A DNA stretch of 64,000 bases from an uncultured Cetobacterium sp. Lineage in GTDB: Bacteria > Fusobacteriota > Fusobacteriia > Fusobacteriales > Fusobacteriaceae. How positions within the stretch are numbered: the stretch's first letter is position 1; every line of letters starts with the position of its first letter. The position numbers were made by a program, and so were the translations under genes. The DNA is taken from positions 6,832-70,831 of the forward strand of contig NZ_CAMFHX010000005.1 in the NCBI RefSeq assembly GCF_945952365.1, written 5' to 3'. The notes below the pieces were generated by a model that saw only the letters and a program-made list of their open reading frames with translations, was not told the DNA's origin and made no database searches. Shown here piece after piece: positions 1 to 64,000 of the stretch.

Positions 1-2485
1 TTTAGATGGACAGGTAAGTATTTTAGAGGAGTATTTAAAATATATGCCAAAAAATTTCGAACAAATTAAAAAATTAGCTTCTGAAAAAAAACTCTTAATT
101 GGTCCTTGGTATACACAAACAGATGAACTTATCATTTCAGGAGAATCTATCGTTCGAAATCTATTTTACGGAATAAAAAGTTGTACGCAGTTTGGTGACT
201 ATTTTAAAGTTGGTTATCTTCCTGATTCATTTGGTCAAACTAAAGATTTACCAAAAATTTTAAATGGATTTAATATCCACAATTTTATATTTTGGAGGGG
301 TCTTCCAAAAAATCTTTGCTCTGATAGAGAGTTCATTTGGGAATCTGAAGATGGAAGTGAAGTTTTAGCAAGTAATATAAAAAATGGGTATTACTATGGT
401 GGAAATCTTATATATAACGATGATATTGAGAATGTTGAAAAAACCTTTTTAGATGGTGTATCTAAAGATAATATTTTACTATCTGTTGGTGGAGATCAAA
501 GATACGTTGATTTTAATCTAAAAGAACGAATAGAATTTTATAATAAAAATAGTAAAAATAACCTATTGTATATCGAAAGTAACTGCGAAGAGTATTTCAA
601 AGAGTTAAGAAAAGAGGATAATTTTAAAAGAGTTAAAGGAGAACTTATATCTCCTTCAAACTCAAAAATCCATCGTTCTATCTACTCATCTAGATATGAT
701 CACAAATACTTAAACGATAAAATCGAACGAAGATTACTCTATCAGTTAGAACCTCTTTTTGTCATCGGACAATCTTTGGGTCTCTCTCCTAAAACTGATA
801 TGTTAGAAACCATTTGGAAAAAATTGCTTTTAAATCATGCTCATGATAGTGCGTGCGGGTGTAACAGTGATAAAACAAATAGAAGTATATCATCTAGACT
901 GATTGATGTAGATCAACTGTCTTACTCAGCTTCGGATTATATAGTTAGAAAAATTTGCGAATCAATTGAAGATAAAGAAAACAATGATCTATTTATTTTT
1001 AATACTTTACCTTATAAAAGAAGTAATCCTATTAAATTAAACGTATCCACAAAATCTAAATTTTTCACTATTAAAAATGAAAGTGGAAACGAGATTAAAT
1101 ATAATATTTTGTCTCAAGAAAAAGTTTATAGAGGCAGTATCAAAAGAAATGAATCTGAACATAACCCTGAACTTTACTATTATATAACTACACTACTTAT
1201 AGAGCATACTCTTTCACCTTTATCTTTAGAAAGAATAAAAATCTACGAAACTGAGAGTTTTGAAAGTTCAAAGGCAAACAATTCTGATAACTTTATCGAG
1301 GATTCATTCTATAAAATATATTTCTGTGATGGTAAACTTACACTATTTAATAAAAGCACAAAAGTTTTACTTCAAGATTTTATAACTTTAGAGGATAGTG
1401 GGGATGACGGAGATACTTATGATTACTCTCCACCTATTTTAGACAGAAAAATACAGCACAGTTTCTCTGAGAGTTCTGCTATTTTTAATAACGATTCTAT
1501 TTTTAAAAACTTAGAGATGCAAAGCTATATAAGACTTCCTTTAAACTTAAAAGATAGAGAACTTAATATTTTAAATACATATCTAAAGTATGATTTAAAA
1601 ATTGAACTAAATAACTCTGGAAATATTTCAGTTCATCTCACTGTTGACAACCACACTCAAGATCACAGATTAAGAGCTGTTATAAATACAGGAATAGCCA
1701 GTAATATATCTATCGCCGATACTCCTTTTGGAACTATCGAAAGATTAAATACTCCTGAAAATATTGATTCTTGGCGTGAGATTGGATGGAAAGAGGAACC
1801 TTCACCGATATATCCATTTTTAAATTTTGTCACACTAAAAAATAAAGATATCTCAGCCTCTATTTTATCTAAAGGAATAAAAGAGTATGAAATTCTTGAA
1901 AATAGTAAAATTGCTATAACTTTATTTAGAAGTGTGGGCTTCTTAGGAAAACCAGATCTTTTAAGAAGACCTGGTATTGCATCTGGCCAAGAGTTTAAAT
2001 ATATTCCAACTCCAGATAGCCAACTCCAAGAAAAATTAAAGTTTAAATTTTCTATAAGATTTGAAGATAATTCTATTGTAGAATTTGATGCTAACTCACT
2101 CAAAAAAGAGTACCAACTCTACGCTGTAATGACACCTTACTATCAAGTTCAAGAGTTGAATCTATTTACAAACACTCTAAAATATTTTGTGATGCATCCT
2201 TTAAAAGACAAATTAAAATCTTTTAAAAACTTAATTGATTTTTCAGAATGTGGTTTAGCTCTATCATCTATTTTTCCAATAGATGAATTCAGTTATGGAT
2301 TGAGATTAGTTAATTTGAATTCTAAAAAGGAAAATGAAGTTATTAAAGTAAACTTTGGAAAAGCTTATGAAATAATCAATATGTTGCAGGAAAGTGTTCA
2401 TCAGAAAAGAGAGATAAAAAACTCAAAAATTATATTAAACAACATTAAACATGGGGAAATTATAAATCTAAAGATTTATATTTAA
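1..2485 (+). CDS. Glycoside hydrolase family 38 alpha-mannosidase (MngB-like), 5'-partial. Frame is open from position 2; N-terminus lies upstream of the window.
   Basis: Translation LDGQVSILEEYLKYMPKNFEQIKK...GPWYTQTDELIISGESIVRNL...GYLPDSFGQ...LPKIL matches the conserved GH38 N-terminal catalytic region. No stop between position 2 and the annotated ATG at 44. Confidence 0.75.
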   Translation, partial: LDGQVSILEEYLKYMPKNFEQIKKLASEKKLLIGPWYTQTDELIISGESIVRNLFYGIKSCTQFGDYFKVGYLPDSFGQTKDLPKILNGFNIHNFIFWRGLPKNLCSDREFIWESEDGSEVLASNIKNGYYYGGNLIYNDDIENVEKTFLDGVSKDNILLSVGGDQRYVDFNLKERIEFYNKNSKNNLLYIESNCEEYFKELRKEDNFKRVKGELISPSNSKIHRSIYSSRYDHKYLNDKIERRLLYQLEPLFVIGQSLGLSPKTDMLETIWKKLLLNHAHDSACGCNSDKTNRSISSRLIDVDQLSYSASDYIVRKICESIEDKENNDLFIFNTLPYKRSNPIKLNVSTKSKFFTIKNESGNEIKYNILSQEKVYRGSIKRNESEHNPELYYYITTLLIEHTLSPLSLERIKIYETESFESSKANNSDNFIEDSFYKIYFCDGKLTLFNKSTKVLLQDFITLEDSGDDGDTYDYSPPILDRKIQHSFSESSAIFNNDSIFKNLEMQSYIRLPLNLKDRELNILNTYLKYDLKIELNNSGNISVHLTVDNHTQDHRLRAVINTGIASNISIADTPFGTIERLNTPENIDSWREIGWKEEPSPIYPFLNFVTLKNKDISASILSKGIKEYEILENSKIAITLFRSVGFLGKPDLLRRPGIASGQEFKYIPTPDSQLQEKLKFKFSIRFEDNSIVEFDANSLKKEYQLYAVMTPYYQVQELNLFTNTLKYFVMHPLKDKLKSFKNLIDFSECGLALSSIFPIDEFSYGLRLVNLNSKKENEVIKVNFGKAYEIINMLQESVHQKREIKNSKIILNNIKHGEIINLKIYI

Positions 2486-2515
2486 ATTAAATTAAATTAA
2501 CACGGGAGGATTTTT

Positions 2516-3847
2516 ATGAGTAATTTTATGAATTTAATCGAACAAAAGCTTATGCCTGTTGCGGCAAAAGTTGGACAAAATCGGTATTTGAATGCAATTA
2601 AAGATGGTTTCGTTTACACAATGCCGTTTTTAATCATCGGATCTTTTATTCTTCTATTGGTAAACCTACCATTTACAGATCCAAACACTGTTCTTTATAT
2701 GGAGTGGTACAGTAATTTAATGGGAGCTTTCAAAGGAGATTTAGTTCAACCGTTCTATGTTAGTATGGGAATAATGTCTTTATTCGTTTCATATGGTATC
2801 GGAATGTCTTTATCTAATTTTTATAAATTGAATGGAACTACTGGTGGATTTTTATCTATGTATGCCTTTTTACTTACATCTGCTAAATTAGATTGGCTAC
2901 CTGTTGGGCAAGCTGAAGGAGCTACATCACTATTTCTTATAGCTGAAGGTGGATGGATGCCGATTATGGATGCTAGATACCTTGATGCCAAAGGACTGTT
3001 CACTGCAATTTTAGGAACTATTATTGCAATTGAAATATTTAGAGTTCTTGTACAGAAAAAATTTGTTATTAAGCTTCCTGACTCTGTTCCACCTGCAATT
3101 GCAAAATCTTTCGAACTATTGATTCCAATTGTTGTTGTAACTATTTTATATCATACTGTGAATATCTTAGTTATGAAAAATTTAGAAGTTATGGTTCCAG
3201 AAGTTATTCTAAAAACTTTTGCTCCACTTTTAAATATGTCTGATTCACTTTTATCTTTAATAATTTTACTTGTGATTATACATCTATTCTGGTTTGCTGG
3301 ACTACACGGAACAAATATTGTTGTTGCTATTGTTAACTCAATAACTCTATCTAATCTAGCTACTAACCAAGCTGCACTTCAAGCTGGAGAAGCTATTCCA
3401 AAAATATTTGCAGGTGGATTCGTAGATTCATTCATCTTTATGGGAGGAGTTGGAACAACTCTTGGTTTAACTCTTGCTATGATTAGAAGTAATAACACAC
3501 ATATAAAATCGATTGGAAAGCTATCTTTACTTCCAGCTATTTTTAATATCAATGAACCTATTATGTTTGGAACACCTATTGTTATGAATCCACTGCTGTT
3601 TATACCATTCATAACTGTTCCTATTATAAATGGAACTATTGCATGGTTTGCTACTAAGTATGGTCTTGTTTCAAAAATTGTAACTCTTGTGCCTTGGACA
3701 ACTCCAGGACCGCTAGCTGCATTACTTGCTACAAACTTTGATATCTCTGCTGCTCTTTTAAGTTTGGCTCTGATATTACTTTCTTACTTTATATATACAC
3801 CATTTTTAAAAATCTATACTAACTCATTAAAAGAAGGAGAGATGTAA
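2516..3847 (+). CDS. PTS sugar transporter subunit IIC, lactose/cellobiose family
   Basis: N-terminus LMPVAAKVGQNRYLNAIKDGFVYTMPFLIIGSFILL is the hallmark of cellobiose-type EIIC; polytopic membrane protein. RBS GGGAGG upstream. Confidence 0.85.
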   Translation: MSNFMNLIEQKLMPVAAKVGQNRYLNAIKDGFVYTMPFLIIGSFILLLVNLPFTDPNTVLYMEWYSNLMGAFKGDLVQPFYVSMGIMSLFVSYGIGMSLSNFYKLNGTTGGFLSMYAFLLTSAKLDWLPVGQAEGATSLFLIAEGGWMPIMDARYLDAKGLFTAILGTIIAIEIFRVLVQKKFVIKLPDSVPPAIAKSFELLIPIVVVTILYHTVNILVMKNLEVMVPEVILKTFAPLLNMSDSLLSLIILLVIIHLFWFAGLHGTNIVVAIVNSITLSNLATNQAALQAGEAIPKIFAGGFVDSFIFMGGVGTTLGLTLAMIRSNNTHIKSIGKLSLLPAIFNINEPIMFGTPIVMNPLLFIPFITVPIINGTIAWFATKYGLVSKIVTLVPWTTPGPLAALLATNFDISAALLSLALILLSYFIYTPFLKIYTNSLKEGEM

Positions 3848-3850
3848 ACT

Positions 3851-5227
3851 ATGATTAAATTTAACGATAACTTCTACTTCGGTAGTGCTTCATCTGCTAC
3901 TCAAAGCGAAGGAGCTTGGAATACTGATGGAAAAGGACAAAATATTTGGGACTACTGGTTTGAAACAGAGAGCTTCAGATTTCACAATAAAATAGGGCCT
4001 TACGAAACTTCTACTTTTTATAGAAATTACAAAGAGGATATAAAACTTTTAAAAGAGACCGGACACAACTCTTTTAGATTTTCTATCAGCTGGTCTAGAT
4101 TACTACCGAATGGTTTTGGAGAAGTAAATCCTAAAGCGATTGATTTTTACAACAATGTGATAGATGAGTTATTAGCTAATAAGATTGAACCATTTATCAA
4201 CCTTTTCCATTTTGATATGCCTATGTGTATGCAAAATGTAGGTGGATGGGAAAATAGAGAAGTTGTCGAACACTATGCTAATTTCGCTAAAATATGTTTC
4301 GAACATTTCGGCGATAGAGTTAAAAGATGGTTTACATTTAACGAGCCTATTGTTCACGTTGAATGCGGTTATTTACTTGGTTATCACTATCCATATAAAG
4401 TAGACCCTAAAGCTGCGGTACAAGTTGGTTACCATACTGCACTTGCTAATGCTCTTGCAATTAAAAACTATAGAGAATTAAATGGAGATGGAAAAATAGG
4501 AATTATTTTAAATCTTTCACCTTGTTATCCAAGAAGTGAAAACAAATGGGATTTAAAAGCTTCGTTTATAGCTGATCTTTTTGCCAATAAAAGTTTCTTA
4601 GACCCAGCAGTAAAAGGGTATTTTCCAATTGAATTAATCGATATTATTAAAGAACACGATTTAATGCCTGAGTATATAGAGAGCGATTTAAAGATAATCT
4701 CTGAAAATACCGTTGATTACTTAGGTGTTAACTACTACCAACCTAGAAGAGTTGCTGCTAGAGCCTCTCTTCCAAACCCAGAAGCTCCATTTATGCCTGA
4801 ATATTACTACGACTACTATGTTATGCCCGGAAGAAAAATTAACCCCCATAGAGGTTGGGAGATTTTTGAAAAAGGTATCTATGATATAGCCATAAATATT
4901 AGAGATAACTATGGAAATATTGAGTGGTTGATATCTGAAAATGGAATGGGTGTTGAAGGTGAAGAGAAGTTCTTAGTTGATGGAGTTATTCAAGATGACT
5001 ATAGAATTGATTTTTATAAGGACCATTTAAAATGGTTACACAAAGGAATTGAAGAGGGATCAAACTGTATCGGATATCACGTTTGGACTTTTATTGATAA
5101 CTGGTCTTGGTTGAATTCATACAAAAATAGATACGGCTTGGTTTCATTGGATCTTTCTACTCAAAAGAGAACTATTAAAAAAAGTGGAAGATGGTTTAAA
5201 GAACTTTCTGACAAAAAGGGGTTTTAA
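3851..5227 (+). CDS. Glycoside hydrolase family 1 6-phospho-beta-glucosidase
   Basis: GH1 signatures: FGSASSATQSEGAW N-terminus, TFNEP acid/base motif, ISENGMG nucleophile motif. Adjacent to a PTS IIC gene. Confidence 0.85.
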   Translation: MIKFNDNFYFGSASSATQSEGAWNTDGKGQNIWDYWFETESFRFHNKIGPYETSTFYRNYKEDIKLLKETGHNSFRFSISWSRLLPNGFGEVNPKAIDFYNNVIDELLANKIEPFINLFHFDMPMCMQNVGGWENREVVEHYANFAKICFEHFGDRVKRWFTFNEPIVHVECGYLLGYHYPYKVDPKAAVQVGYHTALANALAIKNYRELNGDGKIGIILNLSPCYPRSENKWDLKASFIADLFANKSFLDPAVKGYFPIELIDIIKEHDLMPEYIESDLKIISENTVDYLGVNYYQPRRVAARASLPNPEAPFMPEYYYDYYVMPGRKINPHRGWEIFEKGIYDIAINIRDNYGNIEWLISENGMGVEGEEKFLVDGVIQDDYRIDFYKDHLKWLHKGIEEGSNCIGYHVWTFIDNWSWLNSYKNRYGLVSLDLSTQKRTIKKSGRWFKELSDKKGF

Positions 5228-6097
5228 ATGAAAAATTATTTAGTTTTTGACTTTGGAGGAACCTCTATTAAATATGGTGTTTTATCTGAGAATGGAGATA
5301 TTTTAGAGCACTCAAGTTTCAATACACCAAATAGTTTAGATGCTCTTTATTCTGAGATTTTTAAAATCAAAAACAGTTATGATTATAAATTTTCTGGTGT
5401 AGCTTTGAGCTGTCCTGGAGCTGTTAACACTGATACTGGCTTTGTTGCCGGTGTCAGTGCCCTTCCTTATATACATGGACCTAATATAAAAAAAGAGTTA
5501 GAAGAACTTTTAGAACTTGAAGTTCATCTTGAAAACGATGCTAACTGTGCTGCTCTTGCTGAAGTTTGGCTTGGAGAAGCACAATTTAATGACGATGTTG
5601 TTTTCATTGTACTCGGAACTGGAGTTGGGGGAGCTATTGTTAAAAACAAACAGATTCATAAAGGTAAAAATTTACAAGCTGGTGAATTTGGAATTATGTA
5701 TTTTGAAAGTGAGAAGGGGGTTCCAGGAACTTGGGGCTCTGTTTCTATTGGACAGCTTACAAGTAGAGTCTCTAAAAAACTTAATCGTGATATAAATGGA
5801 GTTGAACTTTTTAATCTAGTCAATAAGAATGAGATTATTTCTAATGAGGTTAAAAATTGGTATAGTGATTTAGCTAAAGGGATTTTAAGCATTCAATATG
5901 TTTATGATCCTGAAAAAATAATTATTGGTGGTGGAGTTAGTGCTGATCAAAATATTATTAACAATATTCAAGCTAGCGTAACTAATCTTGTAGATAAAAT
6001 TGACTCTGCTACTATATACCCAGAAATTAAATCTTGTAAATTTAACAATAATTCAAATTTGATTGGTGCATTATATAATTTTTTACAGAACTGTTAA
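5228..6097 (+). CDS. ROK-family sugar kinase or regulator (glucokinase-like)
   Basis: N-terminal LVFDFGGTSIKYGV ATP-binding motif and ROK-like GxGxGG motif (LGTGVGGAIV). Start ATG overlaps the upstream stop. Confidence 0.75.
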   Translation: MKNYLVFDFGGTSIKYGVLSENGDILEHSSFNTPNSLDALYSEIFKIKNSYDYKFSGVALSCPGAVNTDTGFVAGVSALPYIHGPNIKKELEELLELEVHLENDANCAALAEVWLGEAQFNDDVVFIVLGTGVGGAIVKNKQIHKGKNLQAGEFGIMYFESEKGVPGTWGSVSIGQLTSRVSKKLNRDINGVELFNLVNKNEIISNEVKNWYSDLAKGILSIQYVYDPEKIIIGGGVSADQNIINNIQASVTNLVDKIDSATIYPEIKSCKFNNNSNLIGALYNFLQNC

Positions 6098-6247
6098 ATT
6101 TAGATACCTATTTTTGAATAACAAGTCAACTTTTGGAAAAGTTTTATTGTTTTTTATAAAAAAATAAAAAAACTCTTTTATTTTTACATTTGATATAGTA
6201 TCTTATACTAAACATTTTTATCAAAATAAAAAAATAGGAGTTTTTAT

Positions 6248-7456
6248 ATGAAAAGAAGAGAAAGATACATTATTAGCGGTTTAGTCATGTTCTTATGTAT
6301 GGGAACTATCTATTCTTGGGGAGTATTTCAAACCCCTTTGAGACAAACTTTAGAAACACTTTACGGAGAGAAAATATCTCCTACTTTAATAAGTATGCCA
6401 TATACGACATTTTTATTTTGCTATGCATTTTCAATGCCTGTAGCTGGTTTATTTATTAAAAAAATCAATCCAAAAATTTTAGCAATAGCTGGTTCACTTT
6501 TGATATCTTTGGCTTGGATTTTAGCTGGATATGCTACGAGTATTGAATTTATAATTTTAACTTATGGAATTTTAGGTGGAATAGGAGTAGGTATTGTTTA
6601 CGGTATTCCTATGGCTATTGTTTCTGAGTGGTTTCCAGATAAAAAAGGATTTGCAATTGGATTAACTCTTTTAGGATTTGGACTTTCACCATTTGTAACT
6701 GCTCCTTTAGCTGGAGAACTAATAATCAAATTCGGTGTATTTTCTACCTTTAAAATTTTAGGAGTAGCCTTTGGAATTATTCTTACACTATTATCATTGA
6801 CTTTAAGATTTCCAAATAAAAATGAAACTATTATTACAGAAACTAGAAGCGAAGAGTTTAGTCTTGATATTGCCCCTAAAGAGATGATTAAAACAACTAA
6901 GTTCTATGCTCTTTGGATTTGTTATGCTATTGGTGCTTTTTCAGGACTTTTAGCAATCGGAGTTGCAAGCTCATACGCTCAGCAGGTAATCGGAATATCT
7001 CCATTAAAAGCGGCTTTCTTCACATCATTTTTCGCTATTTTTAACGGAGCAGGAAGACCATTATTTGGAGCTATTACAGATAAATTAGGTTCAAAAAAAG
7101 CTATCTTGATATCATATTCATCAATTATTTTTGCAGCGGGACTTTCTTTAATTTCAAAAGATAGTCTTGTAGCTTTCATTATTGCCTTCTCTATTTTATG
7201 GTTAAATCTTGGTGGATGGTTGTCAATAGCTCCAGCTTCAACTGCAAATATTTTTGGAAAACCTCATTATACAGCAAACTACGGGATTCTTTTCACATCT
7301 TATGGTGTTGGAGCTTTATCTCAAGGGTTTATTGGTGGATATTTTAAAGAAACTTTCGGATCGTATATCTATATTTTTTATCCTGTTATTGCTGCTTGTA
7401 TTTTAGGGATATTTATATGTTTAATTTTTCTAAGAAAAAAAAGTGTCAAAGATTAA
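6248..7456 (+). CDS. MFS transporter (oxalate/formate antiporter-like family)
   Basis: 12-TM-like hydrophobic profile of a 402-aa protein; MFS motifs (GxxxDKxGxK-like: ITDKLGSKKA). Confidence 0.7.
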   Translation: MKRRERYIISGLVMFLCMGTIYSWGVFQTPLRQTLETLYGEKISPTLISMPYTTFLFCYAFSMPVAGLFIKKINPKILAIAGSLLISLAWILAGYATSIEFIILTYGILGGIGVGIVYGIPMAIVSEWFPDKKGFAIGLTLLGFGLSPFVTAPLAGELIIKFGVFSTFKILGVAFGIILTLLSLTLRFPNKNETIITETRSEEFSLDIAPKEMIKTTKFYALWICYAIGAFSGLLAIGVASSYAQQVIGISPLKAAFFTSFFAIFNGAGRPLFGAITDKLGSKKAILISYSSIIFAAGLSLISKDSLVAFIIAFSILWLNLGGWLSIAPASTANIFGKPHYTANYGILFTSYGVGALSQGFIGGYFKETFGSYIYIFYPVIAACILGIFICLIFLRKKSVKD

Positions 7457-7543
7457 TAAAGTTTGACTTTTTTTAACAAAAATTTTATAATCTGAACAAA
7501 AGATAAATTAAAAAGCACACACAACACTTTTAAGGATGGTTCT

Positions 7544-7753
7544 ATGAAAAATAATAGTTTTATGCAAAACAAAAGAAAAAGAACTCTTTTTTTTGCGAAT
7601 ATAATGATGATTACATTTATAATATTTCAGTTTTCTGTGATGGGATTTGATAGCCCTGATAGTAAAACATTTTTAATTTTCCTACTTGGAGATCTTCTTC
7701 TTTTAGGATTCCAAGTAAGAGAAATTATTAAAGGAAACAAATCTAAAATTTAA
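7544..7753 (+). CDS. Small hypothetical membrane protein (69 aa)
   Basis: ORF with one or two hydrophobic segments; no recognisable domain; may be spurious. Confidence 0.25.
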   Translation: MKNNSFMQNKRKRTLFFANIMMITFIIFQFSVMGFDSPDSKTFLIFLLGDLLLLGFQVREIIKGNKSKI

Positions 7754-7813
7754 TAAAAAAATAATGAAAACATGCTATAATTGTTATATCTTAGATATTA
7801 AAAGGAGGAAATT

Positions 7814-8134
7814 ATGGCAGCAAATACTATAATTTGTCACTGTAAAAATGTAGATTATATAACAATTAGAATGGCGATGGTTAAAGGCGCACGTACTTTA
7901 GAAGAGATAAAAGAGATGACTGGGGCAGGAACTGGTTGTGGAAGATGCACTGGTGAGATTGAAAAAATATTAGCTTCTGTTTGTGGATGTACTGGTGCTT
8001 CTATGAAAGACGTTGTCGAGGCTGTTAATAATGGTGCTGACACAGTTGAAAAAGTAGCAGAAATAACTAAAGCAGGTGCTGCTTGTGGAAGATGTAAAGT
8101 TTTAGTTCAAGATATTATCGAAAGAAAATATTAA
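7814..8134 (+). CDS. BFD-like [2Fe-2S]-binding domain protein (two tandem domains)
   Basis: Two repeats of the C-x-C...C-G-x-C pattern (CHCKNV...GCGRCTG and CGCTG...ACGRCK) typical of Fer2_BFD domains. Strong RBS AAAGGAGG. Confidence 0.65.
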   Translation: MAANTIICHCKNVDYITIRMAMVKGARTLEEIKEMTGAGTGCGRCTGEIEKILASVCGCTGASMKDVVEAVNNGADTVEKVAEITKAGAACGRCKVLVQDIIERKY

Positions 8135-8224
8135 TTTTTTTACTCGTCTGAGTTAACCTTTTATACCTTTGATTAAGTTAGTCAAATATGATACAATGTA
8201 CTAAAAAAACAAGGTGGTATTTCT

Positions 8225-8629
8225 ATGGCAAAAAGATGGAGCGAAAAGATTAAAGATCTGGAAAATGCTATTTCAAGATTAGATGAAGCTATTAAAGATA
8301 GTCAAAAATTTGAGTTATCTACGTTAAAAGATGGAGCCATACAAAGATTTGAATTTACATTAGAGTTATCTTGGAAAATTTTAAAAACACACTTAGCAAA
8401 TGAAGGTATAGATTGTATTAATACTCCAAAAAGTGTTATCAGACAAGCATATAAAGCTGAAATTATTAAAAATGGAGAAGTTTGGTTAGAGATGGTTGAC
8501 GATAGAAATTTAACATCTCATATTTACAGTCAATCAATGGCTGATGAGATTTATTTAAGAATCACAAAAAAGTATTTCAAAGAGTTAGATTCTTTGCTTT
8601 CTTATTTAAAGGAGATGAGTTTTAATTGA
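8225..8629 (+). CDS. HEPN-domain protein, HI0074-like nucleotidyltransferase substrate-binding family (TA toxin component)
   Basis: 134 aa, all-helical. 4-nt ATGA overlap with the downstream MNT gene, as in HI0073/HI0074-type modules. Confidence 0.65.
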   Translation: MAKRWSEKIKDLENAISRLDEAIKDSQKFELSTLKDGAIQRFEFTLELSWKILKTHLANEGIDCINTPKSVIRQAYKAEIIKNGEVWLEMVDDRNLTSHIYSQSMADEIYLRITKKYFKELDSLLSYLKEMSFN

Positions 8630-8922
8630 ACTTAGGACTAAAAGAAAGAGAGATTGATGAAATAAAAATCTTGCATTATCTCTTTCCTCAAATAAACCAG
8701 ATTATAATTTTTGGCTCTAGAGCAAGAGGTGACTATAATCGAACTTCAGATATAGATATAGCAATAACAGGACAAATAGATGAAATCATATATAAAATAA
8801 GAGATTACTTTGAAGAAAGTAATCTCTTATATACTGTAGATGTCGTTAACTATAACTCAATAACAGATATGGAATTTAAAAAAAATATAGATACCGAAGG
8901 TATCATTCTTAACTGTTATTAA
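8626..8922 (+). CDS. Minimal nucleotidyltransferase (MNT), HI0073-like (TA antitoxin component)
   Basis: GSRARGDYNRTSDIDIAI = GS...[DE]xD nucleotidyltransferase motif; 98 aa. Confidence 0.75.
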   Translation: MNLGLKEREIDEIKILHYLFPQINQIIIFGSRARGDYNRTSDIDIAITGQIDEIIYKIRDYFEESNLLYTVDVVNYNSITDMEFKKNIDTEGIILNCY

Positions 8923-9672
8923 TTAATATTGGTCACTAGCTCAGCTAGTAATCCTTTAAGAAAACGATATCTTGGAAAAATAACTGGCAGAGCTTTAAGA
9001 CTATATACTTTTCTCATCACTAAATCTGACATGGTGATTCGCTTTTAAATTTTCAAAATATTTTATACCTTGACCTTTCGATAAAAGTAAATAGAAAAGG
9101 AGATTACCATATCCAATGATATCGCAATCTCCTACTATTCTAAGGCTAACTTATCTGATTCTTTTCCAGTTCTCTTATTTTTTTTATATAATCTAAAATT
9201 CATCCATTTCATCTACTGAAATTTCATAAACTCTTCAATATCGTACGTAAACTGTATTATATTTCTTTTTGCTTTAGACATATATAACACTTCCTAATAT
9301 CTCTTCTTTTACTTTTTCTTTGTAGTCTTTTACATCTGGATTTTTAAACTTATAATCAAAGACACTTTTTTCAACTAAATCTATCAGTACATAGTATACC
9401 ATATTTAAATTAGAATTTTACTTTACAAATCTACTATAATGATCTAAACACTAAATACTTTTAAAAAAATAATTTTTAAACTCTTCTCTTTTTTATACAA
9501 TATCAGATTTTGTAAAATTAAAGTTGACCTATCATTTAACATATGAGAGTACTTTTATTACTTTTTTAATTAATTATAACACAAAATTAAAAAAAACTGC
9601 CAACATTTATTGTCGACAGCTAGAAATAGAATATAAGTAGATTTTCTTTCAATATAATTTTTTATTTATTTT

Positions 9673-12662
9673 TTAAATCTTCTCAAAAAAATTCTCAAAA
9701 CTGTGAGCTACTTTAAAATCTATTCCAGTATCAATAGCTTTGAAGTGCTCTTTTCCACATTTTATCTTTAGGTTTTCTGTTTCTCTTCTATCCTCTTCAA
9801 ATAGAGAACCTTTAGTTTCAACAACGAAATATAGTTTCTCTTCAGCTCTATCTAAATTAGGTCTTACTAAAACAGCCCAGTCAGGATTATAGTTTCCTAG
9901 AGGTGTTGCTATTTTAAACCAAGCTGGAAGCTTAGCATATACAACAACATTTTTATTTCTCTCTAAATCTTGAGCAAAACTACCTTCTATATCTGAATCT
10001 ATAATAGCGTGAGAATATGGTGACTTTGAACTTTCAATCATATTTCCATTTTTATTCATCTCTGTTTTTAAGTACCCAAATAAATCCTCTGTTTCGAATA
10101 ACTCTTGGCAATAGTACTCCTCTTCACCTAGCTTTTCATACTTAATTCCATCAACTATAAATGCTCTCATAGTTCTTTTTATAACTTCTGTAACCTGCTC
10201 TAAATAAAGTTGTGGATCCTTTTTAAAACTGTATAAAGTTGATGTTCCTGTAAGAATCTCTACTATACTTTTTCTTGTTAAGTTAGTTTCATTTTGTAGA
10301 TAGCTTACAATATCTGGCAGCTTATATCTATTATAAATCTTCATTTCCTCATGCTCAGATACTCCTAACCCATCCTCTTCTATTCCGCCTTGAGTTATTT
10401 GTAATCTCTTTTTTTCGAATAAAAACTTTTCAGATGGTATATATACTGTATTATCAATATTCTCTATACATTTTTTTATTAACTCTTCTTTATTAAAATT
10501 AACTCTGTAAGTAGTTTTATATTTCACCTTTTCCCAAAGTTCTTTAAACTCCTCACTCAATAAAACACCCTTATTAAGAGCAATCTTCTTTTTGTCATCA
10601 GCATTCTTGATAACTAATTTTCCAGCAGTAGATTTTAACTTTTTAATAATAGCAAGTTCTAAAGGTTTGAACTCCTCTGGTAAAACTACTTTATTATCTC
10701 TTAAATCTATTTTTAGTTTATCCTCTGCAATACCTTTAGAGTTTATATAGTTTTGAGTTAACAGATAACTATATATCTCTTCTGATTTTTCATGTCCTAA
10801 ATAAACTTCTTTTCCATACTTTATCTCTGTCACTATATTTGAGAATATATGACTTTCAATAACACCAAATTTGATATTCTCCTCTTTTTCCATCTCTTTT
10901 TGTAGACTATCAACAAATTGTTCATAAGACTCATTTGCCATAACTGTTAAAGTATTCACTTCAAATCCACGAACTCTTTCTCCGTGTTGGTTAACGGCAA
11001 TTCTAAGACCTCTTCCAATCTCTTGTCTTTTCTTTATTTCAGATGTAGTTTCATTCAAAGTACAAATTTGGAATACATTTGGATTATCCCATCCCTCTTT
11101 AAGAGCAGAGTGAGAGAAGATAAATGATAGTGGTTCATCAAAGCTTAATAGCCTTTCTTTATCTCTCATTATTTTGTTAAATGTATCGTTGTCTGCATTA
11201 GTATTTCCCTTTGTATCTTTTTCTTCAAAGTATTCTTTACCACTCTTACTTTTCTTTTTATCCATTGAAAAATAACCATCGTGAACAACAGCAGGTCTTT
11301 CATGCAGAGGAACAGATAATGTACCTAAATCGTGGTACTCAGGATGCTGGATAAGATTAAGATATTCCTCTTCAAACATAATAGCATACTTACCTTTTTT
11401 AGGTTCACCAGTTTCAGTATCATAGATTCTATAGTTTGATACTTTATCAATAAAGAATAGAGATAAAACTTTTATCCCTTGATACTTCAACCTTTTTTGT
11501 TTGTCTAGATGCTCTTTTATAGTTTTTCTAATCTGTAATCTTTTTATAGTATCTGGATTTTCTCCACCGTTTAGTTGTCCTAGAGTAAGTTTAACCTTTC
11601 CTAGATCTACAAAAGATTTAGCAGGGTCCTCTTCATTAAATGTTATTTCATTTACCATATAGCCATCATAGATATCTCTTTTAGTTTTTTCACTTAGAAT
11701 ATCACCATGTTTTATTGAAACCTCTTTTCTAGTTACTTTAGCTCCACTTTTAACATCTAACTCTAACTTTGCACTGATTCCAGTTTTAGTAGCTTTTATA
11801 TCTGTAACTCTTATATATTCTGTATTAGAATTACTACTTACACCTACAGTTGCAACTTCAATCTGTTTAACAAGTTGCTTTTCATAAGCATCCACAGAAT
11901 CTAATTTGAACACAGGATTATATTTTTCTTTATGAGTAGCTGAATATCTTAAAGTACAAAGCGGATTTAAATCTTTTATAGCTTCTTTTGCTTTATCACT
12001 TTCCATGTTTTGAGGTTCATCTATTATTACTACTGGATTACACTGTTGGATATAATCTATTGGTCTATATCTCTTTCTTGCTTTATAACGTTGCTGTCTT
12101 TATTAAAAGAATCTATATTGATAACCATAATTTGAATAGTATCATTAACAGCAAAGTTTCTTATCATATCTATCTTTTTAGAATCATATATGAAATAATC
12201 ATAAGGTACATTATCATACAATCCTTTAAAGTGATCTTTAGTAATCTCTAAAGTTTTGTAAACTCCCTCTTTGATAGCTATTGATGGAACAACTATTATA
12301 AATTTTGTAAAATTATATTGTTTGTTTAGTTCCATTATAGTTCTTAAATAAACATACGTTTTTCCTGTACCTGTTTCCATCTCTACTGAGAAGTTGTAAT
12401 CATCTTTTTTTAGTTTCTTAGTTTGTGGTAATCCGTTTTTAACTTGAATAGAGTTTAAATTTTTTAAAATCTCTTCAGGAAATAGCATCAAGCCATTTCC
12501 TATACCAAGTTCATTTTCAACTGTTCCTAAAACCATTTGAGCTCCTGTTGATTTTTCCACAGTAAACATTGTTTTGTTGCTCTCTTGACCAGAGAATATA
12601 TCTGTAATAGATCCGATTGCATCTAATTGATAACTTAAATCATCTTCAAATTTTATTTTCAA
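9673..12662 (-). pseudogene. res: Type III restriction endonuclease Res subunit, split by a frameshift near 12057-12090 (N-terminal 201-aa ORF 12057..12662 plus C-terminal ORF that is open to 12093)
   Basis: N-terminal ORF carries helicase motif I (TGTGKTYV). Upstream of the annotated Met, the downstream frame reads ...RPIDYIQQCNPVVIIDEPQNMESDK with motif II (DEPQ). The two halves are in frames offset by one nucleotide. Confidence 0.7.
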
Positions 12663-12664
12663 TA

Positions 12665-13663
12665 TTATTCCTCCTCCATAATTAATTTTTTTATATCCTC
12701 TTTTGAAGGAAGAATTGTTTCATATCTACTTGCAAAGATTTGCTCGTTGTTTTCTGGCAGTGTTATCTCTACCAATGTATCATTTTTTTCACGACATATT
12801 ATTATTCCAATAGTTTTATTTTCTTCTGGTAATTTAATAAATCTATCATAGTAGTTAACATACATTTGCATTTGACCTAAATCTTGGTGAGTTACTTCTC
12901 CTATTTTCAAATCAATAAGAACAAAGCATCTCAATAATCTATTATAAAAAACTAAATCTACTCTAAAATGTTTTTCATCAAAAGTAAATCTAACTTGTCT
13001 TCCTACAAAAGTGAATCCTTTTCCTAGTTCTAATAAAAACATCTCTAGCTTGTTAATTATTTCTGATTCTAAATCATGCTCTGAATACTGGTGCTTCTCT
13101 GGAAGCCCTAAAAATTCTAGTACATATGGATCTTTTATTACGTCTATTGGTTTTTCTATTATTTGACCTTTTAACGATAACTCTTTTACAGATTCTTTAT
13201 TTCTACTTAAAACTAATCTTTCATAAAGAGCTGAATCTAATTGTCTTCTAAGTTCTCTTAAACTCCAATTACTGTTAAAAGCTTCAATTTCATAAAACTG
13301 TCTTTCCTCTATATTAGATATTCTCATAAGAATAAGATAATGAGACCAAGATAGATTGAATTCGTCAGACAGTGTCTGACGAATCTTATAAACATCATAA
13401 AAGGTTTTCATCTGCTTTAAATTTGTTTCAGAAAATCCCTTTCCAAAATCCTTTGTTAATCTTATAGAGAGATTTTTTAAAAGTTCTTTACCATAAGTAC
13501 CTCGATATTCACCTTTTTGCTCCTCTTCTAAAATTAGCCTTCCTATTTCAAAATAGGTTTTTACCATGGTTATATTTACTGTTTTCAATACCTTTTCTCT
13601 AGAATTTTTTAAAATATTTAAAATATTTTCATAAAAAATTTCGGTTTTATTTTGCATCTCCAT
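12665..13663 (-). CDS. DUF1016/YhcG-like PD-(D/E)xK nuclease-fold protein inserted between mod and res
   Basis: C-terminal FRVDLVFYN...FVLIDLKIGE resembles the YhcG (DUF1016) nuclease core. 2-bp gaps to both neighbours. Confidence 0.6.
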   Translation of the reverse strand: MEMQNKTEIFYENILNILKNSREKVLKTVNITMVKTYFEIGRLILEEEQKGEYRGTYGKELLKNLSIRLTKDFGKGFSETNLKQMKTFYDVYKIRQTLSDEFNLSWSHYLILMRISNIEERQFYEIEAFNSNWSLRELRRQLDSALYERLVLSRNKESVKELSLKGQIIEKPIDVIKDPYVLEFLGLPEKHQYSEHDLESEIINKLEMFLLELGKGFTFVGRQVRFTFDEKHFRVDLVFYNRLLRCFVLIDLKIGEVTHQDLGQMQMYVNYYDRFIKLPEENKTIGIIICREKNDTLVEITLPENNEQIFASRYETILPSKEDIKKLIMEEE

Positions 13664-13665
13664 AA

Positions 13666-15549
13666 CTATATGCTCCTAATCTCTTTTATTCCAGCTTGTT
13701 TTAGCTTTTGAATAGCGTTTGTTTTATCAACATCATTACTAAATGAGCTATCTCTTAGTACTACTGTAGTTTTATAATCTTCATCTATTTCTAATAGCAT
13801 CTTATACTCTTCACATATAGAATCTATGACATCTAAAGTTATCTCTTTATCCAGGTTAACTAAAAGAGTTCCCCCTCCTATCGAATAGAAATCTTTATTC
13901 TCTACGATTGAAACATTAAGATCTAATCCATATTTTAAAAGAATTTCATAAAGAACATCTAGTGAAGTTCTATCAGCTTTTATATTATCTACTGAATCAA
14001 ATAAAGTTTGCTTTAAATCCTCTGTTTCTGAATCCCACTCTTTAATATTAGAAGTGTCTAGCTTAAATACTTTAAATCCAACGTCTAATTTTTCTCTATT
14101 TTCTAAAGGTAAACTTTCATCAGATTTAATTTTTTCTCCAGCTCTTCTGATTCTTTCTTTTCCTATTTCACAGATGTTTTTGTATCCTGCTTTTGCTGCT
14201 TCTGAATTTTCAGGTGTAGGCTCAGGTAGTTGCACCATTATATATTTTCTATTTCCCCCATCCTCTGCATTTAACTGCATAGTAGCATGAGCCGTTGTTG
14301 CTGAGCCTGAGAAGAAATCTAAGATAATATCTCTACTTTTTGAACTCAAAATTAACATTCTTTTTAATAAATCTATTGGTTTTGGATAATCAAAAAATGC
14401 ATTCCCATCAAAAAGTTTTTTCAACTCTTGTGCTGCTTGTTGATTATGCCCTACTTCATTATAAAACCATAGTGAATTAGGAACAATTCCTGAACTGACT
14501 TCTGATAAAAAAGTTTTTAACCTTGGTGGATTTTCACCACTTGTTCCAAACCAAATTCTGTTTTCAGATACCAATTTATTAAAGTTTTCTTTATTCGTTC
14601 CCCAATATCTACCATTTGGAGGATAAACTTCTTTTCCCGAAGGCGTTGTTATCTTATATTTTAACTTTTCTGTTCCAGATGCTGTTGAAAATACAACTGA
14701 TCTCCATGGTCCCCTAGAATCATTATCAATATTTTTATAATCTTTATTGTCTTCTTCCGTTCTTTCTAAACGATACAATTCAAACCCATCTTTACTATCT
14801 TTTGTTTTCTTTTTAAGCTTTGAATATACTAAAATTGTTTCATGCATAATTGAAAAGTAAGTTGCATCATTTTGTCTCGCAAATTTCTTTTGCCAAGCTA
14901 TATCGACTATGAAATTTTCTTCTCCAAATATTTCATCACATATTTTTTTTAAATTTGTAACTTCATTATCATCTATCGATATAAATATTACTCCATCATC
15001 TGTTAGTAGATTTCTTGCTAGCTTTAATCTTGGATATATCATATTAAGCCAATCAGAGTGGTATCTTCCACTGCTGTCTGAATTTGTACTTAGCTTTTGT
15101 CCCTCTTCTCCAGTTTGCCCTGTTATTTCTAAATAATTCTTTAAACTGTCTTTAAAGTTATCAGGGTATACAAAATCTTTTCCAGTATTATACGGAGGAT
15201 CTATATATATCATTTTAACTTTGTTATGATATGATTTTTGAAGTAGTTTTAACACTTCTAGATTATCACCTTCTATATATAAATTATCTGTGTTATCCCA
15301 ATTTTTAGAGTCTTCTTTTGAAGGTAAAAGTGTTCCAGTACTCGTTTCTTGTGCTATTCTTCTTGCATTAGATTTCCCATGCCAATTGAAAGAGTATCTC
15401 TCGTTTTCTGTATCAATATGTTCCCCTAATACAACTTTTAAAGCATTAAAATCAATCTTATTTTCTGAAAATATTTCAGGAAATATTTGTTTTAATTTCT
15501 CTATATTATCTTGAACTATATTCATGCTTGTTCCATTTAGTTTTTCCAT
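13666..15549 (-). CDS. mod: Type III R-M Mod subunit (N6-adenine DNA methyltransferase, beta class)
   Basis: Motif IV IYIDPPYNTG precedes motif I FFSGSATTAHA. N-terminus KLKQIFPEIFSENKIDFNALK...ERYSFNWHGK is typical of Type III Mod. Confidence 0.85.
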   Translation of the reverse strand: MEKLNGTSMNIVQDNIEKLKQIFPEIFSENKIDFNALKVVLGEHIDTENERYSFNWHGKSNARRIAQETSTGTLLPSKEDSKNWDNTDNLYIEGDNLEVLKLLQKSYHNKVKMIYIDPPYNTGKDFVYPDNFKDSLKNYLEITGQTGEEGQKLSTNSDSSGRYHSDWLNMIYPRLKLARNLLTDDGVIFISIDDNEVTNLKKICDEIFGEENFIVDIAWQKKFARQNDATYFSIMHETILVYSKLKKKTKDSKDGFELYRLERTEEDNKDYKNIDNDSRGPWRSVVFSTASGTEKLKYKITTPSGKEVYPPNGRYWGTNKENFNKLVSENRIWFGTSGENPPRLKTFLSEVSSGIVPNSLWFYNEVGHNQQAAQELKKLFDGNAFFDYPKPIDLLKRMLILSSKSRDIILDFFSGSATTAHATMQLNAEDGGNRKYIMVQLPEPTPENSEAAKAGYKNICEIGKERIRRAGEKIKSDESLPLENREKLDVGFKVFKLDTSNIKEWDSETEDLKQTLFDSVDNIKADRTSLDVLYEILLKYGLDLNVSIVENKDFYSIGGGTLLVNLDKEITLDVIDSICEEYKMLLEIDEDYKTTVVLRDSSFSNDVDKTNAIQKLKQAGIKEIRSI

Positions 15550-15552
15550 TTT

Positions 15553-18270
15553 TTAATCATCTCCATTTATATATTCTAAATACGCTTCTAATATTATGTC
15601 ATTTTTATTTTTTGATTTTATATAATTTTGTAGTAAACAAAGTAAATTTTTATTATTATTTGAATTTTTAATTAATTCTCTTAGTCCTTTTTTAGTAAAA
15701 ATTTCAAAATCATATAATTTAAATAGAGAATAATCAAAGTTTTTTTTATCTAAAGAATAATTTAAAATATTTTGAAATTCTTTTTTCTCAATATACTTAA
15801 TCACATTTTCATTGTCATAATTTTTCATATATTCTATGAATTCAATCGTTACTAAGTTGTTTAAAAGTAAATAAAAAATATTATTTAAAATAACATCTGC
15901 CGTACTTACTAAGGATTTATCTAAATCTAAACTTTGTAACTGCTCTATAATCAATTTTTCTTGAGAAAAATTAGGAGTTATTAATTCTAAATCTATCATT
16001 AATATATATGTTAACATTTCAAATTTTTCTTCTAACTTTATTTTTTCTTCGTTAACAATCTTTTGAATTAAACTTTCCTCTAAAATTCTTGTAAAATATA
16101 ATCTAATCTCTGAATTACTTTTTTCTAAAAAATTTAAAATTTCTTTAGACTCTATAATTTTATCTTCTGTTTTTTCTTTAAAATGATAGGTTAAAAAGTT
16201 AATCAAATCCGAGCTCGGATTAATGAAATCTTTTTCATCAACTATTTTTAAAATTAAATCTTTTAATATATCGCTCTTTAGCTTCTTTATTATTGTATAA
16301 AGAAAATTTATAAAATTGGAAACAGTCTCTCGATACAAAATGTGACTAGAAATAAATAATTCAAAAAAAATAGTGTCATTTAAAATAGTAGTTATACATT
16401 TATTAGCCTGTTCTTCTGTTAGAGACATTTTTGATAATAAAAAAAATATCTTTTGAAGTATTCCATTTACCTTTTCTTTCGATTTTTCTGAAAAATCAAG
16501 AATATTTTTCAAACTCAGAATTAGATTTTCAACACATGATTTATCACATTTTAACTCATCTATAAAATAATCTTTAAATAATAGCTTTAAATCATTTAAA
16601 TTTAATTGTATCATTAAAAAAATATCAAGATAACAAACCTTATCTATTTTTTCAAATTTTGAACCTTTACCTAAAAACTTTTTACCATCTTGAACTTCAT
16701 TAGTATAAGCTATAAATAGTATTTCTAAATATTTTTTTGTAATTTTATACATCTCAAAGCTATTCAAACTTATTCCATTAAATATACAATGATTGAAAGC
16801 TTCTTTTATATAATATTCTGAATTTTCTATTACTGTCATTCCTAAATGACAACTATTTTTATTTCCTCTTATTTTATATAAATAATTTTCAAATTTTTGT
16901 TCAATTTTGCTCAAAGTTAAATTTTCAAAAATTTCTTTATATAACTCTGTCTCATTTTTAAAAAACTTTCTATATATTTTATTCAAATCAATTTTATCCT
17001 TATTTTCAAAGTTGAATCTGTGTTCTTCATTTTGAATATTTGACAAAATAAAATTATTCCAAATAATTTTCTCTCTGGGTAACTTTTGAATTTTATATTC
17101 TTCAATTACTTCTTTAGCTTTTTGAAATTCATTAAAAAATGTAAAGCCGCACGCTATTAGATAATTATTTTTTATTTCATGGATTAAATTTTCAAATTTA
17201 TTTTTATCAAAAATCATTATTGAATTTACTATGCTATTCTCATATTCATTAGAAAACAACTCATTAATCTCTATTTTCTCAGGTTTATTTATAACTATAT
17301 TATTAACCCGAGCTTTAAAAAATATGTCTTTATATTTATATGAATCATCCATTTTTTCTACTGTTATTCCTTTAGTTGTTATTATCCCTTCATCCGAAAG
17401 AAAGTATTTAGAAACGCTTATATCTTTTATAATTTTTTTTAAATTATCTTCTGTTATATAATTTAAATTTTCATAAATCTTAAAGTTTTCTTTCATTTCA
17501 TTATTTTTCCTTCTAGACTCTAAATCTTTTAAAAATTCAGCCAATGTTTCACCTTTGTTACCATTTAAACATTCCAATGAAATCTCATTTATTAATTTAT
17601 TATTATTTTCATTATTTTCAAAATTAACAAGGTATACTTTTCTAAAGTCCTCATTCAATATATCACTAATCCACTTCATAATATTTTTAACATTTATATC
17701 ATTCAATGAATAACCTATAAACAGAACCGTATTTGTTGTAAATAAACTTTTTACAAATGTTGTTATTAATGGAAAGTTTTGTTCATATTTATCATAATCA
17801 CTTTTTTTTAAAACAACATTTCTATTTTCTATATCGCCATGCATTTTAATTATCATTTTTTTGGATTTTGAATATGCTAACTCTTCATCTTTAGTTACCA
17901 AATCATATTCATTATTTTCATTTAATTCAGTTTCAATCAAATTATCATAATTTGTTGTTATTATATAGTCTAAATTAAGTTTACTCAAAGCTTTATGAAT
18001 AAAGTTTGGTTCGTGATTACCCTTAAATGTTTTTTCTAAAATATCATAATACTTTATTTTTCCAAAATGATTATAAAATTTTTCAGGAATTTCTAACATT
18101 TCTTCAGAGCTATAATTATCTTTTTTTATTCCCATATATTCTGCATAACATTTTACCAATGAACTCCAACTAGGCAAATCGCTATTCATTGAAACTCCTG
18201 CTCCAACAAAAATAACTAATTTTTGATTTTGTAATTCTTCTGCTAAAAAATCAATATACTTTTCGTTCAA
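15553..18270 (-). CDS. SIR2-like domain protein (905 aa; N-terminal SIR2_2 NADase-like domain plus long helical C-terminal region; DSR2/ThsA-like)
   Basis: LVIFVGAGVSMNSDLPSWSSLV, TTNYDNLIE, KMHGD and VLFIGYSLND match SIR2_2 core motifs. Stop is 3 nt from the mod start, and the mod RBS (GGAGA) lies inside this ORF. Confidence 0.7.
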   Translation of the reverse strand: MNEKYIDFLAEELQNQKLVIFVGAGVSMNSDLPSWSSLVKCYAEYMGIKKDNYSSEEMLEIPEKFYNHFGKIKYYDILEKTFKGNHEPNFIHKALSKLNLDYIITTNYDNLIETELNENNEYDLVTKDEELAYSKSKKMIIKMHGDIENRNVVLKKSDYDKYEQNFPLITTFVKSLFTTNTVLFIGYSLNDINVKNIMKWISDILNEDFRKVYLVNFENNENNNKLINEISLECLNGNKGETLAEFLKDLESRRKNNEMKENFKIYENLNYITEDNLKKIIKDISVSKYFLSDEGIITTKGITVEKMDDSYKYKDIFFKARVNNIVINKPEKIEINELFSNEYENSIVNSIMIFDKNKFENLIHEIKNNYLIACGFTFFNEFQKAKEVIEEYKIQKLPREKIIWNNFILSNIQNEEHRFNFENKDKIDLNKIYRKFFKNETELYKEIFENLTLSKIEQKFENYLYKIRGNKNSCHLGMTVIENSEYYIKEAFNHCIFNGISLNSFEMYKITKKYLEILFIAYTNEVQDGKKFLGKGSKFEKIDKVCYLDIFLMIQLNLNDLKLLFKDYFIDELKCDKSCVENLILSLKNILDFSEKSKEKVNGILQKIFFLLSKMSLTEEQANKCITTILNDTIFFELFISSHILYRETVSNFINFLYTIIKKLKSDILKDLILKIVDEKDFINPSSDLINFLTYHFKEKTEDKIIESKEILNFLEKSNSEIRLYFTRILEESLIQKIVNEEKIKLEEKFEMLTYILMIDLELITPNFSQEKLIIEQLQSLDLDKSLVSTADVILNNIFYLLLNNLVTIEFIEYMKNYDNENVIKYIEKKEFQNILNYSLDKKNFDYSLFKLYDFEIFTKKGLRELIKNSNNNKNLLCLLQNYIKSKNKNDIILEAYLEYINGDD

Positions 18271-18294
18271 GTTAACTCCTTTCCTTACCTATCT

Positions 18295-18356
18295 AAAAAA
18301 AAGACCCCTATGTTACCACTTATTTCTAAGCGATATGCCTTTCGGCTATAGGGGTA
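18295..18356 (-). terminator. Terminator-like structure between the 226-aa gene and the SIR2 gene
   Basis: Minus-strand ACCCCTAT...ATAGGGGT 8-bp stem (long loop with a GCCGAAAGGC sub-hairpin) followed by T8. Confidence 0.35.
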
Positions 18357-18418
18357 CGGATCTTATTTATTCATTGATAAAATTATAACTCAAAAATAAA
18401 TACGTGTCAATCAAATCC

Positions 18419-19099
18419 CTATTTAAACTCTTTTTTTTCTTTCATTTTAGCCACTAGTTTAGTTTGAATCTCAGCTATTTTATTAAGTTGAGTCTCTTTT
18501 TTTCTAAGAGCTTTCAATTCCTCTATCTCTTTATTTAAAGCCTCTAGTTTTTCTATGTTCCTAGTATCTATGTTTGAATCTATTTTTAGAGTTTTAGATA
18601 GATTATATATTTTTATTTTTTCTATTATGCTTTCGTAGAATAGTTTCAAATTAGTTGAATTAAAATTTTTATAAATAAGTTCTTTTAAATATTCGTCATC
18701 ATTGTTTATCCATAAACTATTTTGCAACTCTTCGACTTTAAAAGTATTCTCTGTAATCTCCTTTTTAGCTAAAGAGATTAGTATCTCATTTTCGAAGCCT
18801 AAGATTACAACAGTTGCTTTAGGAATAAGCTGATGTAATAGCTTTGAAACTGTATTTTCTTTTCCCTTTTCTTTTAATTCAACTTTCAAAAAGTTAATCT
18901 CTTCATAACGCTCTTTACTGTCTATATAGCTTTCAATATTTGTATTCTTATAATTTAATATATATTGGAGTCTGATTCTTTCCACATTTTCTACAAATAT
19001 TCTTTTTAATTTTTCATCTGCATCTGCAACCCTATAAATTATCTCTTTAGGTACAATCTTATCTATCTTCAACTCTTTAGGAAAATTAAATATCTCCAT
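18419..19099 (-). CDS. Hypothetical protein (226 aa) with a K/E-rich coiled-coil C-terminus; last gene of the helicase/ATPase operon
   Basis: Intact ORF 49 bp downstream of the ATPase gene. No motif recognised by eye; possibly DUF4391-like, unverified. Confidence 0.4.
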   Translation of the reverse strand: MEIFNFPKELKIDKIVPKEIIYRVADADEKLKRIFVENVERIRLQYILNYKNTNIESYIDSKERYEEINFLKVELKEKGKENTVSKLLHQLIPKATVVILGFENEILISLAKKEITENTFKVEELQNSLWINNDDEYLKELIYKNFNSTNLKLFYESIIEKIKIYNLSKTLKIDSNIDTRNIEKLEALNKEIEELKALRKKETQLNKIAEIQTKLVAKMKEKKEFK

Positions 19100-19148
19100 A
19101 CGCTTCGACTCCTTTATCTATTTTCTACCTATTTTTTATAACTTATAA

Positions 19149-20039
19149 TTAAAGCTCTAATTCCATAACATTTTCTAAAATATTGTCCATAGATTGACCA
19201 TATGTTAACTCATTCAGTTTTTTTATCTCTATTCCTGAACTGCTCTTTTTCATTACTCTTACATTCTCATTCTTAACACTTCCTATTATGTGTGGAGAAT
19301 GTGTTGCAATTATTACTTGGTTGTTATCACCTATATTCTGATATATTTTTATTATCTTTTGTTGCCATTTTGGATGTAAAGATATCTCTGGTTCATCAAT
19401 TAATATTATCGCATTTTCAGCCTCTATCATCTTAAGGGTAAGTGCTCTCATAAAAAGTTGCTTTTCTCCAGAAGAAAGTCCATTAATATCAAAAACTTCT
19501 CCAAAAGAGTTACTAAATAATGGTAAATCTTTTTCATCAGGAGTAAATCCAATCATTTTTATATCTAACTCTAACTCTTTGAATATTTTATTTGTTTCCT
19601 CTGAAACTTTATCCTTTATCTGCTTATAAGTCATATCTTCGTTATTTTTTTGCATCAGTTTTACTTTTGTTGCTAAATATGATGGAATATCTTTTACTAT
19701 ACTCGAATCAACTTTATTTAAAAATTTGTACTCATATTTATATTTATCACTAGCATTTTTTATCTCTGAAAAATTTATTTCTGTTGGCATATATATAACT
19801 TTAGATAATTTCTTTAAATCAGCTTCTTCATTTAAAAATTCAATTTCTGTTTCGCTTACCACTTCATTATTTTTATTCAAAAAATAATTATAAATAGCTT
19901 CTAATAAATTCGTTTTACCACTCCCATTGCTTCCAGCTATAACTATAAGTTCTTGAGCTTTTCCATCTTTATCCAAAAAATCTATATTTAAATTTTTTAA
20001 TATTTCATGATTTTTTAATTGTATATTTTTAATTTTCAA
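19149..20039 (-). CDS. Small ABC-type/AAA_21-like ATPase (296 aa)
   Basis: Walker A VIAGSNGSGKTNLLEAI; Walker B/D-loop AIILIDEPEISLHP; ABC signature-like LSSGEKQLF. Confidence 0.7.
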   Translation of the reverse strand: MKIKNIQLKNHEILKNLNIDFLDKDGKAQELIVIAGSNGSGKTNLLEAIYNYFLNKNNEVVSETEIEFLNEEADLKKLSKVIYMPTEINFSEIKNASDKYKYEYKFLNKVDSSIVKDIPSYLATKVKLMQKNNEDMTYKQIKDKVSEETNKIFKELELDIKMIGFTPDEKDLPLFSNSFGEVFDINGLSSGEKQLFMRALTLKMIEAENAIILIDEPEISLHPKWQQKIIKIYQNIGDNNQVIIATHSPHIIGSVKNENVRVMKKSSSGIEIKKLNELTYGQSMDNILENVMELEL

Positions 20040-20052
20040 TTTTATTCTCCTC

Positions 20053-23000
20053 CTACTTTATAACTAAAAATGATATCAACTCAAAATCATCCATGTTTTG
20101 TGCTGAGTTATTTAGAATAGTTTCTCCAAAGCTGAATAAGCTCTCTAGACCTTTCTCCTCTTCTTTTCCAATTATGTTTTGAACTGTTTTTTCCAAGAAG
20201 TTAGTAAACTTTTTCATATCTTTAGCTTCACTTGTTTCTGTATTAAACTGTGCTATTAAATCTGTATAAACCTTATCCTCTCCACTACAAACTTTCTTGT
20301 AAAGATCCAAGATTTTTTTACTTTGAATAAAGTTTAGTAAAACCTCTCCATCATCTTTTATATAAACTAGGAAATAAGGATTTAATGGATTATGCTCACT
20401 TGGCTTCAATTCATTATTAATCTGTTTTAAGCAGAATATAACCCCTTTTTCAGCTTCCTCTATATTACTTTTAGCAACAGCATACATTCCAGTTGATGTA
20501 TTTTCTAAAACCTCTTTATTCTTTTTCATATAGTTAACTAAATCCATTTTGAAATCATTAAATGTCAAATCTGTTATAGAGATTCCACCGCTTATGTCTT
20601 CTAAATCAACGACTTGCTCTTGAAGTTGATGTAGCTGCTTCTTTCTGTAATCTAAATCATTCATATTCTCACTGTCAGTTATTATGTTTTCCTCTCCAGT
20701 AGCAGACATATCTAGCATTACCATTCTTCCACTAACTCTAGCTTCTAAGTTGATATATTCATCCAACTCCATATTAGGCCAGAAGTTAACAAGTTGTATA
20801 ACTTCATTTTTAGATCCAATTCTATCAACTCTTCCGAACCTTTGAATAATACGAACAGGATTCCAGTGAATATCATAGTTTATTAAATAATCACAATCTT
20901 GTAAGTTTTGTCCCTCTGAAATACAATCAGTTGCAATTAAAATATCAATCTCAGGTAGATTTGATTCTCCTCTTTCTTTAGATCTTGGAGAGAAGTTTGT
21001 AAGAATTGTATTGAATTCATTTTTAATACCTTTTAAAGTACTTTTAGGATTGTCACTTCCAACTACAAGAGCTGAATGAATTCCTAACTCTTCAGAACAG
21101 TATTTTGAAATATTGTCATATAGATATTTTGCAGTATCCGCAAAAGCTGTAAAGACTATAACCTTTTTATTTTCTGAATTTAGTGGAGATTGTACTTTAT
21201 TAGTTATAAGTTTTTTTAACTCTAATAACTTTTTATCTCTTCCTGGATTTATTAAATAAGCCTCTTTTAAAAGCTTTTCTAAAATCTCCTTATCTTTTTC
21301 CAGTTCAGATTTCCATTTAATTTGATCAATATCTTTTAAAAGAACTTTAACTTTCTTACTTCCTATTAAAACACCATCTAATCTATTATCATCTATATCA
21401 ATCTCTTCAATATCAAAGTCTTCTACAATATCTTCACAACTATCTAATTTTTGTAATGCAGAATCTATATTTTTCAGTAACTTTGAAACTGTTAATCCAA
21501 ATGAGTAAATAGAACTTTCCATTCTTTTTAAGATATTTATTCTCATTAGGTGTACTAAACTTTCCTCTCTATCCACTTGCTTAAATACAGACTTTCCAGT
21601 TTTAGTATCATATTTTTTACTATATTCATCTATCTTACTAGGAAGAACATATTTAATAGAACAATAGATTGCTAAGTTTAAACTTCTTATCAATCTATTT
21701 AAATCTGGAAGAGGTATAAACTCGTTTAATTTATCTATGTCAGCTTTTATATTTATTGGTTTCAATCTTTCAGGGAATTTACCAATACTTGATGTATCAT
21801 AATACTTTTGAATGTGTTTTCTAGATCTAGCTATAGTAAGCATATCTAAAAGTTTAAAATAATCCATCTCTAAAAACTCTAAAAGAGTTTCTAACTTCTT
21901 TTTCTCTTCAGGTAGATCAGACCATCTGTTAAAAGCCATTTGAGCTTTTCTTAAAGTTTGCTCTATACTTTTTATTCCATGAATATTAAGAGCTGCATCC
22001 TCTCCCTCTGTTGCAAAAGCGATTTGATTTTTCAAATCGTTCATCTTATTGTTAACAGGAGTTGCAGAAAGCATCAGAACCTTTGTTTTAATACCTTTTC
22101 TAATAATTTGATTTAATAGTCTAGAATATCTAGTTTCTTTATCATCTTTTTTATTATTGTTATTTCTAAAGTTATGTGATTCATCTATAACAATTAGATC
22201 ATAATTTTCCCAATATATTTTCTCTAAATTTATTTCACCACTATATCCAGAGTATCTAGAAAGATCTGTATGATTTAACACATCATAGTTAAGTCTATCT
22301 TTTTCTAAAACATTATCTTTTCTATTTCCTTTATATGTCAGCCAGTTATCTCTTAACTTTTTAGGACATAGTACAAGAACTCTGTTGTTTCTTGATTCAT
22401 AATACTTTATTACAGCAAGAGCCTCAAAAGTTTTACCAAGTCCAACTGAATCAGCTAAGATACAGCCGTTATATTTTTCTAGCTTATCTATTGCTCCTAA
22501 AACGCCATCTTTTTGGAAATTATATAGTTTATTCCAAACAACACTCTCTTTAAATCCAGTTTTACTTTTTACAATATCCTCTTCACTTAGATTATCTAAG
22601 TAATCTTTAAAAATATTGTAAAGAGTAACAAAATAAATAAATTCTGAAGTGTTTTCTTTATAAACTCCCTCTAAAGTTTCTAATAGTGATTTTTTTACAT
22701 CTTTAACTTTTGAGGTATCGTTCCAAAACATATTAAATTGGTTAACCATTTGAGAGGTATACATGCTGTTTTTAACATATGTATTCATTTCAGGTTTAGA
22801 TGAGGCTACTAGTCCAAGTCCTCCAGAAGTGAAATCTGAACTTCCAATAATACAAGAACTTTCCTGTTTTTTATTCTCCATCAAATACATTTTTTGTGGA
22901 AGAGAATACTCTTCATCATAAGCTCTAACTTCTACCTTATTTCTAATCCAATCTGCACACTCTTTAGCTATCTCAGATTGTTTAAGTTCATTTTTAAGGC

Positions 23001-23268
23001 TCATTTCATATCTATCCCCAGCTAAGCCTCTTTCGTAACTTCCACTTAATTTAAACTCTCTGTTTATATCTTTTTTATCTTTTATAAAAGTTGGCTCAGA
23101 AAAAAGTAATCTTAAACTTTCTATTTTCCCTAACTCTTTTCTTAAGTGCTCATAGGCATAAATAGTGAAATATGCTGAGATAATAGAAACCTTTGTTCCT
23201 GATCTCAGATCATCCTTCAACTTATCTATAACCCTTCCATTGGTTTTATTATCTAAAAACTCCATCAA
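20053..23268 (-). CDS. PLD-like nuclease domain fused to SNF2-family helicase (1071 aa)
   Basis: N-terminal PLDc_2-like segment (VSIISAYFT...GSSDFTSGGL). SNF2 motif I ILADSVGLGKTFEA, motif II LIVIDESHNFRN, motif VI IIQRFGRVDRIGS. Confidence 0.75.
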   Translation of the reverse strand: MMEFLDNKTNGRVIDKLKDDLRSGTKVSIISAYFTIYAYEHLRKELGKIESLRLLFSEPTFIKDKKDINREFKLSGSYERGLAGDRYEMSLKNELKQSEIAKECADWIRNKVEVRAYDEEYSLPQKMYLMENKKQESSCIIGSSDFTSGGLGLVASSKPEMNTYVKNSMYTSQMVNQFNMFWNDTSKVKDVKKSLLETLEGVYKENTSEFIYFVTLYNIFKDYLDNLSEEDIVKSKTGFKESVVWNKLYNFQKDGVLGAIDKLEKYNGCILADSVGLGKTFEALAVIKYYESRNNRVLVLCPKKLRDNWLTYKGNRKDNVLEKDRLNYDVLNHTDLSRYSGYSGEINLEKIYWENYDLIVIDESHNFRNNNNKKDDKETRYSRLLNQIIRKGIKTKVLMLSATPVNNKMNDLKNQIAFATEGEDAALNIHGIKSIEQTLRKAQMAFNRWSDLPEEKKKLETLLEFLEMDYFKLLDMLTIARSRKHIQKYYDTSSIGKFPERLKPINIKADIDKLNEFIPLPDLNRLIRSLNLAIYCSIKYVLPSKIDEYSKKYDTKTGKSVFKQVDREESLVHLMRINILKRMESSIYSFGLTVSKLLKNIDSALQKLDSCEDIVEDFDIEEIDIDDNRLDGVLIGSKKVKVLLKDIDQIKWKSELEKDKEILEKLLKEAYLINPGRDKKLLELKKLITNKVQSPLNSENKKVIVFTAFADTAKYLYDNISKYCSEELGIHSALVVGSDNPKSTLKGIKNEFNTILTNFSPRSKERGESNLPEIDILIATDCISEGQNLQDCDYLINYDIHWNPVRIIQRFGRVDRIGSKNEVIQLVNFWPNMELDEYINLEARVSGRMVMLDMSATGEENIITDSENMNDLDYRKKQLHQLQEQVVDLEDISGGISITDLTFNDFKMDLVNYMKKNKEVLENTSTGMYAVAKSNIEEAEKGVIFCLKQINNELKPSEHNPLNPYFLVYIKDDGEVLLNFIQSKKILDLYKKVCSGEDKVYTDLIAQFNTETSEAKDMKKFTNFLEKTVQNIIGKEEEKGLESLFSFGETILNNSAQNMDDFELISFLVIK

Positions 23269-23339
23269 TTTCTCCCCTAATAAAATTTTTAATTTTACTT
23301 AATTATAACACTTTTTGATATTTCTTTTCAAATTTTTAA

Positions 23340-23372
23340 CAAAAAAATAGAGTGTGTATTTTCTCACACTCT
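23340..23372 (-). terminator. Rho-independent terminator after the helicase/PC4 operon
   Basis: Minus-strand hairpin AGAGTGTG-(loop)-CACACTCT followed by ATTTTTTTG. Confidence 0.5.
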
Positions 23373-23379
23373 CTTCACT

Positions 23380-23622
23380 TTATATATTTTCAAGTATTTC
23401 TAATTCTCTCTCTATCAAATCCTTTAATTTTCTTAACTCTTCTTCTGTTAATGTTATTCCTTTCCCCATTTTTTTATGTTCAGGATCCCAAGTTCTAATA
23501 TCATACTTTGGTTCTTCTCCATTCCAACTTATACGAGTTAATTCTTTTTTCCACCCCTTACTTCCCTCTGAGAGAATTCCCAATTCATTTAAAATTTCAA
23601 ATTTTAATTCTTGTTTACTCAT
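23380..23622 (-). CDS. PC4-like (YdbC-family) ssDNA-binding protein, 80 aa
   Basis: ISWNGEEPKYDIRTWDPEHKKMGKGITLTEEE matches the bacterial PC4/YdbC fold signature. Start overlaps the stop of the upstream 1615-aa gene. Confidence 0.55.
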   Translation of the reverse strand: MSKQELKFEILNELGILSEGSKGWKKELTRISWNGEEPKYDIRTWDPEHKKMGKGITLTEEELRKLKDLIERELEILENI

Positions 23623-23623
23623 T

Positions 23624-26600
23624 CTAAGCCTCCTTCATTTTTATTCTCCAAGCTTTTCTATTTCCTGTAGCTTTTGCTCCTCTTTTATCAAAAGTATATC
23701 CATAGTTTTCAGTCTGTAAAAACATCTCTACTTTTCCTTCTATTTCAGGAGTATAGATAATCCACAGCAATCCAGAACTCTCATTATTATCGATATATTC
23801 TATCTGGTGTTCATTTAAAAAAGTATATATGTTCTTTTTTTCTATTTTTTTCATCTCTTTTTCAAACGATAAATTTAATTGTAACTCCTTGCTATTATTT
23901 AAAGTTTCTATAATATTTTTTTGAATTCTTTCAACTTTTTCTGTTTCTTCTAATCCTAGGTTTACTTCTTTAATATCTAAAACATTCTCTTCTTTCACAT
24001 CTATAATTTCAGGATTTTTATAATTCTCTCTCCATTCTTCAAGAAGTTCTAAAGATCTATTTTTTATTTTATTTGTAATCTCCATCTCACTTTCTGTTTT
24101 TACAGCTCTAATATCCTCTGGATAAATCTCTCTTTTCTCCAACTCTTTTATCACATTTTCCATTGTTAAATCTTTATTTCTAAAGTATTTACTTCCTCTT
24201 ATTCTAATAAACTCCCAGCCACATCTCTCTAGTACTTCTTGACGCTCCATATCATTTCGAATTTGTTCTTCACTGCTATGCCATCTATCTCCATCACATT
24301 CGATTGCTACTCTTTTATTTCCATAAGAAATAACCATATCAATTCTATAGGCACCTACCTGCCATTGTTGTTCAATATTATAATTTCTAGCTGAAAGATA
24401 CTTTGCAACCTCTTCTTCAAAAATAGAGTCTGATTTTTTTTCAATATTCTCTCCTTGCATAAAATAATTTGGATTTTCTGCAAATTCTAAAAGTTCTCTT
24501 CTTATATCATCATTTTTTAAATCATTTAATTTATCCAGAGAGTGTACTATCCACATCTGATTTTTTGCTCTACTTGTCGCTACATTATATCTTTTCTTTA
24601 CTGAACCCTCTGCCCCATCACCTGTTTTTCTTAAAGGTCCATCCTCGTTTAGATTACTATCAACCATACTCAAAAATATAACATCTCTTTCATCTCCTTG
24701 AAAATGACTTGCATCTCCACAAAGAATATTATGTTTTTCTATTTTAGAGCTCCCTACTTTTTCTACCAGCAATTTTTGAATTACATCTACTTGCTCTTTT
24801 CCTAACAATGATATTACTCCAAATGATGAATTTTCATATATTTCTTCTTCTAAACAAGCACAAATCAAACTTACAATCGCTTCAGCTTCAACTATGTTAG
24901 TTTTACCATCTACTCCTCTTTCTCCTAAGACCCTATGATTTATAACAGCTGGTTTTAATTTAGAGCTATTAGCTTCTCTTAAAGGCTTTATTTTGTAGTC
25001 ATATGATGTTTTATTGCTATATGAAATAATTTCTGGAACACATCTAAAATGTTCTCTTAGCATTAAAGGTTGATATGTTGTTGAAGCAATTGAATATAAA
25101 GAGCTTTTAGTATCATATAAATCATAATTACTGATTCGTCCCTTCAAGTATTTTTCTCTCAATATATTTTCTTTTTCTATTTTTTGCCCTATTCCTAGAG
25201 GACTAACTTGCTTATCATCTCCAACAATTATTACTTTTTTAGCCATATATAATAATACCAATGAAGAAATATCCGATTGACTAGCTTCATCTATTATTAC
25301 TATATCGAATTTGTTTTTAGCAGGATTTAAAGTATCAATAACTTTACCCATAGGCATTATCCAAACTGGCACAGCTTTTTGACAACTTGATATTTTTTCT
25401 TTTGCTTGAGCTCGATACATTTCAACATTTTTTCCTGTTCCTTTACCCATTTTTTCAATTGTTTGCTTCCATCCTCTTAAAGCTTGACTTATTAATAAAT
25501 TATCTTTTCTCTCTACAAAACATAAAACATGATACCATGATTTTTTTTCAACTAATTTCAATGTCAATCTTTTCAAATTTAAAGACCTTTGCTTTAGTTG
25601 TTCTTGCAATTCTTCATAAGGCTCTTTTTCTAATTCCTCCATTTTTTTCGAAAGTTGACTCCATTTCCAAACTTCGTAAATATCTTCAATCTCTTCTTCG
25701 AAAGTTCCATTTTTTAAACTCATACAAAAATCCCTTGCTACAACTTCTATTTTGTTTAATAATTCGTGCTTTTTATTATATAGCACTCTTTTTTCTGACG
25801 TATTTTCTAATATCTGTAACCACCTAGCATACTCTTCATAATTCTCATTATAAATAGCCAACCTAATATTTGTTTCAATCATGGATGATTGCTTTGAATT
25901 TTTCAAAATTAAACTATAATATGTCGCATATTCTTTCTTTACTTTTAATAAGTTCATTCCAGCTTGAATTACCTTCAAGGTCTTTTCTAATTTATGACCT
26001 AGACTACAAATCATTTTGACTTGTTCAAACATAAATTCTGTTTTTTTATTATCTAAAAGATAGTCTATATTTAAACCTGCATCTTCTATATTTTTTAAAA
26101 AAATTTGCTTTTGATTTTTATTCCATTCTAGGAAATAGTTTAATTTATTTATGTAATTATAGGCATATTCTAAAAATTCATCCCCTTCTTTCTTAGAAAT
26201 TTCATTTATTTTTATCAATATATCCCATTTTTTCTTTAAATTTTGCTTTTCTTTTTCTATCTCTAAAAAGTTTAAAACTAATTCACAGTCTTCATTTGTT
26301 ACTATTTCTTTTCCATTATAATAAATTTTTCCCTTCAAATTATCTTTTGCTTTTTTTAAATTATTTTTAAACAAAAAACCCGGATTTTTTAAGGCTTCTT
26401 TAAATTTTTTCAAAAGTTCTATTCCTTCTGAAATGTCTATAAAATTATGCTCTATTATCTTATCAAAATATATTTTCCTACTTTTATCAACCAGATTATA
26501 AACTTCCTCAATATTTTTTATCAAATCTTTATAAAGATCCTTTTTTGAATTCTCATTACATCCTACTAATATAATTTCAAGTTGCCATTCTTCTATTTTT

Positions 26601-28471
26601 CTTAATTCCGAAGGAAGTAATTCATCTTTATAATTATATCTTTCATACTTTTCTAAATCTGCAATTTTTTCTCCTTCAATATACAAGATTTCCTCTTGAA
26701 AATTAAATCTTTTTTCTTCGATAATTTTTATAAATAAATTTTCTATATCACTTTTTTTATCTAATAGTTGCTTAAATTCATCTTTATTTTTAAAAACTTC
26801 TAACTCTGTTAAACCATTTTTTATTTCAGTTTCTTCTTCTTTTGTTATTTTGTTTTTATAATTATATAAAAATTTGAACTCTTCATTTGAGATTGGGCAT
26901 GCTTTTCCTACTGCTACTTCTCCTGTTATTTTATTTAATTCCTTTTCATTTTTTCTTAAGTAGTCTCCAATCTTTTTTACAGAAAAACCCTCGCCATTAT
27001 AAACAATTGATTGATTTTCTTTATACTTTATTGAATACATTTTGTTTTTTATCTCTTTTAATTCATTATACTCGTCCTTTCTTTTTTCTTCTAATATCTT
27101 AATTTCTCTTTTTAATTCCTGCGAATCTAAACGTCCTATATTTTCTGATATCCCATCTACCGAACGTTTCATATCTCCATTATCATCATCTAATACAGAT
27201 ATGCATAAATTTTGAATTTCTTCAGGTATTTTATCTTTTAAAACCTTTAGTGCTTTTTTAGTCTGACTTGTCACTAAAACATTTTTTCCTTGTGCTAAAA
27301 AATGACCTAGTAAATTTGCAATCGTATGAGTTTTTCCTGTTCCTGGTGGACCTTGAACTATAACTGCATTATTTTGATTTATTCTTTGAGCTATTTCTAT
27401 TTGCTCTTTATTCGACTCCTTTACAAATAAGATATCCTCAATAGGAGTTACTGATTTAGTATCTTTCTCTTGAAAAGTTTTTTCTGATTTTACAATTCCT
27501 ACTAATTCAGAAAGTTGAGTTGGTATATTTTCAAACTCTTGTACATCTTTAATTATTTCATCTATAGTCTTTAATATTCCATTCTCCCTTTTTCTTATAA
27601 AGAAAAACGGGTTACTTTCTATAATTAAACTATTTTTTGTCAGCGATTGCTCGTTTTCTACATCTTTTATATATATTCCATCTTTACTCAATTTATGAAT
27701 AAATTCTCTAAAAAAGCCACCTATTTCTACCTCTTTACAAATAGAGATATCTTTAATCTTTTTTTCTAATTCTAATACCCCTGTTAAATCAACCTCTTCT
27801 TCATTTAAAAAATCTGTATAAAGCATTATTGGATTTTTATCTTCTAAATCGGAAATTAATATTTTATTATTTTCTGCTTCAAAATTAATTCTTACTTTTT
27901 TTAATAAAATTGGATAGCAAATTCCACTTAATTCTTTCCTTAATATTCCATTTCCTAATAGTAATTCTAAATTTTCACTATCTCTATTCAGTTCTAAATA
28001 TCTAATATAAAAATTATCAAAAACATCTCGAACTTTTTGAATTATCCCTTGTTCATGAGTCCATTTTTTTCTTTTTTCTATCTCTAGTTCCAGTTTTAAC
28101 AATATCTCTTCTGGAATTTTAAAAATTTCACTAACAACTTCTTTATCTTCTACTCCAACATTTCTTTCAATCTCAATTATCTTTTCTGATTTTATAGTTA
28201 TCTTCGATCTATAATCTTTCCAATCTCCAACTATCCACTCTACTAATTCATTTTCTATAAATAATGGTTTCAATAAATGAGGTTTAGTTATTTCTAAAAA
28301 AATTCCATCTTCGTCAAAATTAACTTTAATGCTTTTATGCTCTGGTAAATTCTGTAAAAAATAACTCCATTTTTCTTTTTCTATATTTTTTAAAATATTT
28401 CTTGAATTTTTACTTATCTCTAAAAGGTAACTATATAATGATATTATTTTATCCTGCTCTTCTACTTTCAT
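23624..28471 (-). CDS. Large SF1 (Upf1/DNA2-like) helicase fused to a DUF559/Vsr-like endonuclease domain, with about 370-aa N-terminal and about 200-aa C-terminal regions of unknown function (1615 aa)
   Basis: Motif I VIVQGPPGTGKTHT; motif II DIVIIDEASQ; motif III VIIVGDDKQVSPLG; motif VI YNVATSRAKNQMWIVHS. DUF559-like RIDMVISYGNKRVAIECDGDRWHSSEEQIRNDMERQEVLERCGWEFIRIRG. Confidence 0.75.
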   Translation of the reverse strand: MKVEEQDKIISLYSYLLEISKNSRNILKNIEKEKWSYFLQNLPEHKSIKVNFDEDGIFLEITKPHLLKPLFIENELVEWIVGDWKDYRSKITIKSEKIIEIERNVGVEDKEVVSEIFKIPEEILLKLELEIEKRKKWTHEQGIIQKVRDVFDNFYIRYLELNRDSENLELLLGNGILRKELSGICYPILLKKVRINFEAENNKILISDLEDKNPIMLYTDFLNEEEVDLTGVLELEKKIKDISICKEVEIGGFFREFIHKLSKDGIYIKDVENEQSLTKNSLIIESNPFFFIRKRENGILKTIDEIIKDVQEFENIPTQLSELVGIVKSEKTFQEKDTKSVTPIEDILFVKESNKEQIEIAQRINQNNAVIVQGPPGTGKTHTIANLLGHFLAQGKNVLVTSQTKKALKVLKDKIPEEIQNLCISVLDDDNGDMKRSVDGISENIGRLDSQELKREIKILEEKRKDEYNELKEIKNKMYSIKYKENQSIVYNGEGFSVKKIGDYLRKNEKELNKITGEVAVGKACPISNEEFKFLYNYKNKITKEEETEIKNGLTELEVFKNKDEFKQLLDKKSDIENLFIKIIEEKRFNFQEEILYIEGEKIADLEKYERYNYKDELLPSELRKIEEWQLEIILVGCNENSKKDLYKDLIKNIEEVYNLVDKSRKIYFDKIIEHNFIDISEGIELLKKFKEALKNPGFLFKNNLKKAKDNLKGKIYYNGKEIVTNEDCELVLNFLEIEKEKQNLKKKWDILIKINEISKKEGDEFLEYAYNYINKLNYFLEWNKNQKQIFLKNIEDAGLNIDYLLDNKKTEFMFEQVKMICSLGHKLEKTLKVIQAGMNLLKVKKEYATYYSLILKNSKQSSMIETNIRLAIYNENYEEYARWLQILENTSEKRVLYNKKHELLNKIEVVARDFCMSLKNGTFEEEIEDIYEVWKWSQLSKKMEELEKEPYEELQEQLKQRSLNLKRLTLKLVEKKSWYHVLCFVERKDNLLISQALRGWKQTIEKMGKGTGKNVEMYRAQAKEKISSCQKAVPVWIMPMGKVIDTLNPAKNKFDIVIIDEASQSDISSLVLLYMAKKVIIVGDDKQVSPLGIGQKIEKENILREKYLKGRISNYDLYDTKSSLYSIASTTYQPLMLREHFRCVPEIISYSNKTSYDYKIKPLREANSSKLKPAVINHRVLGERGVDGKTNIVEAEAIVSLICACLEEEIYENSSFGVISLLGKEQVDVIQKLLVEKVGSSKIEKHNILCGDASHFQGDERDVIFLSMVDSNLNEDGPLRKTGDGAEGSVKKRYNVATSRAKNQMWIVHSLDKLNDLKNDDIRRELLEFAENPNYFMQGENIEKKSDSIFEEEVAKYLSARNYNIEQQWQVGAYRIDMVISYGNKRVAIECDGDRWHSSEEQIRNDMERQEVLERCGWEFIRIRGSKYFRNKDLTMENVIKELEKREIYPEDIRAVKTESEMEITNKIKNRSLELLEEWRENYKNPEIIDVKEENVLDIKEVNLGLEETEKVERIQKNIIETLNNSKELQLNLSFEKEMKKIEKKNIYTFLNEHQIEYIDNNESSGLLWIIYTPEIEGKVEMFLQTENYGYTFDKRGAKATGNRKAWRIKMKEA

Positions 28472-28928
28472 TCAAGACCCCTTTTTATATAAAATATTTT
28501 TTATTTAATTATAGCACTTTTTTATCTTTTTTTTCAATTCTTCTATTCCTATAAACAAACTAAAAAAATAACTTAACAAATTAATTTTCTCTCTAAAACC
28601 ATCTATAATCAAGACTTTATAGAAATTTTTCAAACACTTTTTTTGACCCACACCACTCTTTCTAAAGCGATATTTTTTCACCCATATCTAGAATAAGCCT
28701 CTTTTTTTAGCAATCCCTTAAAATAAAAATAAGAGCGTCATTTTTGCAAACTTTTGTTCTAATTTTAGTAAATTTCACTTTTTTATCTAAAAAACACTTA
28801 TAAAAAAGTATTTTGATCAAAATAGTTCATATATGAAGTCTTTTTTCTAACTCTAAACAATCTTTAATTTAATCAAAAAACCGCAGGCTTTTACCCACGG
28901 TTTTTAACAAATCTATTTAATTTTTTCT

Positions 28929-29474
28929 CTATCTTTTAACTTTTAAATCCCCTGATTTCATATCAATTATAAAATCTATATCTGGATAATCATTGATAAA
29001 TCTATTCAAAACACTAAATAAAACTTTCACTCTATTTGTCACTTTATTCTCTTCAATTTTGTTATTTAAAGATAGCTCATACATAGCTCTATACTCTTTC
29101 ACACGTTCATTTGAAACATCATTTAAAGCTAAATTTCCAGCATTTCTAAAACGATATAGATCTGTAACTAAATCCGTTCCATTCCACTTTTCTAAATCTT
29201 TAATTGTAACTCCATTTCTTTTTAAAATCTCTTCTGCACCCTTTTCATTTCCTACTGCTAAGAGGTTAAACATATCTTTTCCTGACATCGGTACAATATT
29301 CGTTTTAATATCCTCTGGCCAATCTTTTGGTAAGAATCTAAGCCTTACTAACTCTTGAATATGCCAATTTGTAAACTCTTTGTAATTTTTAGACTTTAAG
29401 ATATCCTTATTCCAAATATTTTTTGCTCCTGATTTTTCTAGTTGAATATACTCTTTTTCATAGTGCTCAAACAA
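28929..29474 (-). CDS. Hypothetical protein (181 aa), probable TTG start
   Basis: ORF begins right after an in-frame stop at 29484-29486, next to the IS right end. No recognisable motifs. Confidence 0.35.
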   Translation of the reverse strand: MFEHYEKEYIQLEKSGAKNIWNKDILKSKNYKEFTNWHIQELVRLRFLPKDWPEDIKTNIVPMSGKDMFNLLAVGNEKGAEEILKRNGVTIKDLEKWNGTDLVTDLYRFRNAGNLALNDVSNERVKEYRAMYELSLNNKIEENKVTNRVKVLFSVLNRFINDYPDIDFIIDMKSGDLKVKR

Positions 29475-29486
29475 CTCAGTGAACTA

Positions 29487-29508
29487 CTCCCACTTATAGA
29501 AGTGGGAG
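29487..29508. repeat. IS right-end subterminal hairpin, within the probable omega-RNA scaffold region downstream of the tnpB stop
   Basis: Perfect 9-bp stem CTCCCACTT-ataga-AGTGGGAG. More palindromes at 29521-29540 and 29558-29572. Confidence 0.5.
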
Positions 29509-29582
29509 CTTCTTGGGAAGTACTTAACTAGTGTTAAGTATATTGACCAAGCTCTATGGGTAGTTCCTACCCTGTATATATT

Positions 29583-30680
29583 TTAATAAGCCAGTAGTGT
29601 TCTACCAACTTCACGAATATTTATACTTGCATTTAGGTCTCTATCCATACTATGACCACATTCACAGTTATATACTCTATCTCCTAAAGAAAGCGAGTCT
29701 TTTATGTTTCCACAAGAAGAACAAGTTTTTGACGATGGAAACCACTTATCTATTTTTATTACTTGTTTACCTAAAAACATAGCCTTGTACTGAAGCATGA
29801 CTGTGAATAATCCCCAAGAGTTATCAGCGACAGATTTACCAAAGTTTAATGCCTGACTCATACCTTTCATGTGCAGGTCCTCAATGATAATCGCATTATA
29901 CTTTGTAACTAATTCTCTTGATAACTTGTGGAGAAAGTCTTTTCTACTGTTTTTAATAGATTGATGGATTTTAGCAACTTTCAATTTAGCTTTATACCAA
30001 TTACTTGAAAATTTAACTTTTCTTGACAGCTCTCTTCCAGCTTTAGCTAATTTAGTTTCTAATTTTCTAAAAAATCTAGGATAATCAGCTCTTTGGTTAT
30101 CAGAGCTAACGAATAATTCAGACATAGAAAAATCAAGTCCAACGATATTGTTATCGCTAGGTACTTCTTTTATATCTCTTTGAAATTCAGTAAGAATAGA
30201 AACGTAAAAAGCCCCATTAGGTTCTTGGCTAATGGTAGCAGATTTAATTTTATAATTTTGAGGTATATTTCTATGAAGTTTAGCTTTAACTAATCCCAAT
30301 TTAGGAAGCTTTAAGAAAGTACTCTCTATTCTAATAGAGTTATTAACACTATTTGTAGAATAAGATTTTCTAGCTGTTTTTTTAGATTTAAACTTAGGAA
30401 AAGCTGTTCTTTTCTGAAAAAAATTAGTGAATGCAGTTTTTACATTCATTTGAGCATTGGCTAAAGCTAGACTATCAATTTCTTTCAAAAATGGAAATTC
30501 AGATTTAAGAGAAGCAGGAGTAATAATTTTATTTTTACCCTCCAATTCATAAATCTCTTTAGCTTTACCCAAAATCTTATTATATACAAACCTAACACAA
30601 CCAAAAGTTTGTAAAATCAAATTCGATTGAACTTCATTTGGGTATATTCTAAATCTAAAAGCTAAATTATATGTCTTCAT
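29583..30680 (-). CDS. tnpB: TnpB (OrfB) RNA-guided nuclease / IS605-family transposase accessory protein
   Basis: N-terminal RFRIYPNEVQSNLILQTFGCVRFVYNKIL OrfB_IS605 motif. RuvC-like core. C-terminal zinc finger CSSCGN...CECGHSMDRDLNASINI. Confidence 0.85.
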   Translation of the reverse strand: MKTYNLAFRFRIYPNEVQSNLILQTFGCVRFVYNKILGKAKEIYELEGKNKIITPASLKSEFPFLKEIDSLALANAQMNVKTAFTNFFQKRTAFPKFKSKKTARKSYSTNSVNNSIRIESTFLKLPKLGLVKAKLHRNIPQNYKIKSATISQEPNGAFYVSILTEFQRDIKEVPSDNNIVGLDFSMSELFVSSDNQRADYPRFFRKLETKLAKAGRELSRKVKFSSNWYKAKLKVAKIHQSIKNSRKDFLHKLSRELVTKYNAIIIEDLHMKGMSQALNFGKSVADNSWGLFTVMLQYKAMFLGKQVIKIDKWFPSSKTCSSCGNIKDSLSLGDRVYNCECGHSMDRDLNASINIREVGRTLLAY

Positions 30681-30765
30681 AGTTTTACACCTCCATTTTT
30701 ATAGATTATCCCAATATTATAAAGGACTTTACACTAAAAATCAACAAAAAAAGAAAGGCAATTCA

Positions 30766-30790
30766 TCTCACCACCTAAAGAGGTGGGAGA
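30766..30790. repeat. IS left-end subterminal hairpin
   Basis: TCTCACCACCT-aaag-AGGTGGGAGA, imperfect (one bulge). Shares a GTGGGAG core with the right-end hairpin. Confidence 0.45.
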
Positions 30791-30957
30791 ATTCTTGCCC
30801 AAACACTGTTAAAATCCCCATACACATCATGAAAATGTACATCCGATACAAATGCAACTTTATGTTGCTCCTGAGCATTTACCATTGCCGCTCCCATCAC
30901 TGCTAATAATCCAATTAAACTTTTCTTTACACTAAACATTTTTCTCCCTTTTCCCAT
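30775..30957 (-). pseudogene. Truncated ORF: signal peptide plus start of a mature domain (KVAFVSDVHFHD, metallophosphoesterase-like) that runs into the IS left-end hairpin and stops
   Basis: 60-aa ORF with a Lys-rich N-region and hydrophobic core. Its last codons (ILPPL*) are encoded by the IS end hairpin. Confidence 0.35.
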
Positions 30958-31075
30958 TTATTGTTATATTTAATTAGATTATACACCAACGATGTTAAAA
31001 TTATCTTTATTCCATGCAAAAAACAAGTTAATTTATATAAATATTTTTTGTATTAAAAATATATTTGTTTTCTAT

Positions 31076-31104
31076 TTTGACAATCCTAATTTTAAAGAGT
31101 ATAC
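31076..31104 (+). promoter_or_regulatory. Sigma70-type promoter for the nfeD-SPFH operon
   Basis: TTGACA, 17 bp, TATACT. RBS AAAGGAG 6 nt before the ATG at 31137. Confidence 0.5.
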
Positions 31105-31136
31105 TCTTAGTGAAATACATTTAGAAAGGAGTCGTT

Positions 31137-31544
31137 ATGCTAATATGGTTTATTGCTGGCTTAGTGCTTTTAGGAGTTGAACTTTTAACTTTTGGACTTA
31201 TTTCAATCTGGTTTGCTCTTGGAGCTTTTTTAACAATGCCATTTTATAATTTAGCTTTAGAGCATCAATTTTATATTTTTGTGGGTACATCACTTCTTTC
31301 TTTAATCTTGGTTAGAAAAATTGCTTTAAAATATTTCAAAACCAATTCAAAAGAATTAAACCGTATCACAGAAAAAGAAGTAACTATCGAAGATATTACT
31401 TTAAAAGGAAACCAAACCTTTTACACAGTTTATCTAGATGGAAAAATTTGGGAAGCAATATCTTCAGATGATTTTAAAATTGGAGAGAATGCTATTGTTC
31501 AAAAGATTGTCGGAAACAAACTATTTTTAATTAAAAAATTATAG
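31137..31544 (+). CDS. NfeD-family membrane protein (short form, stomatin partner)
   Basis: Two N-terminal TM helices plus C-terminal OB-fold-like soluble part. Immediately upstream of an SPFH gene. Confidence 0.7.
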   Translation: MLIWFIAGLVLLGVELLTFGLISIWFALGAFLTMPFYNLALEHQFYIFVGTSLLSLILVRKIALKYFKTNSKELNRITEKEVTIEDITLKGNQTFYTVYLDGKIWEAISSDDFKIGENAIVQKIVGNKLFLIKKL

Positions 31545-31561
31545 ATTTTAGGGAGGGTTTT

Positions 31562-32440
31562 ATGTTGTTTATATTTATTTTAATCTTTATTGCGATATTT
31601 CTAATAGGAACACACGTTAGAATTGTTGCTCAATCTCAGGCTTTCGTCATTGAAAGACTTGGAGCTTACCTTACTACTTGGGACGTTGGTCTTAATGTAT
31701 TGATACCTTTTATTGATAGAGTAGCTAAAAGGGTATCTTTAAAAGAGCAAGTTATTGATTTCCCACCACAACCAGTTATAACAAAAGATAATGTTACTAT
31801 GCAAATTGATTCAGTTGTATATTTCCAAATAACTGATCCTAAGTTATATACTTACGGTGTTGAAAATCCATTGAATGCTATTGAGAATTTAACTGCAACA
31901 ACTCTTAGAAATATCATCGGAGAGATGGAACTTGATGCTACTCTTACATCAAGAGATACTATTAATACTAAGATGAGAGCTATTTTAGATGAAGCTACAG
32001 ATCCTTGGGGAATAAAAATTAATAGAGTTGAACTTAAAAATATCATTCCTCCAGCTGAGATTCAAGACGCTATGGAAAAGCAGATGAAAGCTGAAAGAGA
32101 GAGAAGAGAATCTATTCTTAGAGCTGAGGGACAAAAAACTGCGGCTATCCTTGTTGCTGAAGGAGAAAAAGAATCTACAATTTTAAGAGCAGAAGCTAAA
32201 AAAGAAGCTGCTATTAGAGAAGCGGAAGGAGAAGCGGAAGCTATTTTAAGTATTCAAAAAGCTCAAGCTGAAGCTATCAGACTTATAAAAGAAGCTGCAC
32301 CTGATAAGAGTGTTCTAACTCTTAAAGGAATGGAAGCTTTTGAAAAGGTTGCAAATGGTCAAGCTACAAAAATTATAATTCCTAGTGAATTACAAAGCAT
32401 CGTAACTTTAAGTGAGTTATTCCACGAAGCTAAAAAGTAA
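31562..32440 (+). CDS. SPFH/band-7 (stomatin-like) protein
   Basis: Single N-terminal TM, SPFH core, C-terminal Ala/Glu-rich coiled coil (AEAKKEAAIREAEGEAEA). Confidence 0.85.
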   Translation: MLFIFILIFIAIFLIGTHVRIVAQSQAFVIERLGAYLTTWDVGLNVLIPFIDRVAKRVSLKEQVIDFPPQPVITKDNVTMQIDSVVYFQITDPKLYTYGVENPLNAIENLTATTLRNIIGEMELDATLTSRDTINTKMRAILDEATDPWGIKINRVELKNIIPPAEIQDAMEKQMKAERERRESILRAEGQKTAAILVAEGEKESTILRAEAKKEAAIREAEGEAEAILSIQKAQAEAIRLIKEAAPDKSVLTLKGMEAFEKVANGQATKIIIPSELQSIVTLSELFHEAKK

Positions 32441-32544
32441 AAATTGAATATAGATTCAATTTTTACTTGACTTATAGAGTTTTTTGAATTATAATTCAAG
32501 GAGTAAGAAATTTTTTAACTTTTTCCAACAATCAAATAAATATG

Positions 32545-32578
32545 AAAAAAGCTCTTTTTTATCAGAGCTTTTTTTTAT
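32545..32578 (+). terminator. Rho-independent terminator after the SPFH gene
   Basis: AAAAGCTCT-tttttatc-AGAGCTTTT followed by a T-run. Confidence 0.5.
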
Positions 32579-32656
32579 ATAAAAAAATCACATATCTTTT
32601 TAACTTATCTAAATAAAACTTTAAATAAATTAAAACTATATGTGATTTAAAATAAA

Positions 32657-32743
32657 TGGTGCCTGAGGGGGGACTCGAACCCCCAAGGTGTTAGCACCGG
32701 CGGATTTTGAGTCCGCTACGTCTACCAATTCCGTCACTCAGGC
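32657..32743 (-). tRNA. tRNA-Leu (anticodon CAA), class II with long variable arm; CCA encoded
   Basis: 7-bp acceptor stem GCCTGAG/CTCAGGC. Anticodon loop CU-CAA-AA. Long variable arm. T-loop GGTTCGAGTCC. 3' CCA. Confidence 0.9.
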
Positions 32744-32754
32744 TTTACAAATTC

Positions 32755-32783
32755 ATTCTATACCAATTAGAGAGCTTTGTCAA
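32755..32783 (-). promoter_or_regulatory. Sigma70-type promoter driving tRNA-Leu
   Basis: Minus strand: TTGACA, 17 bp, TAGAAT, about 11 nt before the tRNA 5' end. Confidence 0.5.
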
Positions 32784-32804
32784 CACATTTTCTTTAAAAA
32801 AACC

Positions 32805-32837
32805 AAAAAAAGCCACCAAATTTTAGAATTTGATGGC
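32805..32837 (-). terminator. Terminator of the lipoprotein gene (minus strand)
   Basis: 11-bp stem GCCACCAAATT/AATTTGATGGC (one G-U pair), followed on the minus strand by T7. Confidence 0.45.
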
Positions 32838-32844
32838 CTGTTTT

Positions 32845-33291
32845 CTATTTTTTTGTAGGTTTTAAAGTCGATTCTAAAGTTTTAAACGAAAACTCTAAAT
32901 CCTCTGGTGACCCACCTGTATTTAGCATAATGTTATTTTTATAATTTGCCGATAAAATAAAAGCATAATTTTTTATTGAAGGATTTGCAAATACTAAGAT
33001 TCCATTTCCAAAATCACACTCTGCTGGAACTAAATCAAACCCCTTCTCTTCCAAAAGATTTATTGAATTAGCTATTGCAGTATTAAGCTCTCCATAACTT
33101 TTATACTCTACAACCTCTGTATGAGCATTTGCTTTCTTAAAGTTAAACCCAACTTTTTCTGTTGCATATTCCAATTTATATCCATTTTTCTCCATCTTTT
33201 GTTTTAATGTTGGAAAATTATAGTTATCTCCACTTGCAAATGCACTTAAAGATAGTGTTAGAGAGAATAAAAATAAAAATATTTTCTTCAT
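32845..33291 (-). CDS. Hypothetical lipoprotein or secreted protein (148 aa)
   Basis: N-terminal signal peptide (MKKIFLFLFSLTLSLSAFASG). Confidence 0.45.
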   Translation of the reverse strand: MKKIFLFLFSLTLSLSAFASGDNYNFPTLKQKMEKNGYKLEYATEKVGFNFKKANAHTEVVEYKSYGELNTAIANSINLLEEKGFDLVPAECDFGNGILVFANPSIKNYAFILSANYKNNIMLNTGGSPEDLEFSFKTLESTLKPTKK

Positions 33292-33309
33292 AAACGTCCT
33301 CCTAGAATC

Positions 33310-33555
33310 TTAATAGTTGTATCTTCTTCTATAATAGTTCTTTTGTCTTTCATGACCTATAGCCGATCCTGCTAAAGCACCTATCCCTGCTCCTATCAAT
33401 GTACTTGTTGTGTCTCTACCTATAAGCTGTCCAGCAATAGCTCCAACAGCTGCTCCACCTACTGCATTTCTTCGAACATAAGGTGTATTATAAGAAGCAG
33501 AACATCCAACTAAAATAGAGATTAAAACTGAAAGAAAAACCAATCTTTTTAGCAT
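33310..33555 (-). CDS. Glycine-zipper (YMGG/17-kDa-antigen-like) small lipoprotein
   Basis: Signal peptide with lipobox LVGCSAS. Gly-zipper GAAVGAIAGQLIG...GAGIGALAGSAIG. Confidence 0.5.
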   Translation of the reverse strand: MLKRLVFLSVLISILVGCSASYNTPYVRRNAVGGAAVGAIAGQLIGRDTTSTLIGAGIGALAGSAIGHERQKNYYRRRYNY

Positions 33556-33660
33556 AAAAACCTCCTCTAATAAAAAATAATAAAGCTTAAAATATCTTAC
33601 GAAATTGAAGGAAGAGTTCCTTCTAAAAAACTAACTCTAATTTGCTTAAGAAAAAAATTC

Positions 33661-33689
33661 TTGACTTTTTAATCTTTTAATACTATGAT
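33661..33689 (+). promoter_or_regulatory. Sigma70-type promoter upstream of the leader peptide and ABC transporter
   Basis: TTGACT, 17 bp, TATGAT. Confidence 0.5.
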
Positions 33690-33718
33690 TAATGAATAAA
33701 AAAACTTAGGAGGAAAAT

Positions 33719-33772
33719 ATGTCACAACTGTTCGTTAATTTAAACACATTACATCATCATCATAGATATTAG
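33719..33772 (+). CDS. 17-codon leader peptide MSQLFVNLNTLHHHHRY with four consecutive His codons (not in the supplied ORF track)
   Basis: RBS AGGAGG 6-7 nt upstream of the ATG. CAT x4 at 33752-33763. Followed by alternative hairpins and a terminator. Confidence 0.45.
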   Translation: MSQLFVNLNTLHHHHRY

Positions 33773-33875
33773 AGTTTGTTACTATGAATTTTCGTAGATA
33801 CAGGCTCTTGTTGTTTTGACTTGAGTCTGTATCTATGGTGTGTGAATAACGAAGAAAGTAAACATATTTTCTTGA

Positions 33876-33913
33876 AGCCATCTAGATACGTCTAGGTGGC
33901 TTTTTTGTTTTTG
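33876..33913 (+). terminator. Attenuator terminator: 11-bp stem AGCCATCTAGA/TCTAGGTGGCT followed by TTTTTTGTTTTTG, 24 nt before the transporter RBS
   Basis: Stem plus U-tract read directly. The upstream hairpin 33795-33835 and the segment 33827-33838 can pair alternatively with the terminator left arm. Confidence 0.5.
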
Positions 33914-33936
33914 TGAATTTATACGGAGGTTATATT

Positions 33937-34698
33937 ATGAAAAAACTATTTAAACTTTTATTTTTAACACTTACTATTTTTACTACAACTTTCTCGAAAG
34001 AAAACTCTTTAGAGAAGATACAAAAAAAAGGCGAAATTATTATTGGTCTTGATGATACCTTCGCACCTATGGGATTTAAAGATGAAAATGGAAACATCAT
34101 TGGATTTGATATTGATTTAGCTAACGAGGTTGCTAAAAGAATTGGAGTTAAGGCTACATTTAAGCCAAGTGAATGGGATGGAATTGTCTTTGCTTTAAGA
34201 AGTAAAAAAATCGATTTAGTTTGGAACGGGATGACAATAACCCCCGCTAGAGAAAAGCAGATTCTTTTCTCTGAACCTTATTTCAATGATGACCAAATAG
34301 TTATTGTAAAAAATAGCTCTATTCAAACTTTAAACGACTTACAATCTAAAAATATTGGTGTTCAAATGGGAAGTACATCACACTTCGCTTTTGAAGCTTC
34401 AAAATATTCAAAAGATGCTAAAGAGATAAAAAAATACTCTACAAATGTAGAAGCACTTTTAGATTTAGAAGCTGGTAGAACAGATGCAGTTATTATGGAT
34501 GCGGTTGTTGGAAGATACTATATAGCTAAAAAAGATGGGTTCACTGTTTTAAATGAAGCAATCGCTAGAGATAAAATGGCAGTCGGTCTTAGAAAAGAGG
34601 ATATCTCTTTAAAAAATGAGATTGATAAAACTTTAAATGATATGAGAGCTGACGGAACATTTAAAGATATATACACAAAATGGTTTGGAGATAAATAA
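33937..34698 (+). CDS. Polar amino-acid ABC transporter substrate-binding protein (family 3). True start is probably the ATG at 33937 after the GGAGG RBS.
   Basis: Signal peptide, then the SBP_bac_3 pattern (IIGLDDTFAPMGF, EWDG, VWNGMTIT). Confidence 0.85.
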   Translation: MKKLFKLLFLTLTIFTTTFSKENSLEKIQKKGEIIIGLDDTFAPMGFKDENGNIIGFDIDLANEVAKRIGVKATFKPSEWDGIVFALRSKKIDLVWNGMTITPAREKQILFSEPYFNDDQIVIVKNSSIQTLNDLQSKNIGVQMGSTSHFAFEASKYSKDAKEIKKYSTNVEALLDLEAGRTDAVIMDAVVGRYYIAKKDGFTVLNEAIARDKMAVGLRKEDISLKNEIDKTLNDMRADGTFKDIYTKWFGDK

Positions 34699-35324
34699 TG
34701 GAAAATAACTTAATATATATACTAAAAGGTTTAAACCTTACATTAAAACTTTACTTTTTCACACTGATTTTTGCACTTCCTTTCGGTATTCTATTATCAC
34801 TTGGAAGAGTTTCAAAATCAAAACTACTAAACAATAGTATCCAAATATACACTTGGATTTTTAGAGGAACTCCTCTTTTACTACAGCTTTTCTTTGTTTA
34901 TTATGGTCTACCTGTAGTTGGTATAACTCTTGAACCATTTAATGCAGCTTTAATAACTTTTGTCATCAACTACTCTGCTTATACATGTGAGATTTTCAGA
35001 GGAAGTATTCTTGGAATAAACAAAGGGCAGTATGAAGCTGCCACAGTTTTAGGATATAACTATTGGCAAACTATGTTTAAAGTTATTCTTCCTCAAAGCT
35101 TAGTTACAGCTCTTCCATCTTTATCAAATGAAGCTATATCTCTTGTGAAAGATACATCTTTAATCTCGGCTATAGGTATGGCAGAGATTCTGAGAAACTC
35201 TAAAGAGATTGTAACTAGAGAGTTCAATATAACTCCTTTTATTCTTTGTGCAGGAGTTTACTTAACGCTTTCAACAATTATAATTTTTATATTAAAAAAT
35301 ATTGAAAAAAAGGTGAATGTATAA
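34698..35324 (+). CDS. Amino-acid ABC transporter permease (HisM/GlnP-like)
   Basis: Five TM segments. EAA-like loop EAATVLGYNYWQTMFKVILPQ. Confidence 0.85.
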   Translation: MENNLIYILKGLNLTLKLYFFTLIFALPFGILLSLGRVSKSKLLNNSIQIYTWIFRGTPLLLQLFFVYYGLPVVGITLEPFNAALITFVINYSAYTCEIFRGSILGINKGQYEAATVLGYNYWQTMFKVILPQSLVTALPSLSNEAISLVKDTSLISAIGMAEILRNSKEIVTREFNITPFILCAGVYLTLSTIIIFILKNIEKKVNV

Positions 35325-35917
35325 TGGGTATTAAAGTAAAAAATTTAAATAAAACTTTTGGAGATAGTGTTGTTTTTAAAAATTTAAATCTAGAGATTGA
35401 AAAAGGGGAGATTGTATCTATAATAGGTCCTTCAGGTCGTGGAAAATCAACTTTTTTAAGATGTGTAATAGGTTTAGAAACTTATGATTCTGGTGAAATC
35501 ATTTGCAATAGAAAAAAAATGGGAATGGTTTTCCAAAACTTCAATCTTTTTCAAAATAAAACAGTTTTAGAAAATATTGTTGAACCTTTAATCTTAGTTG
35601 ATAAATTAGATAAAACTACTGCTAAAGACAGAGCCATATCTCTTCTACAAAAAGTTGGATTAGAGGATAAAAAAAATTCATATCCTAAATATCTTTCTGG
35701 TGGCCAACAACAAAGGGTTGCTATAGCAAGAGCTCTTGCTAAAGAACCTGAAGTTCTACTCTTTGATGAACCTACATCAGCTCTTGATCCTTTCATGACA
35801 AATGAGGTTCTTAAGGTTATAGAGGAGTTAAAAAATAGTAGCGATATCACAATGGTTATTGTGAGCCACGAGATGGATTTTGTAAAAAAAATCTCTACTA
35901 GGATAATTGAATTTTAA
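35324..35917 (+). CDS. Amino-acid ABC transporter ATP-binding protein (short, 197 aa)
   Basis: Walker A GPSGRGKST, signature LSGGQQQRVAIARAL, Walker B LLFDEPTSALD. Confidence 0.85.
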   Translation: MGIKVKNLNKTFGDSVVFKNLNLEIEKGEIVSIIGPSGRGKSTFLRCVIGLETYDSGEIICNRKKMGMVFQNFNLFQNKTVLENIVEPLILVDKLDKTTAKDRAISLLQKVGLEDKKNSYPKYLSGGQQQRVAIARALAKEPEVLLFDEPTSALDPFMTNEVLKVIEELKNSSDITMVIVSHEMDFVKKISTRIIEF

Positions 35918-36030
35918 TATTCAACTTATATTTTGAAAAAGTTTTTTCATAAAATAAGAAAAAAGAATTTACTTTTTATATTTAATGTGATAAAATTAAC
36001 AAGAATAATATAGATAGGAGATTAAATTTT

Positions 36031-37242
36031 ATGAAAAAACTTAGTAGTAGTACAGCAATAATTATTTCTATGATATTAGGTATAATATCTGGAATTTTCT
36101 TACAGGAAAAAGCAGTTATCTTTGCACCTTTGGGAGATCTTTTTTTAAAACTAATTACAATGCTAATAGTTCCGTTAGTATTTTTCAATATCATTCTTGG
36201 AGCTATGTCTCTTGGAAAAACAAAATCAGCAGGAAAAGTTGGTTTCTTAACTTTAAGTTATTATTTGGTAACATCATGTATTGCAGTAGTTATTGGAATA
36301 GGTGCTGGATATATCTTTAATCCTGGAGTTGGAATAGTAGTTCCTGCATCACTATTAGCAAAAGATGGAGCTTTCGCAGCTGCAACAACAAACCCTGGAT
36401 TCTGGAGCACAATTTTAAGTATGATTCCAGATAATCCATTTAAATCATTGATTGAGGGAAATATTCTTCAAATTATATTCTTCTCTCTTTTCTTTGGAAT
36501 CTGTATGTCTAAACTACCTGATGAAAAACAAAAACCAGTTGTCGATATTTTAGAAACGATAAATGATACTTTAATAAAAATGGTTGAGAAAATACTTTTA
36601 GTTGCACCGATAGGAGTTTTTGGTTTAATGGCCAACTCGATAGCACTATTTGGAATAGAAATTTTAGTGTTAGTTACAAAACTATTCTTAGTGTTCTCAT
36701 TGGCACTAGCTTTAATTCATTTTGGAATGTTACCAGGACTTGTAAAATTATTTACGGGTATCTCTCCAATAAAGTTTATTAAAAAAACAGCCCCAGCTCA
36801 GATTTTAGCTTTCTCTACAGCTTCATCTATGGCTGCTTTACCTGTAAACACAGAATGTTGTAAACAACTTGGAGTTAAAAACTCTACGGCTTCATTTATT
36901 TTACCTCTTGGAGCTACTGTTAATATGAATGGAAACTCAATGCTATATGGACTTCTTGCTATGTTCTTTGCTCAGATGTTCAATATAGAATTAGGACCCG
37001 TTCAATACATTGGAATAGTTTTAACATCTGTTCTTGGAGCAGTTGGAACTGCTGGAGTTCCTGGACCATCACTTCTTGTTGTAGCTGTTCTAGCTACTGC
37101 TGGAATCCCAGTTGTCGCTTTACCATTAGTTTTTGGAATCGATAGAATTATGGATATGATGAGAACATCTACAAACATCTTAGGAGATGCTTCTTGTGCA
37201 GTTATTATGGAAAATATTTTATCTAAGGATGAAAATCAGTAA
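36031..37242 (+). CDS. Dicarboxylate/amino-acid:cation symporter (DAACS, GltP/SstT-like)
   Basis: About 400-aa polytopic protein with DAACS motifs (GAMSLGK, PLGATVNMNG, GIPVVALPLVFGIDRIMDMMRT). Confidence 0.8.
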   Translation: MKKLSSSTAIIISMILGIISGIFLQEKAVIFAPLGDLFLKLITMLIVPLVFFNIILGAMSLGKTKSAGKVGFLTLSYYLVTSCIAVVIGIGAGYIFNPGVGIVVPASLLAKDGAFAAATTNPGFWSTILSMIPDNPFKSLIEGNILQIIFFSLFFGICMSKLPDEKQKPVVDILETINDTLIKMVEKILLVAPIGVFGLMANSIALFGIEILVLVTKLFLVFSLALALIHFGMLPGLVKLFTGISPIKFIKKTAPAQILAFSTASSMAALPVNTECCKQLGVKNSTASFILPLGATVNMNGNSMLYGLLAMFFAQMFNIELGPVQYIGIVLTSVLGAVGTAGVPGPSLLVVAVLATAGIPVVALPLVFGIDRIMDMMRTSTNILGDASCAVIMENILSKDENQ

Positions 37243-37270
37243 TAAAAAGAAAAATTATTAAAATTTGAAA

Positions 37271-37306
37271 AGGGTAGGCTTTAGAAATTTAAAGCTTACC
37301 CTTTTT
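37271..37306. terminator. Bidirectional rho-independent terminator between the DAACS gene (+) and kamE (-)
   Basis: AAGGGTAGGCTTT-agaaat-TTAAAGCTTACCCTT with flanking T/A runs. Confidence 0.55.
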
Positions 37307-37307
37307 T

Positions 37308-38096
37308 CTACTTAATCTCTCTTCGAACCAACTCTTGAACAGCATACGAAGCTACATCATCAGCATAAGTTCCAGTTCCAAACCCAGCATCATATCCTAA
37401 CTCTTTTGCAAGCTCATGTGTTATTCTAGCTCCACCACATATAACTAGCATCTTCTCTCTAAGCCCCTCAGCTTCTATCATCTCAATAAGCTCAACTAAG
37501 TTTTTTATATGAACATCTTTTTGAGTTACAGTTTGTGAAACTAAAAGTACATCCGCTTTTATCTCAATAGCTTTTGCTATAAAATCTTCATTCAAAACTT
37601 GACTTCCCATATTTAAAGCTTCTATCATCTCATATCTTTCTAAACCGTAATGCCCTGCATACCCTTTCATATTCATAACTGCATCTATTCCAACAGTATG
37701 AGCATCCGTTCCTGTACTTGCCCCTAAAACTACAATTTTTCTACCTATATTCTCTTTTACAAATTTATCAGTTGCTTCCATCGACCAAGTTGTGGCTTCA
37801 ACTTTTGGAACATATATAGATTCATAATCTACAGTATGTGTACAACTTCCATAGCAGTTGAAAAATGTAAACCCCTCTGTCAGCTCTTTAAAATATGAAA
37901 CTTGTGGATTTAAAAAACCCATCTTTTTCATCAACTGCTTTGCTGCCTCAACTCCTTCGGCTCCTGCTGGAACTGGTAAGGTAAACGAAAGGTGAGTTTT
38001 ACCATCATTCATTGTATCTCCATATGGTTTTACAGCTTTTAAATCCAGTGTTGTATCAAATCCTTTCTCTTCCATTGAATATAATCCACCGCTCAT
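37308..38096 (-). CDS. kamE: D-lysine 5,6-aminomutase beta subunit (B12-binding)
   Basis: 262 aa with a C-terminal B12-binding Rossmann region (GASTGTDAHTVG = DxHxxG motif). Directly downstream of kamD. Confidence 0.8.
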   Translation of the reverse strand: MSGGLYSMEEKGFDTTLDLKAVKPYGDTMNDGKTHLSFTLPVPAGAEGVEAAKQLMKKMGFLNPQVSYFKELTEGFTFFNCYGSCTHTVDYESIYVPKVEATTWSMEATDKFVKENIGRKIVVLGASTGTDAHTVGIDAVMNMKGYAGHYGLERYEMIEALNMGSQVLNEDFIAKAIEIKADVLLVSQTVTQKDVHIKNLVELIEMIEAEGLREKMLVICGGARITHELAKELGYDAGFGTGTYADDVASYAVQELVRREIK

Positions 38097-39655
38097 TACT
38101 TCACCTCTCCTAACATTTTTGAAATAAACAGATTCATATAGTTAGCTTTTTTAGCTACAACTCCAGCTAATCCTTTTCCACCTGTTCTGCTTCTTTTTAT
38201 ATCTGCAAACGTTCCCTTCTCTAAAGAGTTAAACAATCCATCGTGAACCATTTTTTCTAAAAGTTGCACTGATTCCTCTAGAACAGATTGAGCTCTTTTT
38301 TGAATTATTCCATCTGTTTTAAACTCTATTTCAGACCCAAAATCTCTCATGTTGTTGAATATATATCTTGCATTTTCTATTGCTAAATATCTATCAGACA
38401 TAAACGGTGTATGTATAGCTTCTGTCATCATTCCTAAAAGTTGTAACCCTTGTCCTGTCATTATTGCAACTTGATTAAATAGTGCATCTTGAATATGACC
38501 TTTAAAAACATTTCCTGTCATAAATTTTGTCGGTGGCATATATTTTAACGGTGCATTTGGGAAAATCTCTCTTGTCATCTGAGCTTGAGATAACTCTAAA
38601 AGGAACCCATTTTCTAATTCAGGATCAATTTCAAAGGCATGTCCAAGTCCCATCTGCTCCTCTGGTAATCCAGCCATAAATGCAAGTTGTTCATTTATTA
38701 AATCTGAAGCTAAAACAGTATGAGCGTTTTCAACTGCATCTGCCGTTGTTAAATAGTTATCCTCTCCTGTATTTATTATAACCCCTGCAAATCCATTTAT
38801 AACTCTCGAGAAGAATTGATCTACAAGTGTTCTTTGCATATTTATATCTCTAAACAAAATTCCATAAAGAGCATCATTTAACATTACATCCAATCTTTCT
38901 AATGCTCCCATAGCTGCTATCTCTGGCATACATAATCCTGAGCAGTAGTTACAAAGTCTTATATATCTTCCAACCTCTTCCCCTACTTCATCCAGAGCTT
39001 TTCTCATAATTCTAAAGTTTTCCTGAGTCGCAAAAGTTCCTCCGAACCCCTCTGTCGTAGCACCATACGGTACATAATCAAGTAAACTTTGTCCTGTTGT
39101 TCTTATAACTGCTATTATATCTGCTCCTTGTCGTGCAGCAGCTTGAGCTTGAATAACATCTTCATATATATTTCCAGTTGCAACTATAACATAAAGGTAA
39201 GGTTTTGGTCCCTCTCCTATTCTATTTAAATACTCATCTCTTTTCTCTCTATTAGATTTTATTCTCTCCACCGAAGAGTTCACAAGTGGCTCAATAGCTT
39301 TCTCCACTTTATCTTTCGAATTCTGATTTAATTTTGTTAAATCTAGTTCTCCAGCACTCACTTTTTCCGCTATCTCTTGCGGAGACAATCCAGTTTCCAA
39401 AATAGCATTTCCTATAAAGTACATAACCCCCTCAGATAAAACCCCTTTATCTTTTAGATGATCTACAACTATATTTGGTAAAGGAACTTCATCTATGTCG
39501 ACTCCATCTATCCCTAGAAGTCTGCATATAGTTCTTTCAACTGCTACTGTTGTATATGAATCCACAAATTTTTGAACATCCATAGCTATATCTTTTGCCA
39601 GCCCTCTAGCTTTCTGAACTTTATTAAAATCTAAACCCAATTTACTTTTAAACAT
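38096..39655 (-). CDS. kamD: D-lysine 5,6-aminomutase alpha subunit
   Basis: 519-aa TIM-barrel-type subunit in the lysine fermentation cluster. Overlapping start/stop with kamE. Confidence 0.8.
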   Translation of the reverse strand: MFKSKLGLDFNKVQKARGLAKDIAMDVQKFVDSYTTVAVERTICRLLGIDGVDIDEVPLPNIVVDHLKDKGVLSEGVMYFIGNAILETGLSPQEIAEKVSAGELDLTKLNQNSKDKVEKAIEPLVNSSVERIKSNREKRDEYLNRIGEGPKPYLYVIVATGNIYEDVIQAQAAARQGADIIAVIRTTGQSLLDYVPYGATTEGFGGTFATQENFRIMRKALDEVGEEVGRYIRLCNYCSGLCMPEIAAMGALERLDVMLNDALYGILFRDINMQRTLVDQFFSRVINGFAGVIINTGEDNYLTTADAVENAHTVLASDLINEQLAFMAGLPEEQMGLGHAFEIDPELENGFLLELSQAQMTREIFPNAPLKYMPPTKFMTGNVFKGHIQDALFNQVAIMTGQGLQLLGMMTEAIHTPFMSDRYLAIENARYIFNNMRDFGSEIEFKTDGIIQKRAQSVLEESVQLLEKMVHDGLFNSLEKGTFADIKRSRTGGKGLAGVVAKKANYMNLFISKMLGEVK

Positions 39656-39667
39656 AAATTTTCCTCC

Positions 39668-41002
39668 CTATAAATACTCATATGCATTTTTTATAATCTC
39701 ATCATCTATCTTAAGAAGTTTAGCTATTGTGAGAGCTTCTTCTGGAACATCCCCATCATCAACCTCCACTAAAGAGTAATCTATATAATCCTCAATATTT
39801 TTATAGTCCACACTTTCTAAAAGTATATCTTTTTTTATTCCTACAACTCTAAGTTTTGTTACATCTTTTCCTATATCATCGTAGTGGGTTGTTATAATCG
39901 CCTCAATGGAATATCTATCCAAAATTTTAACAACAGACTTCAAAAGTGCTCGTCCCTCTTCTGGATTTGTTGTTCTAGCTAACTCATCAATAAGAACTAA
40001 GGGTCTTACACCTTTTTTTATTTTTTTTACTATTCCATCAATCTCTAACATCTCAGCTGCAAAAGATGACAATCCCTCTTCTAAAGATTGTGAATCTCCG
40101 ATAGATAAACAGATATCATCTAGTAGTTGAAGTTCTGCTGACTCTGCTGAAACAAAGAATCCTGTTTGAGCCATCACTTGAATCAATCCCAAAGTTTTCA
40201 ACGTCAAAGTTTTCCCTGACATATTAGCTCCTGTTATAACTGTGACTCTCTTTCCTAAAGATATATCTACCTTTTGATAAACTCTTTCTTTCTCTTCTAA
40301 TGATTTTAAAACTTTCGGATTGAACATCCCTACAATTTTTGTTTTGTTAGCAAAAGTTGGTTTAACCAAATTTAACTTATTAGCAATCTGAGCTTTTGCA
40401 AAAACAAAATCTAGATATCCCAATCTTTTTATTGAACTTTTCAAAACTTGATTATAGTTTAGTAATTTTTTACTGATAAATTTTCTTACATTATCTTCTA
40501 ACTCTATCTCTTTATCATATAAACTTTCATCTTTTGTTTCTTTTATTTTATCTCTTATCTGACTTAACTCAATTGAATATGAGTTATAGATATGAAAACT
40601 TGCTATTCTAATTTTATCTGGGTCCAAAATATCTATAACCTTTTCTAAATTTTGTGGAGCTAAATCTTTATAATTCTCTTTTAACAATTCATACATCTCT
40701 TGGGAAATCATAGAAAAAATTTTAATCTCAAAAAGCTCAACATCATCTAATACATATCCATTTATGAGTCGTTCAAGTATACTACTTATATCTTTTAGAT
40801 TAGACAATTTTCTTTTCATTACAGAATATATCTTCGGATTTTTTTCCAATAGATTTATTACAACTTCTAAATTAAAAAACTCTTTTTCTAAGAAGAGAGA
40901 ATCATTTGTAAATTGAATCTCTTTTACTCTTTTTTTTCCAAGCTTACTGCTGATATCTAAGTTTTCTAAAATATAATCAAAATTTAATTTTTCAAATTTC
41001 AT
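39668..41002 (-). CDS. MutS-related ATPase (domain V only, no mismatch-binding domains), conserved in lysine-fermentation clusters
   Basis: VTVITGANMSGKTLTLKTLG Walker A and MutS-type ABC ATPase motifs (SSFAAEMLEI, LVLIDELARTTNPEEG). 444 aa. Confidence 0.65.
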   Translation of the reverse strand: MKFEKLNFDYILENLDISSKLGKKRVKEIQFTNDSLFLEKEFFNLEVVINLLEKNPKIYSVMKRKLSNLKDISSILERLINGYVLDDVELFEIKIFSMISQEMYELLKENYKDLAPQNLEKVIDILDPDKIRIASFHIYNSYSIELSQIRDKIKETKDESLYDKEIELEDNVRKFISKKLLNYNQVLKSSIKRLGYLDFVFAKAQIANKLNLVKPTFANKTKIVGMFNPKVLKSLEEKERVYQKVDISLGKRVTVITGANMSGKTLTLKTLGLIQVMAQTGFFVSAESAELQLLDDICLSIGDSQSLEEGLSSFAAEMLEIDGIVKKIKKGVRPLVLIDELARTTNPEEGRALLKSVVKILDRYSIEAIITTHYDDIGKDVTKLRVVGIKKDILLESVDYKNIEDYIDYSLVEVDDGDVPEEALTIAKLLKIDDEIIKNAYEYL

Positions 41003-42014
41003 ACCCCTCCTCCCTTAAATTTAAGACCGGAACATCTGTAAACTGTTTAATCTCCTCTACAAGTTCTTTCCAATCTAAAATATAACCTGCTGGAGATACT
41101 GGATTTACAGTGACTGCAACTAACTCTGTATTTAAAAGAACCCTTAACTTTCCACCTCGCCGAATAAATCTATTTAGTACATCCGGTGATAAAAATATTT
41201 TTGTAAAATCTTTAACTAAAATTTCTACATTTTCTATAAAACTTTGTTTTATAAGATTCTCTACAAACCTTTCAGTTAAAACTCCTGTTAAATAAAGAGT
41301 ACATGGTTCTTCAAATATATTCTCCTCTAGTTCTGAAAAATTTAAAATCGATCTTATTGGAAGTTTATTTATAATCTCTCCATTTAAAACTATTTTATAT
41401 ATTCCATCCTCTAATTTTAAAATTGACTCTCTATTTTGCCAATTCACTCTTTCTAATTTCAAAAGATTTATAACATGTTTAGTTTTCTTTACAATCTCTT
41501 TCTGATTTATTGAAACCGAGGCTCCTGTGGACAAAACTATCCCCTCTGTAATAATAGGAGACCCCACACTCATTCGTGATAGGGCCCCATCTACTAAAAC
41601 ACACTCCATACCTTTTCCCAGCATCTCATCTATTATATCTTTTACCCAGTAACTACTCGATGGTCCAGATAGTAAAACTTTTCCCTCTCCTAATGCTCGT
41701 GCAGTTACAACTCTACCTAAAGCTGTGGATTTTTCACTCACATTTAAAATCTCTGCTGCAAATCTTTTTTTACAATAGTGTTTTTCACTTGTAACGAAAA
41801 CCATGCCTTCATATATTGTTATCTCTGGCTTTGATGTATCTGTAACTATATCAATCTTTTCCCCATCTATGCCTATAGATGTAACCCCCGCTAAAATCCC
41901 TTCAGCATTAAATCTTTTTAAGATATAATTCATAGTTTCTGTTTTCCCCACATTTTTTTCCAATCCAATAGTTGCGATACTTCTATATTTTTTTATATCT
42001 TTTATAAAGGGCAT
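40992..42014 (-). CDS. Hypothetical P-loop protein (340 aa), partner of the MutS-like gene
   Basis: Walker A-like IGLEKNVGKTET. Overlaps the MutS-like gene by 11 nt. Confidence 0.45.
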   Translation of the reverse strand: MPFIKDIKKYRSIATIGLEKNVGKTETMNYILKRFNAEGILAGVTSIGIDGEKIDIVTDTSKPEITIYEGMVFVTSEKHYCKKRFAAEILNVSEKSTALGRVVTARALGEGKVLLSGPSSSYWVKDIIDEMLGKGMECVLVDGALSRMSVGSPIITEGIVLSTGASVSINQKEIVKKTKHVINLLKLERVNWQNRESILKLEDGIYKIVLNGEIINKLPIRSILNFSELEENIFEEPCTLYLTGVLTERFVENLIKQSFIENVEILVKDFTKIFLSPDVLNRFIRRGGKLRVLLNTELVAVTVNPVSPAGYILDWKELVEEIKQFTDVPVLNLREEGYEI

Positions 42015-42047
42015 GGTTTTCCTCCTTTTTGTGAGCCTTCTATATTT

Positions 42048-43304
42048 TTAATGAGCGTTTCTTTGCTTTCTATCAAGTTGTCTTGGCTCTAGTGTCTCTT
42101 CACACCCACTCATAAGACCTGCTACTCCAACCTGTTTTTTCTTAGTCTCTCCTTTACAAACTTCACACTCACATGTATTTACATAGTTTGTCGGTTGAGT
42201 ATATGTAGTTATTACCCCTTCAAAGTTTCTTAATATAACTTTATCTGGTGATTGAGAGATTATATAGTTTGGCATAACTGGAGTTTTCCCTCCTCCACCT
42301 GGAGCATCTACAACAAATGTTGGAACAGCATATCCAGATGTATGTCCTCTTAATCCCTCTATTATCTCTATTCCTTTTGAAACTGGAGTTCTAAAGTGCT
42401 CAATTCCCATTGATAAATCACATTGATATATGTAGTATGGTCTAACTCTCATCTTTACTAAGTTATGAACTAACTCTTTCATTACATGAACACAATCATT
42501 CACCCCTTTTAAAAGTACCGATTGATTTCCTAGTGGAACCCCTGCATTTGCTAACATCTCACAAGCTTTTTTAGCTTCAGGTGTAATCTCTTTTGAATGA
42601 TTAAAATGAGTATTTAACCAGATTGGATGATATTTTTTTAACATATTGCAAAGCTCAGGTGTTATTCTTTGTGGCATAACAACAGGAGTTCTTGAACCTA
42701 TTCTAATAATCTCTACATGTGGAATAGCTCGAAGTTTACTTATAATATGCTCTAATTTCTCATCAGATAAAAGTAAGGCATCTCCTCCTGAAAGCAATAC
42801 ATCTCTAACTTGTGGAGTATTTTTGATATACTCAATAGCTTTTTCAATTCTCTCCATAGGAACAGCTTGGTCTGTTTGTCCAGCAAATCTTCTTCTTGTA
42901 CAATGTCTACAATACATTGCACACATATCTGTAACTAGTAGTAAAACTCTATCTGGATATCTATGAGTTAATCCTGGAACTGGTGAATCTCCATCCTCAT
43001 GCAACGGATCTAATTGATCTGCTTCTGATCTATGTAGTTCATTTATTGAAGGCACAGCTTGCATTCTCACTGGGCATTTAGGATCATCTAAATCCATAGT
43101 ACTCAAATAGTATGGCGTTATTCCCATTCTGATAGTTTCTAAAGATTTACTAATTCCCTCTTTCTCCTCTTCAGTTAAAGTCATTAACGCTTCTAACTGC
43201 TCTATATTCTCGATTCTATTTCTAATTTGCCACTTCCAATCATTCCATTGCTCATCTGCTACGTTAAATCTCTCTCTCAAATTTATCATCCTAGACTCCT
43301 TCAA
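42048..43304 (-). CDS. kamA: Lysine 2,3-aminomutase (radical SAM)
   Basis: CAMYCRHCTRRR CxxxCxxC motif plus conserved KamA context (SGGDALL, PYYIYQCDLSMG). Confidence 0.9.
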   Translation of the reverse strand: MKESRMINLRERFNVADEQWNDWKWQIRNRIENIEQLEALMTLTEEEKEGISKSLETIRMGITPYYLSTMDLDDPKCPVRMQAVPSINELHRSEADQLDPLHEDGDSPVPGLTHRYPDRVLLLVTDMCAMYCRHCTRRRFAGQTDQAVPMERIEKAIEYIKNTPQVRDVLLSGGDALLLSDEKLEHIISKLRAIPHVEIIRIGSRTPVVMPQRITPELCNMLKKYHPIWLNTHFNHSKEITPEAKKACEMLANAGVPLGNQSVLLKGVNDCVHVMKELVHNLVKMRVRPYYIYQCDLSMGIEHFRTPVSKGIEIIEGLRGHTSGYAVPTFVVDAPGGGGKTPVMPNYIISQSPDKVILRNFEGVITTYTQPTNYVNTCECEVCKGETKKKQVGVAGLMSGCEETLEPRQLDRKQRNAH

Positions 43305-43338
43305 ATTTTCTATAAATCTTTTTTATTTTTCAACCCCA

Positions 43339-44373
43339 CTAAACGTATAGTTTTTCAAATAACTCTCTTATAGCTTTTGACTCTCTTATAATTTCTAGTG
43401 TCAAATTAGCGTGTCCCTTTGTGTATCCATTTCCAACTATCATAGTCACATCTTTTCCTACACCCTCTGCCCCTAGTGCAGCTTTTGTGAATGATGTCGC
43501 CATCGAGAAGAAATACACCACTCCGTCATCTTTTGTTATAAGAATTGATGACATCTCTGTTCCTGGAACGTTTACATTATTTATAACAACATCACAAAGT
43601 TCCCCATTTGTAATCTCATTTATTTTATTGTATATCTCCACCGGCTTTGTTGCATCCCCTACCAATACAACATGAGCTAATCCTAAATCTCTTATTCTTG
43701 AAGCATTGCTCTCTGAGTATTCAAACACTATAACTTTCCCATCTTTTCCCACATTTTTCATGGCTTGATAACAGCAAAGAATTCCTGATTTTCCTCCTCC
43801 ACCAATTATACAAACTGTGTCTCCCTCTTTAACTAACTTTTCAACTTGAGCAGGTGCTCCAGCTACATCTAAAGCTGCAAGAGCTAGTTTCTCTGGAACA
43901 TCATTTGGTAATACAGCATATATTCCACTTTCGAAAAGAACAGCTTTTGCATCTACATCAACTTGATCATTAGATATATTTACATTTTTTATCTCCTCTA
44001 TTTTTAAAGGTGTCAATGATAATGAAACTAACGTTGCTATTTTATCTCCTACTTTTAAGTTTTTATCTGGGAAATCCTCTCCTATTTTTTCAATCGTTCC
44101 TATCAACATTCCACCAGAACCTGTTACAGGATTTTGCATCTTTCCTCTTTCTGCAACTATATTTTCTATCATCTCCGCCATCTTTTTTTCATCTCTATCA
44201 CAAGCTTCTTTTATCTGTGTAAAACTAGCTGAATCTATATTTAAAGTCTGAACATTTATTAAAACTTCATTAGACATAATATCCATATTGTTACATATTT
44301 TTAAAGCTCCTTGCGGCAGTGATCCAACTGGTTCTATTACTCTATGTGTTCCAAATTTACATCCTTTTTTCAT
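43339..44373 (-). CDS. kdd: L-erythro-3,5-diaminohexanoate dehydrogenase
   Basis: 344-aa dehydrogenase with a Gly-rich dinucleotide motif (VCIIGGGGKSG), sitting between kamA and kce. Confidence 0.75.
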   Translation of the reverse strand: MKKGCKFGTHRVIEPVGSLPQGALKICNNMDIMSNEVLINVQTLNIDSASFTQIKEACDRDEKKMAEMIENIVAERGKMQNPVTGSGGMLIGTIEKIGEDFPDKNLKVGDKIATLVSLSLTPLKIEEIKNVNISNDQVDVDAKAVLFESGIYAVLPNDVPEKLALAALDVAGAPAQVEKLVKEGDTVCIIGGGGKSGILCCYQAMKNVGKDGKVIVFEYSESNASRIRDLGLAHVVLVGDATKPVEIYNKINEITNGELCDVVINNVNVPGTEMSSILITKDDGVVYFFSMATSFTKAALGAEGVGKDVTMIVGNGYTKGHANLTLEIIRESKAIRELFEKLYV

Positions 44374-44382
44374 AATACCCTC

Positions 44383-45201
44383 CTAGTTTAAACCTAATAT
44401 TTTTCTTGCCTCAGTTGGATTTGCTATCTCTCTTCCAAACTCATTCGCAAGTCTTACAACTTTTTGAACTAATTCACCATTACTCTTTGCTAAAACTCCC
44501 TTACTTATATATATATTATCTTCAAACCCAACTCTTACGTGGCCTCCCGAAACTATCGAAGCCGCCGCAAGAGTGAATTCAAATTTTCCAATACCTGCAA
44601 CCGAAAATGTAGACCCACATGGAATACTTTCTTTTAAAAATATAAAATCTCTTAACTCTCCTGAGATTCCACCGTTTACTCCCATTACAAAACTAAAGTG
44701 AATCGGCTCTTTTATAAATCCCTTTTTAGATAATCTAACAGCCATATCTATCATTGATTTATCAAAAACTTCAACCTCTGGCTTAACACCCAAATCTATC
44801 ATCTTTTTTCCAAACTCTTTTATCATATTCTCAGTGTTTACAAAAATCTCATCTCCACCAAAATTCAAAGTTCCGCAATCTAATGTCGCCATCTCAGGTT
44901 TTAGATAAACTGGCTCTAATCTCTCCTCTGAAGTCATCCCCACTGACCCACCTGTAGATGGTTGAATAATTACATCTGGACACTTTTCTCTAATGGCTTT
45001 TATACACTCATCATATCTTTCTTTTCTTTGAGTTGGAGTTCCATCATCCTCTCTTACATGAAGATGGATAACACTCGCCCCCGCTTCATATGCACTATAG
45101 GCTTCTCTAGCTATCTCTTCTACTGTATATGGAACAGCTGGATTATGTTCTTTTGTCACCTCAGCTCCACAAATTGCGGCTGTTATTATTAACTTCTCCA
45201 T
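44383..45201 (-). CDS. kce: 3-keto-5-aminohexanoate cleavage enzyme (BKACE/DUF849). Start is probably the internal Met (MEKLIITAAICG), giving a 4-nt overlap with kal.
   Basis: TIM-barrel BKACE family features. Located between kdd and kal. Confidence 0.8.
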   Translation of the reverse strand: MEKLIITAAICGAEVTKEHNPAVPYTVEEIAREAYSAYEAGASVIHLHVREDDGTPTQRKERYDECIKAIREKCPDVIIQPSTGGSVGMTSEERLEPVYLKPEMATLDCGTLNFGGDEIFVNTENMIKEFGKKMIDLGVKPEVEVFDKSMIDMAVRLSKKGFIKEPIHFSFVMGVNGGISGELRDFIFLKESIPCGSTFSVAGIGKFEFTLAAASIVSGGHVRVGFEDNIYISKGVLAKSNGELVQKVVRLANEFGREIANPTEARKILGLN

Positions 45202-45203
45202 AA

Positions 45204-45590
45204 TTACCCCTTTCTTTGAACAGCTTTTGGAACTACACAAGTACCAACTGCTTTACACACTACAATAGGCTCTTCTAAAAAATCTGCGGCTGAATCACAT
45301 ATATCAGCTCTTGGTATAATTACTTTTCTAGCTTCAAAACACATAACTCTAGAACTATTCCCAACTTTTGTAATCTCTCCAACAACCTCTAAATAATCTC
45401 CAGCATAAACAGGAGCCATAAACTCTACCTCACTATAAGCTTTAAATAAACCCTCATCCCCATCATGTTTTATCAATAGCTCTGTTGCTACATCTCCAAA
45501 CAACTGTAAAATTCTTGCTCCGTCTACTAAATTTCCTCCATAATGAGCGTCTGCTGTACTCATTCTTAGTCTTATCATCGATTTTGTCAT
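45204..45590 (-). CDS. kal: 3-aminobutyryl-CoA ammonia-lyase (hot-dog fold)
   Basis: 128-aa small protein between kce and the membrane transporter, as in characterised lysine fermentation loci. Confidence 0.7.
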
Positions 45591-45618
45591 AACTCCTATC
45601 TCCTTTACTCTTTTTTTA

Positions 45619-47115
45619 TTATGCTAACTCCTCTGTTTCTACCATCATATCAATCTCTTCATTCTCACCTGCTAAGCTAACTTCTGGTTCTGATGGAAGA
45701 GCAAATCTTGGAATAAGTCTATCTAATCCAGTTAAAGTCAGTATTAAAATACTTCCAACAGCTATATAAGCCATAAAGTTAAACTTTATAATACTCATAG
45801 CTGTGAATGATGCTAATGGATAAACTGCATTTGCAATCCCTAGATAGAATCCTATATATACATGCCATGGAATAAGTTGAGAGCCGAAAACTCCAAGTGC
45901 GTCGCTGAATGTGGCATTTCTTAATCTCAATGTCTCTATAGCTTCAGGGCTTCCTTTAACATTTTTCTCAACAAGCTCTTTTATGATTGGACCTATTGTA
46001 ACTATCTGTGCCATCTCGTCAGCTAGTGCTGCATTTCCTAAAACTGACAAAACACCGTTGTAAAACATAAGCTGTCTAACATTTCCTGATATTCTTTTAA
46101 TCAGAATTGATATCGGTCTAAACGCATCCATGATTTTCATTATTCCACCAAAAGCTGCAACCCACATCATCATTACAATTACCCAAGACCCTGCTCCTTC
46201 AAATCCAGTGTAAATCAGATCTAAAAAAGCTCCTGGACTCTCTACTGTTCCTGCAAACATTCCACATATAAATGAGGCAAATATTCCAAGGAATAAGCAT
46301 AATAAAGTATTTACTCCTTTAAAAGCTGAAATTAATACTAACACTAGAGGAATAACCATATAATAAGGCACTCCACTTTTAACTTGGTTAAGTAGCGCTA
46401 CTGCACTCTCTCTCTTTTCTGCTAGAGCGGCCCATGCTGATTCAGGTATTTGATTTATAGCTTCAACTGGACTTCCAACCTCTGTTGGTAATCCCATAGC
46501 AACACTAACTACGTAGAAAGTTATAACCGCACATACCAATACCATCCCTGACCATACACCTTGATGTCTTATTCTTTTTACAACTTCAACTCTTTGAATC
46601 CCCGAGCTTACAATTGTAGTATCTGATATAAGACCTATGTTGTCTCCGAAACATGCTCCTCCAGCTATTGCTGCTAAAGTTAAATACATATCTCCTCCAA
46701 CTATATGATTCAGCCATAAAAATATTGGTGCACACGCTGCAAATGTTCCCCAGCTTGTCCCTGTAGCTATAGACAAAATTGATGTAACTATTATTCCAAC
46801 CACGGCTACTGTTCTTGCTGTTAATCCAAATCCTAAAGCTATATTAATTATTGACGCTCCAACTCCTGTAGCCATAAAAGCTTCAGCCATTGCATACGCC
46901 ATCATTAGGATGAAAAAGGCTATTTGCATCTCTCTTGCATTTTTTATACATGCGTCGATAATTTCATTTATCTTCTTTTTTCCAACTAATCCTGCTACTA
47001 ACGCTGCATATACTGTTGCTAAAGGTGCTGCTAATAATGCATCATACCCGCTCATCATTAGTCCTGCCAAAACTAAAACTGGACTAAGCTTTATTATTGC
47101 CGTTACCGTTCCCAT
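45619..47115 (-). CDS. NhaC-family Na+/H+ antiporter-like membrane transporter (possible substrate/ion transporter of the lysine operon)
   Basis: 498 aa, highly hydrophobic, about 12 TM. First gene of the minus-strand lysine operon. Confidence 0.6.
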
Positions 47116-47412
47116 ATCTTCCTCCTAAAATGTTTATTTTCTCATAAAATTTAGAGTAGGATGTAAGTGAGTGCTTACTTTAGTTTTGTCATTAGCTATA
47201 TATACCTCACCTTTTTTCCTAAGTCAATAGCATTTTTTTTAAAAAATATTTTTAAAAGTTTTATTTCAGTGCTAAAACATCTTATTACAGACACTTTTGA
47301 ACCTAAAAAATATTTTTGAAATTAAAAAAAATTTGACAAATTTAATTATTTTGAGGTAATAAGGGACCGTTAAATATTTTTTAATTACAATTTTGAGAAT
47401 AGGGAGGAAAAA

Positions 47413-48192
47413 ATGGTATTTGAAAATATTCTAGTTCAATTTCATGAAAAGATTTGTGTCGTAAAAATAAACAGGCCAGAATCTTTAAACGCTTTAAACG
47501 AAAAAACATATAAGGAGATTTCTGAATGTTTTTTAGAACTTGAAAAAAATAGTGATGTTGATGTTATTCTTTTAACTGGCGAAGGAAGGTCTTTTGTTGC
47601 TGGAGCAGATATATCTTTTATGAAAGATTTAACTACAAAAGCTGCTAAAGAGTTTGGTATTTTAGGAACTAATGCATTTAATGCTGTCGAAAATATCAAT
47701 AAAGTTGTTATTGGAGTAATAAATGGTTTTGCTCTTGGAGGTGGATGTGAACTTGCAATGGCTTGCGATATTCGTTTAGCTTCTGACAAAGCTAAACTTG
47801 GTCAGCCTGAAGTTGCTCTTGGAATTACACCTGGTTCTGGTGGAACTCAAAGACTTCCAAGGCTTGTTGGAGTTGCAAAAGCAAAAGAACTTATCTACAC
47901 AGGATCAATAATTGACGCTTATGAAGCTGAAAAAATAGGCTTGGTAAACAAGGTTATTGAACACGATAAACTTATGGATTCAGCTTTTGAAATGGCAAAA
48001 AAAATAAGTTCTAACGCTAAGTTGGCTGTCCAATACTCAAAAGAAGCTATAAACAAAGGAATTCAAGTGGATGAAGCCACATCTATGTTTATCGAGAGTA
48101 GTTTATTTGGACTTTGCTTCTCAACTGCTGATCAAAAAGAGGGAATGGCTGCATTTCTAGAAAAAAGAAAACCTAATTTTACTAACAAATAG
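47413..48192 (+). CDS. crt: Short-chain enoyl-CoA hydratase (crotonase / 3-hydroxybutyryl-CoA dehydratase)
   Basis: Crotonase fold: LNALN, GEGRSFVAGADI, GGGCELAMACD catalytic region. Confidence 0.85.
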   Translation: MVFENILVQFHEKICVVKINRPESLNALNEKTYKEISECFLELEKNSDVDVILLTGEGRSFVAGADISFMKDLTTKAAKEFGILGTNAFNAVENINKVVIGVINGFALGGGCELAMACDIRLASDKAKLGQPEVALGITPGSGGTQRLPRLVGVAKAKELIYTGSIIDAYEAEKIGLVNKVIEHDKLMDSAFEMAKKISSNAKLAVQYSKEAINKGIQVDEATSMFIESSLFGLCFSTADQKEGMAAFLEKRKPNFTNK

Positions 48193-48210
48193 ATTTATAG
48201 GAGGAGTTTT

Positions 48211-49050
48211 ATGAAAGTATTTATTATTGGTGCTGGAGTTATGTCAACTGGTATAGCTCAAGTTTTTGCAACAGGAGGACACGATGTTTTAATTACTGAT
48301 ATCTCTGAAAGTGCTCTTTTGAACTCTAAAAAAAGTATAACGAAATCTTTGAGTAAACTTGTAGAAAAAGAGAAAATTACAGAAGATATTAAAATCAACA
48401 TTTTAAGCAAAATTGAAACTACTTTAAATTTAGAGGATGCAAAAGATGCTGACTTAGTTATCGAGGCTATCTCTGAAAAAATCTCTCTAAAAAAAGAGTT
48501 ATTTTCTAAACTAGATTCTATCTGTTCTGAAAAAACTATATTCGCTACAAATACCTCGTCTCTTTCAATTACAGAGATTGCAACTGCTACAAAATATCCT
48601 GAAAGATTTATTGGAATGCACTTCTTCAATCCTGCACCTGTTATGAAGTTGGTTGAGATTATAAAAGGGTATACAACAAGTTCAGAGGTATATGAAACTA
48701 TTCTCTCTCTTTCTAAAAATTTAGGAAAAGAACCTGTTCTTTGTGAAGAAGCTCCAGGTTTTGTTGTTAATCGTATTCTTATTCCAATGATTAACGAAGC
48801 CGTTGGAATTTTGGCAGATGGTGTTGCTAGTACTGAAGATATTGATAACGCTATGAAATATGGAGCTAATCACCCTATCGGCCCTCTTGCTCTTGGAGAT
48901 TTAGTTGGTTTAGATGTCGTTTTAGCTATAATGGATGTTCTAAGTTCTGAATTTGGTGATTCAAAATATCGTGCTCATCCACTTTTAAAGAAAATGGTCC
49001 GTGCTGGAAAACTTGGTAGAAAATCTGGTGAAGGATTCTATAAATATTAA
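48211..49050 (+). CDS. hbd: 3-hydroxybutyryl-CoA dehydrogenase
   Basis: N-terminal Rossmann IIGAGVMSTGIAQV. 3HCDH motifs (HFFNPAPVMKLVEI). Confidence 0.9.
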   Translation: MKVFIIGAGVMSTGIAQVFATGGHDVLITDISESALLNSKKSITKSLSKLVEKEKITEDIKINILSKIETTLNLEDAKDADLVIEAISEKISLKKELFSKLDSICSEKTIFATNTSSLSITEIATATKYPERFIGMHFFNPAPVMKLVEIIKGYTTSSEVYETILSLSKNLGKEPVLCEEAPGFVVNRILIPMINEAVGILADGVASTEDIDNAMKYGANHPIGPLALGDLVGLDVVLAIMDVLSSEFGDSKYRAHPLLKKMVRAGKLGRKSGEGFYKY

Positions 49051-49053
49051 CAA

Positions 49054-49092
49054 AAAACGAGAGAGAATTTTTACTATTCTCTCTCGTTTCAA
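49054..49092. terminator. Bidirectional terminator between hbd (+) and the tetR-family gene (-)
   Basis: AAACGAGAGAGAAT-ttttact-ATTCTCTCTCGTTT, 14-bp stem. Confidence 0.55.
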
Positions 49093-49661
49093 TCAACTTT
49101 TTTATATTTATTTAAAGAGTTTTGATAAAACTTTATCTTCTCATCTAAAAAATACCCATCTCTATCTTTTGTAAACTCTCCTTGTGTCAATATTTTCAAA
49201 AGAAAACTTCCCATAATACTACTCAGTAAATCATTTACAAAAACTTCTGGTGAAAACTGTATTCTATTTTTATAAAAAACTTCAATAAAATGATCAACTA
49301 AATAGTTTCGAAAGTCAATCGTTCTAATAAATTTTTGATTGTCACTATCTGATAGTTTTAATTGCAATCTAAAAATTATTTCATGTTGTTGTAAAAAACT
49401 TTGATAAAGTAAAATACTTTTTGCTATATCCTGCTCTAAGTCTCCCGTCAAACTTTCGTGCAAAGATTTTATTATTTTACTCTCTTCTACAAACTTATTT
49501 ATAATCTCTTCAAGAACATTATTCTTACTTCCAAACAATCTAAAAATTGTCACTTCATTACAACCAGCTTCTTTTGCTAATCGTTTTGTAGATACTCTTT
49601 CAAATCCCTCTTCTGAAAAAAGCCTTTGTGCACACTCTAATATTTTATCCCGTGTTTTCAT
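49089..49661 (-). CDS. TetR/AcrR-family transcriptional regulator
   Basis: N-terminal HTH TRDKILECAQRLFSEEGFERVSTKRLAKEAGCNEVTIFRLFGSK. Confidence 0.8.
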   Translation of the reverse strand: MKTRDKILECAQRLFSEEGFERVSTKRLAKEAGCNEVTIFRLFGSKNNVLEEIINKFVEESKIIKSLHESLTGDLEQDIAKSILLYQSFLQQHEIIFRLQLKLSDSDNQKFIRTIDFRNYLVDHFIEVFYKNRIQFSPEVFVNDLLSSIMGSFLLKILTQGEFTKDRDGYFLDEKIKFYQNSLNKYKKVD

Positions 49662-49715
49662 ACATTCTCTCCCTCATCTAAATATTTTACACTATCCCAA
49701 TTATATACCTTATTC

Positions 49716-49731
49716 TTGACTTGGTTGTCAA
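49716..49731. promoter_or_regulatory. Candidate operator palindrome TTGAC-ttggtt-GTCAA in the tetR-atoD divergent intergenic region
   Basis: 5-bp inverted repeat with 6-bp spacer, read directly. Position is consistent with a TetR-type operator. Confidence 0.3.
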
Positions 49732-49923
49732 TTCTTTTCAAAAAAATAAAAATTTATTTTTATTTTTTTACAAAGTCTCTACAATATAACGTTTATAATA
49801 TAAATTTTATGTTCGAAAAAAATATTTTTCATTTCACTATTGACTTTTCCTTTTTCTATGAGGTATATATTCATACTGAAAATACGCAAGTATGTACTTG
49901 CTAACTTTAAAAAGGAGTGAGTT

Positions 49924-50574
49924 ATGAAAAAATTAGTCTCTGTTGATTTTGCAGCTTCACTTATAAAAAATGATTCATCTCTTATGATTGGAGGATTTTT
50001 AAAATGTGGTTCTCCAAAAGAGATAATTGAAAAACTATTAGAAAATGGTACTAAAGATTTAACTATTATTGCAAACGACACTAGCTTCCCTGATTTTGAA
50101 AAAGGAAAGTTGATTGTCAATAAAAGAGTTAAAAAAGCGATTGTTTCTCATATTGGTACTAACCCTGAAACAGGAAAACAGATGAACAATGGAGAGTTAA
50201 AAGTCGAACTTGTCCCTCAGGGAACTTTGGCTGAAAGAATTCGAGCAGCTGGTTCGGGACTTGGTGGTATTTTAACTCCTACTGGAGTTGGAACTGTCGT
50301 TCAAGAGGGAAAAGAAATTATTGAAGTTGATAATAAAAAATACCTTCTAGAAAAACCATTAAAAGCCGATGTCGCTCTTATTTATGGTACAAAGGTAGAT
50401 TCATTTGGAAATGTCTCTTTCTTTGGTTCTACTCGAAACTTTAACACAATTATGGCAACAGCCGCAGATATTGTTATTGTTGAAGCAGATGAAATTGTCA
50501 AAGGGGCTTTAGAGCCTAATGAGATTGTTATTCCTGGAATCTTTATTGATTATGTTGTTAAAGGAGGGAAGTAG
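49924..50574 (+). CDS. atoD: 3-oxoacid (acetoacetate:butyrate/acetate) CoA-transferase subunit A
   Basis: CoA-transferase family I alpha-subunit motifs (MIGGFLKCGSP, GSGLGG). Confidence 0.85.
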   Translation: MKKLVSVDFAASLIKNDSSLMIGGFLKCGSPKEIIEKLLENGTKDLTIIANDTSFPDFEKGKLIVNKRVKKAIVSHIGTNPETGKQMNNGELKVELVPQGTLAERIRAAGSGLGGILTPTGVGTVVQEGKEIIEVDNKKYLLEKPLKADVALIYGTKVDSFGNVSFFGSTRNFNTIMATAADIVIVEADEIVKGALEPNEIVIPGIFIDYVVKGGK

Positions 50575-51240
50575 ATGGAACTTACTAAAGAGAAAGTTAG
50601 AGAGATTATTGCCAGAAGAGTAGCTAAAGAGTTTAACGATGGCGATGTTGTCAATCTAGGAATTGGACTTCCAACTGAAGTAGCTAACTATATTTCAGAT
50701 TCTATATACGTCGCTTTACAATCTGAAAATGGATTGATTGGAATGGGCCCAACACCTTGTGACGATGATGCTGATTGCAGAATTTCAAATGCAGGTGGAT
50801 CTCTTGTCTCTATTGCTGAGGGCGGATGTTTCTTTGATAGCTTTACATCTTTTGGAATAATTCGTGGTGGTCATGTCGATGCCACAGTTTTAGGGGCTCT
50901 ACAAGTTGATGAAAAAGGAAATCTTGCAAACTGGATGGTTCCTGGAAAAATGGTTCCTGGAATGGGTGGAGCTATGGATTTAGTTGTAGGAGCTAAAAAA
51001 GTTATTATCGCTATGGAGCATACTGCTAAAGGAGCTACTAAAATTTTAAAAAATTGTACTTTACCTCTAACTGCAGCAAATCAAGTTAACCTTATCGTTA
51101 CTGAAAAGGGCGTTATGGAGATTTGTGACAATAAAATATTTTTAAAAGAGATCAGTCCCTATTCTTCAATTGAAGATATCAAAAAATTCACTGAGGCTGA
51201 ACTGATAATAGACAATAATCTAAAAACTATGGAGATTTAA
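50575..51240 (+). CDS. atoA: 3-oxoacid CoA-transferase subunit B
   Basis: Beta-subunit with the catalytic glutamate region (QSENGLIGMGP). Confidence 0.85.
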   Translation: MELTKEKVREIIARRVAKEFNDGDVVNLGIGLPTEVANYISDSIYVALQSENGLIGMGPTPCDDDADCRISNAGGSLVSIAEGGCFFDSFTSFGIIRGGHVDATVLGALQVDEKGNLANWMVPGKMVPGMGGAMDLVVGAKKVIIAMEHTAKGATKILKNCTLPLTAANQVNLIVTEKGVMEICDNKIFLKEISPYSSIEDIKKFTEAELIIDNNLKTMEI

Positions 51241-51263
51241 AATGCTTTATTGGGAGGATTAAA

Positions 51264-52472
51264 ATGGAAAAAGTTTATATTGTTAGTGCAAAAAGAACTG
51301 CTATCGGATCATTTCTTGGTTCTTTAAGCAAAGTATCTCCAAGTGATCTTGGAGCAGCAGTTATTAAAAATATTCTTGATGAAACTAAGTTAGACCCAAA
51401 GTTTTTAGATGAGGTTATTATTGGAAATGTTTTATCGGCGGGACAAGGGCAAGGTGTTGCAAGACAAGCTTCTATCAAAGGTGGAGTTCCACACACAGTT
51501 CCAGCATACTCTTTAAACCAAATTTGTGGTAGTGGTATGAAAGCTGTAATGTCAGCATATCAAATTATAAAATCTGGAGAAGCTAACCTTATTTTAGCTG
51601 GTGGTACAGAATCTATGTCTGAAGCACCTCTTCTTATGAATAGTAATCTTCGAACTGGAGTTAAAATGGGGGACTCAATAGCTAAAGACCACATGATTTT
51701 AGATGCTCTAACAGATGCTTTTCACGGAGTTCACATGGGGATAACTGCAGAAAATATTGTTGAAAAACACTCTATCTCTCGTGAAGAGCAAGATTCTTTT
51801 GCTATATCTTCACAGGAAAAAGCAATCGCTGCAATTCAAAACGGTAAATTCAAAGATGAAATCGTTCCTATTTCTATATCTGATAGAAAAGGAACTATTA
51901 CTATTGATACTGATGAATATCCAAATAGAAATACATCCTTAGAAAAATTATCACAACTTAGACCAGCATTTAAAAAAGATGGCTCTGTTACTGCTGGTAA
52001 CTCATCTGGTTTAAATGATGGTTCTGCAATACTTTTATTAGCGTCTGAATCAGCTATAAAAAAATATAATCTCGCTCCTCTAGTTCAAATTGTTGGAGTG
52101 GGTCAAGGTGGAGTAGACCCTTTAGTTATGGGGCTTGGACCAGTTCCAGCTATACAAAATGTACTACAAAAAACAAATTTAAATTTAAAAAATATGGATT
52201 TGCTTGAACTAAATGAAGCTTTTGCTGCTCAAGCTATTGGAGTAATAAAAGAGCTTTCTGAAATCTACTCTATCAATCCAGAATGGTTTAAAGATAAAAC
52301 AAATATAAATGGTGGAGCTATCGCCTTAGGTCACCCGGTTGGAGCTAGCGGAGCTAGAATTTTAACAACTTTGATACATGAAATGAAAAAGAAAAATTCT
52401 GAATATGGTCTTGCTAGCCTTTGTATAGGCGGAGGCATGGGTACAGCTATAATCATCAAAAATATTGGATAA
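51264..52472 (+). CDS. thl: Acetyl-CoA C-acetyltransferase (thiolase II)
   Basis: Active-site Cys region NQICGSGMKAV and C-terminal GHPVGASGARIL / CIGGGMG motifs. Confidence 0.9.
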   Translation: MEKVYIVSAKRTAIGSFLGSLSKVSPSDLGAAVIKNILDETKLDPKFLDEVIIGNVLSAGQGQGVARQASIKGGVPHTVPAYSLNQICGSGMKAVMSAYQIIKSGEANLILAGGTESMSEAPLLMNSNLRTGVKMGDSIAKDHMILDALTDAFHGVHMGITAENIVEKHSISREEQDSFAISSQEKAIAAIQNGKFKDEIVPISISDRKGTITIDTDEYPNRNTSLEKLSQLRPAFKKDGSVTAGNSSGLNDGSAILLLASESAIKKYNLAPLVQIVGVGQGGVDPLVMGLGPVPAIQNVLQKTNLNLKNMDLLELNEAFAAQAIGVIKELSEIYSINPEWFKDKTNINGGAIALGHPVGASGARILTTLIHEMKKKNSEYGLASLCIGGGMGTAIIIKNIG

Positions 52473-52492
52473 AATATATTAGGAGGAAATAA

Positions 52493-53638
52493 ATGGATTT
52501 TACTTTGACTAAATCACAAGAACTTTTTAAGCAAATGATTACAGCTTTTGCTGAAAATGAGGTAAAGCCTCTAGCTGCTGAAATTGATGAAGAGGAAAGA
52601 TTTCCCGAAGAAACTGTAAAAAAAATGTGTGATACTGGACTTATGGGAATTGTTATTCCCACTCAATATGGTGGTGCTGGTGGAGACCAGATTATGTATA
52701 CTATGGCTGTTGAAGAGCTTTCAAAAGTTTGTGGAACAACTGGTGTTATCCTTTCAGCTCATACATCTTTAGGTGTTGCTCCTATTTTAGAGTTTGGAAC
52801 TGAAGAGCAAAAACAAAAATATCTTCCTAAGATGGCTTCGGGTGAATGGGTTGGTGCTTTTGGATTAACTGAACCAAATGCTGGAACTGATGCTGCTGGA
52901 CAACAGACTACAGCTGTTTTTGATGAGAATACTAACGAGTGGATTTTAAATGGTTCTAAAATATTTATAACTAATGCTGGATACGCTCACGTATATATAA
53001 TATTTGCTATGACAGATAAATCCGCAGGATTAAAAGGAATCTCAGCTTTTATTGTTGAATCTGATGCTGCTGGATTCTCTATCGGAAAAAAAGAGAAAAA
53101 ACTTGGAATCAAAGGTTCTGCTACTTGTGAACTTATATTTGAAAACTGTAGAATTCCGAAAGATAATCTTCTTGGAGCAATCGGTAAAGGATTTAAAATA
53201 GCTATGATGACTCTTGATGGTGGTAGAATTGGAATTGCTGCTCAAGCTCTTGGAATCGCTGGTGGAGCTTTAGATGAAACTATAAAATATGTAAAAGAGA
53301 GAAAGCAATTTGGAAGAACTCTTGGACAGTTCCAAAATACGCAATTCCAAATAGCTGATATGTATGCTAAAGTTGAAGCTTCAAAACTTCTAGTTTATAA
53401 AGCTGCATGGAAGAAATCAAGAAAAGAAAATTACTCTGTGGACGCAGCTACTGCAAAACTGTTCGCCGCTGAAACTGCTATGGAAGTTACAACAAAAGCT
53501 GTTCAACTTCATGGTGGATATGGATATACTAGAGAATATCCTGTTGAAAGAATGATGAGAGATGCTAAAATCACAGAGATATACGAAGGTACATCTGAAG
53601 TTCAAAGAATGGTTATTGCTGGTTCATTACTAAAGTAA
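52493..53638 (+). CDS. bcd: Butyryl-CoA dehydrogenase (acyl-CoA dehydrogenase family)
   Basis: ACAD motifs (GAFGLTEPNAGTD, YEGTSEVQRMVIA). Followed by etfBA. Confidence 0.9.
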   Translation: MDFTLTKSQELFKQMITAFAENEVKPLAAEIDEEERFPEETVKKMCDTGLMGIVIPTQYGGAGGDQIMYTMAVEELSKVCGTTGVILSAHTSLGVAPILEFGTEEQKQKYLPKMASGEWVGAFGLTEPNAGTDAAGQQTTAVFDENTNEWILNGSKIFITNAGYAHVYIIFAMTDKSAGLKGISAFIVESDAAGFSIGKKEKKLGIKGSATCELIFENCRIPKDNLLGAIGKGFKIAMMTLDGGRIGIAAQALGIAGGALDETIKYVKERKQFGRTLGQFQNTQFQIADMYAKVEASKLLVYKAAWKKSRKENYSVDAATAKLFAAETAMEVTTKAVQLHGGYGYTREYPVERMMRDAKITEIYEGTSEVQRMVIAGSLLK

Positions 53639-53656
53639 ATTGGGAGGATTAAGGAA

Positions 53657-54442
53657 ATGAAAATAGTTGTATGTATAAAACAAGTACCTGATACTACAGA
53701 GATTAAATTAGATCCAATAAAAGGAACTCTTATTAGAGATGGAGTTCCTAGTATTATAAATCCAGATGATAAAGGTGGTTTAGAAGAAGCTTTAAAATTA
53801 AAAGATAAGTTTGGAGCTCATATCACAGCTATCACTATGGGACCTCTTCAAGCTGATGCAGCTCTTAGAGAAGCAATCGCTATGGGAGTTGACAGAGCTA
53901 TCCTTTTAACTGACAGAAAATTTGCAGGAGCGGATACTTTAGCTACATCACACGCCATCTCCTCTGCTCTTAAAGAGTTGGAATATGATTTAATCATTGC
54001 TGGAAGACAAGCTATTGATGGGGATACTGCACAAGTAGGGCCACAAATTGCTGAATTTTTAGATATTCCTCAGATTACATACGTAAAAGATATCGAATTC
54101 GATGGAAAAAGTAGTTTCACAGTTAAAAGAGCTACAGAGGAAGGATATATGCTTCTTGGAGTGGAATCTCCGTGTCTGATGACAGTTCTAGCTGAAGCCA
54201 ATAAACCTAGATATATGAATGTTAAAAATATTGTTGAAGCTTTCAATAAAGAGGTTGAAATCTGGGGTGTAGATAGATTATCTGATGTCGTAGAGGAAAA
54301 GCTAGGATTAAAGGGTTCGCCAACAAAAGTAAAAAAATCATTCACTAAAGGAATCAAAGCTGCTGGACAACTTCATGTTGTTGACCCTCAAGAAGCTGCA
54401 AAAATTATTGTTGAAAAGCTAAAGGAAAAATTTATAATCTAA
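53657..54442 (+). CDS. etfB: Electron transfer flavoprotein beta subunit
   Basis: MKIVVCIKQVPD N-terminus typical of EtfB. Confidence 0.9.
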   Translation: MKIVVCIKQVPDTTEIKLDPIKGTLIRDGVPSIINPDDKGGLEEALKLKDKFGAHITAITMGPLQADAALREAIAMGVDRAILLTDRKFAGADTLATSHAISSALKELEYDLIIAGRQAIDGDTAQVGPQIAEFLDIPQITYVKDIEFDGKSSFTVKRATEEGYMLLGVESPCLMTVLAEANKPRYMNVKNIVEAFNKEVEIWGVDRLSDVVEEKLGLKGSPTKVKKSFTKGIKAAGQLHVVDPQEAAKIIVEKLKEKFII

Positions 54443-54464
54443 AACTTTAAAAAAGGAGAGTAGC

Positions 54465-55472
54465 ATGAATTTAAATGAATATAAAGGAATCCTTGTTTTT
54501 GCTGAGCAAAGAGAGGGAGTATTACAAAATGTTGGGTTAGAATTAATTGGAAAAGGAAAAGAGTTAGCAGAAACTTTAAACGAAAAAGTTACTGCCGTAC
54601 TTTTAGGATATAATATAGAAAAGTTATCTAAAGAACTTATAGCTTATGGTGCTGATCAAGTTATCGTTGTAGATTCTAAAGAACTGGCAATATACGATAC
54701 AGAAGCTTACACTCAAGCATTTTCAACAATCATTAATACTGTTAAACCTGAAGTTGTTTTAATTGGTGCAACAACTTTAGGAAGAGATTTAGGACCTAGA
54801 ATCTCTTCTAGAGTAGAAACAGGTTTAACGGCTGATTGTACTATGCTAGAAATTGGTGAAAACAGAGAGCTACTTATGACTAGACCAGCTTTTGGTGGAA
54901 ATCTAATGGCAACAATTATCTGTCCTGATCATAGACCACAGATGTCAACAGTTAGACCAGGTGTTATGACTAGACTTTCAAAGGATTTAAATAAAGTGGG
55001 TGTTATAACTAACTTTAAAGTTAACTTTGACCATTCAAAAATGAAGGTTAAAGTTTTAAATATAATAAAAGAAGCAAAAGCAAAAGTTGATATCACAGAA
55101 GCAAAAATTTTAGTTGCTGGTGGTAGAGGGGTAGGATCTTCTGGTGGATTTGATAATTTAGAGCTTCTAGCTAATGAGTTGGGTGGAGTTGCTGCTGCAT
55201 CTAGAGCTCTTGTTGATGCTGGGATAGTTAATCATGATAGACAAGTGGGACAAACAGGAAAGACTGTTAGACCTGATGTTTACTTTGCATTTGGAATCTC
55301 TGGGGCTATACAACATTTAGCTGGAATGGAGGAATCTGAATATATTATTGCAATCAATAAAGATAAATCAGCTCCTATTTTCGGAAGTGCTGATTTAGGA
55401 TTAGTTACTGATTTAGCTAAGACAACCACATATTTAATAGAAGAGATAAAAAAAGCTAAAGCTGAAAAGTAA
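54465..55472 (+). CDS. etfA: Electron transfer flavoprotein alpha subunit
   Basis: C-terminal FAD-binding region (PDVYFAFGISGAIQHLAGM). Confidence 0.9.
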   Translation: MNLNEYKGILVFAEQREGVLQNVGLELIGKGKELAETLNEKVTAVLLGYNIEKLSKELIAYGADQVIVVDSKELAIYDTEAYTQAFSTIINTVKPEVVLIGATTLGRDLGPRISSRVETGLTADCTMLEIGENRELLMTRPAFGGNLMATIICPDHRPQMSTVRPGVMTRLSKDLNKVGVITNFKVNFDHSKMKVKVLNIIKEAKAKVDITEAKILVAGGRGVGSSGGFDNLELLANELGGVAAASRALVDAGIVNHDRQVGQTGKTVRPDVYFAFGISGAIQHLAGMEESEYIIAINKDKSAPIFGSADLGLVTDLAKTTTYLIEEIKKAKAEK

Positions 55473-55491
55473 AAAATATTAGAAATAAGAA

Positions 55492-55518
55492 AAGGTTGCT
55501 TCCGCAACCTTTTTTTTA
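55492..55518. terminator. Bidirectional terminator between etfA (+) and the permease gene (-)
   Basis: AAGGTTGC-ttcc-GCAACCTT followed by T8. Confidence 0.6.
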
Positions 55519-56865
55519 TTTATTATCTCTATATACAAATAGTCCTGTTAGTGTTAAAGCCACAGATATTGCCATATATCCTGGGTTAGAGATTGCTGCA
55601 TATACAAATATAGAAGCTCCTCCTATTAACGCTAATACTGGTACTACTGGATAGAAAGGTACTTTGTATGGTCTTTCTAAATTTGGCTCTCTCTTTCTTA
55701 AAATGAATAAACCTAAGAATACTAGACAGTAGAATAACCAGAATAACGCCACTGGGACATCTCCAAATATATCTGGATTTCCAGTTGCTAGCATCGCTAT
55801 AAGGAAAATTATTCCTAATACATACATAACAACTGATGAGTTAACTGGTTGCTTATATTTATCATCAATCTTAGAGAAGAACTCTTTTTTTGGAAGGTGT
55901 CCCTCTATAGCTAATGTATAAGGTATTCTTGTTGAAGCCAAAGTCATTCCATTTAATCCACCAAAAGCTGAAATCATAATTCCTAAGAATATAAACTTAG
56001 CTCCCATAGGTCCAAATAACTTTGTTGCTACTCCAAACATACCTTGCTGTACAATCTCCTCTGCTGTGAACACATTTAAAAGTGCTACATTCAATGCCAC
56101 ATAGAAAACAGCAATGAATCCTAATCCTAATATAATCGCCTTAGGAAGGTCTTTTTTTACATTTTTTAAATCCCCAGCAATTGTTCCAACATATATCCAT
56201 CCATCAAATGCAAACATAATTGGAACTAAAGATAATCCAAGAAGTACTAATGGTGAAGATGAAGTTACTTCTCTTGTAACCTCTGTCATATAAAATACTC
56301 CAGAAGTGTTATCTCCAGAAATGAATCCAAAAATAGTTATTAATAATAATGGAATTATTTTTGCTGCTGTTGCTGCTGTTTGAATTTTTCCACCTACATT
56401 TTTTGTGAATATGTTTATTCCAAATAAGAATGTTATTGCCACAAAAGCTGTTCCACCTAAAAATGCTGTATTACTTGGATCTATATTTAAGAAGTTTCCT
56501 GTAAAAACTGCAAAATAATATGCTATTAAAGCTATTAAAGCTGGGAAATATATTATCAACTGAGCCCATCCAACTAAGAATGCAATTCTCTCACCATAGA
56601 TTCTCTTTATCCAAGCTATCATTCCTCCTGTTTCAGGAATTGCAGCTCCGACTTCTGCTGCTGTCAGCCCTGATAAGATAGAGATTATTCCTCCAAGAAC
56701 CCAAGCTGCTATCGCTATTTTAGGATTCATATTTGCTGCTGTTAAAATTTGTCCTGCTTTAAAGAAAATTCCTATTCCTATAACAATCCCAACAACCATT
56801 GAAAAAGCTACAGAAAACCCATATCTTTTTTCTAAATTTTCACTCATTTTTCTTTTCTCCTTCAT
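55516..56865 (-). CDS. APC-superfamily amino-acid permease
   Basis: 449-aa, 12-TM protein. APC family N-terminal region (GIFFKAGQ...GGIISILSGLTAAEVGAAIPETGG). Confidence 0.8.
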   Translation of the reverse strand: MKEKRKMSENLEKRYGFSVAFSMVVGIVIGIGIFFKAGQILTAANMNPKIAIAAWVLGGIISILSGLTAAEVGAAIPETGGMIAWIKRIYGERIAFLVGWAQLIIYFPALIALIAYYFAVFTGNFLNIDPSNTAFLGGTAFVAITFLFGINIFTKNVGGKIQTAATAAKIIPLLLITIFGFISGDNTSGVFYMTEVTREVTSSSPLVLLGLSLVPIMFAFDGWIYVGTIAGDLKNVKKDLPKAIILGLGFIAVFYVALNVALLNVFTAEEIVQQGMFGVATKLFGPMGAKFIFLGIMISAFGGLNGMTLASTRIPYTLAIEGHLPKKEFFSKIDDKYKQPVNSSVVMYVLGIIFLIAMLATGNPDIFGDVPVALFWLFYCLVFLGLFILRKREPNLERPYKVPFYPVVPVLALIGGASIFVYAAISNPGYMAISVALTLTGLFVYRDNK

Positions 56866-57195
56866 CGTTCTGTTCTATTTTTTTAGCATTAACCTACTTA
56901 TTAAAAAGTATTTTTCGATTAGTAATTTTAGCATAAATCAACTTCTAAAACAACTGTTTTTTATTTCTTGCATAAATATAAAAAGTGGTATATAATGATT
57001 TTTGTAAATAAAAGGGGTGAAGAAAAAACAAAATGCTAGACAAAAAAAGAACAAATAATAACTCTATTGTAGACTATTCAGCTAAGTTCTACTTATTCCC
57101 ACTACTTTTAATTGGATTACTTCTTAGAGCTGTAGATAATTTATTTTTAAAATTAAAATACCAAAGATAAAAAAAGAGAGCCTAGCTCTCTTTTT

Positions 57196-58041
57196 TTATC
57201 TTTGATAGATATTAAATCTATCTGTTATTTTTTTCAATTTATCTAATCTCTCAATACTTTCCTCTTTATTTTGTTTTCCAAACTTAAGAAGTAACGCATT
57301 TAAAATTATTATTCCTGGAACAAAAGTATAAGCTTTTCCTCCATTTTTAGTTGTGATTACTAAATCCGATATATTACCTAATACAGAATCCTTCTTATCC
57401 GTCATAGTAATTATTTTATTACCTTGCTCTTTAAAGAACTCAGTAACTTGACATGTGAAGTTTGTATATGGATGGAATGATATTGTAAACAATACATCAT
57501 CAGGACTTGAGTATAATAGTTTATCTGTGAAATCAGAAGCTCCTGATATCATCAGCTCTACATCCTCTCTTAACTCTTTTAACATAAAGTATAAGTAATA
57601 AGCTAATGCATAAGAACCTCTAGCTCCTAATATATATAACTTTCTACTACTTTTTATCATTTCCATTGCTGATTCTAATTGTCCTTCAATAGCTGCAACA
57701 TCCATCTCTTCTAAAAGTTCAATATTTGTAGTTATGATTTCAGAAAGTATTCCATCACCTGACATAGAGTCGATTTCCTCTCTAAATTCTTTCATTTGAG
57801 AAGTTGAAATCTCTACATCTTTTTGGAAAACTCTTTGGAAATCAGGATACCCTTTAAATCCTAAATTTTTTGAAAATCTTGTTATTGTAGCTGGACTCGT
57901 TCCTGTTTCCTTAGCAAGTTCGTTTATAGAAATAAATGAAACTATACTTTGGTTATGTTTTATAAAATCTACAATTTTTTTAAAACTTTTACTATACGTT
58001 GAATAATTCTGCTCTAAATTAGCTAATACCGCCTTTTTCAT
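57196..58041 (-). CDS. MurR/RpiR-family transcriptional regulator (HTH plus SIS domain)
   Basis: N-terminal HTH_6 (SINELAKETGTSPATITRFSKNLGFKGYPDF). C-terminal SIS-like sugar-phosphate binding region. Confidence 0.8.
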   Translation of the reverse strand: MKKAVLANLEQNYSTYSKSFKKIVDFIKHNQSIVSFISINELAKETGTSPATITRFSKNLGFKGYPDFQRVFQKDVEISTSQMKEFREEIDSMSGDGILSEIITTNIELLEEMDVAAIEGQLESAMEMIKSSRKLYILGARGSYALAYYLYFMLKELREDVELMISGASDFTDKLLYSSPDDVLFTISFHPYTNFTCQVTEFFKEQGNKIITMTDKKDSVLGNISDLVITTKNGGKAYTFVPGIIILNALLLKFGKQNKEESIERLDKLKKITDRFNIYQR

Positions 58042-58057
58042 CTCACACCTCTATAGA

Positions 58058-60409
58058 CTATACATTCGGGTTTAATACAAACTCCGTTAAATCATTTACA
58101 AAATTCATTGTTTTCTCATTCTTATCATTTACTGGATTAAACTCTACGATATCTACTGATGTTATAGAGTAATTTTTAAATAAGAATCTGAATGTTTTAA
58201 ACATTTCATCAGGGGTAAATCCATTTCTTACTGGTGTACTTACTCCTGGTGCAAACTCAGGATCAACTGAATCTACATCGAAACTTATATGAATGTTATC
58301 GATTTTTAAGTAATCTCTAATCTCATCTAAAACATTTTCTAATCCTTTATGAACAACTTCATCATAAGGAATTACTTTAACTCCTAACTCTTCTATTACT
58401 TCTCTCTCTTTTACATCAAGATCTCTAGCACCTAAAATTACAACATTTTTGCTTTCAATTTTAGCTCCTTCATAGAAACAGTTAACTAAATCTCTATCTC
58501 CAGCTCCTTGTAAAAGTGCAAGAGGCATTCCGTGAATGTTTCCTGACATAGTTGTTTCATCTGTATTCATATCTCCATGAGCATCAATCCATACTACTCC
58601 AACCTCTTTTTCTAACGCAACTCCAGATATTGATCCTAAAGCTATTGAGTGATCTCCACCAACAGTTATTGGTCTATATCCATCTCTTACTGCTGCATTT
58701 ACTGCTGAAGCTAACTTTTCACAAGTGTTTAATATTGTATTCTTATACTTTAATGACCACTCGTTGAAGTTTTCTCTTTGCTTTTCTACATCTATATAAG
58801 TCATCTCTCCAAATGTATCTGGGAAGTGCTCTGCTAATACTTCTGGTCCAAATTCGATACCTGCTTTATTTGCTCCTAAGTTCATCGGAACAGCAAACAT
58901 CTTGTTCTTCATTTTTTCAGTATATAGGTATACTGCATCCTCTTCATCTATAACTTTTATAAATTCTAACTCAGGGTCTTCCATACCTTGAACATGAAGT
59001 TTAGCTGCTTTTAGGTTTTGAATATAAGTGATTGTATCTTTTGATATTCTTTCCCCTGGAGTGATTACTGGAATTCCTGGCGGATATGCCATTACCATCT
59101 CAGCACAAATCTTTCCTTCACTTTCTAAGAATTTAATTCTATTGTTCTCACTGTAGAATGCTTCTCTTGGAATTAAAACTGATTCAGGAATAGCTGGCAT
59201 TTTTCCAACTGATTCTGCTATAGTTTTTCCTTTACCGAAGAATCTCTTACTTATATCTTTTAAAGCTTCTAAAAGCTTTCCAGTACTAGTTTCGTCGTCT
59301 CCTAATGTAACTAATCCTAATACATTATAGAAGTCTGATAACTCAACTTGGATATTGTAATCATCAACTAATAAAGTTTCTAATTCAAATCCAGTTAATC
59401 CTAACTCTCTTGCTGATATAGAAAGTTTTGTATCATCAAAATCATGTATTCCGTATCTTCCAATGATCTCTTTTCCGAATGAGAAGATTCCTGGAATTTT
59501 ATTGATTTCAGCTCTTAAATCTCTAGCTAATTTCAATGTTCTTGTTAATAACTCTCTTCCTTCTGTAGCTATCTGTCTTCTAGCACAGTCTAATGATGCC
59601 ATTAGTGGGTATGAAGGAGATGTCGTATGTAATATACTTAATATTTGTTGAATTCTGTTAACATCAACTCTTGTTGAGTTTACATGTAACATTGACATTT
59701 GTGTCATTGCTCCAATTATTTTATGTGTACTTTGACAACAAATATCCGCTCCTGCATCTATCGCTGATATTGGTAACTCTTCATGGAAGTGTAAGTGAGC
59801 TCCGTGAGCCTCATCAACTATTAAAGGAATATCGTAGCTATGAACTATATCTGCAATCTTTTTAATATCAGTTGCTGCTCCATAGTATGTTGGGTTAATG
59901 ATTAACACAGCCTTTGTATCTGGATGCTGTTTTAGCATATTTTCAACAACCTCTGGTCTAACTCCATGAGCTATTCCTAATTCGTCATCCACTTCAGGAT
60001 TCATGTAAACTGGAATTGATCCACTTAATATTATTCCACCAGAAACCGATTTATGAACGTTTCTCGGGACTAATATTTTCTCTCCTGGCTTTACAACAGA
60101 CATTATCATAGCTTGAATTGCTCCTGATGTTCCGTTGACAGCGAAGAAGGTCTTCTTTACTCCATAAGCGTCAGCTGCTAATTCTTGTGCTTCTTTTATA
60201 CAACTCTTTGGATTGTGTAATCCATCAACCATCTTAAAGATAGTTACATCAATTGAAAAGGGATTTGGTCCCATAAACTCATAAAACTCTTTATCCATTC
60301 CCTTTCCTCTCTTATGCCCTGGAACATGGAATGGAGTGATATCTCTTTTCGCATATACGTCCTTCAGTGTTGAGAATATAGGTGTTTGATATTGATTTAA
60401 TTTAGTCAT
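58058..60409 (-). CDS. Fusion protein: PLP-dependent Orn/Lys/Arg decarboxylase (SpeA-like, Bacillus type) N-terminal about 490 aa, plus arginase-family (agmatinase/SpeB-like) C-terminal about 290 aa
   Basis: N-terminal FHVPGHKRG and the HK PLP-lysine region (STHKIIGAM). C-terminal arginase-family Mn-binding motifs (DAHGD, ISFDVDSVDPEFAPGVSTP). 783 aa. Confidence 0.75.
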   Translation of the reverse strand: MTKLNQYQTPIFSTLKDVYAKRDITPFHVPGHKRGKGMDKEFYEFMGPNPFSIDVTIFKMVDGLHNPKSCIKEAQELAADAYGVKKTFFAVNGTSGAIQAMIMSVVKPGEKILVPRNVHKSVSGGIILSGSIPVYMNPEVDDELGIAHGVRPEVVENMLKQHPDTKAVLIINPTYYGAATDIKKIADIVHSYDIPLIVDEAHGAHLHFHEELPISAIDAGADICCQSTHKIIGAMTQMSMLHVNSTRVDVNRIQQILSILHTTSPSYPLMASLDCARRQIATEGRELLTRTLKLARDLRAEINKIPGIFSFGKEIIGRYGIHDFDDTKLSISARELGLTGFELETLLVDDYNIQVELSDFYNVLGLVTLGDDETSTGKLLEALKDISKRFFGKGKTIAESVGKMPAIPESVLIPREAFYSENNRIKFLESEGKICAEMVMAYPPGIPVITPGERISKDTITYIQNLKAAKLHVQGMEDPELEFIKVIDEEDAVYLYTEKMKNKMFAVPMNLGANKAGIEFGPEVLAEHFPDTFGEMTYIDVEKQRENFNEWSLKYKNTILNTCEKLASAVNAAVRDGYRPITVGGDHSIALGSISGVALEKEVGVVWIDAHGDMNTDETTMSGNIHGMPLALLQGAGDRDLVNCFYEGAKIESKNVVILGARDLDVKEREVIEELGVKVIPYDEVVHKGLENVLDEIRDYLKIDNIHISFDVDSVDPEFAPGVSTPVRNGFTPDEMFKTFRFLFKNYSITSVDIVEFNPVNDKNEKTMNFVNDLTEFVLNPNV

Positions 60410-60567
60410 CTTACCTCCTTGTTTAATAAATTTTGTTATTAAAAAATGATATTAAAAAGTTACAAAATAATATATAATTTACATTATTAATTTCTTTTAA
60501 AATACGAGATATTGTAGAGCTTTTTAGAAATTAAGTCAACTATTTTTTGAAAGGAAGTAGAATTTTT

Positions 60568-61161
60568 ATGAAAAAAATTTTAATTTTTGCTTCAAACGGC
60601 TTCGAAACCCTAGAATTAGCACCTTTTCTTGATGTCTTTGGTTGGAATAATATTGTCGGAAATAAAAAAATTTTTTCAACAGTTTGTGCCCTTCATGATG
60701 AACTTAATGCAACTTGGAACTTAAAAATTGTACCTGAAATTAACTTAAAAACTACTAATTTATCACTTGATGAATTTGATGCTCTTGTTATCCCTGGTGG
60801 ATTTGGTAAAGCTGGATTCTTTAATGATATTCAATCTGATGAATTAAAATCCTTGTTAAATTATTTTATTTTAAATAAAAAGATAGTTATTGGGATTTGT
60901 ACTGGAGCTCTTGCTATTGCAATTCATGGTTTTTTAAAAAATATTCCTGCAACAACTTATTTATTAGATAATGAAAGATATTTTAAACAATTGAAAACTT
61001 ATGGTGCTATTCCAGTTCAAGAGGATATTGTTATATCTGATAATATTATTACATCTTCTGGCCCAAGTACAGCTCTTGATATAGCTTTTCATCTATTAAA
61101 AGAGTTTACAGATGAAAAAAATTGTAAGATTGTCAAAAAAAATATGGGATTTTTTAAATAA
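60568..61161 (+). CDS. DJ-1/PfpI-family protein. Probable start is the ATG at 60568 after the AAAGGAAG RBS.
   Basis: DJ-1 motifs (DALVIPGG, nucleophile elbow IGICTGALA). Confidence 0.75.
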   Translation: MKKILIFASNGFETLELAPFLDVFGWNNIVGNKKIFSTVCALHDELNATWNLKIVPEINLKTTNLSLDEFDALVIPGGFGKAGFFNDIQSDELKSLLNYFILNKKIVIGICTGALAIAIHGFLKNIPATTYLLDNERYFKQLKTYGAIPVQEDIVISDNIITSSGPSTALDIAFHLLKEFTDEKNCKIVKKNMGFFK

Positions 61162-61257
61162 TTTAAGATTTTTAATGAAATTTATTTCGTTTTATGCTAT
61201 GCTTTAAAGTATCAAATAACCCTATCTTATATAGGGATTTTAGTGAGGTGTTTTATA

Positions 61258-61742
61258 TGAAAATAGAAGAAGGAAAAGTAGTAACACTTGAGTTTAAAGT
61301 TTACGACAAAAACAACGGAGAACTTTTAGAGGATACACAAGATGTAGGACCATTTTTCTATATCCACGGATTTGGAAACTTTGTTCCAGCTATCGAAGAA
61401 GCTTTAGAAGGTAAAGAAAAAGGACATACTGCTACTATTGAGTTAACTCCAGAAGAAGGATACGGAGAGTACGACGAAGAGTTAATCATCGAAATGGATA
61501 AATCTGAGTTCGTTGAATTCGACGATCTTTACGAAGGTCTTGATTTCATAGCTGATATGGACGACGATACTGAGCAATCATTCATTATCACAAAAATCGA
61601 AGACGAAGTTGTAACTGCTGATGGAAACCACCCATTCGCTGGTAAAAACTTAAAGTTTGACGTTACAGTTTCTGACGTTAGAGAAGCTACAGAAGAGGAG
61701 ATCGAGCACGGTCACGCTCACTTCCACGGATTCGAAGACTAA
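61258..61742 (+). CDS. slyD: FKBP-type peptidyl-prolyl cis-trans isomerase SlyD-like, with a His-rich metal-binding tail
   Basis: MKIEEGKVVTLEFKVYD start, FKBP plus insert-in-flap architecture, C-terminal HGHAHFHGFED. Probable start at the ATG at 61258, not 61194. Confidence 0.8.
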
Positions 61743-61782
61743 TCTAAAAATATTACTATAAGAGTTTAAGGAGTATAAATAA

Positions 61783-62211
61783 ATGAAAATAGCTTTAGGT
61801 GCAGATCATGGTGGATTTGCTTTAAAAGAGATTGTTAAAAAACACTTAGAAGGAAAAGGATTTGAAGTTTTAGATAAAGGATGTTACTCAACAGATTCTG
61901 TTGATTACCCTACTTACGCAAAATCTGTTGCTAACTCTGTTTTAGATAAAGAAGCTGATTTTGGAATCCTTATCTGTGGAACTGGAATTGGAATTTCAAT
62001 TGCAGCAAATAGATTTAAAGGAATCAGAGCAGCACTTTGTTCAAATACAACAATGGCTAAATTAACTAGAGAGCATAATGATGCTAATATTTTAGCTCTT
62101 GGTGCTAGAATGACTGGTGATATCTTAGCTCTTGAAATTGTTGATGAGTTTTTAAGAACTGAATTCGAAGGTGGAAGACACTTAACAAGAATCGAAGCTA
62201 TAGAACTTTAA
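61783..62211 (+). CDS. rpiB: Ribose-5-phosphate isomerase B
   Basis: MKIALGADHGGFALKE and CGTGIGISIAANR motifs. Confidence 0.85.
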   Translation: MKIALGADHGGFALKEIVKKHLEGKGFEVLDKGCYSTDSVDYPTYAKSVANSVLDKEADFGILICGTGIGISIAANRFKGIRAALCSNTTMAKLTREHNDANILALGARMTGDILALEIVDEFLRTEFEGGRHLTRIEAIEL

Positions 62212-62230
62212 TTAAAAAAGGAGTAAACTT

Positions 62231-62575
62231 ATGGCTACTATATTTACTAAAATTATAAATAGAGAGATTCCAGCTTCTATCGTTTTCGAAAACGATAAAG
62301 TTATTGCTTTTAAAGATATAAATCCTGCAGCACCAATTCATATCTTGGTTGTTCCTAAAAAGGAGATTCCAACTTTAAATGATATTACAGCTGAGGATTC
62401 AGAATATCTAACTGCTATGTATTTAGCTATTAAGGATATTACTAAAGATTTAAATATCTCTGAAAATGGGTACAGAGTAATTACAAATTGTAACTCTCAC
62501 GGTGGACAAGAAGTGTTTCACTTACACTTCCACATCTTAGGTGGTCAACACCTTGGACCTATGCTATCAATTTAA
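62231..62575 (+). CDS. HIT-family (histidine triad) protein
   Basis: HLHFHILGG histidine triad motif; 114 aa. Confidence 0.85.
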   Translation: MATIFTKIINREIPASIVFENDKVIAFKDINPAAPIHILVVPKKEIPTLNDITAEDSEYLTAMYLAIKDITKDLNISENGYRVITNCNSHGGQEVFHLHFHILGGQHLGPMLSI

Positions 62576-62587
62576 TAGTAATTAATA

Positions 62588-62617
62588 AGAGGTTGCTAAA
62601 AGCAACCTCTATTTTTA
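62588..62617. terminator. Bidirectional terminator between the HIT gene (+) and the aas-like gene (-)
   Basis: AGAGGTTGC-taaaa-GCAACCTCT followed by TTTTT. Confidence 0.55.
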
Positions 62618-62631
62618 TACTCTATATATTT

Positions 62632-64000
62632 TTATTTCTCTACCCATTCTTTTATATCTTTAAAGTTCTTTTTTACAATCTCTTCAACACTTAAAGAAGT
62701 TGGTGAAACCTTAGGGAAGAACTTAACTTTTACAGTTCCACTTGTTGGAGTTTTTCTATGAGCTGGGAATAATTCGTAAGCACCTTTAATTCCAAATGGA
62801 ACTATATCAGCACCTAACTCTTTTGCTAAAATAGCATAGAACTTCTTAAACTCTTTCATCTCTCCATCTCTTGTTCTTGTTCCTTCTGGGAATATAACTA
62901 TATTCTTTCCTTTTCTTAAAGCCGTTGCAGCACTTTGTAATGTCTCTGCTAAGTTTTTATTTATATCTATCAACATTACATTTGAGTTTTCACCTAAAGA
63001 TTTCATAAATCCTTTTTGGAAATGAGCTACTTTTGCTAAATAATATGTGTTATCTAAGATTTTATTATCCACACTTTGATTGAAAATAAATCCATCTAAG
63101 AAACTTTGATGGTTTCCTACAAATATTGTTGGCGTATTTACATTTGAGTTTTCCACTGTTTCTTTCTCAACTTTAATATATGCAGAGAATACTGGTTTTA
63201 AAATTGTTTTTACTATTTTTCCAGCACAGTTAGATTTAGGGAAGCCTTCTAAACTCTCCTTCTCTAATATTGTTTTCCAATCTATATCCTTTACTTCTAA
63301 ACCATTTGAGTTCTCTTTTAAATACTCAGCAATAGCTATTACAGTTGGATTCTCTGTTAAAACTTCCTCTGTTAAATTTACGCCAAAACTACTTTGAACA
63401 AACGCCATAAATTCAACTAAGTCTAATGAATCTAATCCTAAATCTAATTCTAAGTGAGCCTTAGATGTAACTTTTTTACTTTTTAAGTTACTTAAATATT
63501 CTGAAATTACAGTATACTCTTCAAACGTTGGAGCGTTCTCCTCTTTTTCTACTTCAACTTTTCCTTCTAATAAATCAGCTACCATAAATCTTCTAATTTT
63601 TCCAATCTTTGTTTTAGGTAGCTCTTGTTGAACTATTTTTAAATCTAAAATTTTCTTATAGTTTGGAACCTTGCCATTATATTTATCAATAACATCATTT
63701 TTTAATGTCTCGGCAATATTTGTTATTCTATGCTCTTTTACTTTTGCAAAGTTTGGATATACAACAGCTGTCAATAAAGCATTGTATTCTGTTACAACCA
63801 TCTCTTCTATTAAATCAGTATTAGACATTATCCACTGCTCTATCTCTATTGGATTGATATTTTTACCATTTGATAAAACAATCATCTCTTTCTTTCTTCC
63901 AGTTACATATAGGTATTCATCTTTTACCTCTCCTAAATCCCCTGTATGGAACCAACCATCAGCATCAATTACTTCTGCTGTTGCCTCTGGTTTATTATAG
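62632..64000 (-). CDS. Aas-like multidomain acyl-activating/acyltransferase protein, 3'-portion only (C-terminal end of AMP-binding domain, phosphopantetheine-binding domain, LPLAT/PlsC acyltransferase domain). Gene continues beyond the window end.
   Basis: IVLSNGKNINPIEIE (AMP-binding C-domain). LDLGLDSLDLVEF (PP-binding Ser). FVGNHQSFLDG (HxxxxD) and FPEGTRT acyltransferase motifs. The annotated Met is internal and the frame is open to the window edge. Confidence 0.7.
   Translation of the reverse strand, partial: YNKPEATAEVIDADGWFHTGDLGEVKDEYLYVTGRKKEMIVLSNGKNINPIEIEQWIMSNTDLIEEMVVTEYNALLTAVVYPNFAKVKEHRITNIAETLKNDVIDKYNGKVPNYKKILDLKIVQQELPKTKIGKIRRFMVADLLEGKVEVEKEENAPTFEEYTVISEYLSNLKSKKVTSKAHLELDLGLDSLDLVEFMAFVQSSFGVNLTEEVLTENPTVIAIAEYLKENSNGLEVKDIDWKTILEKESLEGFPKSNCAGKIVKTILKPVFSAYIKVEKETVENSNVNTPTIFVGNHQSFLDGFIFNQSVDNKILDNTYYLAKVAHFQKGFMKSLGENSNVMLIDINKNLAETLQSAATALRKGKNIVIFPEGTRTRDGEMKEFKKFYAILAKELGADIVPFGIKGAYELFPAHRKTPTSGTVKVKFFPKVSPTSLSVEEIVKKNFKDIKEWVEK

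Follow-up and report, generated by a model that had tools for sequence, protein, structure and literature searches.

A Histidine-Codon Leader Upstream of an ABC Importer

What is the role of a run of histidine codons, followed closely by a chain of mutually complementary RNA segments, in front of an amino-acid ABC transporter? This question is raised by a locus within the 64-kb stretch of DNA analysed here (the window). The data below suggest that the element is likely a ribosome-mediated leader-peptide transcription attenuator, which would read the charging of tRNA-His and control an ABC importer for polar amino acids that is encoded by three genes and very probably takes up histidine. The first-pass annotation of this DNA had placed such a system in a histidine-fermenting host that it called Fusobacterium-like; the description should read Cetobacterium-like instead.

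All features described here are on the forward (+) strand. A sigma-70-type promoter (33661–33689) comprises TTGACT at 33661–33666, a 17-nt spacer and TATGAT at 33684–33689, with 10 of 12 consensus matches. Transcription is predicted to start approximately 22 nt ahead of a leader ORF (33719–33772) of 17 codons plus UAG, with the product MSQLFVNLNTLHHHHRY, and would then proceed through the six RNA segments defined below. The ATG of this ORF (33719) lies 5 nt beyond the Shine-Dalgarno sequence AGGAGG (33708–33713), and its putative regulatory codons are four consecutive CAU (His) codons at 33752–33763. This run is the single occurrence of (CAY)4 in the whole 64 kb. The promoter, the strong ribosome-binding site and the 17-codon ORF with four CAT codons had all been read from the sequence beforehand, and each was found at its position. 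The element is framed by this promoter and by an intrinsic terminator, both strong, the latter separating the leader ORF from the first structural gene. This gene encodes a polar-amino-acid ABC substrate-binding protein (SBP_bac_3; 33937–34698), which starts at the ATG at 33937 behind a GGAGG ribosome-binding site (33925–33929), and is followed by an ABC permease (BPD_transp_1; 34698–35324) and an ABC ATPase (35324–35917). The ATPase is short (197 aa), and likewise in other Cetobacterium loci.

The nearest NCBIfam families to these proteins are the cystine, glutamine and LAO systems, all under cut-off, and HisJQMP is no closer. The evidence for histidine specificity, which is very probable, is all regulatory. 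Homologous operons with the same gene order in Tissierellia, Trichococcus and Carnobacteriaceae are preceded by T-box leaders scoring 102–132 bits; the five aligned examples (L045, L050, L069, L073 and L074) all have CAC, and thus His, as the specifier. The T-box-controlled homologues are 41–48% identical in the substrate-binding protein and permease, and 37–45% in the ATPase. His-specifier T-box leaders ahead of amino-acid ABC transporters have been described in Firmicutes (Wels et al. 2008, PMC2494555). The presence of His-specifier T-boxes on homologous Firmicutes transporters is independent evidence for tRNA-His control, and lends support to the initial guess that the operon serves histidine uptake.

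Six Segments Form a Chain of Alternative Helices

The leader RNA was divided into six segments. Segment 1 (33758–33769) contains the last His codons and AGAUAU. Segment 2 (33771–33787, AGAGUUUGUUACUAUGA) has the second base of the stop codon as its first nucleotide, and its partner in an anti-P1 hairpin is segment 3 (33792–33808), through 33771–33779 with 33800–33808 and 33782–33787 with 33792–33797. The conserved box AGAGUUUGU (33771–33779) already starts within the stop codon; this box and YUAUGA build a 15–16 bp hairpin with the left arm of P1. That arm, UCGUAGAUACAGGCUCU, constitutes segment 3, whose partner is either segment 2 or segment 4. Segment 4 (33823–33840) comprises the right arm of P1 (33823–33837) and a 3-nt tail, and has three possible partners: segment 3 to form P1, segment 5 to form the antiterminator, and segment 1. 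Segment 5 (33874–33890) includes the left arm and loop of the terminator, of which the antiterminator portion (33879–33889) pairs with segment 4, and segment 6 (33891–33912) consists of the terminator right arm (33891–33903) and the U-tract T6-G-T5 (33901–33912).

The neighbouring pairings 2:3, 3:4, 4:5 and 5:6 are therefore all possible, and 1:4 in addition, with energies far beyond those obtained with shuffled partners for all five helices. P1 spans 15 bp (33793–33807 with 33823–33837) and a 3-bp apical extension; its presence had been called previously, as a smaller hairpin of 13 bp at 33795–33835. The terminator was likewise recognized with its stem and U-tract, at an extent of 11 bp (33876–33913), where we find 13 pairs (33874–33886 with 33891–33903) running into the T6-G-T5 tract. 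The claimed pairing of a P1-side segment with the terminator left arm is real: helix 4:5 (33829–33840 with 33879–33889) has 11 bp with one bulge at −12.1 kcal/mol. Helix 1:4 in the window, in which segment 1 pairs with the tail region of segment 4 (33829–33840), has 12 bp at −14.4 kcal/mol. The region 33696–33936 as a whole folds at −73.4 kcal/mol (z = −7.2), with equally good folds in 0 of 200 shuffles, and CAYCAYCAYCAY is present in one copy in the window, against a shuffle mean of 0.05. A fourfold recurrence of TAGATA(C) was also borne out, with the first copy shifted from 33764 to 33763: TAGATAY or its complement is located in the leader at 33763, 33795, 33829 (complementary strand) and 33883, such that four copies fall inside 127 nt, against a window count of 51 per 64 kb.

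The Leader Is Conserved in at Least Four Genera of Fusobacteriaceae

The same arrangement was found before the orthologous SBP–permease–ATPase operon at 13 further loci, which represent 12 distinct sequences (the leaders of L089/L090 and of L091/L092 are identical pairs) and at least four genera, namely Cetobacterium, Fusobacterium, Psychrilyobacter and Propionigenium. The orthologous loci feature a TTGACA-17-TATnnT promoter in the matching place, and GGAG or GAGG is found 5–8 nt ahead of the start codon in 13/13 tabulated leaders, as well as in L335. Each locus, the window included, possesses 4–6 His codons near the stop. The His run is unbroken in the window and at 11 of the other 13 loci, where Arg (with or without Tyr) and the stop codon come next; L087 and L335 feature clusters interrupted by one Asn or Gln each (HHNHHR and HQHHHI, respectively). 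The leader ORF and the His cluster within it persist at these loci, as the proposal of a functional leader peptide had called for. The rest of the peptide diverges: the N-termini differ in both sequence and length, with 10–15 codons ahead of the His run. The chance of a shuffled N-terminal sequence being free of stop codons is 0.17–0.67 per locus, and approximately 3.5e-5 across eight divergent lineages, which shows that the reading frame has been kept open. Moreover, the ORF, its Shine-Dalgarno sequence, the His cluster and the stop-adjacent box are kept together in 14/14 loci with the element.

The alternative helices are conserved alongside the codons. The 2:3 hairpin is present in 13/13 folded leaders at −14.4 to −17.7 kcal/mol, and in L335 at −14.0 kcal/mol, with its onset 1–4 nt past the first base of the stop codon. 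The MAFFT alignment goes wrong at the stop-adjacent box as well as in the upper 2:3 stem, and pairs in these parts were counted per sequence with C(A/G)UAG as anchor. Counted in this way, one 2:3 pair outside P1 occurs as three Watson-Crick types (A:U in seven sequences, U:A in two and C:G in one). Lower-stem pairs of 2:3 are exchanged between GC and AU in L088, and in L335, read by eye, a change in segment 3 is matched in both segments 2 and 4. Across 13 sequences, the proportion of paired cells is 90.8% for P1, 91% for the terminator, 97% for the 4:5 core of nine pairs and 92% for 1:4, against 12–52% in slid controls for the alternative helices; in the same 13 sequences, shuffle controls were not significant for the pairing conservation of P1 and 4:5. 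Compensatory changes were detected at five terminator pairs, and within helix 1:4 the choice between CAU and CAC co-varies with A or G in the segment 4 tail (UA to CG). Covariation is otherwise sparse because the paired blocks are approximately 90% conserved in sequence. The mutually exclusive pairings proposed from the window alone are thus upheld by their energies and by conserved pairing.

F. perfoetens, Ilyobacter polytropus and two other loci have no such leader ahead of the closest homologue. ORF and regular-expression scans detected neither the motif nor a His leader upstream of substrate-binding-protein homologues at 74 loci beyond Fusobacteriaceae. Rfam searches at the gathering threshold detected no motif or His leader in 37 non-Fusobacteriaceae loci, where only His T-boxes were identified. 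Veillonella upstream regions contain a small ORF encoding HHHW, without similar structure. No further copies were found within the 64-kb window, nor did blastn match the leader to any plasmid sequence searched.

Ribosome Position Would Select Between Terminator and Antiterminator

From these elements we infer translation of the leader ORF, stalling of the ribosome upon it, kinetic trapping of the RNA and a response to histidine. If histidine is scarce, the ribosome would halt once a CAU codon occupies its A site, covering segment 1. Segment 2 (AGAGUUUGU...YUAUGA) would stay free and take the left arm of P1 (segment 3), leaving segment 4 with the terminator left arm (segment 5) as its sole partner; the terminator would be blocked, and RNA polymerase would continue into the transporter genes. 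If histidine is plentiful, the ribosome would reach the stop codon, where its mRNA channel is predicted to hide the 5′ half of segment 2, and both P1 (3:4) and the terminator (5:6) would form and end transcription. In a leader that is not translated, segment 4 would be taken by either segment 3 or the naked His-codon segment 1 (12–13 bp), and the terminator would again form. The distance of approximately 30 nt between the His codons and P1, raised as a caveat when the element was first noticed, is resolved by the conserved intermediate segment at 33771–33787, which pairs with the P1 left arm.

A ribosome on the first to third His codons with a 12-nt footprint ends short of segment 2. In full-length equilibrium folding with ribosome masks the terminator was retained every time, as is expected for a kinetic switch, and hence only transcripts cut ahead of the terminator right arm are informative; these were used as input for 13 leaders. 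Unmasked, 12/13 leaders show 0 expected bp of antiterminator, and L004 shows 1.2. Masking to 12 nt beyond the His codons yields the 2:3 hairpin and the antiterminator (7–11 expected bp) in 6/13 leaders. With the mask at 15 nt beyond the stop codon, P1 is dominant in 13/13 leaders (8.8–16.2 expected bp), and with the mask at 12 nt the antiterminator is as strong as P1 in L083. This in-silico switch is established, as are the sequence elements, their conservation and their pairing potentials. In the window leader and six others, P1 far exceeds the 2:3 hairpin in stability (−24.6 vs −16.9 kcal/mol in the window) and dominates the equilibrium ensemble whatever the mask. Switching of these leaders requires co-transcriptional kinetic trapping. 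The modeled ribosome geometry, in which the His codons would free the antiterminator path and the stop codon would block it, holds for the window sequence only if such trapping is assumed. The original reading of attenuation that senses tRNA-His charging is therefore supported by conservation and pairing, but not by equilibrium switching of the window's own sequence.

Relationship to Known Attenuators

Classical leader-peptide attenuation is known mostly from proteobacterial and actinobacterial biosynthetic operons (PMC3766115, PMC2965389), and in the literature we found no description of it in Fusobacteria. By analogy, the geometry of the present leader is that of the enterobacterial his and trp leaders. 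hisL of Salmonella and E. coli (RF00514) likewise encodes a short leader peptide containing a His-codon run and has an intrinsic terminator as its output, and helices A:B, C:D and E:F (termination) alternate with B:C and D:E (readthrough), as 3:4 and 5:6 would here with 2:3 and 4:5. In both, an untranslated leader is predicted to terminate by default. However, the two share no sequence or covariance-model similarity: RF00514 gave no match at E ≤ 10 within 33500–34000, or at E ≤ 1 in the whole window. hisL features seven His codons compared with 4–6 here, and controls a biosynthetic operon rather than an uptake ABC transporter, which here is located in Fusobacteriota. It also possesses a strong A:B hairpin, whereas the default-off state of the fusobacterial leader apparently arises through the long-range helix 1:4, in which the His codons pair with the right arm of P1.

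The His T-boxes of Firmicutes resemble this leader in their homologous operon, in the sensing of tRNA-His charging and in the choice between terminator and antiterminator. They differ in that the RNA contacts the tRNA directly, through the CAC specifier and the T-box bulge, rather than by way of a translating ribosome; they lack a leader ORF, and their RNA fold is unrelated. A further parallel is offered by the His leader peptides that Naville and Gautheret (2010, PMC2965389) described in bacilli, ahead of hisS and hisZ paralogues: a predicted His-run attenuator outside Proteobacteria and Actinobacteria that stands in place of the T-box used elsewhere for the same gene family. These belong to another phylum, and have a tRNA synthetase and HisZ as targets where the present leader has a transporter; the comparison is one of description.

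The trpB Motif and Alternative Explanations

If another class of regulatory RNA accounted for the region, a T-box or riboswitch model might be expected to describe it better. We found none: a local search with the T-box model RF00230 at E ≤ 10 and one of the whole window at E ≤ 1 gave no match, and the only Rfam match is the trpB motif (RF04312), which aligns over its full length (model positions 1–107) with 42.0 bits and E = 1.4e-4 in a 501-nt search, a score below the curated gathering score of 59. Among the 12 distinct orthologous leaders, nine match the motif at 40.1–52.4 bits, again all below 59, and L083, L088 and L091 have no match at E ≤ 1. The motif counts over 900 representatives across Firmicutes and Fusobacteria, ahead of amino-acid ABC transporters or trpB, and is an orphan that its authors rank among strong riboswitch candidates (SRC-39-1; Narunsky et al. 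2024, PMC11109978). Its two hairpins, P1 and then an intrinsic terminator, are those seen here, as are the antiterminator within the P1 right shoulder, the conserved ACAGA/UCUGU core of P1 and the UAG/CUA of the terminator stem. The setting also agrees, in the 5′ UTR of SBP_bac_3–permease–ATPase genes in a Cetobacterium-like genome. Unlike our leader, the published form begins at P1, without a leader ORF or stop-adjacent box.

A metabolite riboswitch or protein-binding RNA of the trpB-motif class, in which a ligand or protein on P1 and its ACAGA/UCUGU core would stabilize P1 and thereby permit termination, with the His ORF incidental or a modulator, is the most probable of the alternatives. 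The full-length alignments argue for it, and the sequence conservation of P1 is unusually high, as a binding site would show. Yet this conservation is accounted for by the need of each strand to pair with two or three partners, of which the His codons fix one, and P1 is a near-perfect helix, lacking conserved internal loops or junctions for a pocket. The sub-threshold scores and the co-conservation of ORF, Shine-Dalgarno sequence, His cluster and stop-adjacent box weigh further against it, and the motif's authors themselves allow for a classical attenuator (PMC11109978). We therefore consider a riboswitch improbable. The common ACAGA/UCUGU core does hint at a shared factor or ancestry, beyond what the attenuator model needs. 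Conversely, we tentatively suggest that the trpB motif may represent the 3′ two-thirds of leader-peptide attenuators rather than a riboswitch, with the codon run and the stop-adjacent box that pairs with the P1 left arm lying immediately upstream of where the annotation begins; on that view, the His leader of Fusobacteriaceae would be the first case in which this is visible.

The Rfam-consensus trpB pattern gave two chance matches in viral contigs, and a metagenome scan with the trpB pattern gave at least 120 chance matches, none of those listed with a real hairpin and terminator in an AT-rich context. The family-specific pattern GAGTTTG...ATACAGACTC was rejected as too unspecific, with at least 120 chance matches in viral contigs; the loci from this viral-contig scan, numbered L095 onward, are noise.

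It could also be argued that the leader ORF is translated but couples termination to general ribosome traffic, through translation capacity or stalling on a poly-His nascent chain, rather than to tRNA-His charging. The architecture reads the position of the ribosome, not its cause, and His runs are able to slow elongation by themselves; furthermore, the transporter substrate is not fixed by sequence. However, it is 4–6 His codons specifically that are conserved while the remaining peptide drifts, and exchange between T-box and leader peptide for one gene is documented (PMC2965389). The homologous transporters, moreover, are controlled by His-specifier T-boxes, which are direct sensors of uncharged tRNA-His. 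These data make the ribosome-traffic explanation highly unlikely. The last alternative, a HutP-like, histidine-activated antiterminator protein that opens the terminator from repeated UAGAUA boxes (cf. the Bacillus hut operon), is extremely remote: the host's group ferments histidine and UAG triplets are found at 33763, 33770, 33795, 33883 and 33893, but HutP sites comprise two sets, each with three UAG triplets at 4-nt spacing, and this spacing occurs here in one pair alone (33763, 33770), without a third repeat or second set, the logic of a catabolic operon that is on at abundant histidine is opposite to that of a His-codon leader and of the His T-boxes, and the UAGAUA boxes are fully explained as mutually complementary segments.

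Implications for Amino-Acid Uptake in Fusobacteriota

If the leader is indeed a tRNA-His-sensing attenuator, it would provide a well-conserved example of this mechanism in another phylum, Fusobacteriota. Its regulatory codons would demonstrate that such codons can fix a whole chain of alternative helices, giving rise to riboswitch-like conservation without a ligand. For RNAs like the orphan riboswitch candidate, this would supply a testable mechanism, and could spare a futile search for a ligand. One transporter family would be the target of two independent tRNA-His sensors, the leader peptide and the T-box. This convergence would provide a regulatory argument for assigning histidine to a family of ABC transporters whose substrate could not otherwise be named. 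The attenuator would control uptake, which fits organisms that are reliant on imported amino acids.

Leader architecture and conservation

All elements of the leader lie on the forward strand. A promoter (TTGACT, 33661-66; 17-nt spacer; TATGAT, 33684-89), read from the sequence and scoring 10/12 matches in a consensus scan, is followed by a Shine-Dalgarno sequence, AGGAGG (33708-13), preceding an ATG at 33719. From this start a 17-codon leader ORF, MSQLFVNLNTLHHHHRY, runs to a TAG at 33770-72 and includes four consecutive CAT histidine codons (33752-63), the single (CAY)4 occurrence in the 64 kb. Downstream lie a long hairpin, P1 (33793-807 paired with 33823-37), and an intrinsic terminator, first-listed of six terminator-like sites in the consensus scan, with a 13-pair stem (33874-33903) and a T6-G-T5 tract. 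The leader region folds at -73.4 kcal/mol (z = -7.2 against shuffles), and four TAGATAY boxes share a 127-nt span, compared with 51 in the entire window. Every element listed in the first-pass annotation (promoter, ribosome-binding site, ORF with its CAT run, hairpin and terminator) was found, with two corrections: the P1 hairpin has 15 bp by its coordinates, not 13, and the first of the four TAGATA boxes starts at 33763. The genes 3' of the leader (33937-35917) encode an SBP_bac_3 binding protein (SBP), one permease and one ATPase; the closest SBP relatives are Cetobacterium proteins.

We gathered relatives of the SBP gene from genomes and from assemblies and compared their upstream regions. 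The same arrangement precedes the orthologous operon in 13 further loci (12 distinct sequences), in each of which an ORF of 16-23 codons follows a TTGACA-17-TATnnT promoter, with a GGAG/GAGG Shine-Dalgarno sequence ahead of its start codon, so the proposed conservation of the ORF and its His codons upstream of orthologous transporters holds. The encoded peptides are MSQLFVVLNSLHHHHRY, MSLLFVVLNSLHHHHRY, VFNLVVVLNSLHHHHRY (GTG start) and MFKLSVVLNSLHHHHR in Cetobacterium; MKGNFVLLNLTTIHHHHHR and MKVNFVLLNLATIHHHHHR in Fusobacterium; MKGNFILFNLTTIHHNHHR in F. necrogenes; MKRFLDLSIEQNRLHHHHHR in F. hominis; MLVKGFSLINIIHHHHR in Fusobacterium sp. JB021; MLVNVLAVIKNTIHHHHR at locus L091; MKLVITKNQKNSVTKFHHHHHHR in a Fusobacteriaceae bacterium MAG (L004); MFNKSFLNFITVHHHHHR in Psychrilyobacter; and MFIKISAISTTIHQHHHI in Propionigenium maris. 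Their N-terminal sequence and length vary, while the His cluster and its placement near the stop are constant. In a shuffle test, the chance that the N-terminal frame stays open is 0.17-0.67 per locus and ~3.5e-5 combined across eight divergent lineages.

Two of the His runs are altered, to CAT CAT AAC CAT CAT (HHNHH) in F. necrogenes (L087 2810-2840) and to CAT CAA CAC CAT CAT ATA (HQHHHI) in Propionigenium maris (L335 1260-1283), where Ile replaces the usual Arg after the run. Each has one His codon changed to a near-cognate codon and retains four.

The leader is absent from F. perfoetens, Ilyobacter polytropus, one Fusobacteriaceae MAG, one orphan SBP paralogue and 74/74 non-Fusobacteriaceae loci. 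Upstream of the closest SBP homologues in F. perfoetens (L085 2790-2900) and Ilyobacter polytropus (L005 2200-2330) there is no His ORF, and a related terminator hairpin (AACCAUUUAG...CUAAAUGGUU and GCCAUCUAGC...CUAGGUGG, respectively) directly follows the promoter; the Ilyobacter hairpin region has no Rfam match at E <= 1. These hairpins could be a decayed attenuator or another leader type. A Shine-Dalgarno sequence and a small ORF precede a Veillonella SBP homologue (L027 3811-3894; MVDHHHWGIHEDLQQYMHAFVCMQNEM), but no terminator or alternative-hairpin structure resembling that of the window leader was seen there.

Predicted alternative helices and switching

Alignment of the leaders revealed a strongly conserved box, AGAGUUUGU, directly 3' of the stop codon; the window copy begins at the second base of the UAG. 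Together with the following YUAUGA, this box is predicted to pair with the P1 left arm (in the window, forward strand, 33771-79 with 33800-08 and 33782-87 with 33792-97). The resulting 2:3 hairpin is predicted in 13/13 folded leaders at -14.4 to -17.7 kcal/mol, and also in Propionigenium at -14.0 kcal/mol. The earlier caveat, a gap of about 30 nt between the His codons and P1, is answered by this pairing.

The leader RNA can be described as six successive segments: the His codons with the 3' end of the ORF (1), the stop-adjacent box (2), the left and right arms of P1 (3, 4) and the left and right arms of the terminator (5, 6). Duplex energies, seldom matched by shuffled partners, are -13.5 to -18.7 kcal/mol for 2:3, -12.2 to -26.5 for 3:4 (P1), -8.2 to -14.5 for 4:5 (the antiterminator), -13.8 to -21.2 for 5:6 (the terminator) and -10.3 to -16.5 for an unexpected 1:4 helix of 12-13 contiguous bp. 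Across 13 sequences, paired cells make up 91% of P1, 91% of the terminator, 97% of the 4:5 core and 92% of 1:4, against 12-52% in slid-register controls. Compensatory support for the 2:3 hairpin is modest but real: a loop-proximal pair, outside both P1 and the ORF, is A:U seven times, U:A twice and C:G once, and Psychrilyobacter swaps AU and GC at two lower-stem pairs. The lower stem differs again in Propionigenium with the hairpin retained, and by reading of the sequence its segment 3 change is matched in segments 2 and 4. In the 1:4 helix, synonymous CAC/CAU choice tracks G/A in the segment 4 tail (UA:10, CG:2, UG:1).

Toeprint and footprint studies place the ribosome edge about 12 nt downstream from the first base of the A-site codon. 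A ribosome whose A site is at His1-His3 would reach no further than 33770, masking segment 1 and leaving segment 2 free; with its A site at the stop codon, 33771 to ~33782 would be masked, the entire lower strand of the 2:3 hairpin. We folded transcripts ending just before the terminator right arm with the ribosome-covered nucleotides constrained. Under the His mask, 2:3 and the 4:5 antiterminator formed in six leaders (C. somerae, three Fusobacterium leaders, F. hominis and Psychrilyobacter), with the antiterminator at 7-11 expected bp and P1 scarce. A stop+15 mask made P1 dominant in 13/13 (8.8-16.2 expected bp); at stop+12 the antiterminator still equalled P1 in L083, a Cetobacterium locus. 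Ribosome-free folds gave 0 expected antiterminator bp in 12/13 leaders and 1.2 in L004, the RNA adopting P1, or 2:3 enclosed by 1:4, with the terminator free to form either way. The switching logic is that of the Salmonella his leader (A:B, C:D, E:F versus B:C, D:E); here the 1:4 pairing would set the default "untranslated means off".

Folding with and without ribosome-occluded segments, the check proposed at first pass, showed a switch in six leaders but not in the window leader. There, as in six others, P1 far outweighs 2:3 in stability and remains the equilibrium fold whatever the mask. Switching in such P1-dominated leaders would require the local 2:3 hairpin to form while polymerase is still ~25 nt short of segment 4 and to persist until the enzyme has cleared the U-tract, which is plausible. 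The conserved ORF and His run, the alternative helices and the masked folding in six leaders support the ribosome-mediated His attenuation first suggested, and the element is probably a tRNA-His-sensing leader-peptide attenuator. The six-segment relay in its detail is less certain, though more likely than not.

Transporter substrate and neighbouring genes

NCBIfam assigned no substrate to the transporter, its best matches being cystine, glutamine and LAO systems, all under cut-offs. A T-box core was found 5' of seven homologous loci (Tissierellia, Trichococcus, Carnobacteriaceae), with tblastn identities to the window proteins of 41-46% (SBP) and 45-48% (permease). SBP-permease-ATPase order is shared by six of the seven; the seventh contig ends within the SBP gene. 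In five cases the leader scores above the T-box gathering cut-off (102-132 bits), and all five carry a CAC specifier followed by a purine at the GAA-NNN-R position. ABC transporters under His-specifier T-boxes are already known (PMC2494555), and exchange between T-box and leader peptide on the same gene is a documented pattern (PMC2965389). Since two unrelated putative tRNA-His sensors precede one transporter family, histidine is the likely substrate, which supports the earlier suggestion of a histidine uptake system on the basis of regulation. The His-specifier T-boxes differ in the bulge base expected to pair with the tRNA discriminator base: the bulge reads UGGA in L074 (3604-3641), L050 and L069, UGGU in L073 and UGGG in L045 (3870-3913). 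By standard T-box rules, UGGG suits C73 of bacterial tRNA-His; UGGA and UGGU do not.

The ATPase (35324-35917) has 197 aa, versus 211-246 aa in other genera; relative to the TcyN, HisP and GlnQ models, ~35 C-terminal residues are missing, as is an internal stretch. It is equally short in the three Cetobacterium orthologues whose gene calls were compared (L081-L083), which makes a sequencing artefact improbable. Beyond it on the same strand, after 113 nt, is a gene of the sodium:dicarboxylate symporter family (GltP/DctA-like; 36031-37242); as it is missing from this position in the Cetobacterium loci L081 and L082, it probably lies outside the attenuated operon. Genes for the D-lysine 5,6-aminomutase beta and alpha subunits (OAM_dimer/B12-binding, Lys-AminoMut_A; 37308-39655, reverse strand) converge on the operon, and this lysine-fermentation context is syntenic in L081 and L082. 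Diverging from the leader promoter is a glycine-zipper lipoprotein gene (33310-33555, reverse strand); upstream of it lies a tRNA-Leu(CAA) gene (32657-32743, reverse strand) with its own terminator-like hairpin (32839-32810). Back-to-back riboswitches lie ~1.3 kb 5' of the His leader in L082 (1280-1661) and L083 (1293-1663): a cobalamin riboswitch (reverse strand) precedes a TonB-dependent receptor gene, and a c-di-GMP-I riboswitch (forward strand) precedes a DUF4402 gene. Closely 3' of the transporter operon are a SAM riboswitch in L004 (6191-6292) and an FMN riboswitch in Ilyobacter polytropus (L005 4928-5046).

Relationship to the trpB motif

A T-box or other riboswitch had been named as a competing explanation for the region. 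At curated thresholds, Rfam detected nothing but a tRNA in the whole window, and a permissive search gave no T-box or His_leader match. That search did return a sub-threshold, full-length match to RF04312, the trpB motif, at 33791-33911 (42 bits, gathering threshold 59; E = 1.4e-4 in a local search, 0.018 across the window). This orphan "strong riboswitch candidate" has >900 representatives among Firmicutes and Fusobacteria and usually lies 5' of an uncharacterised amino-acid-type ABC transporter; its model comprises P1 and a terminator and puts an antiterminator in the P1 right shoulder, and its authors consider a protein factor or classical attenuator possible (PMC11109978). Full-length matches occur in 9/12 distinct orthologous leaders at 40-52 bits. 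As none reaches 59, the His leaders fall outside the trpB family by the curated criterion, and a scan of 37 Firmicutes and other loci found no above-threshold trpB motif 5' of this SBP family. By sequence the leaders do look related to the motif, sharing the P1 core ACAGA/UCUGU, the terminator-stem UAG/CUA pairs and the general layout.

Reviews place amino-acid attenuators mainly in gamma-proteobacterial biosynthetic operons (PMC3766115), and we found no literature description of leader-peptide attenuation in Fusobacteria. The element would extend classical ribosome-mediated His attenuation to a further phylum and to an uptake transporter, by way of a putative six-segment relay and a predicted long-range pairing of the His codons with the P1 right arm; it overlaps a published orphan motif. 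Because the His codons dictate the sequence of segment 1 and segment 4 pairs with segments 1, 3 and 5, segments 3, 4, 5 and 6 would be fixed in turn, and these chained pairing demands offer a simple explanation for the strong, riboswitch-like conservation seen here.
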